Shown: in pieces, positions 1 through 64,000 of the stretch
Numbering within the stretch: position 1 is the first letter of the stretch
Layout of the letters: the number at the start of each line of letters is the position of its first letter
Origin: Dendrobates tinctorius
Lineage: Eukaryota
Direction: 5' to 3'
DNA length: 64,000 nucleotides
NCBI RefSeq assembly: GCF_039654945.1
Contig: NW_027361708.1
Coordinates: 6,138,001-6,202,000 of the forward strand
Position numbers and translations under genes: made by a program
Notes under the pieces: model-generated
What the model was told of the DNA's origin: nothing
The model's database searches: none
The model's input: the letters and a program-made list of their open reading frames with translations, nothing else

Positions 1-37
1 GAATATGTTAGCGCAATATAAAAAAAAATGATTATTA
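1..37 (+). mobile_element. 3' tip of an L2 LINE or L2-tailed SINE
   Basis: gaatatgttagcgcaatataaaaa..attatta resembles the L2 termini at 3161-3210 and 51360-51399. Confidence 0.55.
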
Positions 38-55
38 ATGCAAATTGTACAGTAC

Positions 56-818
56 TGTGATGAATAAATCTCAAGAATTCGGGACCAACGGGATTTTTTG
101 TGACTTGCTTGTCAAGGTTGCAGTGCCCTGGCAGTCACAATTTGACACTATTCACTTGATGTCATGGGTTTACTTCGACAAAGTGGAGCCAGAAGACCAC
201 AGCATCTGATTTCTCCTAATCCTGCAAGTAAAAGAAGCACTTCACCTTCTTATTAAATGGTGCAGGGGTTAATCTGCTTTGTTGAGAGCTCCTGAAGCTA
301 AGGCTCAGCTGTGCACTGTTAGGTTATATAAGAGATGGGAGTGGCTAAGTCCTGGCTTGCAATCATTGTCAAAACTGACTTTTGTTGCATGGCTGGAGGT
401 TGTTGCTGGTGGTTATTGGAGAAAAAGCATTTGGGGGATTTATCTTTGACTGTTGCTAGGTTTTGAGTATGTGATAATTCCCTTTCTTCTCCTACTTAGG
501 TTTTACTCCATTCTCTCCCAGTGCAACCCTCTGTTGTTTATGTGTGCACATTTGTCTGTTTGGTATTTTTCGCTATCCCTGTTTGTATTAACTTGTTAGT
601 CTGGTTGGTGTATTACTGCACACTACTAGTCCCCTCTTCCCTGGGTCTGGGAAGGGTACAGACTGAGGGCAGATTCAGGAGCTAAGGCAAGGTACGTGGC
701 CCCGGCATCTTCACCATCAGAAGTAACCCAGGGAACAAGGTAACCTAAGGTGCTCCATAGCATTAGGGACAGAGAAGAAGCCCCTGGTCCTGGGACACCC
801 AACAACAGATTCGTGACA
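56..818. mobile_element. Probable degenerate solo LTR
   Basis: TGTGA...GTGACA termini and non-coding LTR-like composition. No convincing TSD. Confidence 0.35.
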
Positions 819-905
819 CTTGATTTACGCTGCAATGTAGCAGCAGCATAAAGTGATTTTTTCCACCAAGTAAGCTGCGTCATGGCCAAAAATACATTGG
901 AAACT

Positions 906-1439
906 GTCTCACACAAGTCTTGATCAAAAGGGAATAGTCATTACACCAGACATCCATCTTCTAAGTTAGTTAGGTGGAGCTTACAGGAGGCCATAGATAG
1001 CCCTCAGTTTTCTGAGCTGGCCCTAGACCCCATACATAGCTCCCACCATGACAACGGCTGTCCATAGCTGGCAGTTGCACACTAATTTCCCTGCTAATGG
1101 AGTTCCCAGTGTTACTGACAATTGATCATGCTATGCTAACTTGATCAATTGTCAGTAAAACTGGGAACTCTGTTAGCAAGGAATTTAGTGAGCGATTATA
1201 TCCCCTGAAGAACCCGAAAGGAAGAAACACGTTGAGAGGCACATGTTTTTTGAAGACTAGTTCACTGCAAGGGCCAGCTGGAGACAGCCTTTGTCAGGGC
1301 AGGAGCTATGGTGTCTAAGGTCAGCTCAGGATACTGAGGACTATCCAGGGCCTCCTGAAAGCTCGATCTGACTAACTGGGCTACAAGACAGATGTCTGGT
1401 GTAATGACTATTCCCTTTGGAGCAAGACTTAGGTGAGAC
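906..1439. repeat. Nested inverted repeats around a Penelope-like terminal motif
   Basis: 906-1080 is inverted at 1262-1439, with a second hairpin at 1080-1190. The CTGAAGA..GAAACACGTTG motif is at 1205-1234. Confidence 0.55.
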
Positions 1440-1804
1440 TGTATTTTCCTGCCATTTAATATGTATGTTTGAAAATATTGACACTGCACACAGCATATTG
1501 ACATTGGGACCTGATATATACTGTATGTGAGCTGAAACATTGCCAGTCTCACATAGAGGAACTGAATGACTATCAGGTTCACGATTTGTGTCAAACTGTG
1601 TTATCAAACCTTGTCTTTCACAAGTGTTATGCATATGTGGACACTGACATGTTACCTCAACTCATTAATACTGATATAAGAGATGTGTATGGATTAAGGT
1701 ACTTGTCAGGTTCACATGATATATGTGAACTCAATTGCTGCCAATGCAGTGTTAAAGCGTATTACTGGTGATTCCATTGTTTGCCTATATCACTTTTACC
1801 ACAA

Positions 1805-2056
1805 ATTGAACTATGGACAGCTAGTCTGGTCTTTTGTACTTCTAGTGAAAATGGACTACTGCCAGTTCTATTTTGTCCGATAGAACCTACAGTGGACATT
1901 TAACCACTGTCAGTCTAATTCAGGTCTACAGTATTTCCAGTGAAAACTGAACCACTGTCAGTCACATTGTGGTCTATAGTACTTCTATTTGAAACTGAAC
2001 TAATGTCAGTATCAGTCTTGTCTATAGTACTTCTGGAATAAACTGAATCACTACAG
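1805..2056. repeat. Degenerate ~50 bp tandem repeat
   Basis: Recurrent ctatagtacttctagtgaaactgaaccactgtcagt-like units. Confidence 0.55.
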
Positions 2057-2291
2057 TTTTTATCCCATTTTTGTGTGTATCATTCCCCTAAGTGGTGATA
2101 TTTTATATATTCAGCTTCGTTGTCTTCCCATTGTTCAGTATCCTATACTACTGGATACAATTCCTGGACTGCACATCTACTGCTACTATTCACTTATGTT
2201 GATTGGCTGATAGATTGTTTCAAACAATTTAATCATAATTCTTTTAAGATGCCATCTAAAATAGTTTTGGGTGAAATCAGGTGATTAAGAT

Positions 2292-3208
2292 CTCACCTTT
2301 TCTCACCTTTGAAGCTGCTAAGACTCTTACTGTCGCTCTTATTCATTCTCGCCTGGACTACTGCAACTCTCTTCTGATCGGTCTCCCTCTTACCAAACTT
2401 TCTCCTCTCCAATCCATCTTGAATGCGGCAGCCAGGGTCATATTTCTGTCCAGCCGCTTCACCGATGCCTCCATCTTGTGCCAGTCATTACACTGGCTAC
2501 CTATTCGCTACAGGGTCCAGTATAAACTCATCTCTCTCACCCACAAAGCTCTCCACTGTTCTGCACCGCCTTATATCTCCTCTCTCATCTCTGTCTATCG
2601 CCCTACACGTGCCCTCCGTTCTACAAATGACCTAAGACTAACATCCCCCGTAATCCGAACCTCGCACCTCCGCCTCCAAGACTTCTCTCGTGCTGCTCCA
2701 GCTCTCTGGAATGCACTTCCCCAGGCGATCAGACTGATACCTAGCCCTGACCTATTCAAGCGCGCTTTGAAAACCCATCTCTTCAAACAAGCCTACCACA
2801 TCAACTACCCAGCAAGCTAACTTTGCCCTGTTCCCTCCTTCCAAATATTATTCTGAATCTGCACCCTACTATTCATCTGTCTCCACACCCTTCATGCACA
2901 GGATAACTGCACTTGATACTTGTCTATTGCACTTAAACACACGGGCTGATGACCGGATCATGCAGCTTTATATGAAAATCCCTATTATAATTGCCAGACC
3001 TGAATTAACAAGCATTTTTCACCTACTGTGTCCCCCCATTTCCTTGTAGATTGTAAGCTTGCGAGCAGGGACCTCACTCCTAATGTCACTGTTTGAATTG
3101 TCTTAACTTGTATTGAATTTATTGTCTGTACATGTCCCCGCTTAATTGTAAAGTGCTGCGGAATATGTTGGCGCTATATAAATAAAAATTATTATTATTA
3201 TTATTATT
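2292..3208 (+). mobile_element. L2-clade LINE, 5'-truncated (C-terminal ORF2 + 3'UTR + (ATT)n tail)
   Basis: ORF 2281-2820 has [13 protein letters not shown]...LHWLP...WNALP. (ATT)n tail. Probable TSD ATTAAGAT at 2284-2291 and 3209-3216. Confidence 0.92.
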
Positions 3209-3720
3209 ATTAAGATATTTTGGAGAAAAATATACGGTATTTACTTAGAAAGCAGATGAGCAATTTAAAAGGCAGTCCTTAACCCCTAAAATTCATTTTA
3301 AATAGGCTGTATACAGTGTTGTAGGAGACTTAGCCCCTATAACAACCAAATTAGCACTGTACCTCTACTAGTGCAGTGTCTGTGAAAATAACTTTTAATT
3401 GACATGGAAATGAGGAAGTTTTGATGCCCCCTTGGCATGGCTGAAGGTTTAGTGCGCCATTTAGCATCCCCATTTGCATATTGAGATAAGAAGCAGGGGA
3501 AGAGCCCTAATATGCAAATGAAAGCCCTCTCATTTGCATATGAATTAAAAGTTATTTTCTCAGACTTTGTACCTGTAACAGGCTATGATCACATGTTTCC
3601 TTTTTGCAGCATTTTTTATGCGTTTATAAAGAAATTGTGGTTAAAAGTATTACAGCTACATAAGTAATATTCAAGAGATACAAGAATACAGAACTCTAGT
3701 GGATTTTTATCATTGATTAG

Positions 3721-3873
<153 letters not shown>

Positions 3874-3986
3874 TAGGAGCAAAAAGTTATTTTTTTCTAT
3901 TATGATTTATTTTTACATTTTTTTTTTTATTTACGAGATCATCAAAAAACAAAAGGGTCCAAAAATTGTGGAATCACAAACACATG

Positions 3987-5187
3987 AAAAAAATCAAATG
4001 GTATGACCTGAGGCAAGACAATACCCAGGACATACAAAGATAACCACACGCACAAATAGAGTGCTTAAAAATATAACAATACTTTATTATGCAGCCTTAA
4101 AATCAAAGAAAGTAATCATACATATATTTATTATATTTTTGACAGTAATATCAAGATGCGTCTTGTGTGAAGAGAGCACGTCAGATAAACCTGCGTTTTT
4201 TATATCATGCTAATATTTTAAAAACGGATCAGCTTAAAAGAATCCTATTAACATCTCAATAGGATGGTGTATAAAATATACGTGTCCTGAACTTGTTACA
4301 ATGCACCGCTGCGGGCATTCTTTTCCCAAAACATCCAAGGTGCAAATGCATAAATATGTGTGGAGTATATACCCAGTGGCTGTTTAACTAGCATAGTATA
4401 TGGATGTAAGGCTGGTTTCACATTTGCGTTAAAACAACGCTGCGCCCTGCGTCGTTAAGCCCCGCCCCGAGCCGGCTCCCTGCCCGCCCCATCCGGGATC
4501 ACCGCCTACTTTCGCATTTGCACGCATGCGATCGGCGCACCCTATCTTTAGCATAGGGTGCGCAGATCATGCGCTGCCAGTGTGAAAGTAGCGTGTTGCG
4601 CAATTTTGACGGTGCGCCGTGCGCGCCGAAATGCAACATGCTACATTTTGGCGCGCACGGCGCACCGTCAAAAGTGTGCAACATGCTACTTTCACACTGG
4701 CAGCGCATGATCTGCGCACCCTATGCTAAAGATAGGGTGCGCCGATCGCATGCGTGCAAATGCGAAAGTAGGCGGTGATCCCGGATGGGGCGGGCAGGGA
4801 GCCGGCTCGGGGCGGGGCTTAACGACGCAGTGCGCAGCGTTGTTTTAACGCAAATGTGAAACCAGCCTAACGCATGGCTGGACAAGAAAAGGAAGGAGAT
4901 TTTTATTACCTATTCATGTGAAGAGTCGTAAGAGATCCACCATGCTACTGCGGGCTCCGGCAGTGCTTCCTTCCACCCCAACGCACGTTTCATATTAACT
5001 TCCTCAGGGGGCGTCATCTTGATATTACAGTCAAAAATATAATAAATATATGTATGATTACTTTCTTTGATTTTAAGATTGCATAATAAAATATTGTTAT
5101 ATTTTTAAGAACTATATTTGTTCGAGTGGTTATCTTTGTATGTCCTGGGTATTGTATTGCCTCAGGTCATACCATTTGATTTTTTTT
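3987..5187. mobile_element. Penelope-like remnant with ~175 bp inverted terminal segments
   Basis: 3987-4160 is inverted at 5010-5187. The minus-strand CCTGAGGAAG..GAAACGTGCGTTG motif at ~4977-5009 is typical of PLE termini. Confidence 0.55.
4410..4867. mobile_element. PIF/Harbinger-type palindromic MITE (458 bp)
   Basis: GGCTGGTTTCACA..TGTGAAACCAGCC ends. TAA TSD at 4407-09 and 4868-70. Almost perfect fold-back centred on CATG at 4637-4640. Confidence 0.92.
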
Positions 5188-6000
5188 ATTTACACAGTTT
5201 TAACTTGATGCAGTATATTGAAATCATTGTAGCATCATAGATGTCCCATTAGATTTTTTCATAAAAGACTGACCAGTTATTGTTCGAGGTCCCTACAGCA
5301 TGTGTATGTTCCAGACAATACTCCCGACTCATCCACAGACTAAAACAAGCCCATGTCCACGTATGCCAAAGTGTTGTATTTTAGCTGTTCGTTTAGTGGT
5401 GCATATCATTGTATGTACTGTATGGCATGCAGTTGCATATGTTCAGAAAAAAAAAACAAGAGCCCGTTATACGACCTGGTGAAGGCGCCTGTTTAGTGCT
5501 GAAACGGGTAGCCTTATATATCTACCTTTGGGCCGTCATCCTTTACAGGAGCACCCAGTGGCTCCTTGTTTTTCCTTTACTGAACTTTTTAAGGACTTGA
5601 ATAAACATTTATTCTTTACAGTAGCGCCTGGTGGAGGTTTTTTTTCCATCTACACTCTACTACATGTTTAAGAATTAAAAAAAAACATTTTTTTAAATTA
5701 CTTTTTATTTTGATTTTTCACAAACTTTCAGTATGCTATTGTAAATATTACATTGCTAGGAATGTGCTTAAATAGTTTCCACTGCTGACAATGGTTTATC
5801 ATAGTGAAAGCTGAACAACAAAACAGGAATATAATTACATGTCGTGTACCACCCATATCTCAGCCCCCAAAAAGCAGGTTCACCAACAAAACTTGGTACT
5901 TTAACTATGGAATCCAAGAAGAACAGAATGTTGGCTGTGAAAGCGCTGCTACAAAGCACTTTATCTCCAATTCTGGATATTTAGTTTTTAAGTACTTTAA

Positions 6001-8200
6001 CCCCTTAATAACCTGTGACAAAACATTTTTTGTCAGATCGCGTGCAGGGTGTATTGAGCAGCATAAGAGGTGAGCCAGCTCCATACTCAATAGATATCAG
6101 CAGTGTTTCATAGCCACCATTTGTTTCTGATCACTGTTGTTAAATCCTTTAAATAACGCTGATAATAATTGACAATGTCACTTAGATGATCTTCTTACCG
6201 GTGCATACCAATCCCCATTATCCCCCTCCATGATGTGATCACAGGGAGCCTGATGGATTACCATGGTGGTCGTGGGCCTGCGGTAGACACCTGTGAATAC
6301 CATCTTAGTCCTCTTCTGAAGGGCAACCGAATTAGGGGACTTCATAAAAAAAAATCAGTCACACTAAATATCACAATGTACTGCAGTTTATAGTACAATA
6401 CAATCAATCAAACCATTGCACAACCATGTCCCTAAGGGAGGGATCAAATACTTATATCCCCCACTGTATGTATATATATGTCCTGCCTCTTGATGGGGTC
6501 TGGCGCTGAGCTCACATCTTTCCCCCACTTGATGGCTAATTTAATCAGCTATCAAGTACCTCTAACAGCTGCAGGTGATTCCAACATTCACCCGCAGCTG
6601 TAAACCAGTTAAATGGCACTGACAATCACTGACAGAGGCATTTAAAATGCATCGGGAGGATGTGTGTTACAAACCTTCCCCGTTGTCATCCCATTCACTT
6701 TATCGTGGGGCGCTGATAGGTTGTCATGATAGCTGGTGGTCTGCAGAAGATCCCTGTGCTTGTCATCACAATGCTTCTGTGAACGCCAACTCCTTGTGAT
6801 TTTTGCTATGCAGTACATAACAGGGCTGAAGCCCCACTATGTATAACACTGGTGATTTTATGATCCCTGCTTTAAGTCTCCTAAGGGCACTATTAAGTAA
6901 CGTAAAAAAAAAAATATGAAAAATAGTGTAAAAACTGAAAAGTTCAAAGCACCACCATTTTGTCACATTGCACCACAGTAAAAAAGACACATATTTGGTA
7001 TTGCTCCATTCATAAATATTGGATCTATCAAAATATTTAATTATTTAACAATTTAATCAGGTAAAAAACATCTAAACTCCATAATTATGTTTTTTTGGTC
7101 ACCGCAACATTGCAATAAAATGCAATAAGAGTCGAGCAAAACATCATATCTGCTACAAAATGGTATTAATAAAAATGACAGTTCAAGGTCCAAAAATAAG
7201 CCCTTGCAAAGCCCCAGATACTAAAAAATGGAAATGCTACAGGTCTCGGAAAATGGTGACAAATGCAAAAACTTTTTTTCAGACAAACTTCGGAATTTTT
7301 TTCATCACTTTTCAAAACTGTACAATTTTGGTATCTGCAGAATCATAATAGCGGGTCGGTTTTAGCATTTAGTGAACATGGTAAAAACAAAAAACATTTG
7401 TGGAATTGCACTTTTTTGCAATTTCACCACACTTGGACTTTTTTTCCCATTTTCCAGTACACTATGTGGTAAAATCAATGATGTCATTCAAAAAGAACAA
7501 CTTGTCCTGCAAAAAACAAGCCCTCAGACTGCCATATTGATAGAAAAATGAAAAAGTTGAGGCTCTGGGAAGAAGGTGAGCAAAAAATAATAAAATGGAA
7601 AGTCACCCGGAGGTGAAGGGGATTAAAAATAAATAAATAAATAAGTAAATATATAAAATTTAAATCATCAACAATTTTTGATGATATAGTTTTTTTTCTA
7701 AACATATTTGTTATCATTCTGTTCATAAAAGTTTGAGGTATCAAAGTATAAAATTATTTAAGTGCCAAATAATATCTTTTTTTTGGTTGCAACACTTCCC
7801 CTCAAAAATGCAATAAAAAGCAATGAAAACAATGTATGCTTCCCAAAATGGAGTCAATAAAATCTACTGCTCAGCGTGCAAAAAGAAAAAGCCCTCACAC
7901 TGCTCCATTGATTGAAAAAAGAGTTATAGCTAGTGAAAAAATAGGAGGAAAAAAGTGAAAGTGCAATAATAAAAATCGCTAGGTCGCTAGATAATGAAAT
8001 GTCTATCATGTTTTTCCTCTCAATATAAGCTGTAAGTTGCATCATGCTGTGCACGCTGCTACCTTTCGCAATACATTATAGCCTGGAACTTCAGCATCAA
8101 AAGTCCACTGCCACGAAGGATCAAGAGCAAATGACGGTACTTCTTACTGTCTTTGCTAATTGGTGTTCAAAATTTTATTTGGGCAATCTTAAACAATAAA
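6001..8200. mobile_element. Degenerate non-autonomous piggyBac-like DNA transposon remnants
   Basis: TTAA-CCCCTT start at 5997-6006 and a GAAGGGGATTAA-like end near 7625. AT-rich body; right boundary uncertain. Confidence 0.4.
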
Positions 8201-8279
8201 ACTCCTCTGAAGGGAGACATGTACAAACTGTTTATTAAAAAGCTGGTTTCACAATTATCTTGACACTAGATGGAGGCCT

Positions 8280-9060
8280 GATGCTATCGCATCAGGAGGG
8301 CGGTAATGCCACGATGGGAACAGGCTTTGCAGCGTTGAGAATCTCTCCCCCCATGTGCTCAACCACCTGTCCACTTGTAGGGTCAGTGGGCCGGACTGGG
8401 GGGTGGTCCCTCTCTTACCGCGCAGAGACGTAACAGAGACACGATGGAGGCAAGTGTTGGGTACAACAGGTCCAAGTTTATTCTCTTGCCGTCCACCTGA
8501 CGGCCTCCGAAGTATACCGCACTTCAATTCACTTCACTTATCGGCCCTCCGTTTCCAGGGCCGCTTCACGCACACCGTACTTTACACCGGGAACGTACAT
8601 ATACACACAGTCCCCTCTTCACTCTTCTACGCTCCTGTCAGATACGTCACTGTGGCCGCCTTAGGCCTGTAAACCAACAGTACTTTTACTGATCAGTCGT
8701 CTCTCTCAATACGGCATGCTTTACCTCGGTGCCTTGTCTATACTGCGGTACATTTGTGTCAGGACCACCCCCCTGACTTTCTCTCTCCTCAGTCCCCCTG
8801 GTTTAGTTTTCCTCACAGTGCATAAACTGTCTTCGTCCTCCTGTCACTGGAGCTCCCCCTGGGGACTGGAACTTTCTGAAACCCTCCTGTCAAATTTATA
8901 TCTTTCCCGGTTCCCTGTAACTCCGCCCCCATGACCAATGGTTTCCTAAGCCCTAAGCTGATGTCAAGTCCTTTGCTCACACTCCTCCCTGCCCTCTAAT
9001 GGTCAACCCAAGGTACTGCACGTCCACTACACTTTCTCAGCTGTTTCCCCACTGTAGTAA
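8280..9060 (-). mobile_element. Probable solo LTR remnant
   Basis: GC-richer non-coding block with minus-strand AATAAA (~8477). Termini and TSD not resolved. Confidence 0.3.
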
Positions 9061-9432
9061 CTGACACCTGTTTAAATTGTGCAAACCTTCCTTTCTCTAT
9101 TCTGACAAGTCTGTCCGTCCGTCAGGTCACCTTCCCTACACACTCTCTCTTTCCCCATGTGCTGACTTCTCCCATCTGTGCTCTCTTCTTTGACCGGTCT
9201 ACCCCATGTGCTATCCCCATTGTCTGCTGTCTCTCTCCTTCCTGTGCTGTGCTCTCCCCTCATGTGCTGTCCCATTTGAACTGTCTCCCCCCTGTGCTCT
9301 GTCTGTCTCACCCCTGTGCACTTTCTCTCTCCCCATCTGCTGTCTTCTCCTCTCATGTCATCTATTGTTTGATCTGTGTACCCCATCACTAAACAGTCAG
9401 TGCACAGCATGTCTGGAGGAATTTCTTTTTAA

Positions 9433-9763
9433 ACGGGCTTTCCCATGAACAAAAGTTTATTTTAAAAATTGTTTGTGTCTGACTTTGTATAGAACATACC
9501 ACAGCTCCTGGGCCAGGGAGGAAGCAAAAGACAATACTGACATTACAGCAGGAGATCGCAAAGGATACATTTTGTGAAGTAAAATCTTGTTTAAAAACAG
9601 TCAGTGAATTATTTTACTTCACAAAATGAATCCTCTGTGATCCCCTGCTGTAATGTCAGTATTGTCTTTTGCTTCCTCCCCTGCCCAGGAGATGTGGTAT
9701 GCTCCATACACGATCAGACACAGACAATTTTTAAAATGAACTTTCGTTCGTGGGAAAACCCCT
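9433..9763. mobile_element. TTAA-flanked palindromic MITE (T2/Kolobok type)
   Basis: TTAA at 9429-32 and 9764-67. A(C/G)GGG..CCCCT ends; the two halves are inverted copies. Confidence 0.85.
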
Positions 9764-9883
9764 TTAATGTGACGACTTCCTCTGCCTGTAGACACGTGGC
9801 GCATCTGCCGCCGGGATCAGCCGAATGATTCACTGCGCCTGCGTGGAATTCGCTCAGGCGCAGTGCGACGGTGTTCCGCTGGT

Positions 9884-11870
9884 AAGGCCAGTAAGCTTAA
9901 CATCTGTTGTGGGTAAAATTTTTGAAGGGTTTCTAAGGGATACCATTATGGAATATCTCAATGTTAATAAATGTTTAACTCCATATCAACATGGATTTAT
10001 GAAGGATCGCTCCTGTCAAACTAACCTGATCAACTTCTATGAGGATGTAAGCTCTCAAATGGACCAAGGAGAATCATTGGATGTTATTTATCTCAACTTC
10101 TCTAAAGCATTTGACACTGTCCCACATAAAAGATTGGTAAGTAAGATGAGAAAGCTTGGGCTAGGGGAAAATGTGTGTAGATGGGTACGTAGCTGGCTTA
10201 GTGATAGAAAACAAAGAGTGGTTATTAATGGGGCATACTCAGATTGGGCCAGGGTTACTAGTGGGGCACCACAGGGTTCTGTATTGGGCCCCCTACTATT
10301 TAATATATTTATTAATGATCTAGTGGATGGCTTACACAGTAAAATATCAGTATTTGCAGATGATACAAAACTATGTGAGGTAGTTAACACAAAGGAGGAC
10401 AGTTTGCAACTACAGACAGATTTGAGTAAATTGGAGAATTGGGCTGAAAAATGGCAAATGAGGTTTAACACAGATAAGTGTAAGGTTATGCACATGGGAA
10501 GGAGAAACAGATGCTATAATTACTTACTAAGGCCGGTTTCACATTAGCGCTTTTTAAGCGCACGCACGGCCGGGGGTAGCTCCGCCCCCGAGCCGGCTCT
10601 CTGCCCGGCGTGCCCGCCCCTTGCTTGTAGCGCCGCCTCCTATCGCACAGCGGCGCCTGCGATCGGCGCACCCTATCTTTAGCATAGGGTGCGCAGATCG
10701 TGCGCAGGCCGTGCGCTAGTTGCGCTTTGACCTGCGCTGCGCACTTTTGACGGTGCGCCGTGCGCGCCAAAATCAAACTTTTCGGATTTTGGCACGCACG
10801 GCGCACCGTCAAAAGTGCGCAGCGCAGGTCAAAGCGCAACTAGCGCACGGCCTGCGCACGATCTGCGCACCCTATGCTAAAGATAGGGTGCGCCGATCGC
10901 AGGCGCCGCTGTGCGATAGGAGGCGGCGCTACAAGCAAGGGGCGGGCACGCCGGGCAGAGAGCCGGCTCGGGGGCGGAGCTACCCCCGGCCATGCGTGCG
11001 CTTAAAAAGCGCTAATGTGAAACCGGCCTAAATGGGAAACTGCTGGGGAAATCAGACATGGAAAAAGACTTAGGCATCTTAGTCAATAAGAAGCTAAATT
11101 GGAGTGCCCAGTGTCAGGCAGCTGCCACCAAAGCAAATAGGGTCATGGGATGCATTAGAAGAGGTCTGGGGACACGAGATGAAAACATAATTCTCCCTCT
11201 GTACAAATCACTCGTCAGACCACACTTGGAGTATTGTGTGCAATTTTGGACGTCGATGCTTAAGAAAGACGTTACTGAACTTGAAAGGTTAAAAGGCGGG
11301 CTACTAAAATGATAAATGGAGTTGGTTCACTACAATACCCAGAAAGGTTATCAAAATTAGGTCTATTTACTCTAGAAAAGAGAAGACTTAGGGAAGACTA
11401 TATATATGTACAAGTATATCAGAGGGCAATACAGAGATCTCTCCAGTGAACTGTTTGTACCAAGGACTGTGACAAGAACAAGGGGGCATTCTCTTTGTTT
11501 GGAGGAAAGACAATTTCTGCACCAGCATAGAAGAGGGTTCTTCACGGTAAGAGCAGTGAGGCTCTGGAATTCTCTTCCTGAGAAAGTCGTGATGGCCAAC
11601 TCACTGAATGAATTTAAGAAAGGAATGGATGCTTTTCTTGTGAGTAACAGTATAGAAGGTTACAAATAACAGAATATTATAGGTAGATGGTTGACCCAGC
11701 TTAGGGGAAGGATTTCTTTTCCCTATGGAGAAAATTGGCTTCTACTCTGTGGGTTTTTTGCCTTCCCCAAGATCAACAATGCAGAACAGCTGCACTAAAA
11801 ATAGGCTGAACTAGATGGACATAAGGTCTTCCTTCAGCCTTCAAAACTATGTTACTATATTACTATGTTG
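9884..11870 (+). mobile_element. CR1-clade LINE, 5'-truncated ORF2 (RT), interrupted by a MITE
   Basis: [61 protein letters not shown] motifs. (ACTATGTT)-type octamer tail at 11847-11870. Confidence 0.95.
10531..11028. mobile_element. PIF/Harbinger-type palindromic MITE (498 bp) inserted in CR1 ORF2
   Basis: GGCCGGTTTCACA ends, TAA TSD at 10528-30 and 11029-31. Removal restores the CR1 frame YLL-NGKLLGKSDMEKDLG. Confidence 0.94.
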
Positions 11871-12203
11871 CCATGCAAGAGGCTGCGTGATTGTGTGAAG
11901 TGTGAGTGTGTGTGTGTGAGTGTGAGGCGTATAGAGTGTGTGTGTGGTGCGACGGTGTTCCGCTGGTGGTACCGTGCAATAGGTTGGTACCAGCAACAGT
12001 TTCCATATTGAGACACCCATCACATGGGTGTCCCAATATGGCGGCCGGTGAATTTCCTCCGCTTGGAATTCCGTGATACGGTGACATCTGGACAGAACAG
12101 GAAGTGAAAACATTACAAGGCAATTATATAAATAGATGTAATCAGACTGCCCATAAGCAAAGCGCTCATTCATGACATGAAATGATATTTTACAGTTTAT
12201 AGC

Positions 12204-13427
12204 TGTAAGGTAGCGCTCACTGAGTGCGTTGTGGGACACTCACTTGGCTGCGATATTGATGCACACAGGAACACTTTCCACTTAAACAGTCCATGCGGTT
12301 TATTATGCCATCATAAACTGCACCGTAAGCCCTGTAAACTTCACAGGCTTACACATAACCCATCACATTTCTTAGTACACGGCTTTAACACACTGTCATT
12401 AAACACGCTGGACCTCTTTGTCCAGATACCGTGGGCGATCGCTTGCCAAACAATTCATTAGTGTCCATAGAACATCACGGGCACCAACAGTTATATCTGT
12501 TATATATGTCCGGGGTTACCTCGCAGGAGCTCCTGCTCCAGATGCCAACTCTTTGGTAGTCCTCTCTCAGGGAAGCTGCCGAACTGGGTTCACCATCCCG
12601 GACAACGCCTTGCTCACCAGGCCACCTGACAGTCCAGATCCACAGGTGGACAGTAGCTCGCCCAATGCAGTGCCGTCACTGAGTCTGCAAACACACGTGG
12701 CCTGTCTGTGTGCTATTCAGGACATCCGTCCCCACTTTGGAACCGTCCAACACACAGGCCTCACCGGGTGCTATTCAGGGATCCAACCCTCCTCCCAGGG
12801 TCTCCCAACACACCGACCACCAGGTCCAGGGCCTCAGCAGGTGCTATTCAGGACGTCCGTCGCCTCCTGAGTCCGTCCAACACTCACGCCTCACCAGGTC
12901 CAAGGTCGCAGCACGTGCTCCAGGGATCCGATTCTTCTCCCAGAATCTCTCAACACTGACCCTCCAGGACCTTGCACCCTGAACCATTCAGGTACACACT
13001 CTGTCTCCATGTGACCAGACCTCAGGCACATTATATGGTACATAACCACACCCACAGGTGAGGTATGGATCACATGGTCATGATCTCACTACAGGTCCTA
13101 TTCCACACACAGCCACACACATCCAGGCTTTACATTGGGCATTCAGACACATGCCCCTGGGTGGATTTGTAGATGACTGGTTCCACCCATCTCACCAAGT
13201 CACCTGGAAGCTTTCCCTTATACACAGTAACAAACTCTCAGCAGTACCTCTGCTGATCAACACATGTTCCAGCTTCCATCACAAGGCATCCACCCTTGTG
13301 ATACATATCGGCCATTTACAATCCTGCCACTCACCATTTCCCCATCACAATAAAGGAAACGCCTGCATGCATGTCCTGGGAAGCCTTTACAGTGCCCCCT
13401 AGCTGTCACAGGGGTCACTGCATCACA
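12204..13427 (-). repeat. Complete 3' LTR (1224 bp)
   Basis: Starts TGTGATG right after the PPT, ends CCTTACA at the TSD, and contains the polyA signal. Confidence 0.85.
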
Positions 13428-13465
13428 TACCCCCTTCTGTTCAAACTTGTGGGGTTGAACACTTG

Positions 13466-15737
13466 TCACAAATGAGGGCCTCGAGACCGGGCACCAATGT
13501 CCCCTTGCCCTACCAGTCGAGAGGGCCCTCTTAGTCGTCTTTGAGCGTCAGCTCCCGAGATGTAGTCCAACTCTGTCACTGTATCCCTCTCTGTGACCAA
13601 CACATTATCGGATTTTATCCTTTCACGTTTCAGAGTCCGTCTGTTAGGCCTCCCCCGCCCCCAGCAGTCCTTATGTCGGCCTTGAGCTTGGGCCTTTAAG
13701 TCACAGTCCAACTGTGTTACCAGACCCTTGTTAGTCTCCACATTTCTGCCATACGCCCAGTCACCCAACCTTTCTCTCCATGGCTGGCTCTCCTGGTTGG
13801 TATGGTCAGAAGTCCCACGTCCAGTCGAGCTAGCTTGCTGGTCTGAGTCTGACCCATTGTCGCTACGTCCACTACCGGGTCTCCTGCCTATGCTACCAAG
13901 CCCTGAGTTAACAGAGGAGTCACCACCTATAACCCTCTTAGCTTCAGACCGCGTACTGCCAGTTTTCAGAGAAGCCCCTCGTTCCTCCATCTCTTGGGCT
14001 GGAAGCAGTCGCCCTCTTCTTTCCAACACCTGTAGCTGTACTTTAATTTGCATTTTTTCCCGGATCAGCTGCTCTACCTCTCGTAGGTACGTCACTCGAT
14101 ATTCCAGGAGCATTCGGATGTTCCTAAGGCTTTCCACAGAGCCAACAACAATGAATGGAGCCATGTCATCTTCAACAGCTACTTGGATTTCACCAGCAGG
14201 TGGGATCCTCACTCTCTTCACACCGGATCTATTTACCATCTCCTGCATCACCTTTCCAAGTCTTCCAACGACTTTCCCAACCAGATTTCTGGGTACGGGA
14301 ATTAGGTCTTAGACAAAGACCAGCCGACTTTGAGCTTCCCTCGCAAGCTCCAGACGTCGAGCAGCTTTCTTATTACGCAACACTAGTATCTGTTTCATGC
14401 GGAGATATTGTAGGTGTATCTCCTTCAGGACAGACACCCTCTTCTCTGTGTATTCTGTTTCTGCCAGTATCACCAACTGGTCCATCTCTGGTGCCCGGTT
14501 CACACTGTTAGCGTTGGTGGTCAGGAGCCGGAATCTCCAGGAGTGGACCTTCTGTACCGTGGCACTGAGGGGCCCCGGGTGAGCTGCCAGGTGGAACCAA
14601 CCCCTAAACAGAGACCGTTAGGAGCAGGCCCAGGGGTTCAAGTACAACGGTAGCCGGTACCGAGAGGGGCGGTTCAGGATGGACTGGAGTAGGACAGTGG
14701 GACTGAAGTGTAGATGACAGAACAGGGCTAGAACACAGGATACAGAAATGGAGTAAGACTATAGACTGGAACTTGGAGGAACTGAAGTGTAGATGACAGG
14801 ACAGAGTTGGAACACAGGAGACAGGAATAAAAGAGGACAGAAGGACTGGAGCAGAATGGAACTGGAACACGGGAGGCAGGACTGGAGGAGGACGGCTGGA
14901 CTGGAACAGGAACACCGGAGGCAGGACTGGAGTAGGATGGCGGGACTGGAGCAGGATGGAACAGGAACACCGGAGGCCGGACTGGAGTAGGACGGCAGGA
15001 CTGGTGCAGGAATTAACAGGAACACCGGAGACAGGACTGGAGTAGGATGGAACAGGAACACCGGAGGCAGGAGACGGAGGAAACAGGAACACTGGAGCAG
15101 GACTGAGAATAACTGTTAGCGAACACGGAAGACAGGCTGCGAGGCTGCTGCAGGAAACACTGAGGACGGCACCGAGAGACTGCAGAGAGCCCAGGAGGAA
15201 GCAGGGCCCAGTGTGCAAGGTAACACAACGATCAGGTGCCTCCCTCAGGGGGAAGTGGCCTGATATGGCCCCTTCTTGTCTGCCATTGGTCCAAAGGTGC
15301 TTCCGGGTCAGGGCACAGCCGGAGCACAAGAAGCAGAAGGGAGGCGCGGCCTATGGCGCATGCGGATTGCATGCAGAGATTGCGTCAGCCGCGAGCCTGT
15401 CAGAGGTGACCGCCGTGGTCGTCGGTTGGCGAGAGGCTGCGGCGTGGGAGCGGAGGCCGGATGAGTATGCAAAGACGGCGTGGGAGCGGAGGCCGGGTGA
15501 GTATGTTGGAGCGGTGTAACACACACTATAGGCCTTTAATGACTTTTTAAAGGCCTCATGCACACCCTCACTGGCACATGCTTCTTGCACGTCTTCGGGT
15601 ACCTCCATCATGCATTTAAAGCACAAAGCCTCACTCTCTTCATAAACAGACAGCTCCTGGTTTACCATGGCAACTTCCCTCAAGACATCTGCCCCGACTG
15701 GGTGACTGTCTTGTTCAGCTTTTGGCTCACAATCCAT
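13466..15737 (-). pseudogene. Intronless FMR1/FXR1/FXR2-family-derived ORF (KH0 + KH2 + low-complexity tail; ~416 codons once the solo LTR is removed; one internal stop)
   Basis: [159 protein letters not shown] aligns with recalled FXR1 [46 protein letters not shown] / [74 protein letters not shown]. Confidence 0.9.
14506..15521. mobile_element. Solo LTR (1016 bp) inserted in the FMR1/FXR-like ORF
   Basis: TGTTA...TAACA termini and 5-bp TSD CACAC (14501-05, 15522-26). Internal GGACTGGAG-rich minisatellite at ~14680-15110. Confidence 0.9.
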
Positions 15738-16623
15738 TGTCAACTCTTTAGTAGTCCTCTCTCTCAGGGAAGCTGCCGAACTGGGATCACCATCCAAGAC
15801 AATGCCTTGCTCCCCAGGCCACCTGACAGTCCAGATCCACAGGCGGACAGTAGCTCCCCCAATGCAGTGCCGTCACTGAGTCTGCAAACACACTTGGTCT
15901 GTCTGGGTGCTATTCAGGACGTCCGTCCCCACTTTGGAACCGTCCAACACACAGGCCTCACCAGGTGCTATTCAGGGATCCAACCCTCCTCCCAGGGTCT
16001 CCAAACACACCGGCCACCAGGTCAAGGGCCTCAGCGGGTGCTATTCAGGATGTCCGTCCCCTCCTGAGACCATCCGACACTCATGCCTCACCAGGTCCAA
16101 GGTCCAGCACGTGCACCAGGGATCTGATTCTTCTCCCAGAATCTCCCTACACTGACCCTCCAGGACCTTGCACCCTGAACCATTCAGGTACACACTCTCT
16201 CGCCATGTGACCAGACCTCAGGCACATTATATGGTACATAACCACACCCACAGGTGAGGTATGGATCACATGGTCATGACCTCACTACAGGTCCTATTCC
16301 ACACACAGCCACACACATACAGGCTTTACATTGGGCATTCAGACACATGCCCCTGGGTGGATTTGTAGATGTCTGGTCCCATCCATCTCACCAAGTCACC
16401 TGGAGGCTTTCCCTTATACACAGTAACAAATCCTCAGCAGTACCTCTGCTGATCAATACACGTTCCAGCTTCCATCACAAGGCACCCACCCTTGTGATAC
16501 ATATCGGCCATTTACAATCCTGCCGCTCACCATTTCCCCATCACAATAAAGGAAACACCTGCATGCATGTCCTGGGAAGCCCATACAGTGCCCCCTAGCT
16601 GTCACAGTGGTCACTGCATCACA
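15738..16623 (-). repeat. 5' LTR, lacking its last ~340 bp and the PBS
   Basis: Colinear with 12543-13427; similarity stops at ~15738-15741. Confidence 0.85.
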
Positions 16624-17724
16624 TAGCATAATAGATCATCCTTCTCCTCCTGTGTAAACAGGAGTCACACTACTGAGAACAATGACCGGCTATAGGCTCT
16701 GACTAATTACAGATTCCTCAGTGACCACTGATCGGTGAAAGTTTATCAATCAGGGGTTGTTTAGTGCCCCCAGTCTGTGCATATAAATGTATCCTAACGC
16801 TTTATTCACACATCAGTATTATGTGTTTTTCCCATCCATCAGTATGAGTGACATCTGCAGTAAAAATGTTGAAAGAATTGGCATGTTGCAAATTAAGTTC
16901 TGCTCATTCACTATGCTCGTATTAGGAAATTCTTCCTTTTTTGTGACAAATGTGCACAAAGAAAGCAAAACAAAAATCGCGACATTCGTATCCGCAATAT
17001 GTATAATTTAAAAAGGAAAAAAAGTTTAAAAAAATTACTGTATTGCAGGGAAGCATCTATCATATCTGATGAAAAATTGCAAAAGTCTCCCTACACAAAG
17101 AAGTAAAGACCCTCATACATTGCCAAGCTCTCCTATGTCCTCTATTGGAATAATAGGGAGAATAAAAGAAAATCGGGAGGCTACACCACACAGATTAGAC
17201 TGTTGGTCAATCCTACTGATACTGGCAGGTTTGGCTGATTTTGATCTAATGTGTATTGAGCTTCGATAATAGCAAGGTATGGTTGTGAGTAAATAGTGAT
17301 AGTGGTCCACCGTTTGGATAGGTCATGAAACACCAAAACCTACTGCCCAACCACCCAATGTCAATGTTGGCCAAATGGTTATTCAGCTGACAGTTCTCTC
17401 CCCTTTCCACCCCGTACAAATGCAGGCTCGGCTGAAAGAGAGCTGTGATCTGTTTCCACACACCTCTGGTGACAGAGTATTTCCTACTAGAAATAAATTG
17501 GATGTTTAAAATCAATATTGCACAATTATTTTATGTTGTCAAGCTTTGCAAAACAATTACATTGTCATCAGTGGTGGTCTACCTAAAACTACTTATTAGA
17601 ACATGCAGAAGAGTACAGAAAATAGAGGGGGTTCTTAGACCAAGATCAAAATTGGCCCTCTAATACAGTCAATGCTTTTATCAGTGCCGGTCAGATAGTT
17701 TTATTCCTTTAATTTTTTTTTTAG

Positions 17725-17932
17725 TACGCAAGTCAAAGGCAGCAGATGAAGATCGCAAACACAAAGCTCGTAGAGCAAGGGCTGAATATCATCGTCAATC
17801 TCTGAGAGCCATTCAGAAAGGAAAGGTAGCTGGACTAAGCAATTTATTCCAAAACACCAACCTCAGCAATGGGCAAGAATCGAGTCAGGAGAACTGCTGT
17901 TCGCCTCCAGCTAAACTTCACGTGCCAGTTCA
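17725..17932 (+). CDS. SH2D4B: SH2D4B internal coding exon
   Basis: Poly-T tract plus AG acceptor, GTAAGT donor. The phase-1 join gives [42 protein letters not shown] (human [42 protein letters not shown]). Confidence 0.95.
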
Positions 17933-18531
17933 GTAAGTTCTCTTTGATATTTCTAAATTATATTTTATAGAGATTATCGTATTTTATGCATGTGTTTTGT
18001 AATATAATTACTTATCCTTAAATTGGTGATCCATATTCTTCTAAACATTTGTATCAAATGTGGCACCACCAGTAGATCAAGAATGATAGCCAAATTCTAT
18101 ATTGAAGGGAGCCCAACAGGAAGCTCCCTCTTTTATTCCATGTTTCCTGTAGTGTCTGTCTCCACATTTGTTACTGAGGGTTATAATGGACCTCCTTCAG
18201 CTCCAGGCCTAGGTGCAACTACACTTTTTACACCCCAATAAGTGTGCCACTTGCCACTAACAGGCATGACTTAATATGGCCATAGGATGTTGAAGGGGTT
18301 CAATATTTTTAAATATTTGTGGTATGTACATAGCCATCAGCATATTATATATACAAATTCAGTTCCCGCAATAGCAGCTGAACATTACAACAAAGAGACT
18401 TCAGACACTCCATCAAACTCACGTGTAAGAAAATGTCACAGCTGAAAAACAGAAAATAATTACTCTACTTTACAGTTTAAAAACATAACAGAACTTAAAC
18501 AAACAAATGAAAGTGTAAAGTGCAAATTTAA

Positions 18532-18768
<237 letters not shown>

Positions 18769-19607
18769 TAACATTAACCAGACAATTATAATTATCTTTA
18801 TTAGGATAATAGTGAAACTTTGGGAATATAAATGTTAAATGTTCCCATTATTATAATGATACCACTCACAAGTTGATCATGGAATATTTAGGAGGGAAAA
18901 AATTGGTATCATCTTACAGTACCATGCTTGAATTTCGAGAGCTCCTTAGAACAATCCATTATTTCACAAATCTATGTAATCAGTATGTTCAAAATCCAGT
19001 TGACTTAATTTCAAGTTATTTTTATTGTAGATTTTTAGCGGAAAACATTGCATTGAAAATACCTGACTTACCGCCATTCCTAAACTTGTCCTCAATAGTA
19101 CACATCACAAATCATAATATCTTGCTGTTGAGCTTTAATTAAATATGTTTTTGTCCTTTGACTCTATTCTGTTTAGGACAATTCCTATATAATTGTGAAG
19201 TCTGTTCAAAGGCTTATTTGATTATCCTTACATATAGCATATATTATGATCACACCTGGTAGAGATGAGATGTTAGTGGATTGTAAGGGCAACTTCACAC
19301 TGGGCTTTTTTGCTTTATCTTTTTTCTGCAGCAAAACCTGTTTTTTTGGCAGGAAAGAAGCTGTGGCAAAAACGCATGTTTTGGTGTGTTTTTTCATGCG
19401 TTTTTGGAGCTAACTTATGTCTTTTTGTTCATGCTAATAAAGTTGAGTGCCCCCAGAGGGAAAAAAAAAATTACTTCCTGTAGAACCATACCTCTAGATC
19501 CTTTGAAAAGCCGGCAATCCATCTGCCACATACAGTAAAATCACACTGAAATGTTAGAATAGAATGGATAGAATAGATATATATGTATAAATATATAGAT
19601 GTCAGTG

Positions 19608-19642
<35 letters not shown>

Positions 19643-19769
19643 CTAGCTGAAGAGCCCGGCACCGCCCGGGCATAGTAACTAACTACAGTTAGTTATAGCA
19701 AATTATAATGATTATATCTATATATAAAGCTGAGTGTATAGCCCCGCCCACTCAGCATAGCCACATTCA

Positions 19770-20275
19770 CTATAATATCCCACATCATCCCGTCAGCAAG
19801 AGCTACCGGACTACTACCCCTAATAACCCACATCGTCACATCAGCCAGAGCCACCGGACTACTAATATCACACATCATCCCATCAAAGCCTCCGGACTAC
19901 TACCCCTAATACATCATCTCATCAGCCAGAGCCACTGGACAACTACCACTAATATCCCACATCATCCCGTCACAGCCGCCGGACTACTACCCTTAACATC
20001 CCACATCATCCCGTCAGCCAGAGCCACCGGACAACTACCACTAATATCCCACATCATCCCGTCACAGTCGACGGACTACTACCCCTAATATCCTGCATCA
20101 TCCCATCAGCCAGAGCCACCGGACTACTACCCCTAATATCCCACATCATCCCGTCAGCCAGAGCCTCCAGACTACTACCCCTAATATCCCACATCATCCC
20201 ATCAGCCAGAGCCACCAGACTACTACCCCTAATGCCACCGGACTACTCCCCCTAATATCCCACATCATCCCACCA
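19770..20275. repeat. Minisatellite, ~45-50 bp unit
   Basis: aatatcccacatcatcccgtcagccagagccaccggactactacccct repeated about 11 times. Confidence 0.9.
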
Positions 20276-20276
20276 G

Positions 20277-20855
20277 CCTGGGGTCAGAACCAGAGTGCTG
20301 AGTGGAACGGTCCTAACTTCCATACCAGGGATCCCTTTAAGAGAGGCCTGGGGTGAGAATCAGAGCGCTGAGGGATTTACCCTAACTTTCATACTGGAGA
20401 TCCCTTTAAGAGAGGCCTGGGGTCAGTACCAAAGCGCAGAGTGGATTTGCCCCGACTTTCATACCGGGGATCCCTTTGTGAAAGACTGGTATCAGAACCA
20501 GAGCGCTGAGTGGATTTGCCTTGATTTGCATACAGGAGATCCCTTTAAGAGAGCCTGGGGGCAGTACCAGAGCATTTGAAGGAAATTGCCCTGACTTTCA
20601 TACCAGGGATCCCTTTAAGAGAGGTCTGTGGTCAGAACCAAAGCGCTGGATGGATTTGTCTTGACTTCCATAGTGGAGATCCCTTTAAGAAAGGCCTGGG
20701 GTCAGTACCAAAGCGCAGAGCGGATTTGCCCTAACTTCCATACCAATGATCCCTTTAAGACACCCTGGGGTCAGAACCACAAAGCTGAGTGGAACGGTTT
20801 TAACTTCCATTTCGGGGATCCCTTTAAGAGATGCCTGGGGTCAAAACCAAAGTGC
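20277..20855. repeat. Minisatellite, ~70 bp unit
   Basis: ggggtcagaaccagagcgctgagtggatttgccc..gatccctttaagagaggcct repeated about 8 times. Confidence 0.9.
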
Positions 20856-23800
20856 TCTGTGCTCCTTTCTGGGGGCGGACAATGGCTGGGAGCTTATGTT
20901 CCCAGGGATGCTAGATTTCTCCCACCCAGTCAGTGTCTGCTGAGGTGTTGTCAAGTGGGAAAACTTGCTCATAGCAACCAATCACAGCTCAGCTTCTTTT
21001 AACCAGTTCTGGTGAAATGAGAGATGCTTAGTGATTGGTTGCAAGGAAAACTGTTGCTCATAGCAACCAATTACAGCTCAGCTTCTTTTGATCAGCTCTG
21101 TTGAAATGAAAGATGCTTCATGATTGGTTGGTGATACACACATACATACAATCAGTTTTATATATATATAGATGTATATATATTACATAGATAGAAGAAA
21201 AGCCAGCAATTCATCTGCCCTGTACTGTAAAATCACTGCAAGAGCCAAAAGGATAGAAGAGATGCATTACATACAGTAAATACAAATAGAATAGGTAGAT
21301 ATATACATGTCTGTGATAAATACAATTACTACAGTGTGTGTGCAGCTTACTGTACATGTATTTAATTAATAAAAGATTATTTTTCTGAAAAAAATGGCGT
21401 GGGCTCCAGTGCAATTTTCTTAACCAGCAGAGGGAAAGCCAATGGCTGGGGGCCAAGATTTATAGCCTGTGAAGGGGGTAATACCCAATGAGCTTCCCAA
21501 GCTATTAACATTCGCTCACAGCTGTATACATAGCCTTTATTGGCTATTAAAATGGGGGACCCTAGAAAAATGATGTAAGGTTACCTATAGTTAATAACCA
21601 GTAAAGGCTATGCAGACAGCTGTGGGCTGATATTAATAGCTTAGGAAGGAGCCATGGATACTGGCTCCCTCAGGCTAAAAATATCAGTTCTCAGCCACCC
21701 CAGAAAAGGCGCAGCACTTAACCTCGCTCTTCCCACTTGCCCTGTAGCGGTGGCAAGTGGGTTGATAGTTGGGGGGTTGATGTCACCTTTGTATTGTCAG
21801 GTGACATCAAGCCCAGAGGTTAGTAATGGAGAGGCGTCAATAAGACGCCCCCATTACTAACCCCATAGTCACATTGTATAAAAACACACACACTAAAAAT
21901 AAAGTTCTTTAACTGAAAGAATGACACAGACTCCTTTAATAGTCTTAATCAAACCATACGACTGTGCTTAAATCCACCAAAGCCCTCATTCTCCTGTAAT
22001 AAACCAAAAATAAAAAACAACCATTTCCCTCACCTATCTGTCTTTCTGTCCCTTGCTGTATGTCATATTTGGAGGATAAATGGTTGTCAACCTGGATGGT
22101 GCCAAGATGCAACCATCCAGGCTGAGAACCACTGTTGAATGAGTTGTGAATGCAGCCTCAGTGACAAGCAGCGACGTCACTGAGGCTGTGTTCCCAGCCA
22201 GGCTGAATTGCAGTGACCTTGGTAAGATCGCCACTAGCACAGTGAGAAAGTCACATGGTGCAGAAGCAAGTTCACAGGGAGAATTTCACTGTGGTGCATT
22301 TCAACTGCATTGAACTCACCTCTGCACCATGCGACTTTCTCATGGTGCTAGCGGGGATCTCACCAAGGTCACCACAGTTCAGTCCGGTAGGAAACACAGC
22401 TTCAGTGACGTCACTGCTGGTCACTGAGGCTGCACTCATAGCAGTTCAGTCATTAGTGGTTCTCAGCCTGGACAGTCACATCTTGGCACCATCCAGGTGG
22501 AAAACTATTTATTCCCCAGACGTGGATTACAGCGTGGAACACAACGATGGAGATTTGAGTGATATGGTTGTTTTTTTTATTTTTGGTTTATTACAGGAGA
22601 GCAAGGGATAAAAATGGAAGTGTGTTTTGCTTTTTTTCTAATAAAAGGCTTTATTTTGGCTGTATCTTTATTTACAATACAACTATAGGATTAGCAGTGG
22701 ATAGGTGTTTTATAGATGCCTCTCCATTACTAAGCTGTGGGCTTGATGTCATCGGACAATACAAAGGTGACATCAACCCTACAAATATTAACCCCACTTG
22801 CCACCACTACAGGGCAAGTGAGTGGGAAGAGCCAGGCAAAGTGCCAGAATTGGTACATCTAAAAGATGGGCAGCGGCAGCAGGCTGCTATTTTTAGGCTG
22901 GGAGTGGCCAATATACATGGCCCCTTACAGCCTGAGAATACCAGCCCCCAGCTGTCTGCTTAAGCAAGGCTGGTTGTCAAAAATGGGGGGAACCACACAC
23001 TGTTTTTTAAAATTATTTATTTAAATAATTAAAAATCAGCTTGGGCACCCATCTAATCTTGATAACCAACCTTGCTATTGCTAAAAGCTGAGTTGCAGCC
23101 CCCAGCTATTAGTTTTGCTTGGCTGGTTCTTAGAAATAGGGGGTAACCCATGCAGGTTTTTTTTAAAAACATTTATTTACAGCTTAGGAGCCAGCTATTG
23201 AATACTCCCATCATCAACTTCTACTCTCACTGTTATTAGCGGCAACAGGTTTTGGATGATGGGAGCGGTTGTCCCATCAGCTGACACCAGTGACTGGAGG
23301 TAAATTTTATACCGCCGATCATAGCTGAGCGTTCACTCTGTGTTTTGATTGTGTGGGAACCACAGCTCTCTGACCGGCGGGGATGGTTTCACCACCAAAC
23401 AGAAGCGGTGTTTGCTGCACTGTCCTTCATTTGTATGGTTAGAAATATGTACAGTATGGCTGTGACTTTGGCAACGGCTGTTTGTAACTGAAAAATTTCA
23501 CTTGGTCCATGCTGTAGAGTGTACATCAGAAAGTCACTCTATTGATGATAATGTGTGACCAGAGCTGTTGTCATCCTAACCACCTTACAATGCTCCATCT
23601 GCTGCTATTACATTTTACTATACACGATGTTAGGGCAGGTCAGTTTCTTAGTACATGGTGTAGGAAACATGGTCGATGTGAGAAGCAGGTCCTCCACATT
23701 ACTACATCCCCAAAGAAGACACTATTTTAATGTATAAACATAGTCACAGCAAGACTTTAACATTCATGAGTAAGTAGCCGATACTGCTAGATTGGTCGTT

Positions 23801-24157
23801 TTATTTATTTATTTGTATATTCATCTTTTTTTTATCAAGTATTGATCCCACGTTTTTCAAAATTCCTCTTTATATAATTCAGATATAATATTGATTTGTA
23901 AGCTTTGCTATGGCATTGAAGTAATGTGTCTGCACACAGTCTAAGTTGTTTGTGAATTATGTTCCTTTGTATTTAAGCCATACTAAACAAATTATGCACA
24001 AATGTCCGTCGCGTTTTTCATTACATTATATAGCAAAATAAATGGTGTCCTACAGTAAATCTTATGTAAGACAACAACTTTGTTCAGTTTCCAAAAGCAA
24101 CAAGGAGAATTGAGAAAATTGTTCTGCAATGAATTACAAGCTGTAAGAGAACTACAA

Positions 24158-24386
24158 TGGCTCAGTGATTGTCACTGGGGTCCTAGCTCAATTCTCACCA
24201 AGGACATTATCTACAAGAAGTTTGTATGTTCTCCCTGTGTCTGCATGCCTTTCCTCCGGTCTCCTCCTACACGCTAAAGACATACCACTAAGAAATTAAG
24301 ATTGTCAGACTCAATGGGGACAGATATCTGTAAAGTTTTGCAGAATATGATGGCGATATGTAATTTAAAAAATAAATATTTATTAT
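24158..24386 (+). mobile_element. tRNA-derived V-type SINE with L2-like 3' tail
   Basis: A-box-like TGGCTCAGTG head, V-domain-like gtttgtatgttctccctgtgtctgc..ttcctccgg..aaagacat, and a tail tgtaaag..gcagaatatgatggcg resembling the L2 termini in this window. Confidence 0.75.
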
Positions 24387-24619
24387 AACATAAGTGCCTA
24401 ATTTTCTTTTACATGCTGAATAAGAGGTGTGAGCTTGACAACAAAGCCTCATTGTTAGCGAAAGATTTGACGCAGTGGTATAACTAGAGTCTGATGGGCC
24501 CTGGTGCAAAATTTGTACCTGGGCCGCCACCTGCATGCTCGTCAGCTGTATAGGCTGTGAAGACATACGTGTTCACCCCCTCGTGTAACAATATTGCCAA
24601 TCCTGTAATAATGCCTTTG

Positions 24620-24950
24620 GTTCTTGACCCTTCCTGCAATAATGTCCCCCATCCTGTTCCCTTTTCCTGTAATAATATTCCCCCATCATAAGTCCCTTTC
24701 AGGTATAATGTCCTCCATCCTGGGCCCCTTCTAGTAATAATGTTCCCATAGTGGTGTAATGTCTCCATCCTAGGCCCCTTCTTGGTATAAGGTCTCCCCT
24801 TCCTGGTATAATGTCTCCCACCCTGGGCCCCTTCCAGTATTATATGTCCCCCCTCATGGTTTCATGCCCCCCATCCTGGGCCCCTTCCATTAATATATGT
24901 GCCTATCCTGAAATAATGTGTCCCATTCCACGCTTCTTCCAGTAATTATG
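24620..24950. repeat. Degenerate minisatellite (taatgtcccccatcctgggccccttcc) within a MITE remnant
   Basis: Repeated ~30 bp units. Confidence 0.6.
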
Positions 24951-25588
24951 TTCCTGTTTTGTGGCACGTCTTCAACAAATATAAAAAAATAATGATTCTA
25001 CTCACTATCTGCCACTCTCAAAACATGCAAAGACCCTACAACTATATGCACCATGATACATTTTAGTTGAATGTGCATCTTTGGACACTCATCCAGCTGA
25101 AATAGCTGCTAGTATTGGCGGGCTCACCTCCAGCACTCCCCTGCTTTGACTTTTGTTTCTCCTTCTGCATAGATTTATCAGAAAGTCTTGTACCAGCATT
25201 TTTTAGCTACCTCCCCACAGTCAACTCCAGTGTTTTCCAACTTTCTTACCTAAAGTGCCACATGCAACTCAGAGAGAGGGTCACAAGCCACCTCCCCAGA
25301 CCCCCTTCCTTAATAATGACAACAAACTCCCACCTCTCCCATGCTAGCAGCACACAAAGCCCCAATTATTGGCATATTGAAAACCAAAACTCTGACACAG
25401 AAATCATACTGGAGCAGTATTCTTCCAGAGTTTCCCATCTTACCCTCATTCTGTATTCTCATATCAAGCACTCCCACCACACTATCACATATAGCCTCAG
25501 TTACTGTCCCTATCTGGCATTACCATTCTCCAGCTTAAAGGGAACCTGTCACCAGGTTTCCCAATATAGAGTATGGCCACCACCTTTT

Positions 25589-26538
25589 GGCTGCGTTCAC
25601 ACGTTCAGGTTTTTTTGCGCTTTTGCGGCTGTTTTAACCACGCGATTTTGCCGCGAAAACGCAAAAAAAAGCATCCCATGCAATCCTATGGTACAGTATT
25701 CCGCAATGCTGTGCTAATGCTGCGGATTTTCTCGCAGCAGAATCGCATCACGGAAAAATCCGCAGCATGCTTATTAATTTGCGAAATCATGGCAATTCCG
25801 CACACATAAGAATGCATTGTTCTGCTTACTTTCCGCATGATGCTGCGCCCACCATGCGAAAAGTAAGCAGAACATTTGCGGATGGTACCCACGATTCGGA
25901 GGAGAGAAGACTGTCCTCCGGGCTCTGGGTACCATATACCTGTAAAAAATAGAATTAAAATAAAAAAATCGGGTTATATTCACATTCCGACGTACTGCGC
26001 CGCGTCCCCAGGCTTCAGCGATACACGCGGCAGCTCCCGTTCCCAGTAATGCATTGCGATGACCTTTGCTGACGTCACTACTCGCGATGTTGTAGCGGAC
26101 TCGCGAGACCGCGATGTCATCAAAGGTCATTGCCGCAATGCATCACTGGGAACGGGACCTGTCGGAGCATCACGGAGGCCTGGGGACGCTACGCGGGACG
26201 TCAGAAGGTGAATATAACCCGATTTTTTATTTTTTAATTATTTTTAACATTAGGTCCTTTTACTACTGATGCCGCATAGGCAGCCTCAATAGTAAAAAGT
26301 TGGTCACACTCGTCAAACACTATGTTTGACGAGTGTGACCAACTTGTCAATCAGTTCTCCAAGCGATGCTACAGATCGCTTGGAAAACGCTAGCATTCTG
26401 CAAGCTAATTACGCTTGTAAAATGCTTTTTTTTTCACGGGAAAATCGCGGGAATTTAAAATGCGATTTTCCCTCGGAATGGAATTCCAAAATTCTTGCGG
26501 TAACTTCCGCGGGAATTCCGCTACGTGTGAACCCAGCC
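25589..26538. mobile_element. PIF/Harbinger-type MITE with internal hairpins
   Basis: GGCTGCGTTCACACGT..ACGTGTGAACCCAGCC ends with TTT/TTA flanks. Internal inverted repeats at 25960-26230. Confidence 0.75.
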
Positions 26539-26930
26539 TTAGGCCTTTTTTACAGGAATTTAGTAAGCTATAGGTAAGTTCCCAATCCCTTCTACACAGC
26601 ACAAAAATAGCTTTTAAAATCCTTGCATATGGCAAGGTGTAGTCTGATGGATGTCTCTGGTCTTCCTTTGGTGCCTCCTCTATCCTTATCAATGCCATCT
26701 TCCAGCCCTGATTAATGTGGATGATGCCTTTTCTCCCTATGTTTACTCAATAACCCAAGCAGTTTACTTTTTGCACTATTTTTGAACTTTATTCACTACT
26801 GTATTTCTGTATAGCACATAGGATTAGTAGTCATGTAACCTTTCAGGTATTTTTCTCATTATAAGGATAGGGTGTTGTTTATATGATATGACTATTTTTG
26901 ACCTACTAAATATAACCATACCTATATGTA

Positions 26931-27412
26931 CCATATTTTTCAGATTATAAGTTGCACTTTTTACCCCCAAATTTGTGTGAAAATGGGGGTGCATCTTATA
27001 ATGCGGATATACCTTACCGGCTGTGGTTTGAGCAGGGTCTCAGGGTGGCTGCTGGAGGAGGCAAGAGTGGTGCATTGTTGCATGCTGCAGGCTGGGATGA
27101 GGGGGTGTTCCGATGTGGGCCGCTGTGGATGAAAATGGCAGCGGGGGGGCTCCGCCAGCATTTTGTGAAAGCCTGCAGCCATTTTCACTCGCAGCGGAAC
27201 ACCCCCTCATCCCAGCCTGCGGCATGCAGCATTGCTCCACTCTTGCCTCCTCCCGCAGTAACCCTAGGACCCCACTTCACCGCAGCCACCACCCCCGGTA
27301 AGCAATAAGATGCATGGAGTATAAGAGGCACCACCATTTTATTAAAAAAAGTTTTTTTTTCCAATTTTTGTCCTCAAAATTTGGAGTGCGTCTTATAATC
27401 TGCAAAATAAGG
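26931..27412. mobile_element. Tc2/pogo-like MITE
   Basis: TA-CC(A)TATTTT..AAAATAAGG-TA ends; internal inverted repeat at ~27020-27290. Confidence 0.65.
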
Positions 27413-28297
27413 TATTTGATATTTGTGGGGGTGCTTTGAGTCCTTTTAAACTTATTAATAAAATATTATTTTTAAGGGTCTTTTTTCTCTGGTTTTCCAT
27501 ATGATCATAAGGCCTTAAAGAGAACCTATCAAGAGATGCTCCATTATTAAATGAATGCCACTGGCCATTACAGCCAAGATCATCCTTACAACTGTGACTG
27601 CCGCAGCACCGTCAAGATGAGTTTTGGAGAGTGACTGTCTGTCATGTTTTAACCCAACCTTCTCTCTGGTAGTAAAGTTGCTAATTTCTGCAGGGGCTCA
27701 TATGGAAAAGTATTTACAAGCCATGTAATACCACAACATTAATTTAATAACAAAACATCTGCTGACAGGTTCCCTTTCAGCTGTGTGATCCCCAAGAGCA
27801 ATAAAGATACAGTATCATTAAAGATATGAAGTGAAATATAGTAACCTATATTTTTCTGGGTCAGAGAATGGTCAGTTGTATATCGTGGAAAATATCTCAT
27901 AATATTTTAAGTTCAATACATTGTTAAATAAAATAAATATATGTTTCCAATGGAACATTGGAATAATGCTGCAACAAAATGTAAACCTATCCCCAGGAAT
28001 GTTTGCATTGGAGACTGTAATTATTTAATAGCTGTTTTACCTAGGAAAAACAATGTGGTCTTTATGGGTATTTCAATCATTCAGGTTATCTCCTAACATT
28101 ACGTTTGCAGCAGCAGGAAAACAATCTTAGATTGTCAATTGCTCCTAGAATTATAGGCTATAAAGACATCCACTACAAATGTCCTTTTTTGTACCTCAGT
28201 ATTGTTTCTATACAATAGCTGCACACTGGAAGCTAAACTAAGTCTATATTCTATAATTAGTATATTGGACTGTATAGTGTACTATGCGATATATTAA

Positions 28298-28631
28298 AGG
28301 GGTTGTGTGCTGTGAGGATTCTCCGGTAGCGGCACTGGAAGCAACGGGTACGTGATTGAAAGTATGTGAATTGCATACTGTACATGTTGTCACATACCAG
28401 TAAGACATGTGTAGCCTCACTCAATGCAAGTGAATTGTGAAGGGCTGACCACGTCTAGTCAGAATCAGGCCGGAAGCAGGCAAATTTCATACTTCCGCTC
28501 ACGAGACCGCCTGCTTTAGCCACCAACACTGGAGAATCCTCACAGCATGCAGTGCACAAGATATGAGCATTCACAAGTCTGCAGTCACATAGAGTGACTG
28601 CAGACTTTTGCCCCAAGGCCGGACAACACCT
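28298..28631. mobile_element. TTAA-flanked palindromic MITE (T2/Kolobok type)
   Basis: TTAA-AGGGGTTGT..ACAACACCT-TTAA with inverted halves. Confidence 0.7.
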
Positions 28632-29011
28632 TTAAATGCAGGTGAGTTAGAGGGAAGGATGACAACATATTAAAGAAGAAAGCTTTAGCAAATGTTCTAT
28701 CAATTCATTTTAGAGTTGAGCAAAAATATTCTCTATTGCCCTTGTTCAGTGTTTAGTTAGTTACAGAGGAGTTACAGGGGAAGTAGACATTGTATTAAAG
28801 CACAAAGCTTCATCAAAATGCTATCAATTCACACAGCCTTGATCTGTCATTGAGTCCGGGCCTCCAGGGCAGCACATTCAGGGCAATCTTTACTTCCGCA
28901 TCTATAAATTTTGGCCTTTGTGCTTTCTAGGTCCTATGACATTGCAGAGCTAAGTAAGTGCAAGAGGCATTCCTAGACTAACTGCCATGGAGGACTACAC
29001 TGAACATGTTA

Positions 29012-29406
29012 AGGTACCGTTACATTTAGCGATGCACCAGCGATCCCGACAACGATACGACCCAGTCAGGATCGCTGGTGCATCGCTAAATGGTCGCCAG
29101 TGAGCTGCCAAACAGGCAGAACTCACCAGCAACGTAGCAGCGGTCTGCGGTTGTTACTTACCTGTCAGACGGCAGCTCTGATGAAGACTTCCTCCCGCGT
29201 CCATGAGTCGCTCGTCGGCGCCAGCAGGAAGCTGACGACGAGAAATGGACCAGGACGATCTCATGCGATCAGCGATATCCAGTGGGGAGACGGGTCGGAG
29301 GTAAGTGTCACATTTAGCGATATCGCTAGCGATATCGCTGCTGCATCACAAAATCGGTGACGATTTAGCGATATCGCTAGCGATCTCACTATGTGTGAAG
29401 GGGGCT
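29012..29406. mobile_element. Harbinger-like MITE
   Basis: TTA flanks at 29009-11 and 29407-09. CpG-rich with repeated GCGATATCGCTAGCGAT palindromes. Confidence 0.65.
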
Positions 29407-29736
29407 TTACCTGGCAGAAGGAATTTTTGGCCCAACTCAATTATTTATTTTAAGATTCCATCATTTTTAAATCTATAGTATTAGTACTATTATTATTAGA
29501 AGTAGTACGAATAGTAGTAGTATCAATAAATTAGTAGTAATTATACATAAAATAGTGTTATTCTTTATTCATAAACTTCCAATATATTGAAAAAAGTGGC
29601 ATCTTATAGTTTGTGCATCCCTGGTCAAAATTAATGCTATTGTGAACAGTTAAGCAAATTGACGATTAAATGATCTCTAAGAGGCTTAAAGTTAAACATG
29701 ACACATTTCCATTGTATTTTCGGCAAAAAAAATAAT

Positions 29737-29789
<53 letters not shown>

Positions 29790-31095
29790 TGTATATACAG
29801 TGGCTCTTTAGTCACAAGCCATCAAACAAAGAAGAACTGCTAAATTTTTGCACCAGAAGCAGTGTGAAAGACTCGTGGCAAGCATGCCAAGAAGCATGAA
29901 AGCTGTTTTTAAAAATCATGGTTATTCCACAATGTATTGATTTCAGAACTCTTCCTGAGTTAAAACATTAGTATTGTTGTTTCTAAATGATTATTAACTT
30001 GTTTTCTTTGTATTATTTGAGGTCTAAAAGTTTAAGGGAGGGCCAGGATCATAGTCGTGACCTGTACTCTGGTGGCAGCTGCGCCCAGCCCTTCCCCCCT
30101 ACATGAAACAATACTATGCTCCTCGGCATACCTGTATCTCCAGTCCCATCTTCACCCAAGCACTTCCCAGGCCATAACAGTCCCTCTTCCAGGCAAGTCA
30201 CATCAAGACACAGCCCGAGACAACTTTAACATTTTCTTTACTCAGGATTTCACACTTTACTTCCATAGTTGGTATATTATCACATTTGCTTGCATCCTGA
30301 TCTTTCCCTTGCTTGCTGTCACTTCCGTGCAGTACATGCCCGGACCAGACCATACTAGACTGCTTCCCAGTTCCTTCCAGGCTTGACCTCACTACAATGA
30401 CATTTCCTTCAGCCTGTTTTGCCCCAGTACTGAATTAATCAATAACCATGCTTGGTGACCCCCAGTGAAGCATCCAGCCCATCTGTACCGATCTCGTTGA
30501 AGTGCCAACTCCTTTCATCTCTTTAGTCCAGCCAACTTCTGCCCTAAAAGCATTGGCCCAGGCAGTAAGATGCCACATTTTCCTATTCCTGTTCTGACCC
30601 ACTGCTAAGACCTGCAGTGGCCATGGGTAACATGGGCAATAACGGCTTAAATTTACATGACTGCCAAGCTGCCCGGGCTTAAAGCCCATGTGGACTCTTG
30701 GGTGCCCTGACCCCTTCTGACTTAACTTTCTACAAGCTTCCCTCTTACTAACTGGCAGCCCCTCCTAAAATTAACCCTCTATGAACCTCCTACCTGGCCC
30801 CACTAGTATACCCTAACTTAGTGGCCTGCAACATAATTACAACAGCCCAGTCTATGGGGAAACTATAAACTAAGAGTGCCCTCCTCTAATGTTCCAAGAA
30901 ATGATGCACTAGCTTTCCCTTGCTATACATATACAAATGGCATACAAAATATAAGAACATGAAGCAATATATACACTTGTCATACAATGGTAACACATTC
31001 AAGTGGCAGTATTATAAATAATGGGCAGTAATACATAATTATTCATGTAGCAGTACCGTAGGCAATAATTATAAAAACATGTTTGTAAACGTTAA

Positions 31096-33569
31096 CCCCT
31101 AAACAACTGTCGATACGTCTTTTAACGGCGGTAGTTAAGGATAATTAAACCACAGTGCCACAAATCCACGGCACTGTGGAGAAAGTAAATAGCACCTCCA
31201 GCGTTGGATTTTCTCTGGGCTCTCAGCTGCCGGGGGTAGCCGAGACCCCAGAGAACATGATTCAGGTCGGTTTTTACCGACCCCGCTTTTGCAATCGCCG
31301 TTATTAAACCTATTAAACCTCGCAAAAAAAGCTGCAATTTTGCATTTAATTTCTCACTCTTCTGATGTGATCGCATATCAGAGGAGAGAGAACTAGGGTC
31401 CCCGATCCCCCCGGTCCTCATGGTCCACGGGCCCTCCTGCCTCCTCCGGTGGGTGCCGTCATCTTGTTCCCAAAAAAAATGGTGGGTGCATGTGCAGTGT
31501 GCCTGCCAGAATCTTCCGGCTGGTAGATGCCATTCATTTTGATCACTGTGATAAACTATCACAGTGATCAAAATAAAAAAATGTAAAAAAAAACGCTGTT
31601 TATCACCACCTTAGCTAGGCAAATATAATAAAATGCAGAAATTGTATTTCTTTCAAATTTTCCGTTAGGGTTAGAATTAGGGTTAGAATTAGGGTTAGGG
31701 TTGGAATTAGGGTTAGGTTTAGACTTAGGGTTACGATTAGGGTTAGGGTTAGAATTGGGGTTAGAATTAAGGTTAGGGTTAGAATTAGGGTTAGGGTTAG
31801 AATTAGGGTTAGGGTTAGAATTAGGGTTAGGGTTAGAATTAGGGTTAAGGTTAGGGATTAGCGTTAGGGTTAGGGTTGGGATTAGGGTTAGGGGTGTGTT
31901 GGGGTTAGGGTGGGAGCAAGAATTGAGGGGTTTCCACTATTTACTAACTTTGGGTCTAATTTCTCCTGTTACCCTTGGGAAAATCAAAAAAAATTGGGGG
32001 CTAAAATAATCACTGTTGTGGAAAAAATGTTTTTCTTATTTTCACGGCTTTGTGTTATAAACTTCTGTGAAGCACTTGGGGGTTCAGAGTGCTCACAACA
32101 CATCTAGATAAGTTCCTTAAGGGGTCCAGTTTTCAAAATGGGGTCACTTGTGGGTTTTTTCACTGTTTAGGCACATCAGGGGCTCTCCAAATGCGACATG
32201 GTTTCCAATTTCAATTGCAAGAGAAAAAAAAAAGTGTTCAGCTCACCCTTTGTACTTCCATGTTGCAATCAAGCACGGGCCACAGCTCTGTCAGGCAGTA
32301 GACAGCATATGAAAAAGATGGTCCAGCTCAAAAGGGACCGTCTTTTCCATATGTCCAATCTCAATGTCTGCCAATTCGGCATTGAAAAAGTCAAACGGTG
32401 CTCCTTCCCTTCTGAGCTCTGCCGTACACCCAAACAATGGTTTACTCCCACATATGGGGTATGGGCATACTCAGGATAAATTGCACAACAACTTTGGGGA
32501 TCTAATTTCTCCTCTTACCCTTGGGAAAATACAAATTTGGGGGCAAAAAGGTCATTTTTGTGGAAAAGAAATTATTTTTTATTTTCACTGCTCTACGTTA
32601 TAAACTTCTGTGAAGCATTTGGAGGTTCAAAGTGCTCACCACACATCTAGATAAGTTCCTTAAGGGGTCTAGTTTCCAAAATGGGTCACTTGTTGGGGGT
32701 TTCCACTGTTTAGGCACATCAGGGGGTCTCCGAACACAACATGGCTTCCAATCTCAATTCCAGCCAATTCTCAATTCTTTTTCTTTGAAAAAGTAAAACG
32801 GCGCTTCTTCCCTTGAGAGCTCTGCTGTGTGCCCAAAAAATGGTCTACTCCCACATATGGGGTATTGGCGTATTCAGGAGAGATTGCACAACAGATTTTG
32901 TGGTTCATTTTTTCTTTTAACACTTGTGAAAATAAAAAAAATTGGTTCTGAAGTAAATTTTTTGCTTAAAAAAGTTAAATGTTAAGTTTTTCCTTCCACA
33001 TTGCTTCAGTTTCTGTGAAGCACGTAAAGAGTTAATAAACTTCTTGAATGTAATCTTGAACACCTTGAGGGGTCTAGTTTTTAGAATGGTGTCACTTTTG
33101 GGTATTTTCTGTCATGTACACCCCTCAAAATGACTTTAAATATGATGTGGTCCCAAAACAAAATGTTTTTTTAAATTTTGTTGTAAAAATGAGAAATCGC
33201 TGGTCAACTTTTAACCCCTATAACTTCCTAAAGAAAAAAAAATTGTTTTCAAAATTGTGCTGATGTAACGTAGGCATGTGGGAAATGTTATTTATTAAGA
33301 AATTTGCCTGACATATCTCTGATTTAAGGGCACAAAAATTAAATTTTCAACATTTTCGCCATATTTCCGTTTTTTTCATAAATAAATGCAAGTCATATCA
33401 ACGAAATTTTACCACTATCATGACGTAAAATATGTCTCGAAAAAACCTTCTCAGAATCAATGGGATCAGTTAAAGCCTTCCAGAGTTATAACCTCATAAA
33501 AGGACAGTGGTCAGAATTGTAAAAATTGGCCTGGTCATTAAGCTGAAAAATGGTTCTGTCACTAAGGGG
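31096..33569. mobile_element. Non-autonomous piggyBac-type element
   Basis: TTAA-CCCCT..AGGGG-TTAA ends, internal direct repeats (~31950-33100) and a telomere-like tract. Confidence 0.88.
31665..31910 (+). repeat. Interstitial telomere-like array (TTAGGG interspersed with TTAGAA)
   Basis: Directly visible hexamers. Confidence 0.92.
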
Positions 33570-35061
33570 TTAAAGACAGGCAACAAACAGAGGGAAGGTA
33601 GGTATAAGAGACATCATACCCCACTCACTTACAAAAGCACTATTTTTTTTTAATTTTGACCATTTTTCTTTGTCAGAAAAAAAAATACAATATTTTTTGC
33701 TTGTAAATTCGGAGACGTTGTCTGAAGTTTATAGACTAAAAGAACAATTTACATTTTACTCAAAAATATACCTATAAAGAGAAAATTCAGACAAACTGAA
33801 CATTTTTGAAGTGGTCTCTTAATTTTTGCAAGAGCTGTATATATACTGTATGTATTCATCTTTTACATTTTAAAAATTACAAAAAGGAAAGTGGGCAGAT
33901 ACAAAAGTTAGTACCTAGTAAACTGGTAAACTCCTTTTAGCAGCCAGGCAACAGTCTTTCAATTCTTGCTTGAGCGATTTTCATCCATTCTTGCTTAGGA
34001 AATTTTTCCAGTTCTGTGAGATTCCTTGGTCATCTTGCAGGCACTGCCATTTTAAAAGTCGAGCCACAATAATGTTCAAATCAGGGGACTGTGAAGGCCA
34101 TTGTAAAACCTTCAGCTTGTACCTTTTGAAGTAGTCTATTGTGGATTATGACGTCTGTTTAGGATCATTCATTATCCATTGTAGCAGCCATTCTCTTTTC
34201 AACTTCAGCTTTATTACAGATGTCTTATGTTTGCATTAAGAATTTGTTGAAATTTCATTGAATCCACTCTTCCCTCTACTCATGAAATGTTCCCTGTGCC
34301 ATTGGCTGCAACACAACCCCAATGCATGATTGACCGACTCCCATGCTTAATTGTTGACGTGATGTTCTTTTCCCGAAATTCAGTGCCTTTTTTTCTCCAC
34401 ACATTCCTTTAATCATTATGGCCAAAGAGTTTTATTTTAACCTCATCAGTCCACATGACTTGTTTCCAAAATGCATCAGCCTTGCTTAGAAGTTCTTTTG
34501 TGTACTTCTGAAACTAAATTTTATGGTGAGGACGCAGGAGAGGTTTTCTTCAGATGACTCTTCCATGAAGGCCATATTTGTGCGGGTAGAACAATGTACC
34601 ACAACCCCATAGTCTGCTATCTTTTTCTGAAGGTCTTTTGCAGTTAAGCGTGGGGTTCTGATTTGCCTCTCTAGCAATCCTATGAGCAGCTCTCACTAAA
34701 ATTAAACTAAGGAAAGGGCAACTTAAAATGCTTTGTTATCGTATAGCTTTCTCCTGCTTTGTCAGCCTCCACCATTCTTATTTTCAGAGTGCTAGGCAGC
34801 TGCTTAGAAGAACCCATTGCTGCTGTTTTTTGGCACAAGGTTAGAGGGGGCTGGGTTTTTATAAACCTGGTAAATTTGCATCATATGGCCTTTCAAAATG
34901 ATGATAGTGAACAAGCCATAAACCTAACATGCTAAATAAGGTCTGAATCCTTTGTGAAAGTTATCTGAGCACACAAATCTCCATGGGTGCCCAAACTCTT
35001 GCATCAGCCCATTTTCCTTTTTGTAATTTTGAAAGAATGAAGAAAAAAACTAATTTATATA

Positions 35062-35841
35062 CAGTATTTTTACGACTATAAGACGCACCGGAACAGAAGA
35101 CGCACCCGAAATTTTCAGAAGGAACATAGGGAAAAAAATGTAATGCGTCACATGGCGGTCTGTCTTAGTCTGAATTCAGCTTACTGGGGGAGATCAGTAG
35201 CGCTGGTGGAGCATGGTCACAGGTGGTGTTCGGTGGTCTAGCGATGATGTGACTTCCATCCCAGACTGATGTGGCAGGTTCTGTGGTGCTTGTTTTGCCG
35301 GTGCTCCACTGACATTTTCTGAAAGCCCGGAGCCTCTGCACATCCATTGCTGTGAAGCAGTGGCCTCCGGGAAATCCCATCCCAGGCTGGTGCAACAGGT
35401 TCGTCAGTGCTCAGAGGTGCGGGGCTCTGCCAATATTTTCTGAAAGTTAGTAGCCCCACACATCCCTACTGCTATGATACGTGGCCTCTGGGAAAATGGC
35501 CTCCATGAAAAAGGCCACTGGGTCAGCGCATGCGCAGATTGAGATCTCGGTAACATCCCGGCAGCCATTTTCCCGGAGGCCACCACATCGCAGCAGTGAG
35601 GATGTGCAGGGCTTTCATAAAACGTCAGCCGAGCCCCACACCACTGTGGAATGCCGAATACTGCTGCACCAGCCTTGGAAGGGAGTCTGATCATCGCCCT
35701 GCAGCATTGGACCGCCGCAGAATCGCCCGACTCCTGCTGCCGCCACACTACTTGTAAGTCTTTTCCGTCTATAAGATGCACCCCCATTTTCCCCAAAAAA
35801 TTTTTGGGAAAAAAGTGGATCTTAGAGTCTAAAAAATACGG
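35062..35841. mobile_element. Tc2/pogo-like MITE
   Basis: TA-C(A)GTATTTTT..AAAAAATACGG-TA ends, repeated taagacgcacc subterminal motifs, and an internal palindrome. Confidence 0.72.
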
Positions 35842-38548
35842 TAATTATAAAAAAAATGAAATTGGCACTCCATCAAGAGTTTAGGAGAAACTGTGATTTA
35901 ATAGCACATTGGGGCTCAGCAACATTTTGGTTCTGTTGAGAATCTTTACAATAACAGTAATTTTGACAAGGGGTGCCTAAACTTTTACATAGATATTACA
36001 CTATATATTCAGCATATACAATGAATATTGAAACAGATGATGAAATGCAAACAAACCATGAAAAAATGTGTCCAGGGACCTGATGACTGAGGAAAAATAG
36101 GCTTAATCAATTGTAGTTCCAATTTAAAAGAATTTAATTTAAAGCAATATTTGGCAAAAGCTTTTGATAGCAGGTTTAAAGGGAATTTATGAGACTAGAA
36201 AAACATGACTCCCTACTGCTTCCTGCCAGGTAAAAGGGATGTACGATTAAATGCAGCTCTACATTCTATCATGGTTATTGTAATGGGGCTTGTCCTTTAT
36301 TCTGTATCATCATTACTTGTGTTATTCCTCTGCTGCATCATCATCGCAGCATCCTTGTACGGTGTAATTTTTAAAAAAAATTTTTTACTTTTTATTACAG
36401 CTTACTCAGAAATTATGATAGATTTTGTGTTTGCATATATATTGGTCTCTACAGAGTGCTGCTGTGTTCCTCCTTTTTGCAAGTTATGGTTCCATTAATA
36501 TGTTGTCCCATGCAGTGATGTCACTCTTCCAGAACTAAAGGAAACGATCCACTTAGTGGAGTTGGCCACAATATAAATCAGTGTCCAACCTTTCAGCATG
36601 ATCAGGGATGGCTAATATCTCCGATTATGTTGCAAGGTTCGTTAAGTTTGATAACATTGACTTATAGTGTAGCTCTCTCCACTTGGAGGTTTTTTGCTTG
36701 GTTCTAGTAAATAGCTGTATATATTGCATTAGTTACCGTGACAGAGTGTTACGTTATTAGTGTACTGTCTATGTTATTTGTGTAGCTTGACCATACACAT
36801 TCATTTTGTATCAGCAACTACATCTGTTAGCTGTAATATGCATTGAATAAATTGGAAGAACTCTTGGCAATTATGGTCGGAGAACCAGAAAATATGTCCC
36901 TAATGATTCCAACAAGCTATAACTGTCATGTCTATTAGATCTAAAGATTTTTCAAAGACAGGACAAACGACAGATGAAAAAAAATTCAAGACTAGAAAAT
37001 AATTGTTTTAGTTGTTTTTTTAGTTGCATTCTTCAGCATGCAGAAGAAATACCAAATCTCTGCAGAAAGAAAACTGTGCGCTCGGTGAGCCTACAAGATA
37101 TTTTATCCGGTCTTAAAAATAAACCGTCATTTTGCATTTTATCACTTTGATATGGCTGAGAGGATTTTAGAACCATGTGGTACAAGGGAAGAAGCTATGT
37201 CACAAGGAGGCAATTTTTATGTGACATGCAAAAACATTTCATCGCACAGGCAAAAGATTACTTTGAAATATCTAATTTTATAATCAGAAAATCACATTAG
37301 CGCAGAAAAAGTCCATCTAAAGGAGAACACAGATAAAACATAGTTAATCATAACTAAATATGATATAAAATGTGCACTTTTTCCACTTTTTGTATTCTCC
37401 ATAATATATTTGGACCCTCAGCTTTATGTTAAAGGTTTTAATTCTAGATGTAAAATGCTGCTTAAAAATTTGTGAGCCCTTCAGAATTTTACATATTTCT
37501 GCATAAAGTTGGCTGACAACTTCAGTACTGTGCAAATGGTTTAGGCAGGTGCTGAAAAAACTAATAGTTCATAGTTTAATGAAGTGAATGAAACCAAAGT
37601 CAATGAACAAAAGAGAAATCTAAAGTAAACCAAATATTTGGTTTGACACCCCCCCTTTGTATTCACATCAACATTATTTCTTCAAGTTACAATTACGCAC
37701 CTTTTTTTAGTCTAAGAAAAATAAGGAGTCTGGAAGTGATGATATGGCCCAACAGAACACGAATCTCAACATCATATTGACTCTGTGATTTCATGAAAAG
37801 ATAAAAAGATTTATTCAAGCAACATCCACAGAATATATGTGGTTGTTCTCCAAGCTGTTTGGAACAACCTCCCTGCTGTGGTCCTTCAAACACTGTGTGC
37901 AAGTGTAATTAGAAGAATTGATGCTCTGAATATGTTTTAAAGTCAAAAGGAGGTCACACCAAATATTAATGTGATTTTGTGTTCTCTTTTTTACATTCAC
38001 TTTGCATTTTGCTAATTGGTAAATGTCATAGAGAAAAATTAAAATCCATGAGACATCTCCAAAGAGGAGACATATCACCATCCCATTGAACATATGGGAT
38101 TAATCATAATGGAGAAAGTGAGAGAGAACTAACACTTCAACCTCCATTGAAATATGACAAAGTATGACTCCATATTCAATATTTGCGATTAATTATAGGT
38201 GGGGAAGAGAGAAACTAATTATAACTAGTGAAGTGAGAGAGCTGAAACTTTCACCTCCATTGAAGCAGGGGCCTCATGCAGTGAACAGGTAATGACCACA
38301 GGAAATTTGCTCTAGGGAAAAGGCACCAAGACTGGAATTAGTTTATGCAGAATAGAGGAAGGACACTTTCCAGGGTTAGAGCTTCCTCTAATCAAAGCAC
38401 TATTCTGAAATGTTTTGGAACCAGTGGTCAGTGATGAATGTTGGGGTCTGCAGCCATCCAATAATTATTAGAGATATGTTTTCAGCATCGTAGCAAAGGG
38501 ACCAACATAGTGCATTCACTCAGATCACCGTAAGGCTGACACAACTGT

Positions 38549-39536
38549 TACAAATTAATATTGGTCAGATAGATGATGCTATCCATGCCATTTTTCATCT
38601 CTATAGATAGGTGTGGAGGCAGTGGGTATCTTTGTACGCTTGCCCAAGACAGCATGGACTAGCGCTCATACCACTGAACGCCTGCTTTCCTTTTTCGAGG
38701 GTATAATACTGCTCACACAACACAGGGTAAGTGTAAAACAGTGTGGCAATACTTTATTGAACCAACAACAGGCAATAACATACAGCACAGTCCCAACAAA
38801 TACGCAACATGAGGCAAAATAGTCTCACCTTTCTGCTGGCTCGCTGGAATTAGAGCAGGTGCGGCTTCGAGGCTTCCAAGGCTGACTACCCTCATCAGTG
38901 ACGCCCCATTTTTTGGTGGGCACCCACAGAGAGGAGGTAACAAGCTTTGGAATCTGACAATCCATTGGGGCACGAGGCCAGGTGACTTGATTGTACCAAC
39001 CTGGATTCTCCAAACATCTTTGAGGGTTCAATGATGGTCAATGGAGCAGATCTGTATTTTTCCAGCCAAGGCCATGGTCCCTTAAGCTGATATCCTGTAG
39101 AATTGACAAGGGAACAGAGGCATATCCTCCTTTTATAATTCACAGCTGTCCTTCACACATCATTCACAGGTCAGTGGGGAGGTGATATGAGAATTACTCT
39201 CATTGTTTGAGTATTTAATCATTCTGCATAGTATGTTCTTCATTGTTTGCAGATCAACAAACCCAGCTGGCTTGGTAAAATGTGTAATCAAAATATTAAC
39301 AAATATCTGTTGTTCAATTACTCTATGTCCCGATCCCTCAAAGATAGCATACAATGCCCCAAACAGCAAGTCAAAAAGTTATTATCTAGGCTCATACAAA
39401 CAATAGTGTGTGTTTCTTGACCAACCAAAGAAAAACACAAATTCAATAGTCAACATAAAGTTAATAGCCTATGTCTCCTGATAGACTGAAAATAGATGTC
39501 TGGATAATTAAGAGTAAATGCTGTGTTGTCACAACA
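38549..39536. mobile_element. Possible solo LTR remnant
   Basis: TGTTAC..ACAACA-like ends and minus-strand AATAAA at ~38753. No TSD confirmed. Confidence 0.3.
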
Positions 39537-40120
39537 GGTAAAGTTGTGATAAGAAACATGGAGACAACATCTAGCATCTGGGACATCTAGGAGTAAAGAT
39601 ATCCTGCAAATTGAGGATCTTATGAAATTCTAACAAATCAAGCACGTTCCACAACCAGCCCCCACATGAGCTCACCAAGGAGAATTTTATGTGTGTAACC
39701 TTGATCTAATAAAAAACACAGTTTGAGTTTCTGTCATATGTCAGTCCTGGAAGGTATAACTTGCTGTGGTTCTGTCCGTTTTCCTAAGGAATATCCTCCT
39801 CCACTAAGCTCTCAGTTATTTCCATGACACAGGTTTAGTAAGTTTCTTTTAAGTATATGTATATACCAAATTGCTTTGTTTCCTTTTTGTATCATCTTTG
39901 TATTTTTTTTTATAAAAAATGCCTATCTTTCCGTATTAAATATATAAAATTTAATAGCTGTATTCCTCTTGGCTCTGAAAACACACACCCCTGAAGCCAT
40001 ACACTATCTGTAACATGTTTATTCCGCCTGTATAAATGATTGGTGATGGCAGTTATTAGTTCTTTTTGTCATTGTGGAGCTGGCAGTTATTGTACCAGGG
40101 TGTGTGTCTGTATATATATA

Positions 40121-40439
40121 TCCAAGAAGTATCATTTCTCCTTGCGGAGAATGACATGCTAAGCATGTCGAGGTGAGGAGACTTAAAGCCGCAATGATCC
40201 TCTGGGAAATATGCTAATTATGTAAATTGTCTCTTCAGAGAGGAAGAGGACTAGAACTATAGTGCCACCTATTGGAGGTAGCAATCCTAAAAGTCAATGT
40301 TGACCCTTTAACGAGCCTAGTTACATGACTTAGGATAAAAGCCAAACCAGAATCTCCATTTGCAGACACTGTGTTTCGGGGTACTGCCCCTCATCAGTGC
40401 AAAGTGGGAGATCTGGTTTGGCTGTGAGAGAGGCGTCTG

Positions 40440-40443
<4 letters not shown>
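40121..40443 (-). mobile_element. Retrozyme / satellite-2-like monomer (~320 bp) in a (TA)n tract
   Basis: Flanked by TA runs on both sides. Contains a hammerhead ribozyme, several hairpins and octamer-like motifs. Confidence 0.72.
40340..40423 (-). ncRNA. Type I hammerhead ribozyme
   Basis: Minus strand: UUUGCA-CUGAUGA-GGGG-cagua-CCCC-GAAA-CA-cag-UG-UC^UGCAAA. Stem I is extended by AGCCAAACCAGA/UCUGGUUUGGCU and UCUCC/GGAGA. Predicted cleavage between 40365 and 40364. Confidence 0.9.
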
Positions 40444-40478
<35 letters not shown>

Positions 40479-42057
40479 CAGTTGTGCTCAAAAGTTTACA
40501 TACCACCGCAGAATTTTTGCATTCTTGGCCTTTTTTTCAGAAAATATGAATGATAACACCAAAACTTTTTCTCCACAGATGGTTAGTGGTTGGGTGAAGC
40601 CATTTATTGTCAAACTACTGTATTTTGTCTTTTAATCCTAAGGAAAACTCAAAACATCCAAATGACCTTGATCAAAAGTTTACATACTCTGGTGATTTTG
40701 GTGTGATAACATGCACAGAAGTTGACACAAATAGGTTTGAATGGCTATGAAAGTTAACATCCTCACCTGTGACATGTTTGCTTGTAATCAGTGTGTGTGC
40801 AAAAAAGCGGAGTGACTTTCTGGGATCCATACAGACTCTTGCATCTTTCTTCCAACCACTGATGCTTCTGGATTGTGAGTCATGGAGAAATCAAAACAAT
40901 TGTCAATGGATCTATGGGAAAATGTAGTTGAACTATATAAAACAGGAAAGGGATACAAAAAGATTTCCAATGAATTGATAATGTCATTTTTCCAATTGTT
41001 ATTAACAAATGGAAATTCAAGGGCTCTGTAAAACCAAAACCATGGTCATCCATAACTACCAGGAAAATTGTTTGGGATGCAAAGAAAAATCAACAAATAA
41101 CATCAGCTGAAATACTTGACTCTTTGAAAACTAGCGGTGTGGCTGTTTCAAGATGCACAATAAGAAGGCACTTAAAGAAAAATGGGCTGCATGGTTGAGT
41201 CGCCAGAAGAAAGCCATTACTGTGCAAATGCCACAAAATATATTGCCTACAATGCGCAAAAGAGCACAGAAACAAGCCGCAAAACTTCTGGAATAAAGTA
41301 ATTTGGAGTGATGAGACCAAAATTGAACTTTTTGGCCACAATCATAAACGTTACATTTGGAGAGAGGTCATCAAGCCCTATGATGAAAGGAACACCCTTT
41401 TACTCTAAAGAACGGAGGTGGACCCCCAATGTATTGGGGATGTGTGAGCTACAAAGGCACAGGAAACTTGGTCAAAGTTGAAGAAAAGATGAATGCAGCA
41501 TGTTATTAGCAAATACTGGAGGCAAATTTGCAATCATCAGCCTTGAAGCTGCGCATGGGAAGTATTTGGACGCTCCAATATGACTACAATCTAAAACACA
41601 AGGCCAAGTCAACCTGTCATTGGCTACAGCATAACAAAGCGAAGGTTCTGGAGTGTCCATCTTAGTCTCCTGACCTCAACATCATTGAGCCACTCTGGGG
41701 AGATCTCAAGCATGCAGTTGATGCTAGACAGCCAATTTACAGGAACTGGAGGCTTTTTACCAAGAATAGTGGCAGCTTTGCCATCTGAGAAAATAAAGAA
41801 CCTCATCCACAACTATTACAAAAGACTTCAAGATGTCATTGATGTTAGAGGTGACAGAACAGGGTATTAAAAAATGGGGTATGTAAACTTTTGATCAGGG
41901 TGGTTTTGTTGCTTTGGGTTGTCATTATGACTTAAAAAGAGAAAAAAACAGTACAGTAGCTTGACAATAAATGTCTTCACCCAAACAACATATTCTCTGA
42001 AAAAAGGCAAAGAAAGCAAATATTCTGCCGGGGTATGTAAACTTTTGAGTACAATAG
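40479..42057 (+). mobile_element. Tc1-like (Sleeping Beauty-type) transposon, full length, transposase inactivated
   Basis: TA-CAGTTGTGCTCAAAAGTTTACATACC TIR and its inverted copy at 42030-42057. ORF remnants 40882-41870 include MEKSKQLS..GKGYKKIS and WNKVIWSDETKIELFG. Confidence 0.92.
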
Positions 42058-42063
42058 TATATA

Positions 42064-43547
42064 CCGTATATACTAGTGTATAAGCTGACCCATGTGTAAG
42101 CCGACCCCACTACATTTGCCATAAAAAACTGGGAAAACTTATTGACTCGCGTATAAGCCTAGGGTGGAAAATGCAGCAGCTACTGGTAAATTTCAAAAAT
42201 AAAAATAGATACCAATAAAAGTAAAATTAATTGAGACATCAGTAGGTTAAATGTTTTTGAATATCCATATTGAATCAGGAGCCCCATATAATGCTCCATA
42301 CAGTCCATGATGGCCCCATTAGATGCTCCGTACAAAATACACCCCATATAATGCTCCATACAGTTCATGATGGCCCCATAAGATGCTCCATACAAAATAC
42401 GCCACATATAATGCTGCACAAAGGTTAATAATGCCCCATATGCTGCCCCATAAAGGTTATAGCCCCATAAGATATTCCATAGATTATGCTCCATAAGATG
42501 CTCCATAGATTATGCCCCAAAAAGAATCTCCATAGATTATGCCCCATAAGATGCTCCATAGATTATGCCCCAAAAAGAATCTCCATAGATTATGCCCCAA
42601 TAAGATGCTCTATAGATTATGCCCCCATCAGATGCTCTATAGATTATGCCCCCATATGCTGCTCCATAATCATGCCCCCATATGCTGCTCCATAGTTTAT
42701 GCACCAATATGCTGCTCCATAGTTTATGCCACCATATGTTACTCCATAATTATGCCCCCATATGCTGCTTCATAATTATGCTCCCATATGCTGCTCCATA
42801 ATTATGCCCCATATGCTGTTCCATAATTATGCCCCCATATATTGCTGCTCCATAATTATGCCCCCATATATTGCTGCTGTTGCTGAAAATAAAAAAAAAT
42901 TACATACTCACCTCTCATCACTGGGGGCCCGATGCCGATGTCCTGAGCAGGCGGTGACAGGTTCTGTTGTCACCGCTGCTGTTGTCACCGCTGGCTCAGA
43001 ACCCAGGCACTGGCGATACTTACCAATTGCTGCTCACCGCTGTGTCTGCCGGGTCCCTCTGTCAGTGACGTTCAGGCAGAGGGTGCGGCGCGCACTAACT
43101 ACATCACCGCGTCCTCTGACCTGAACAACACAGACAGAGGACGTGGAGGAGAAGACAGAGCAGCTTGCAGCGATGGACCAGGGACAGTTGAATATAGCTT
43201 ATACTTACCCCCTCCTTGCACGGTCTCTGCAGCCCCCCTGCTTCTCCTGGTCTCAGGCTCCTGCCTTCAGTGGTCACGTGGTACCGCTCATTAAAGTCAT
43301 AAATATGCGCATATTCATGACTTTAATGAGTGGTACCATGTGACCGCTGAAGGAAGGAGCCTGAGACCGGGAGAAGCAGGTAGGGGGGCTGCAGAGACCG
43401 TGCCAGGAGGGAGTAAGTAGGACCTGACACACCCGCTCCCGCTCCCCTGCCGACCCCCTGGTATATGACTCGCATATAAACCAAGAGGGGGACTTTCAGC
43501 CCAAAAAAATGGGCTGAAAATCTTGGCTTATACGTGAGTATATACGG
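42064..43547. mobile_element. Tc2/pogo-like non-autonomous element with minisatellite
   Basis: TA-CCGTATATACT..AGTATATACGG-TA ends. The gccccata/atgctccata array spans 42283-42880 and a palindrome spans ~43200-43420. Confidence 0.85.
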
Positions 43548-43885
43548 TATATATTAATGTGTTGAAACCAAAGCTGTATATGCCATACGTTCACTGCAGC
43601 CACAAACTCATCTATTACTCAGTCATCAGTCAATTGCATACTTGTCCTGACGATTGGAGATTAGAGACAGCGGAGTTGTTTCTCCTGACAAACCAATCAC
43701 AATACATTAGGAGACCCCAATCAGAGGACAATAAAACATCCGGACTCTTTATCTATGAACTGGTCCAATATTTATGTTTCTCCCTCTCCCATAATCATAA
43801 TTCTGCTTCACGTCACTTGTCTCATCTATTGCATTTTTTCTGTGCTGTATTGTGCATAAATATGTGACTCTTCAGATTTTGTTTT

Positions 43886-43932
43886 AGTCTATGCCTGATG
43901 AAGAGACCTGAGCAGTCTCGAAAGCTTTCAAT
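43886..43932 (+). ncRNA. Penelope-type minimal hammerhead-like motif, probably inactive
   Basis: CUGAUGA-A-GAGAC-cugagca-GUCUC-GAAA-GCUU. Stem I is mismatched (UGC vs UCA). Confidence 0.5.
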
Positions 43933-43964
43933 GTGTTGCCATCTTTTCAGTTAGCCATTAAAAG

Positions 43965-44130
43965 GCTGTGCAGGACTATGCTGGGCTGTGCGGGACTGTG
44001 ACAAGCTGTGCGGGACTATGCCAGACTGTGCGGGACTGTGACAGGCTGTGTGGGACTGTGACAGGCTGTGCGGGACTGTGACAGACTGTGTGGGACTATG
44101 CCGGACTGTGCGGGGACTGTGCGGGCTGTG
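43965..44130. repeat. 20-bp minisatellite
   Basis: ggactgtgacaggctgtgcg units. Confidence 0.85.
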
Positions 44131-44974
44131 CCAAATATTGCGAGGCGAGTAGTGAAATACTCTCCAGGATTCGAGAACCGCATTACTTGCCGAGTACCGA
44201 ATCCTAACGAGTATACTCGCTCATCCCTATTGAATGCCCTACCATAAAAGCTAGTGATGGCAGATACTCTAAAAGCACTTAGAGAAGGGCAGTATAATTT
44301 TTTCACGACCAAATTAATTTTAGGTTATAGATGATCTAGTGATAGAGAAGAAAGTGGAGAAAGTTTGAACTTTGAAAAATTGAACTTTGAATTACTGAAT
44401 TGCTGGTTTTTGCTCATTCTGCCTCCTAAAAATAGAAGTAGAAAGCTATCAAAAAATGTTATGAGTAGTGTTGAGCATTCCGATACCGCAAGTATCGGGT
44501 ATCGGCCGATACTTGCTGTATCGGAATTCCGATACCGACTTCCGATATTTTTTCAATATCGGAATTCGGCATCGGAATCGGAAGTTCAGTTGATTGACGG
44601 CCTGACGTCATCATGATGCGCGGTGTGTGCGCATCATGATGCGCCGTCATTTCGGGCCTTCCGGGGGTCTCTGCCGGCCTGCCGGGGGGCTGTGCCGGCC
44701 TGCCGGGGGGCTGTGTGGACTGCCCGGGATCTGTACCGGCCTGCCGGGGGGCTGTGCCGGCCTGCCGGTGGTCTGTGCACCCTGTGGGGGTCTGTACCGG
44801 CCTGCCGGGGGGCTGTGCCGGCCTGCCGGGGGGCTGTGCTGATGTCCGGGGGTCTGTGCAAGCATCGTCCGATGGGACTACAAGTCCCATCGGGCGATGC
44901 CTGCTACCATGACAGTGATTGACACATTAGCCAATGATGGGACAGTAGTAGTCCCATCATCCGGCTAATGTGTT

Positions 44975-45005
<31 letters not shown>

Positions 45006-45600
45006 TACTACATACATACTACATGCATGCTACATACATACTACATATATACTACATACATACTACATACATGCTACATACATACTGCATGCTACATACA
45101 TACTACATACATACTACATGCATGCTACATACATACTACATACATACTACATACATACATACTACATACATGCTACATACATACTGCATGCTACATACAT
45201 ACTACATACATACTACATACATACTACATGCATGCTACATACATACTACATGCTACATACATACTACATATATACTACATACATACTACATACATGCTAC
45301 ATACATACTGCATGCTACATACATACTACATACATACATACTACATACATGCTACATACATACTGCATGCTACATACATACTACATACATACTACATACA
45401 TACTACATGCATGCTACATACATACTACATGCTACATACATACTACATATATACTACATACATACTACATACATGCTACATACATACTGCATGCTACATA
45501 CATACTACATACATACTACATACATACTACATACATACTACATGCATACCACATATATACTACATACATACAATACATTCATACAATACATACATAGACA
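45006..45600. repeat. (TACATACATACTACATGC)-type microsatellite, left arm
   Basis: Directly visible; inverted counterpart at 46220-47212. Confidence 0.95.
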
Positions 45601-46219
45601 TACAGTACATATAACATAGAGTAACATACTTACCAATACTTGTCACATTGTTCCCCGAAGCCATTGTCTTTTCCGGGATAAATATTAACATAACAAACCA
45701 CAAAAATACTCACCCACGATCCGAAGCAGTCCACGAGTGTGTCCCACGACGATCTTGGGTAGAGAACTGCAGCATCAGATGATGCTGCCGTTCTCTACGG
45801 GCTGCAGGAATCCAATGACGGAAGGTAGGTATCCTTCCGCACTGTATTCCTCCGCCACTTAAAAAAAAAAAAGTCCCTAGTCTCACTTTATGCCATTGCT
45901 GTGTGGGAATTTCCCACACAGCAATGGCATAAAGTGAGACTAGGGACTTTTTTTTTTTTAAGTGGCGGAGGAATACAGTGCGGAAGGATACCTACCTTCC
46001 GTCATTGGATTCCTGCAGCCCGTAGAGAACGGCAGCATCATCTGATGCTGCAGTTCTCTACCCAAGATCGTCGTGGGACACACTCGTGGACTGCTTCGGA
46101 TCGTGGGTGAGTATTTTTGTGGTTTGTTATGTTAATATTTATCCCGGAAAAGACAATGGCTTCGGGGAACAATGTGACAAGTATTGGTAAGTATGTTACT
46201 CTATGTTATATGTACTGTA

Positions 46220-47212
46220 TGTCTATGTATGTATTGTATGAATGTATTGTATGTATGTAGTATATATGTGGTATGCATGTAGTATGTATGTAGTATGTAT
46301 GTAGCATGCATGTAGTATGTATGTAGCATGCATGTAGTATGTATGTAGTATGTATGTAGTATGTATGTAGTATATATGTAGTATGTATGTAGCATGTAGT
46401 ATGTAGCATGCATGTAGTATATATGTAGTATGTATGTAGCATGTAGTATGTAGCATGCATGTAGTATATATGTAGTATGTATGTAGCATGTAGTATGTAT
46501 GTAGCATGCATGTAGTATATATGTAGTATGTATGTAGCATGTAGTATGTAGCATGCATGTAGTATATATGTAGTATGTATGTAGCATGTAGTATGTATGT
46601 AGCATGCATGTAGTATATATGTAGTATGTAGCATGTAGTATGTATGTAGCATGCATGTAGTATGTAGCATGTAGTATGTATGTAGCATGCATGTAGTATA
46701 TATGTGTTATGTATGTAGCATGTAGCATGCATGTAGCATGCATGTAGTATGTATGTAGTATATATGTGGTATGTATGTAGCATGCAGTATGTATGTAGCA
46801 TGCATGTAGTATATATGTAGTATGTATGTTGCATGTAGTATTTATGTAGTATGAATGTAGCATGTATGTAGTATGTAGTATGAATGTAGTATGTATGTAG
46901 TATGCATGTAGTATGTAGCATGTAGTATGTATGTAGCATGCATGTAGTATGTAGCATGTAGTATGTATGTAGCATGCATGTAGTATATATGTGTTATGTA
47001 TGTAGCATGTAGCATGCATGTAGCATGCATGTAGTATGTATGTAGTATATATGTGGTATGTATGTAGCATGCAGTATGTATGTAGCATGCATGTAGTATA
47101 TATGTAGTATGTATGTTGCATGTAGTATTTATGTAGTATGAATGTAGCATGTATGTAGTATGTAGTATGAATGTAGTATGTATGTAGTATGCATGTAGTA
47201 TGTATGTAGTAT
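46220..47212. repeat. Microsatellite, right arm (longer)
   Basis: Reverse complement of the left-arm motif family. Confidence 0.95.
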
Positions 47213-48052
47213 TTTTTTTTTTTTTTTTTACATTTAACACATTAGCCGGATGATGGGACTACTACTGTCCCATCATTGGCTAATGTGTCAATCACTGTCA
47301 TGGTAGCAGGCATCGCCCGATGGGACTTGTAGTCCCATCGGACGATGCCTGCACAGCCCCCCGGCAGGCCGGCACAGCCCCCCGGCAGGCCGGCACAGCC
47401 CCCCGGCAGGCCGGCACAGCCCCCCGGAGCCTGCACAGCCCCCCGGCAGGCCAGCACAGCCCCCCGGCAGGCCGGCACAGCCCCCCGGAGCCTGCACAGA
47501 CCACCGGCAGGCCGGCACAGACCACCGGAGCCTGCACAGACCCCCTGGCAGGCCGGCACAGACCCCAGAGAGGCTGTACAAGGGCAGGAAAGGGTTTTTC
47601 TTATTCCGATACCGGAAGTCCCATAGACTTGAATGGGACTTCCGGTATCGGAATCGGCGATACCGATACTTTTTTTAAAGATCGGCCGATACCATCCGAT
47701 ACGATACTTTGAAGTATCGGACGGTATCGCTCAACTCTAGTTATGAGGTCAAAAAGGAAACCAATAAAAATGTCAATTCAAAACAAACCCTCATATGACT
47801 CTGTCGACAGAAATATGGTGATGGAAAAACTTGTTTATACAAAAAAACATCTTTTACTGCGTGACAGCAGCCAAACATAAAAACAGATATAAATCTGTTA
47901 CCACTGTAATCAAAATGAAGAAAAGAATAAAGCTTGACATGCTGTTTTGTTTTTCTGTCTCAGAAACATCACAGTTACGCTCAGTTCACATTTATCCTGT
48001 GTGCTACACTGAACGCTTACATCGGGTTTTCCAAGTAAACCTCTTAAATACG

Positions 48053-51000
48053 CTCTCACAAATCACTTAACCATCTGCTCACTCTTTATATCCTCCTTCT
48101 CCTAGTCGCAGGAGACATTGCTCCCAACCCTGGTCCCCCATGTTATAGAAAGTCAAACCCCCCGACTGCTACACTTAGAAACCCCTCTAATCTGATTAAT
48201 ATTCCCTGCCTGCCATCTGTCTCTCTTAATTGTGCACTTTGGAATTCTCGCTCAGTGTGTAACAAACTCTCCTTCATCCATGACTTCTTCCTTTCTAATT
48301 CTCTTAACCTCCTGGCTCTTACTGAAACCTGGATCCAGCAGTCAGACACTACCGCTGCTGCTGCTCTTTCATACGGGGGGGCTACACTTCTCTCATACCC
48401 CAAGATCAGACAGTAGAGCTGGTGGAGGCGTTGGTCTGCTCCTATCACCAAAATGTACCTTTCAGGTTATCCCTCAAGTACCCTCACTAGTCTTCCCTTC
48501 TTTTGAGGTCCATGCCGTCAGACTCTACACCCCCTTCTCCATGCGAGTGGCGGTGGTGTATCGTCCTCCCGGCCCCTCCCATCAGTTCCTGGATCATTTT
48601 GCCACTTGGCTTCCACATTTTCTCTCCTGTGACATCCCTACCCTCATCATGGGAAATTTCAACATCCCCATTGCTCTTCCCCTCTCACCATCTGCTACTC
48701 ACCTTTTATCTCTAACCTCCTTATTTGGCCTTTCGCAGCTTACCAATTCTCCAATGCATGAAGACGGAAACTCCCTCGACTTGGTCTTCTCTCGGCTTTG
48801 TGCAGTGGATGATTTTGCAAACTCCCCTCTCCCGCTCTCTGACCACAATCTTCTTTCATTCTCTATAAAGAACTGCCAGGCTGCTCAGGTCAACCCCACT
48901 GTCCAGACTTATAGAAACATACAGGCCATTAACACCCAGAAACTTATGAAGAACTTGCAGTCTTCATTGGCCCCTATCTCCTCCCTCTCATGTCCTGATT
49001 CTGCATTGAAGCATTACAATGAAACACTTCAAAGTGCCCTGGATGAATTTGCACCCCCTATAAATAGAACACCACAACGCAGACGGCGACAACCCTGGCA
49101 CATGGTGCAAACACGTTTCCTGCAGCGGTGCTCCAGGTGCGCCGAACATCTGTGGAGAAAATCCAATCTACACGAAGATTTCATCCATTTTAAGTTTATG
49201 CTTAGAACATACAACACTGCCCTTCACCTCTCCAAACAAACCTATTTCAACACCCTCATCACCTCACTGTCCAATAACCTGAAATGTCTCTTTGACACTT
49301 TTCATTCTCTACTCAATCCAAGAGTACAGGCCCCAACCACGGAGCTCCGAGCTGACGATCTGGCCAATTACTTCAAAAAAAAATTGACCAGATTCGACAG
49401 GAAATTATCTCCCAATCACCTCATACCATGCACTGTCCTCCCTCCCCCACTGCATCTAGCTCACTCTCTGATTTTGAACCAGTCACAGAAGAAGAAGTAA
49501 GCAGGCTCCTTGCATCTTCTCGCCCAACTACTTGCACCAGAGACCCATTTCCATCACATCTCCTCCAGTCCCTTTCCCCTGCTGTCACCCCTCACCTAAC
49601 TAAAATATTTAACCTCTCTTTCTCTTCTGGTATTTTTCCCTCCTCATTTAATCATGCTGTCATGCTGTCATCCACTACTTAAAAAACCATCCCTCGACCA
49701 AAACTGTGCCGCTAACTATAGACCTGTCTCTAATCTTCCCTTCATCTCTATACTCCTGGAACGCCTGGTCCACTCCCGTCTTATCCGCTATCTCTCAGAA
49801 AACACTGTTCTCGACCCTCTCCAATCCGGTTTCCGCTCTTTACACTCCACTGAAACTGCCCTCACTAAAGTCTCTAATGATCTGCTAACAGCTAAATGAA
49901 ATGGTCATTACTCCATGCTAATTCTCTTGGATCTCTCTGCAGCATTCAACACTGTGGATCATCAGCTCCTCCTCACTATGCTCCGTTCCATTGGCCTCAA
50001 GGACACTGTTCTCTCCTGGTTCTCCTCCTATCTCTCCGACCGCTCCTTTACTGTATCTTTTGCCGGTTCCTCCTCCTCTCACCTTCCCCTTACTGTTGGG
50101 GTCCCCCAAGGATCGGTTCTAGGCCCCCTCCTCTTTTCCTTGTACACTGCCCCTATTGGTCAAACAATCAGTAGATTTGGTTTCCAGTACCATCTCTATG
50201 CTGATGACACCCAATTATACGCTTCTTCTCCTGACATCACGCCAGCCTTTCTAGAAAACACCGGCGATTGTCTAAACGCTGTGTCTAATATCATTCATGT
50301 CCTCACTATATCTGAAACTGAACCTGTCAAAGACTGAACTCCTGGTGTTTCCTCCCTCTACTAATGTACCTATAGCCGACATTGCTATTTCTGTGTGTGG
50401 TTCCACTATTACTCCCCAGCAACAGGCCCGCTGTCTTGGGGTCATACTTGATTCCGAGCTTTCCTTTGCCCCCACATTCGATCACTGGCTCGCTCTTGTC
50501 ATCTGCACCTCAAAAACATTTCTAGAATTCGACCTTTTCTTACTTTTGACTCTGCAAAAACTCTTACTGTTTCTCTTATTCATTCTCGTCTCGACTATTG
50601 TAAATCTCTTCTAATCGGTCTCCCTCTTACCAAACTCTCCCCTCTCCAATCTGTCTTGAATGCTGCAGCCAGGATCATATTCCTCACCAATCATTACACC
50701 GATGCCTCTACCTTGTGCCAGTCATTACACTGGCTACCCATCCACTCCAGAATTCAGTATAAACTTATTACCCTCACCCACAAAGCCCTCCGTGGCTCAG
50801 CACCACCCTACATCTCCTCCCTTGTTTCAGTCTACCACCCTACCCGCGCCCTCCGTTCTGCTGATGACCTGAGGTTAGTATCCTCAATAGTCAGAAACTC
50901 CCACTCCCGTCTCCAAGACTTTACATGTGCCGCGCCAATTCTTTGGAATGCACTTCCCAGGTCAATATGATTAGTCCCCAATCCCCACAAGTTTAAGCGT

Positions 51001-51399
51001 GCCCTGAAAACGCATTTATTCAGACTGGCCTATCGCCTCAACACATTAACCTAATCTATCCCTGTGTGGCACAGCCAAAAGTTTTACCATAACCAGATTT
51101 TCCGCATCATGCTCCCACATGCTTTATGCATCCATTAGCCCTCTGTGTCTGTACTGTCACACACTTAACATTATGGCTGGTCCATACAATCAGGGCAACT
51201 GTTACCACCCACCTTTCGTGTCTATCTCTTTCCTCATAGACTGTAAGCTTGCGAGCAGGGCCCTCTTTCCTCTTGGTATTTGTTATAATCTATGTGATTA
51301 TTGTTATGCTGTAATGTCTATTGTCTGTACAAATCCCCTCTGAAATGTAAAGTGCTGCGGAATATGTCGGCGCTATAAAAATAAAATTTATTATTATTA
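48053..51399 (+). mobile_element. L2-clade LINE with nearly complete but frameshifted ORF2 (2A-like motif + APE endonuclease + RT)
   Basis: [55 protein letters not shown] motifs. (TTA)n tail. TSD TAAATACG at 48045-52 and 51400-07. It sits in an older MITE (~47986-51703). Confidence 0.96.
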
Positions 51400-52135
51400 T
51401 AAATACGTAATTCAGACAAAACCTCAGGCAAAAGATTCCCTATGAGGCAGATGGAGACACTGTGGATGCTGTCTGGCCTATGATCTGGAGATGTCTTACT
51501 TTTTATGCATGCATCAAAGCACAGCTCACCACAGTTTTATGTACCTCTTGAAAGAAGGACACCACTGAATAGAGTACAAAGTAACTCTGCTGCCTCATTA
51601 TATTGAATGGATGCCTCGAGGATTTCATCTCAATCACATCATTCAGAGATTTAGATGGAAACGTTGATGCAAGTGCTAAATGTGGAGCACAGGATAAATG
51701 TGATGCAAAATATTATGTAAAATGTTCCCAAAGAAAAGCTTCAACTCAATCCACAAAAAGATACGTCTCCACCCAGGCCTATCATCTTTCAATGGAAATA
51801 TAAGGGACTTCCACATTACTGGTAGTACAAAGGCTCTGGAAAAGCATTATGGATCTTTGCCTCAAGAGAAATACAGCAAATTTTGAGCTCCTAAGTTCAA
51901 ATGTCTCCTGCCTTCTGAGCCTCAGTGTGCCGAAACCATATTTAGTGTCAACATATTTGGGATATCTGCAGTGATGAGAGCTAGCTTAATTTACGAGCTC
52001 ATGTCTCCAGAAGTAAAATCTATGCATAATGAACTCACATCTTTTGGACATATTGTTGGTCTTGAGGTATCATGATGTGGATCTATTTTGGCTTTTATAA
52101 TTTGATTATCATTATTTTCGTCATCAAAGGGTTAA

Positions 52136-54900
52136 AACAGCTGTAAAGGAAGATTTTGCATGTGTTGAAACTGCATTTAATGCCAGTATAAGCCCATCTG
52201 CAAAGCATATATGGTGTGTAGATTCTAGTGCAAACAGCCATGTGACAAACAACAAGGATTTCTTCACTGATCTTAATGAAAGCAAGTCAGAAAAGGTCAT
52301 CTTAGCTAATGGTCACTCTATGACTTCAGAAGAAATAGGAGATGGCTGCCTCCACTGTCCAGTTTCATCAGCACAAAGCATGTTCCCAGCTTTGAAAGCA
52401 ATCTTCTGTCAGTAAAGAAGCTCATGTAAAAGGGGAATGTAGTTACTTTTTTAGATAACAGCTTCATCATCTCAAAGAAGGGTCCCACTCTTGCAGAAGA
52501 AAAAATCCAAGATGAACTTTATCAGCTAAAATGCAAAGAAAGAGTGTACAGTGCTAGACAAGATCTACGTAAGAACTGTATCCATGTATGGCACAGACGT
52601 CTTAGGCACAGAGATCCAGAAGCAGTAAGGAAGCTAGCTCAACTTGCAAATGGTATTCAAATCAACCAGTGTAGTCAAATGGTGAAGTGCACTAGCTGTC
52701 TTAAAGGGAAAATGTCCAGAAAATCCTTTGCTAAAATAAGTACCACTAGATCTGCACAGCCACTGGATCTGATACATACAGATGTATGCAGTCCAATGAG
52801 TGTTCAAACTCCTAGCAAGAAGAGATATTTTCTCACATTTATTGATGACTACTCAACAGTCCCCTACAAGCTTCACAGTAAGGATGAAGTTCCACAGCAA
52901 CTTGAAGAATATCTTGCTGTAGTGTTTATCAAATTTGGAAGAATGCCAAAAGCCCTGCACACAGATAATGGAACCAAATATACAAGTGATAAGATGCAAT
53001 CCATTTTGAAAAAGGATGGAATTGTGTTCTAAACTATCATTCCATACAACCCAGCACAAAATAGCATTGCAGAGAGAAAGAAACCTACTCTCTGTGAAAG
53101 TGGAAGAAATATGTTGTTTGATGTGAATCTACCTACAACATATTGGGGAGAAGCCATCATGACAGCTTGCTATCTTCAAAATAGTGCCAGGTAAAGCCAC
53201 AAATAAAACTCCATGTGAACTATGGAACTGCCTAACCTGAAGCACCTCAGGATATTTGGAAGCAAAACATTTGTGTATGTTCCCAAAGAAAAACATTCCA
53301 AGTGGAAATCACACACAAAGCAAGGAGTCCTGGTGAGCTACAGTGAAACACAAAAGGGATACAGAATCCTGAACCCAGAGACCAACAGTAGAAAATCAGC
53401 AGAGATGAAGTAATTGATAAACTTTATATTGCTCAAATTCAATGAAGTTACGCCAGTTATTCAACCTAAGAAACAAGAACAAGAATCTCAAATCACCAAA
53501 CCCAGATGCTGAAAAAGAAAACACTGAAGAATAGCTAAGCTCTGAAGCCACCAAGGAAGACAAAAGAATCAAGTCAACCTCTAGTAAAGAGATCAGAAAG
53601 GACAAAAAGGGTATCCCAGCTAGATGTCTTTCTTATATTGCCAGAACACTTCCTGAACCATAGCCACAGTCATGCAAGAGAGGCAAAATCTGCCCATCCA
53701 CGAGAAGCAGAAGTACATCAATGCCACAAATGGAGATAAAGTCCCTTCACCAACTCCAGACATACGAGCTTACTGAGCTCCCACAATGAAAAAGAAATTG
53801 CAAAGCTAGGTGAAATTCTCAACCAGCACTTTGAGACTAAGGACCTTGGAAATGCGACATATTATTTGGGAATCCAAATCCAGAGAGAGGAAGATGGGAG
53901 TTTTCTTCTCAACTAAAGTTTTAAAATTTCTGCAATACTAAACCAGTTTGGAATGTCAGAAACCAAAGGTGTGTCAACACCAATGCACCTGTCCTCCTTA
54001 AAGTTGGAAGGAGAAGATCTGCTACCCAGCAATGAGAGTTACAGACAATCAGTGGGGGCACTTCTGTACATAACAATCACAACTCATCCGGATATCACAG
54101 CCACAGTCAGAATTGTCTGCCAACGTGTAAGCAAGCCATGCCGAAGAGACTGGAATTGAATTAGGAGAATTATTCAATATCTTAAAGAAACTCAAAGGCT
54201 AAATCTTAAGATATTTTCTTCAGGAGATCACAGAGGTTATGTGGATGCAGATTGGGCTGGAGATTCAAGTGATCGGAAATCAGCAAGTGGTTACTTGTTC
54301 AAGTTAGGAAAAAATTCAATTTCTTGGCCCAGCAGAAAACAAGTATCAGTCTCATTATCTTCTACAGAAGCAGAATATATGTCTGCTGCTTATGCAAGTC
54401 AAGAAGTAATTTGGTTGAAACAACTTTTGGATGATTTTGGCAAAGCCATTAGCTCAACCAACAGTTATCTATGAGGGCAGCCAAGGATGCATTAAACGTG
54501 TCAGCACTAAGAAGATTAGTGCAAGGACTAAGCACATTGATGTGAAATATCACCACTTGCATAACTTAGTGGAACGTGGTGTACTCGAGTTTGTTTATTG
54601 CGAGTCTGACAAGATGATAGCTGATGGAATGACGAAGCCATTATCAAGAGTCAAGGTTGTGGACTTCATAACCACAATGGGAATGACATGATAAGTAGTT
54701 GTTGAGTGAAGGGTGTTGGAATATGTTTGGTGCAACAACTCCATTCCTGTCTGAGTGTTTAGTTGCTAGATTTGTATGCTGTTTATAAAGTTAAAAAACT
54801 CCCAGAGGCTCACACAGGGAGAGCATGTGACTGTATTTCCTGTGTCTGTGTATGAGAGAAGCAGCCTGCTGTAGATGATGCACACATAGAGACACACACA
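52136..54900 (+). mobile_element. Ty1/Copia LTR retrotransposon pol remnant with PPT and start of the 3' LTR
   Basis: Domain order is protease (WCVDSSANSH), WHRRL, integrase (LDLIHTDVC), partial RT, RNaseH (DADWAGD..RKSASGY, TKHIDVKYH). Purine tract, then TGTTGG at 54714. Many stops and frameshifts. Confidence 0.93.
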
Positions 54901-57289
54901 TGATTTATTACTGATCTATTAAGCTTATCATATATTTTTCCTGGTTGTTCCTGAAAAAAGATGCTCTGTTGTCACAAGCCATGAGTTTTATGGCAGCTGC
55001 TTTGAAGTTTTTTTTACAGATTGGGGGATGCTTGGGCGACTTGCACTGACAGACATCAAACTGTTTAAAAGTTCAAGCAGCCGCCATAAATTTACTGTGC
55101 CTCAGATAAAGACTGCAGATACAGCACAAGAAGCCGGCGGGTCTCATCAGGAGGGGAGCAGCATCCTGCCATCTCTTTCCTACAAGATGCAGACACCTTC
55201 ATCCGGTACCGACAGAAGTGTAAGCTGCTGTTACTTACAGCACCACTGTGTGCTACTTCTCTCTGGACGGAAGAATTAGCACCTTCATGACTGCCCTGCA
55301 GCAGACACAACCACTCAGTGTGCAATGTGGGCGTGTCTGCTGTATACTGGAGGCAGCAAACAGATACAATGCCAGCACGCAGCATCCCGGGGGGGCATAT
55401 GCTCATCTTCCTCTCCCAGGCCACTGCCCGCAGTAGTGCACGGAGATCGGAGCTTAACTATATTGGCAGGCTGTGCATGGTGATAAAGTTAAGGGTAGTG
55501 TAGCTCCGGGTGGGCCCCTGTGAGAGCTGGGCCCAGGGCGACCCCACCCTCTGCCCTCTTGGTGGCTATGCTACTGACTGGCAACCATTTTGGATGCATC
55601 TCTTCTTTCCTGAAAAAAAGATACAATTTTTTTTTGTCAAAATGAGAAAATAACGTACATATCACTTTTCCTCATTCTACTTTGTGGGTCAGAACATTTA
55701 GCTTCTTTAGATGTTCTTAGGACCTACACATTTATAACATTTATTTTAAGGTGGCAACATGAATGGCTGCTGATTTGATCTTCTTGGTTTGACCTCAGTC
55801 TCCTACAGAGGAGTTATGGTGAACATGGAAGAGCTGCATTTTCATGTGTTGAGATTTTCCTACTTGTCACTTGTGATTGTGAATATGCAGGTCCATTAAG
55901 AGTTGATTAGATTGACAGGATGTTCCAATAGATTAATGGGTTGTGAATAAGGCAAGGTTTGCTCCATGATGTAATTTCAGGCACAGTAGCTGTTAGTAAT
56001 TGCTACAGTTCATCAGTTTTTATTAGTGATGAGAAGGTTTTCCCATTACCTGCCACTGTACAAGTGGCTGCGAAAAGTTTATTAGCAAACAAATTAAATG
56101 GTTTAGAAACCCATCCTGATGCTGAGGAGAGTGAAATATCGAAGAGTGGTAACGCGAACTTGTCTATAGAGAAGAGAACAAAAACACCAGGCACCCATGG
56201 CATCCAGGCTTAGTAATTGGATAGCACGTTGGCCTGAATAATTCATGCAAATGGGCTAATTACCAAGGTGGAAACAGTCTTCTTTGTAATTCTTCATGGT
56301 ACGTCATATGCTGCGCCTTTTGTTTAGCTGACAATAGCTGTCATGTAGAATGTTCATTTTAGTTGCACTGAAAGACTTATTTCTTTTGTCATAACTTTGG
56401 AGAATTACTTAGATGTGCTGGAAACCTGGCAGAGCTGCGGTAACTCTACCCAAGCCTCTGACATCTTAATTAATGCCATTCAACATCATTAACTATGAAC
56501 TGCTCTTTTGTACTTTAGGTTAACTGAATGTGTTACCAATAGATTTTAGGTGCACAAATAGGTTAATTTGTTCATCTTGCAACCAGTGCACTGTTTGGAG
56601 CTCTGAGAATTGCTTCCATGAATCATAATATGCAAAACATTATCTTTTACATGTAGGTTATTGTTGATTGTTTCTACATGCATTGAAGTCAAACAATAAG
56701 GATTCTGCGGTTTTGTGTCTTATTGTGTTTTAAAGAGCATTTAAACTTAAATGAGTTGTACAGGAATATAAAAGAAAACATTTCATGTAGGGGTGGGGAC
56801 AAAGGAATAGCATCCCCTTGTGTCTGGAGGGCTCTTGAGCCCTTAACAAGATAGCATGAGAAAGGATCCAGCTTCATGGAATTAAATCTTCTTTATTGAT
56901 GAAAGAATTAGGTTACATGGTGAGATTGTTTGCGATTAAGGGTGGAAACACCAGAAACGAGTAGACAGCCAGGTCAGTCTCAGACCACCCTATCATGGTC
57001 TATGCATGTGTCTTATAATTTGGATATGAGATGTTTTTAAAGTCACCATCTAACTAAAATCATTAACAATAAAGAAGATATTATCCCATGGTGCTGGATC
57101 GTTCCTCATGCTGTTTCTACTGCGTCCAGGAAAGAAATGTTTCCGTGCTCCGGAACTTTTGGGACATGAAAGGATTGCCTGTTTGTTACGGAATCCCAAC
57201 ATGTGTTGAGGCTGTCTAAGAGCCACTCTTATTATTTAGGACAGTTTATCACGTCCTGATAACAAACTAGGTTTGTTATTTTTAAACAA

Positions 57290-58345
57290 AAAAGGAAAAG
57301 TGTGTTTTGTTTTATTTGAGATAAAGGATTTTATTCTGACGGTGTCTTTATTTAGCATATAACTATAGGATTAGTAATGGATAGGTGTCTTATAGATTCC
57401 TCTCAATTACTAATCCATGGTCATGATGTCACCGGACAATACAAAGGTGACATCAACCCCACAAATATTACCCCACTTGCCACTGCTACAAGGCGGTGTG
57501 AGTGTGAAGAGCTGGGCAAAGCACCAGAATTGGCATATCTAATAGATATGCCTCTTTTGGGGTAGGGTGGGCTGCTATTCTCAGGGTGGGGGTGGCAATA
57601 TACATGGCCCTTTACCAGCCTGAGATTACCAGCCCCCAGCTGTCAGCTTCAGCTTGGCTGGTTGTCAAAAATGGAGGGAACCCCACACCGTTTTTTTAAA
57701 TGATTTATTTAAATAATTAAAATAAATTATGCTTGGGGACCCCTCTATTCTTGATAACTAGCCTTGTTAACACTGACAGCTGATGGTTCCAATCCCCAGC
57801 TGTCAGTTTTGCCTGGCTGTTTAGAGAAAATACAGGGTAATCCATGCCAGATTTTTTATTTATTTATATCGCAGGCTGCAGGTGATGAATACTCCCATCA
57901 GCTGACGCCTGCTCTCACTGGTATTAGCAGAAGCAGGTATAGACTGATGGGTGTAATAGTCCCATCAGCTGCAGGCTGCTGCTGTTATCAGTTGAATATA
58001 ACGCTCATCATTCTCCCGCCGGCAGAGCAGGGAAGAAGGATGTGAGCCGTCTTCAGCACCCTGCACCAGGGAACAGTGCTAACTGTACAGCTGCTTCTGA
58101 GGTGCCAGTGCTTGTCACATGGATGACATCCCTGTGTGTCCTCCATGTGCGGGATGATTTGGGGCCCGTACTTCTGGTAAAAAACAGACATGTCAGCGTG
58201 TTTTTCCCACGAACACACGGTCCGTGGAATCACAGTGACATGTGCACAGACCTATAGATTTGAGTGGGTCTACGTGTGCAAGTGTCTCCAGTACGTGTGA
58301 AAACTGTAACCACATGACTGGACACACTGACTTCTGAAAGAGGCT
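57290..58345. mobile_element. DNA-transposon-derived repeat, related to 22600-23300
   Basis: Shares ggacaatacaaaggtgacatcaaccc..gagattaccagcccccagctgtc blocks with the earlier copy. Confidence 0.65.
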
Positions 58346-58349
58346 TAAA

Positions 58350-59275
58350 ACAGCAAAAATGTGGGAGCAGTGTTTACCTGTCCAAGTAAACTAATGCACT
58401 CTCAGAATGCAGCAAACCCATGTAGTAAAGATGGTGGCAACACAAGCCCAAAATACTGATGAGTCAACCACTCACAACCTACCAATTCAGAGGATGATTG
58501 TTTAATATTAAATTGCACAAAAGTGGATAGTTTAGGGTGCTGGTCACACATAGGTAGTGCACAGTGTCTGGCTTACAGCCTATTAGTGAAGCTCATACTA
58601 TTAGATTAGGCGGGCTGCCCAGCACTATCTAAGTGTATCCCATGAGAACAGACACCCTAGTTAACAATATCATAAATGATGGGCCTAGTTGTACCCTGAA
58701 AAATGAAGTGCAAAAAATATACATATAAATATTATATGAGATATTAGTCAATATTTTGGCGAATATATGCAAGCTAGCAAATCACGATAAGGTTCCTTAC
58801 ACTTGCACATCCTAAACACTAAGCTTAATACCAAAGCCACAAAAAGAGGACTACAAATCCTCCAAAAAATCAAGAATTAATTCAGCAAAAAAGGGGCAGC
58901 AGTGCTTACTTGCCCAGGTCTCAGAACTAATGCTCTTTCAGGATGCAGCAAACCCATGTTGTAAAGATGGAGGAAAACAGTTGATGAGGCAACCACTCTC
59001 AACCTACCAATTCATGGAGGTGGTGATTGGTTAGTATTCGATTGCACTAAAACGGCTTGTATAGGGAGCTGGTCACACACAGGTAATAAACTAGAGTGTC
59101 TGTTCTCATGGGATGCATTTAGATAGTTCTGAGCAGCCCACCTAATCTAATAGTATGGGTGTCACTAATAGGCTGTAATCCAGATACTGTGCATTTCCAG
59201 TGTGTGGACAGCACACTATACAAGCCTCTTGAATTTTTGGAGGATTTTTAGTCCTCTTTTTGTGGCTTTGCTATT
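58350..59275. repeat. Mosaic of direct and inverted duplications
   Basis: 58350-58555 is repeated at 58885-59085; 58560-58660 is inverted at 59090-59190; 58830-58875 is inverted at 59228-59272. Confidence 0.6.
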
Positions 59276-61592
59276 ATGTCTAACAGTCACAAATCACTTC
59301 CTACCTTCCTTTCCCTACCCAGTTTATTTCTAAAAAAACAATAAAATTATTTGAAAACAAATCATGCAGCTGCAGAGACTCAAACATAAACTTCCAGATG
59401 CTCGGATAACACCGGAGCATGCTCGGATAACATGTTATCTGAGCGCTTTTGCTCATCACTACTGCTAATCTGTACGCTACTGCTCTAACTGCATCCTCCT
59501 CTCCTCTGTGCTCCCTTCCTGAACAGAGACAGGATATGGCTCTGCCTTCACATAACAACGGTATGTAATATACAAGGAATATAGCTGAACATTATAGACA
59601 TCACACTGCTTATCAACAATGCCACACCTATCTGAAGGTTCCGTATGGTATTGCAGCTTAGCTCTGCTGTGCTGTAGGGGTGACAGAATCTGTAGGGGTG
59701 ACAGACTAAAAAAAATAGAATTTATTTATTATCACGGATTCCAGTAAATCTGAATTTTAGAGAATTAAAATTATGCAAATTTATAAAATTGGTGGTTAGT
59801 AGGCTACTATTTTTATAGATTCATATGGATCAGGAATGGATTAAAAACAATTAAATCTCATCCTCACCACTCCCCTCACCTCTCTTTTGCTGCACTCTCC
59901 CGCCAGTCCTCTGCTGTCCCCCTTAGGCGCTTGCGCTGACTCTGGCCTTTGCTTCACTTGTGCTTCAGGCGCTGGACAGGCCTCATCATGGCATCATTAT
60001 TTTTCAGCCCCTTCATGGCCCATCCATTAATATGCTTTAGAGTAGACAGATCTTAGTGCATAACAAAAGTGTTGTTTTTTTTTCAAAGGCAGTTTGGACA
60101 TATTCAAATAAAATCTTTTCACATTGAATTTCCTGAATTCTAGCAAATCTGCCAAATTGTAAAACTCTAATTGTCATCTATGGACAGGTGTTATGCTGTA
60201 TATGGAAGAAAGCAGCCAAGGATTTCTTTTCTGTGTAATCCTTGTCAAAATATATTTGCCCAGTATTAAAATCCTTGTTTGGCAGCTTTAGCATTACAAT
60301 CCTGGGATGACACATGTGCTAATCATCTCAATCTTGCCTCTAGCAAGATTGGAGAAAAATCCCCCGTGGCTTTTATATCACAGGAAACAGATTTTTTTTC
60401 TGACAATCTATAATGTACACTAAAGGCATAGCTATAGGCTACTGGTCAATTGTAGTTTGTATTTTGTCGGAAGCTTTCAGTCAAAAACGGAAAATTCAAC
60501 TTTTTGCAAACATTATTGAGCTTTCTGTAGCATACTCACTTGCTATCCGGCTATGAAAGCCACCGGGGTTTGCTGCAGACCCCAGGTTGTCATGCCAACC
60601 CATCAGTGACCAACGGTCCTGTGCGGGATTAGTGATGCACTTCCGGTGCGATCATGTAAACTGACGATGTCAGAGATTGAGCTGTCAGAGCTGTTAAGAG
60701 CACATGTCAGCTGTTGAAATCAGCTGACATGTCCCGGAAAAGATATTGGCTCAGCGCAGGAGTCCACATCAAAGGGGAAGACCCGACATGCGCCATACAT
60801 GTATGGCACATGTCGTGAAGGGGTTAAAGGAATTGAGGTTAAAACTGATATTACCACTATACAGTGACCATATAATGGTAATATCAGTTTTAGGCTGGTT
60901 TCACACTAGCGTTTTTTAGCGCAGCGCCTTGTGCACTATAGTGCGCATGCGCATTGCTCCCCTATATTTAACATGTGCGCACATGGTTTAGCGCATGTCA
61001 GCGTTCATCAGCGTTCAGCGTGCACAGCGTTTTTCCAGGTGTGCGCCTTGTTGTGCCAGACGCTACAAAAAAAAAGCGCATGTGCGCGTAAGCGCACGTA
61101 ATGCGCAAAAAAATAACTTTACAGTCTATGGGTGCGCTGACGAGCGCATGACTCAGCGCATGTCAGCGCTTATGAGTGCTTATCAGAACATGCTCTTTTT
61201 GAGTAAACAATGTCTAGACACTGGTGGAAACCACCCCCTACACAAGCAACATTGTTTGGGATGAGTTTAGATAAAGAAGATGTCTGCCTGCACTATACCA
61301 CAACTCTACAGACAGCCTGGAGAGCAGACAGACAGCAAAACCACACAGAATTTTGGAGCTTCAACAGCAAGAATGTGAGTATTCTTCATCCAAATGTATG
61401 CCTGTCTTGTCAATTTTATTATGTACTAATGTTTTTTTTTTTTTTCCATGCAGCATGTCTTCTTCTGGATCAAATTATTCCCCATCCCAGGAGGAAGTGG
61501 CTCAAGCAGAGCGTGAGATGAATTTTTTGGTACCTTTGGGTAAGTATAGCTGCTGCCTATACAAATGTCTAATATATATATATTTTTTTCAG

Positions 61593-61667
61593 ACCTCCTC
61601 ATCGGAGCCATCTAGTGACACCGAACAGCGGGAGCAGCAAAGCCAAGTCCCGGCGGTGACATGTAAT
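61593..61667 (+). CDS. Harbinger MADF gene, short N-terminal exon
   Basis: ttttttcag acceptor, GTAAGT donor, 75 nt phase 0-0 (TSSSEPSSDTEQREQQSQVPAVTCN). Candidate ATG upstream at 61455. Confidence 0.55.
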
Positions 61668-61773
61668 GTAAGTCCTCATTGTGAATGTTTTTATTTTTTT
61701 GGCTTCTTCTTTCTTGTTTTTTTTTAAAACTTTTTCATTCACACAAAGATTCTAATGTTTGTTTTTTTCCCAG

Positions 61774-61969
61774 GTTCCACAGCGGGATGAAGACGTCTAC
61801 CTGGATAATGAACACCTGATACAACTTGTCCAGGAGCGTGTCCCGTTGTGGGAGAGCCGTGACCAGCTGCACAAGGACAATGTGGTGACCCGGAGGGTAT
61901 GGAATGAGGAGGCCGCAGCGTTGATGGATGGCTGGGACAGCGCCCCTCCAACCTCCAAAAAGGCATTTT
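61774..61969 (+). CDS. Harbinger MADF-domain exon (N-terminal half)
   Basis: LIQLVQERVPLWESRDQLHKDNVVTRRVWNEEA shows the MADF W pattern. Canonical AG/GTAAGT; ends in phase 1. Confidence 0.85.
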
Positions 61970-62019
61970 GTAAGTATTTACCTGATCTGTGATGCCACAG
62001 TGACTATTGACCTTGATTT

Positions 62020-63790
62020 TACACTGTTGTTTTTACTCATAGATATACTCTATCTGTAAACACAACCGTAATATCAGGATCAACAGTCACTGCCTTGTGT
62101 ATTGTATTGCTGAATTGTGCTGCATTGACTGTTCTTCTGATGTCATGGTTAATAATAAGAATAATAAATTTTATTTTTATAGCGCTGACATATTCCGCAG
62201 CACTTTACATTTCAGAGGGGACTTGTACAGACAATAGACATTACAACATAACAATAATCACATTGATTATAACAAATACCAAGAGGAATGAGGGCCCTGC
62301 TCGCAAGCTTACAGTCTATGAGGAAAGAGGTAGACATGAAAGGTGGGTGGTAACAGTTGCCCTGATTGTATGGGCCAGCCATAATGTTAAGTGTGTAACA
62401 GTACAGACACAGAGGGCAAATGGATGCATAAAGCATGTGGGAACATGATGCAGGGAATCTGGTTATGGTAAAACTTTTGGCTGTGCCACCCAGGGATAGA
62501 TTAGGTTAATGTGTTGAGGCGGTAGGCCAGTCTGAATAAATACATTTTCAGGGCACGCTTAAAATTGTGGGGATTGGGGACTAATCGTATTGACCTGGGA
62601 AGTGCATTCCAAAGAATTGGCGCAGCACATGTAAAGTCTTGGAGACGGGAGTGGAAGGTTCTGATTATTGAGGATGCTAACCTCAGGTCATCAGCAGAAC
62701 GGAGGGCGCAGGTAGGGTGGTAGACTGAAATGAGGGAGGAGATGTAGGGTGGTGCTGGGCCATGGAGGGCTTTGTGGGTGAGGGTAATAAGTTTATACTG
62801 AATTCTGGAGTGGATGGGTAGCCAGTGTAATGACTGGCACAAGGTAGAGGCATTGGTGTAACGATTGGCAAGGAATATGATCCTGGCTGCAGCATTCAAG
62901 ACAGATTGGAGGGGGGAGAGTTTGGTAAGAGGGAGACCGATTAGAAGAGAGTTACAATAGTCGAGACGAGAATGAATAAGAAAAACAGTAAGAGTTTTTG
63001 CGGACTCAAAAGTAAGAATAGGTCGAATTCTAGAAATGTTTTGAGGCGCAGATGACAAGAGCAAGCCAGTGATCGTAAGTGGGGGACAAAGGAAAGCTCG
63101 GAATCAAGTATGACCCCAAGACAGCGGGCATGTTGCTGGGGAGTAATAGTGGAACCACACACAGAAATGGCAATGTCGGGTATAGGTACATTAGTAGAGG
63201 GAGGAAACACAAGGAGTTCAGTCTTTGACAGGTTCAGTTTCAGATATAGTGAGGACATGATGTTAGACATAGCGTTTAGACAATCGCCGGTGTTTTCTAG
63301 AAAGGAAGGCGTGATGTCAGGAGAAGAAGCGTATAATTGGGTGTCATCAGCATAGAGATGGTACTGGAAACCAAATCTACTGATTGTTTGACCAATAGGG
63401 GCAGTGTACAAGGAGAACACGGTTACACGATTCTATGTGTAAACACAACCATAATATCAGGATCAATAGTCACTGCTTTGTGTATTGTATTGCTGAATTG
63501 TGCTGCATTGATTGTTCTTCTGATGTCACAGTTGTGTTTACTCATAGATATATTCTATGTGTAAACACAACCGTAATATCAGGAACAGCAGTCACTGCTT
63601 TGGGTATTGTATTGGTGAATTGTGCTGTATTGACTGTTCTTCCTGATGTCACAGTTGTGTTTACTCATAGATATATTCTATGTGTAAACACAACCGTAAT
63701 GTCAGGAACTACAGTCAATGCATTGGGTATTGTATTGCTAAATTTTGCTGCCTTGTGCTGCATTGACTGATGGCACAGTTGTGTCACTCA
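62020..63790. repeat. ~122 bp tandem repeat in the MADF intron, interrupted by the L2
   Basis: ttctatgtgtaaacacaacc recurs at 63431, 63553 and 63676, with a copy at ~62048. Confidence 0.85.
62152..63417 (-). mobile_element. L2-clade LINE, 5'-truncated, same subfamily as 48053-51399
   Basis: YADD and [11 protein letters not shown] ORFs, with a 3'UTR nearly identical to 51060-51399. TSD CA(T/C)GGTTA at 62144-51 and 63418-25. Confidence 0.95.
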
Positions 63791-63842
63791 TAGAAAATAT
63801 CTTGCATCATACCCATAAATTTTATATATTTTTTTTCAACAG

Positions 63843-64000
63843 TGAACAAAGTCAGAACACGTTGGCGCTCGATGAAGGACCGCTTCAACACTGATGTTCG
63901 TGCTGAGGGACAGGTTCGCAATGGTTCAGCGGCAAGGACCAGAACAAAATACCGTTATCGTAATTTGGAGTTCCTAAGACCGGTCCTTGCCACCAGAGCA
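63843..64000 (+). CDS. Harbinger MADF-domain exon (C-terminal half)
   Basis: ttttcaacag acceptor. The phase-1 join gives L-NKVRTRWRSMKDRFN..SAARTRTKYRYRNLEFLRP, open to the end of the window. Confidence 0.85.

What the first reader, a model, noticed from the sequence alone, without database searches (positions are those of the whole stretch)
12204..16623. LTR retroelement whose only cargo is a diverged Fragile-X-family (FMR1/FXR) RNA-binding protein
Seen: an element with TG..CA ends, a TAGC TSD, a PPT and paired LTRs contains no gag/pol, only an intronless FMR1/FXR-like ORF in the element's sense orientation, ending ~40 bp before the 3' LTR. The protein is far diverged from the normally very conserved vertebrate FXR/FMR1, yet only one stop (TAA at 14309-11, aligned to Glu) and one insertion break ~416 codons, and the two LTRs are still very similar. 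A neutrally decaying retrocopy this diverged should be full of stops and frameshifts. Inference: the ORF evolved under coding constraint as a TE-borne accessory gene. Established: FMRP-family proteins control translation and, in Drosophila, act with Argonaute/PIWI silencing pathways. A TE-encoded version could therefore be an anti-silencing or RNP-trafficking factor. I know of no description of this arrangement but cannot search.
Basis: partly seen in the sequence, partly recalled or inferred. Interest (0 to 1): 0.92.

Follow-up and report, generated by a model that had tools for sequence, protein, structure and literature searches.

The report
Frog retrotransposon carrying captured FXR1 protein
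This is a broken old copy of an abundant, recently spreading poison-frog retrotransposon that has no copying enzymes and carries a piece of a host Fragile-X-family gene (likely FXR1) kept under selection, whose protein is predicted to bind the host's own FXR proteins and likely helps the element's RNA escape their control.

Summary
The element is real, but this copy is a ruin: 5' LTR cut short, primer site and about 2.2 kb of interior lost, plus a stop, a nested insertion and a frameshift. Intact relatives are ~5-kb non-autonomous LTR elements (about 5,000 candidate loci; 31 of 32 young copies have paired LTRs, median 99.6% identical; 0 of 31 hold capsid, integrase or RT). Their one ~900-aa ORF joins a Gmr1 gag-end/protease remnant, a coiled coil, a spliced KH0-KH2-coiled-coil module (likely from FXR1) and the Gmr1 pol tail. 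An autonomous Gmr1-like Gypsy family shares LTR end, tRNA-Ala primer site and PPT and is the likely helper. Between subfamilies the module has dN/dS 0.33-0.48, against about 1 in the tail and in private mutations. KH1's RNA-binding loop was destroyed first and KH1 then deleted; both FXR dimerisation helices stay, and a model pairs them with host FXR1 (0.70, best control 0.00). Relatives occur in Ranitomeya and Anomaloglossus; Hyla holds a separate FMR1-derived module. Ten paper searches found no description. Expression and function are untested.

The parts
12204..16623 (-). Old, internally deleted copy of a non-autonomous Gmr1-derived LTR element
   Evidence: TG..CA ends, TAGC duplication at 12200-12203 and 16624-16627; siblings at 70-93%
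12204..13427 (-). 3' LTR, complete, 1224 bp
   Evidence: End CCTTACA recurs in the 30 loci; followed by the primer site in L086 and L067
13428..13440 (-). Polypurine tract
   Evidence: Sequence; same position as the PPT shared by young copies and helper
13257..13478 (-). ORF tail in the frame beyond the frameshift; derived from the Gmr1 pol C-end and running into the 3' LTR
   Evidence: tblastn to residues 832-896 of an intact copy, E 4e-9; residues 815-872 match the helper ORF end
13469..14030 (-). Low-complexity S/R/G-rich tail, evolving at dN/dS about 1; frameshift near 13475
14031..14308 (-). FXR KH2 domain (GxxG loop kept) and second coiled-coil helix (CC2)
   Evidence: Pfam KH_1 E 5e-5; FMRP KH2 2qnd E 4e-21; motif counts
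14309..14311 (-). In-frame stop (TAA)
14312..14500 (-). Second half of FMRP-type KH0 with the CC1 helix, joined directly to KH2 (KH1 absent)
   Evidence: Pfam KH_9 E 5e-8; 60-residue gap against host paralogs
14506..15521 (.). Nested 1016-bp TG..CA insertion with 5-bp CACAC duplication, likely a solo LTR of an unrelated family
   Evidence: 2944 candidates, 40 scored at 93-100%; full-length match in L183
15522..15737 (-). Linker and first half of KH0; joined to the truncated 5' LTR by the internal deletion
   Evidence: Pfam KH_9 E 1.6e-5; junction against L067
15738..16623 (-). 5' LTR remnant, 886 of 1224 bp
   Evidence: 94.8% identical to 12543-13427

Best explanation
The window holds a dead copy of a non-autonomous Gmr1-like Gypsy element whose single ORF carries a spliced, Tudor-less, KH1-less host module (likely from FXR1) under purifying selection, which is likely copied by an autonomous Gmr1 helper and whose protein likely acts as a decoy or tether that binds host FXR proteins to free the element's RNA from their control. 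Steps: (1, shown) host exons lie intron-free between Gmr1 protease and pol-end sequence in one frame. (2, inferred) They were captured by RT template switching inside a Gmr1 particle. (3, shown) The element keeps LTR end, primer site and PPT in common with autonomous Gmr1 families, old subfamily with an older family and young subfamily with the young one; (inferred) it changed helpers. (4, shown) KH1's GxxG loop was lost before KH1 was deleted, while KH2's loop and both dimerisation helices were kept under selection. (5, predicted) The CC1 helix pairs with host FXR1 CC2. (6, inferred, untested) Mixed dimers lacking Tudor, KH1 and RGG weaken FXR repression or granule sequestration, mostly near the element's own RNA, held through KH2; that would tie the benefit to the coding copy. 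Odds: anatomy and helper dependence about 0.95; selection on the protein about 0.85; decoy or tether on host FXR about 0.5.
For: Copy number: 5452 and 5160 first-look candidates; the 150 scored are all 95% or more identical. Structure: 31 of 32 young copies LTR-paired (96.3-100%, median 99.6), 24 of 31 with exact 4-bp TSD, 20 of 31 with ATG frames of 800 aa or more, 0 of 31 with capsid/IN/RT. Helper: 7 of 14 SCAN loci share 77-89% over about 215-250 bp of LTR end plus primer site; 6 of these are full length with a 20/20 PPT-LTR junction; domain order SCAN-PR-IN-RT-RH; ORF residues 52-233 match its gag-end/protease, E 9e-17. Old LTR end plus primer site is followed by Gmr1 SCAN-gag in 6 of 20 sites. 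Spliced capture: 7 host exons map end to end. Selection: between-subfamily dN/dS 0.33-0.48 in 7 of 7 comparisons, private changes 1.08-1.87, Fisher p 8e-5 to 0.015; window versus young subfamily dS 0.26/dN 0.086 in the module, dS 0.27/dN 0.265 in the tail. KH1 loop destroyed in 5 of 5 old KH1-bearing copies and in both Anomaloglossus proteins. KH2 loop glycines kept in 38 of 41 and 41 of 43 copies; N202-equivalent in 38 of 42. Fold pLDDT 93. Complex: score 0.70, best of 3 controls 0.00; mark reached by 51 of 78 solved and 2 of 108 mismatched pairs (eukaryotes: 39 of 65 and 2 of 126); runs agree in at least 68% of contacts; partner pLDDT at least 77; interface is element CC1 on host CC2. This fits passages of bioRxiv 10.1101/2023.11.05.565677: heteromeric CC1-CC2 binding is needed for FXR1 dimers, and a KH1 mutation breaks the network. 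dFmr1 loss raises transposon RNA in fly ovaries (PMC5454977, passages).
Against: No expression, protein or functional evidence. The complex score is untested for close relatives of a partner and may only echo helix packing shared by the family; the host chain was a Ranitomeya stand-in and the alignments were not used. Predicted interface columns are no more conserved than the rest of KH0 (16 of 23 versus 43 of 70 invariant, p 0.62). dN/dS of 0.3-0.5 is weak constraint; the comparisons share branches, are not corrected for multiple tests, and use copies picked as top hits; by sub-domain, 3 of 7 KH2 and 6 of 7 KH0 comparisons reach p<0.05. Within the young family, shared and private variants do not differ (0.35 versus 0.50, p 0.62). 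FXR1 placement has only 89/85 and 83/50 support, with one full-length FXR1 row and no AU test. A role of FXR proteins in frog transposon control is not shown; the evidence is from Drosophila. A diffusible suppressor is a public good, so the cis link is assumed.
Confidence: 0.5

Rival explanations
1. RNA adaptor without antagonism: the protein binds its own RNA through KH2 and uses FXR granules or transport to bring it to helper particles, without lowering host FXR function.
For: KH2 loop kept and selected; a cis benefit explains selection on a non-autonomous element; the predicted host contact fits this as well.
Against: Early loss of the KH1 loop and later of KH1 removes RNA-binding capacity; no capsid (SCAN) part is left to co-assemble with helper Gag; the protease site reads DSE or ESE in 29 of 29 young copies scored (3 of 32 gave no alignment), so no own protease is likely.
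Confidence: 0.22
2. Passenger: the module is filler, and only an open frame (RNA stability, packaging length) is selected.
For: Linker and tail keep an open frame at dN/dS about 1; young-family variants give no significant signal; LTR-mediated retrocopies that go on retroposing are known (PMC5131818, abstract and Discussion).
Against: Module dN is a third of tail dN at equal dS; motif residues and fold are kept across three genera.
Confidence: 0.13
3. Small-RNA decoy, as in Drosophila TART: antisense piRNAs from the captured piece knock down host FXR1 mRNA.
For: Precedent of nxf2, piwi and aub capture (PMC13534243, section 8 part 1); could have applied soon after capture.
Against: DNA identity to host exons is about 65-83% over short aligned stretches, longest exact match 13 nt, best 26-mer 21 of 26; that paper saw almost no targeting at about 80%; selection acts on amino acids, in sense and in frame.
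Confidence: 0.06
4. Host-domesticated gene family or a few host-useful copies drive the constraint.
For: RefSeq names some copies as FXR1-like or FMR1-homolog genes.
Against: Copies sit at scattered new sites with near-identical LTRs and their own TSDs; old copies decay neutrally after insertion.
Confidence: 0.05

Closest known systems
Gmr1-like (SCAN-bearing) Ty3/Gypsy LTR retrotransposons
   Same: LTR end, tRNA-Ala primer site, PPT, 4-bp TSD, single frame running into the 3' LTR, protease-region and pol-end homology. The helper has the SCAN-PR-IN-RT-RH order given for Gmr1-like elements (bioRxiv 10.1101/2025.03.03.638093, passages).
   Different: The FXR element has no capsid, integrase, RT or RNase H; a coiled coil of unknown origin and a host module stand in their place.
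LTR-mediated retrocopies (Tan et al. 2016, PMC5131818; maize Bs1)
   Same: Partial spliced host mRNA between LTR-element sequence, sense, in frame, able to retropose again.
   Different: Bs1 has 1-5 copies by that paper's Discussion; this family has thousands of candidates, several subfamilies, module-specific constraint, stepwise domain loss and helper change.
Drosophila telomeric TART/TR elements that captured nxf2, piwi or aub (PMC13534243)
   Same: A transposon carries part of a host gene tied to RNA control.
   Different: Those are 140-235-bp pieces of 76-95% identity acting through piRNAs in non-LTR elements; this is a ~200-codon translated-frame module, too diverged for RNA targeting.
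VANC anti-silencing proteins of Arabidopsis VANDAL transposons (PMC6719617, passages)
   Same: An element-borne accessory protein proposed to counter host control; the 2019 review counts only three such cases.
   Different: VANC is on DNA transposons, acts on DNA methylation and has tested function; this protein is host-derived, in a vertebrate, and untested.
Replication-defective acutely transforming retroviruses with gag-onc fusions (recalled, no call)
   Same: Host coding exons replace pol in frame; a helper is needed.
   Different: No env and no retroviral lineage; germ-line spread over long times rather than short-lived somatic selection.
Host FXR1 / FMR1 / FXR2
   Same: KH0, KH2, CC1 and CC2; 52%, 47% and 45% identity over the module.
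   Different: No Tudor pair, no KH1, no RGG box, no introns; I304-equivalent is Met in 40 of 42 copies.

Membership tests
LTR retroelement | Paired TG..CA LTRs, TSD, PPT, primer site | tested here: met
   Window copy: all but the primer site and part of the 5' LTR; young copies 31 of 32 paired, primer site seen in 29 of 31
Autonomous Gmr1-like Gypsy | SCAN capsid, PR, IN before RT-RH | tested here: not met
   0 of 31 FXR elements; met by the helper L125
Non-autonomous Gmr1 derivative | Cis signals shared with an autonomous family in the same genome | tested here: met
Non-autonomous Gmr1 derivative | Coding remnants of Gmr1 Gag-Pol | tested here: met
   E 9e-17 and 2e-21 for gag-end/protease, 3e-4 for the pol end
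Non-autonomous Gmr1 derivative | Mobilisation in trans by the helper | not testable with these tools
   Inferred from shared ends and equally young LTR pairs
Gmr1-type priming | Primer site complementary to a host tRNA 3' end | tested here: met
   TGGAGAATGCGGGCA matches tRNA-Ala(AGC) genes, 4 of 4 loci; most young copies carry a variant site
LTR-mediated retrocopy | Introns absent across several exon junctions | tested here: met
   7 host exons contiguous
LTR-mediated retrocopy | Microsimilarity at the capture junctions | not tested
   Junctions too diverged; not examined
Full FXR-family protein | Tandem Tudor domains, KH1 and RGG box | tested here: not met
   No Tudor/Agenet hit; KH1 gap; RGG box judged absent by eye from the sequence
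Full FXR-family protein | KH0 and KH2 folds with KH2 GxxG, CC1 and CC2 | tested here: met
FXR1 as donor paralog | Nests with FXR1 in a tree | tested here: inconclusive
   Inside the FXR1 group at 89/85, sister to frog FXR1 at 83/50, outside FMR1 (100/100); no AU test
TE-encoded anti-silencing factor | Expression relieves host repression of the element | not testable with these tools
   No functional data
TART-type piRNA decoy | About 90% DNA identity to the host mRNA | tested here: not met
   About 65-83%, longest exact match 13 nt

The most novel reading that the evidence does not exclude
A vertebrate retrotransposon has turned a stolen host translation regulator into a dominant-negative counter-defence protein: it stripped FXR1 to its dimerisation core, has kept it under selection since before the Dendrobates-Ranitomeya-Anomaloglossus split while hopping between helper elements, and tree frogs (Hyla) did the same independently with FMR1, which would expose FXR proteins as a real barrier to retrotransposons in vertebrate germ lines.
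Probability: 0.35. Interest if true: 0.95.

Novelty: new variant of a known kind. Interest (0 to 1): 0.86.

Why it matters
Protein-level counter-defence by animal transposons is barely known (a 2019 review lists three cases of active escape, and the ones seen in its passages are from plants). Here a host RNA regulator has been captured, trimmed in steps and kept under selection by a family that is still spreading in a 6.4-Gb frog genome. It makes testable whether Fragile-X-family proteins restrain retrotransposons in vertebrates, offers a natural dimerisation-only FXR variant, and explains a crowd of 'FXR1-like' gene models in poison-frog annotations as transposon copies.

Tried and rejected
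Expression: no RNA holder listed; contigs of 4 runs of unrecorded type cover all 30 bins but show no splice joint and cannot show transcription. Origin of the coiled coil (residues about 290-430): no Pfam family over cut-off, Atlas leads only, best 0.90, unnamed. Atlas on the protease-like part gave nothing; it was identified by direct comparison with the helper. A homolog search with that part returned only 2 proteins. A cold-shock-domain reading of the N-terminus was dropped. A retropepsin remnant in Hyla P0057, suspected by eye, got no support (Pfam none; best E 0.37). A second SCAN family (7 of 14 loci) shares nothing with the element. Extra conservation of interface residues: not found. 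Earlier scan notes: none. Papers: 10 searches showed no description of this element in their listings; a Dendrobates tinctorius genome preprint, a frog LTR survey (PMC4131045) and a vertebrate retrocopy preprint have no FXR or FMR word where searched (one search searched FMR only). Preprint supplements, Repbase/Dfam and subscription journals could not be seen and may hold an entry.
Full report
Observation. The element lies on the minus strand at 12204-16623 with TG..CA ends and a TAGC duplication. The 3' LTR is 1224 bp; the 5' copy matches only 886 bp of it (94.8%, K2P 0.054). Against sibling L067, which keeps its primer site, the window copy has lost the inner end of the 5' LTR, the primer site and about 2.2 kb of interior. 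Pfam finds FMRP KH0 on both sides of a nested 1016-bp insertion, then a KH domain and a weak FXR C-core. There is a stop at 14309-11 and a frameshift near 13475 not shared by the 15 siblings that align across it. The copy is dead: it differs by 5.2% from its subfamily's commonest codons (20 nonsynonymous, 10 synonymous changes).

The family. The own genome (6.36 Gb) gives 5452 candidates for the KH2 piece and 5160 for KH0; only 150 are scored each time, so these are rough. 105 of 150 top hits to the N-terminal part lie in open frames of 800 codons or more. I examined 32 young copies: 12 of the 13 fetched earlier (L057 lacked its 5' LTR in the stretch) and 20 taken down the list regardless of frame length. 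31 have paired LTRs (96.3-100%, median 99.6; one pair is a tandem), 24 of 31 an exact 4-bp TSD, 20 of 31 an ATG frame of 800 aa or more, and none has capsid, integrase or RT. A typical copy is 5 kb with one 901-aa frame that ends inside the 3' LTR. Proteins 93-97% identical are annotated in Dendrobates tinctorius, and relatives at 57-65% in Ranitomeya imitator and R. variabilis.

The helper. A SCAN search found an abundant young family with 1433-codon frames, ordered SCAN-PR-IN-RT-RH, the Gmr1-like order (bioRxiv 10.1101/2025.03.03.638093, passages). Of 14 SCAN loci fetched, 7 share the last ~215 bp of the LTR and the primer site with the young FXR element at 77-89%, 6 of them full length with an identical 20-bp PPT-LTR junction; the other 7 are an unrelated family; none holds the FXR module. 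The FXR frame matches the helper at residues 52-233 (gag end and protease, E 9e-17) and 815-872 (pol end, E 3e-4). The primer site complements tRNA-Ala(AGC). The window's older LTR does not match the young helper, but its end plus primer site occurs 116 times; of 20 sites chosen away from known protease-remnant hits, 6 lead into Gmr1 SCAN-gag, 10 into FXR-element coding sequence, 2 match its leader only and 2 nothing. The element thus likely changed LTR ends to follow a new helper. The protease motif reads DSG in the helper and many old copies, and DSE or ESE in 29 of 29 young copies scored.

The cargo. The genome has three intron-bearing paralog loci and five old intron-free copies that keep KH1; two of the five have the protease remnant and N-terminal repeats upstream. 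Seven exons of the host gene map end to end in the element. The reference protein P0011 scores best with FXR1 structures in its Tudor and KH1 parts. In a 33-row tree the 11 element rows form one group (100/100), join two Anomaloglossus proteins (99/98) and fall inside the FXR1 group (89/85; sister to frog FXR1 83/50); one outgroup row was misplaced and no AU test was run. The KH1 GxxG loop is destroyed in 5 of 5 old copies and both Anomaloglossus proteins, and KH1 (60 residues) is missing from the expanded lineage. Three Hyla sarda proteins carry a Tudor-less module that groups with FMR1 (100/100); their genomic setting could not be seen.

Selection. Using 43 copies in five main subfamilies and column-wise counts, the 200-codon module has dN/dS 0.33-0.48 in all 7 between-subfamily comparisons, against 1.08 and 1.87 for private changes in old copies (Fisher p 8e-5 to 0.015). 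The tail gives 0.57-1.17 and the linker 0.79-3.9 with no significant contrast; the coiled coil 0.43-1.01, not significant. Between the window and young subfamilies dS is 0.26 in the module and 0.27 in the tail, dN 0.086 and 0.265. KH0, which was not in the query that picked the copies, gives 0.31-0.54. Limits: comparisons share branches, copies were top hits, the C-core is saturated in comparisons with the young subfamily, and within the young family shared and private variants do not differ (p 0.62).

Mechanism. The module folds as KH0, a long helix, KH2 and a second helix (pLDDT 93). These helices correspond to CC1 and CC2, whose heteromeric pairing is needed for FXR1 dimers and networks, while KH1 or KH2 point mutations break the network (bioRxiv 10.1101/2023.11.05.565677, passages). 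A complex model puts element CC1 on host FXR1 CC2: score 0.70, best control 0.00; the mark was reached by 51 of 78 solved and 2 of 108 mismatched pairs (eukaryotes 39 of 65 and 2 of 126); contact agreement at least 68%, partner pLDDT at least 77. No PDB chain hit spans both helices in full, but close relatives of a partner are untested, so this supports binding and does not show it. Interface columns are not extra conserved. In flies, loss of dFmr1 raises transposon RNA (PMC5454977, passages). I infer a decoy or tether: mixed dimers lacking Tudor, KH1 and RGG that loosen FXR control of the element's RNA, linked in cis through KH2. An adaptor without antagonism is the main rival. A piRNA decoy is unlikely today, since DNA identity to the host is about 65-83% with no exact match over 13 nt, and targeting was nearly absent at about 80% in Drosophila (PMC13534243, abstract and section 8 part 1).

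Comparison and novelty. The route is known: LTR-mediated retroposition (PMC5131818, abstract and Discussion). Counter-defence proteins of transposons are rare (PMC6719617, passages). Ten searches listed no description of this family (see Tried and rejected); databases of repeats and preprint supplements were out of reach. I rate it a new variant of a known kind, with high interest, because a long-lived, high-copy, still young vertebrate LTR family keeps a trimmed host regulator under protein-level selection. Expression and function are untested.

Noticed in passing
P0034, P0057, P0181 (Hyla sarda proteins): Tudor-less KH0-KH1-KH2 modules derived from FMR1, about 70% identical to frog FMR1, on at least two chromosomes; P0057 has a long coiled coil upstream. 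Possibly an independent capture; context not visible.
   Followed up: partly
P0013, P0016 (Anomaloglossus baeobatrachus proteins): FXR1-like modules starting at KH0 with the KH1 GxxG loop destroyed; sister to the element proteins in the tree (99/98).
   Followed up: partly
L051-L064, L123-L134, L154-L173, primer sites: Most young FXR copies read TGGTGACAGACTGC and most helper copies TGGTGGTACACGTGC in place of the perfect tRNA-Ala complement; each variant is shared by many young copies, which is odd if the primer site is recopied from the tRNA each cycle.
   Followed up: no
G000:C23:777,500-787,000 and G000:C35:58,957,000-58,962,000: Head-to-tail tandem copies; the C23 pair shares one LTR (99.8% identical over 5 kb).
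   Followed up: no
L135 1283-4316 (also L128-L132, L136): A second SCAN family: about 3-kb LTR element with a gag-only frame (SCAN plus zinc knuckle), apparently another non-autonomous type.
   Followed up: no
G000:C250:10,383,000-10,680,000 and beyond: A tandem array at about 2.3-kb spacing matching the tRNA-Ala 3' motif; most of the 100 listed places of 640 matches lie here.
   Followed up: no
window 10530-11029 and 9429-9767: Long inverted repeats (245-bp arms, 99%; 157-bp arms, 89%), MITE-like.
   Followed up: no
window 11016-11669: Frameshifted fragments resembling the C-terminal end of a CR1-type LINE ORF2 (recalled likeness, no call).
   Followed up: no
P0039 residues about 200-460: Some copies carry two protease-like remnants in tandem.
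   Followed up: no
bioRxiv 10.64898/2026.06.26.734816, one passage: PIWIL2 and DND1 rank among the most retrocopied genes in amphibians; some of these may also ride on LTR elements.
   Followed up: no
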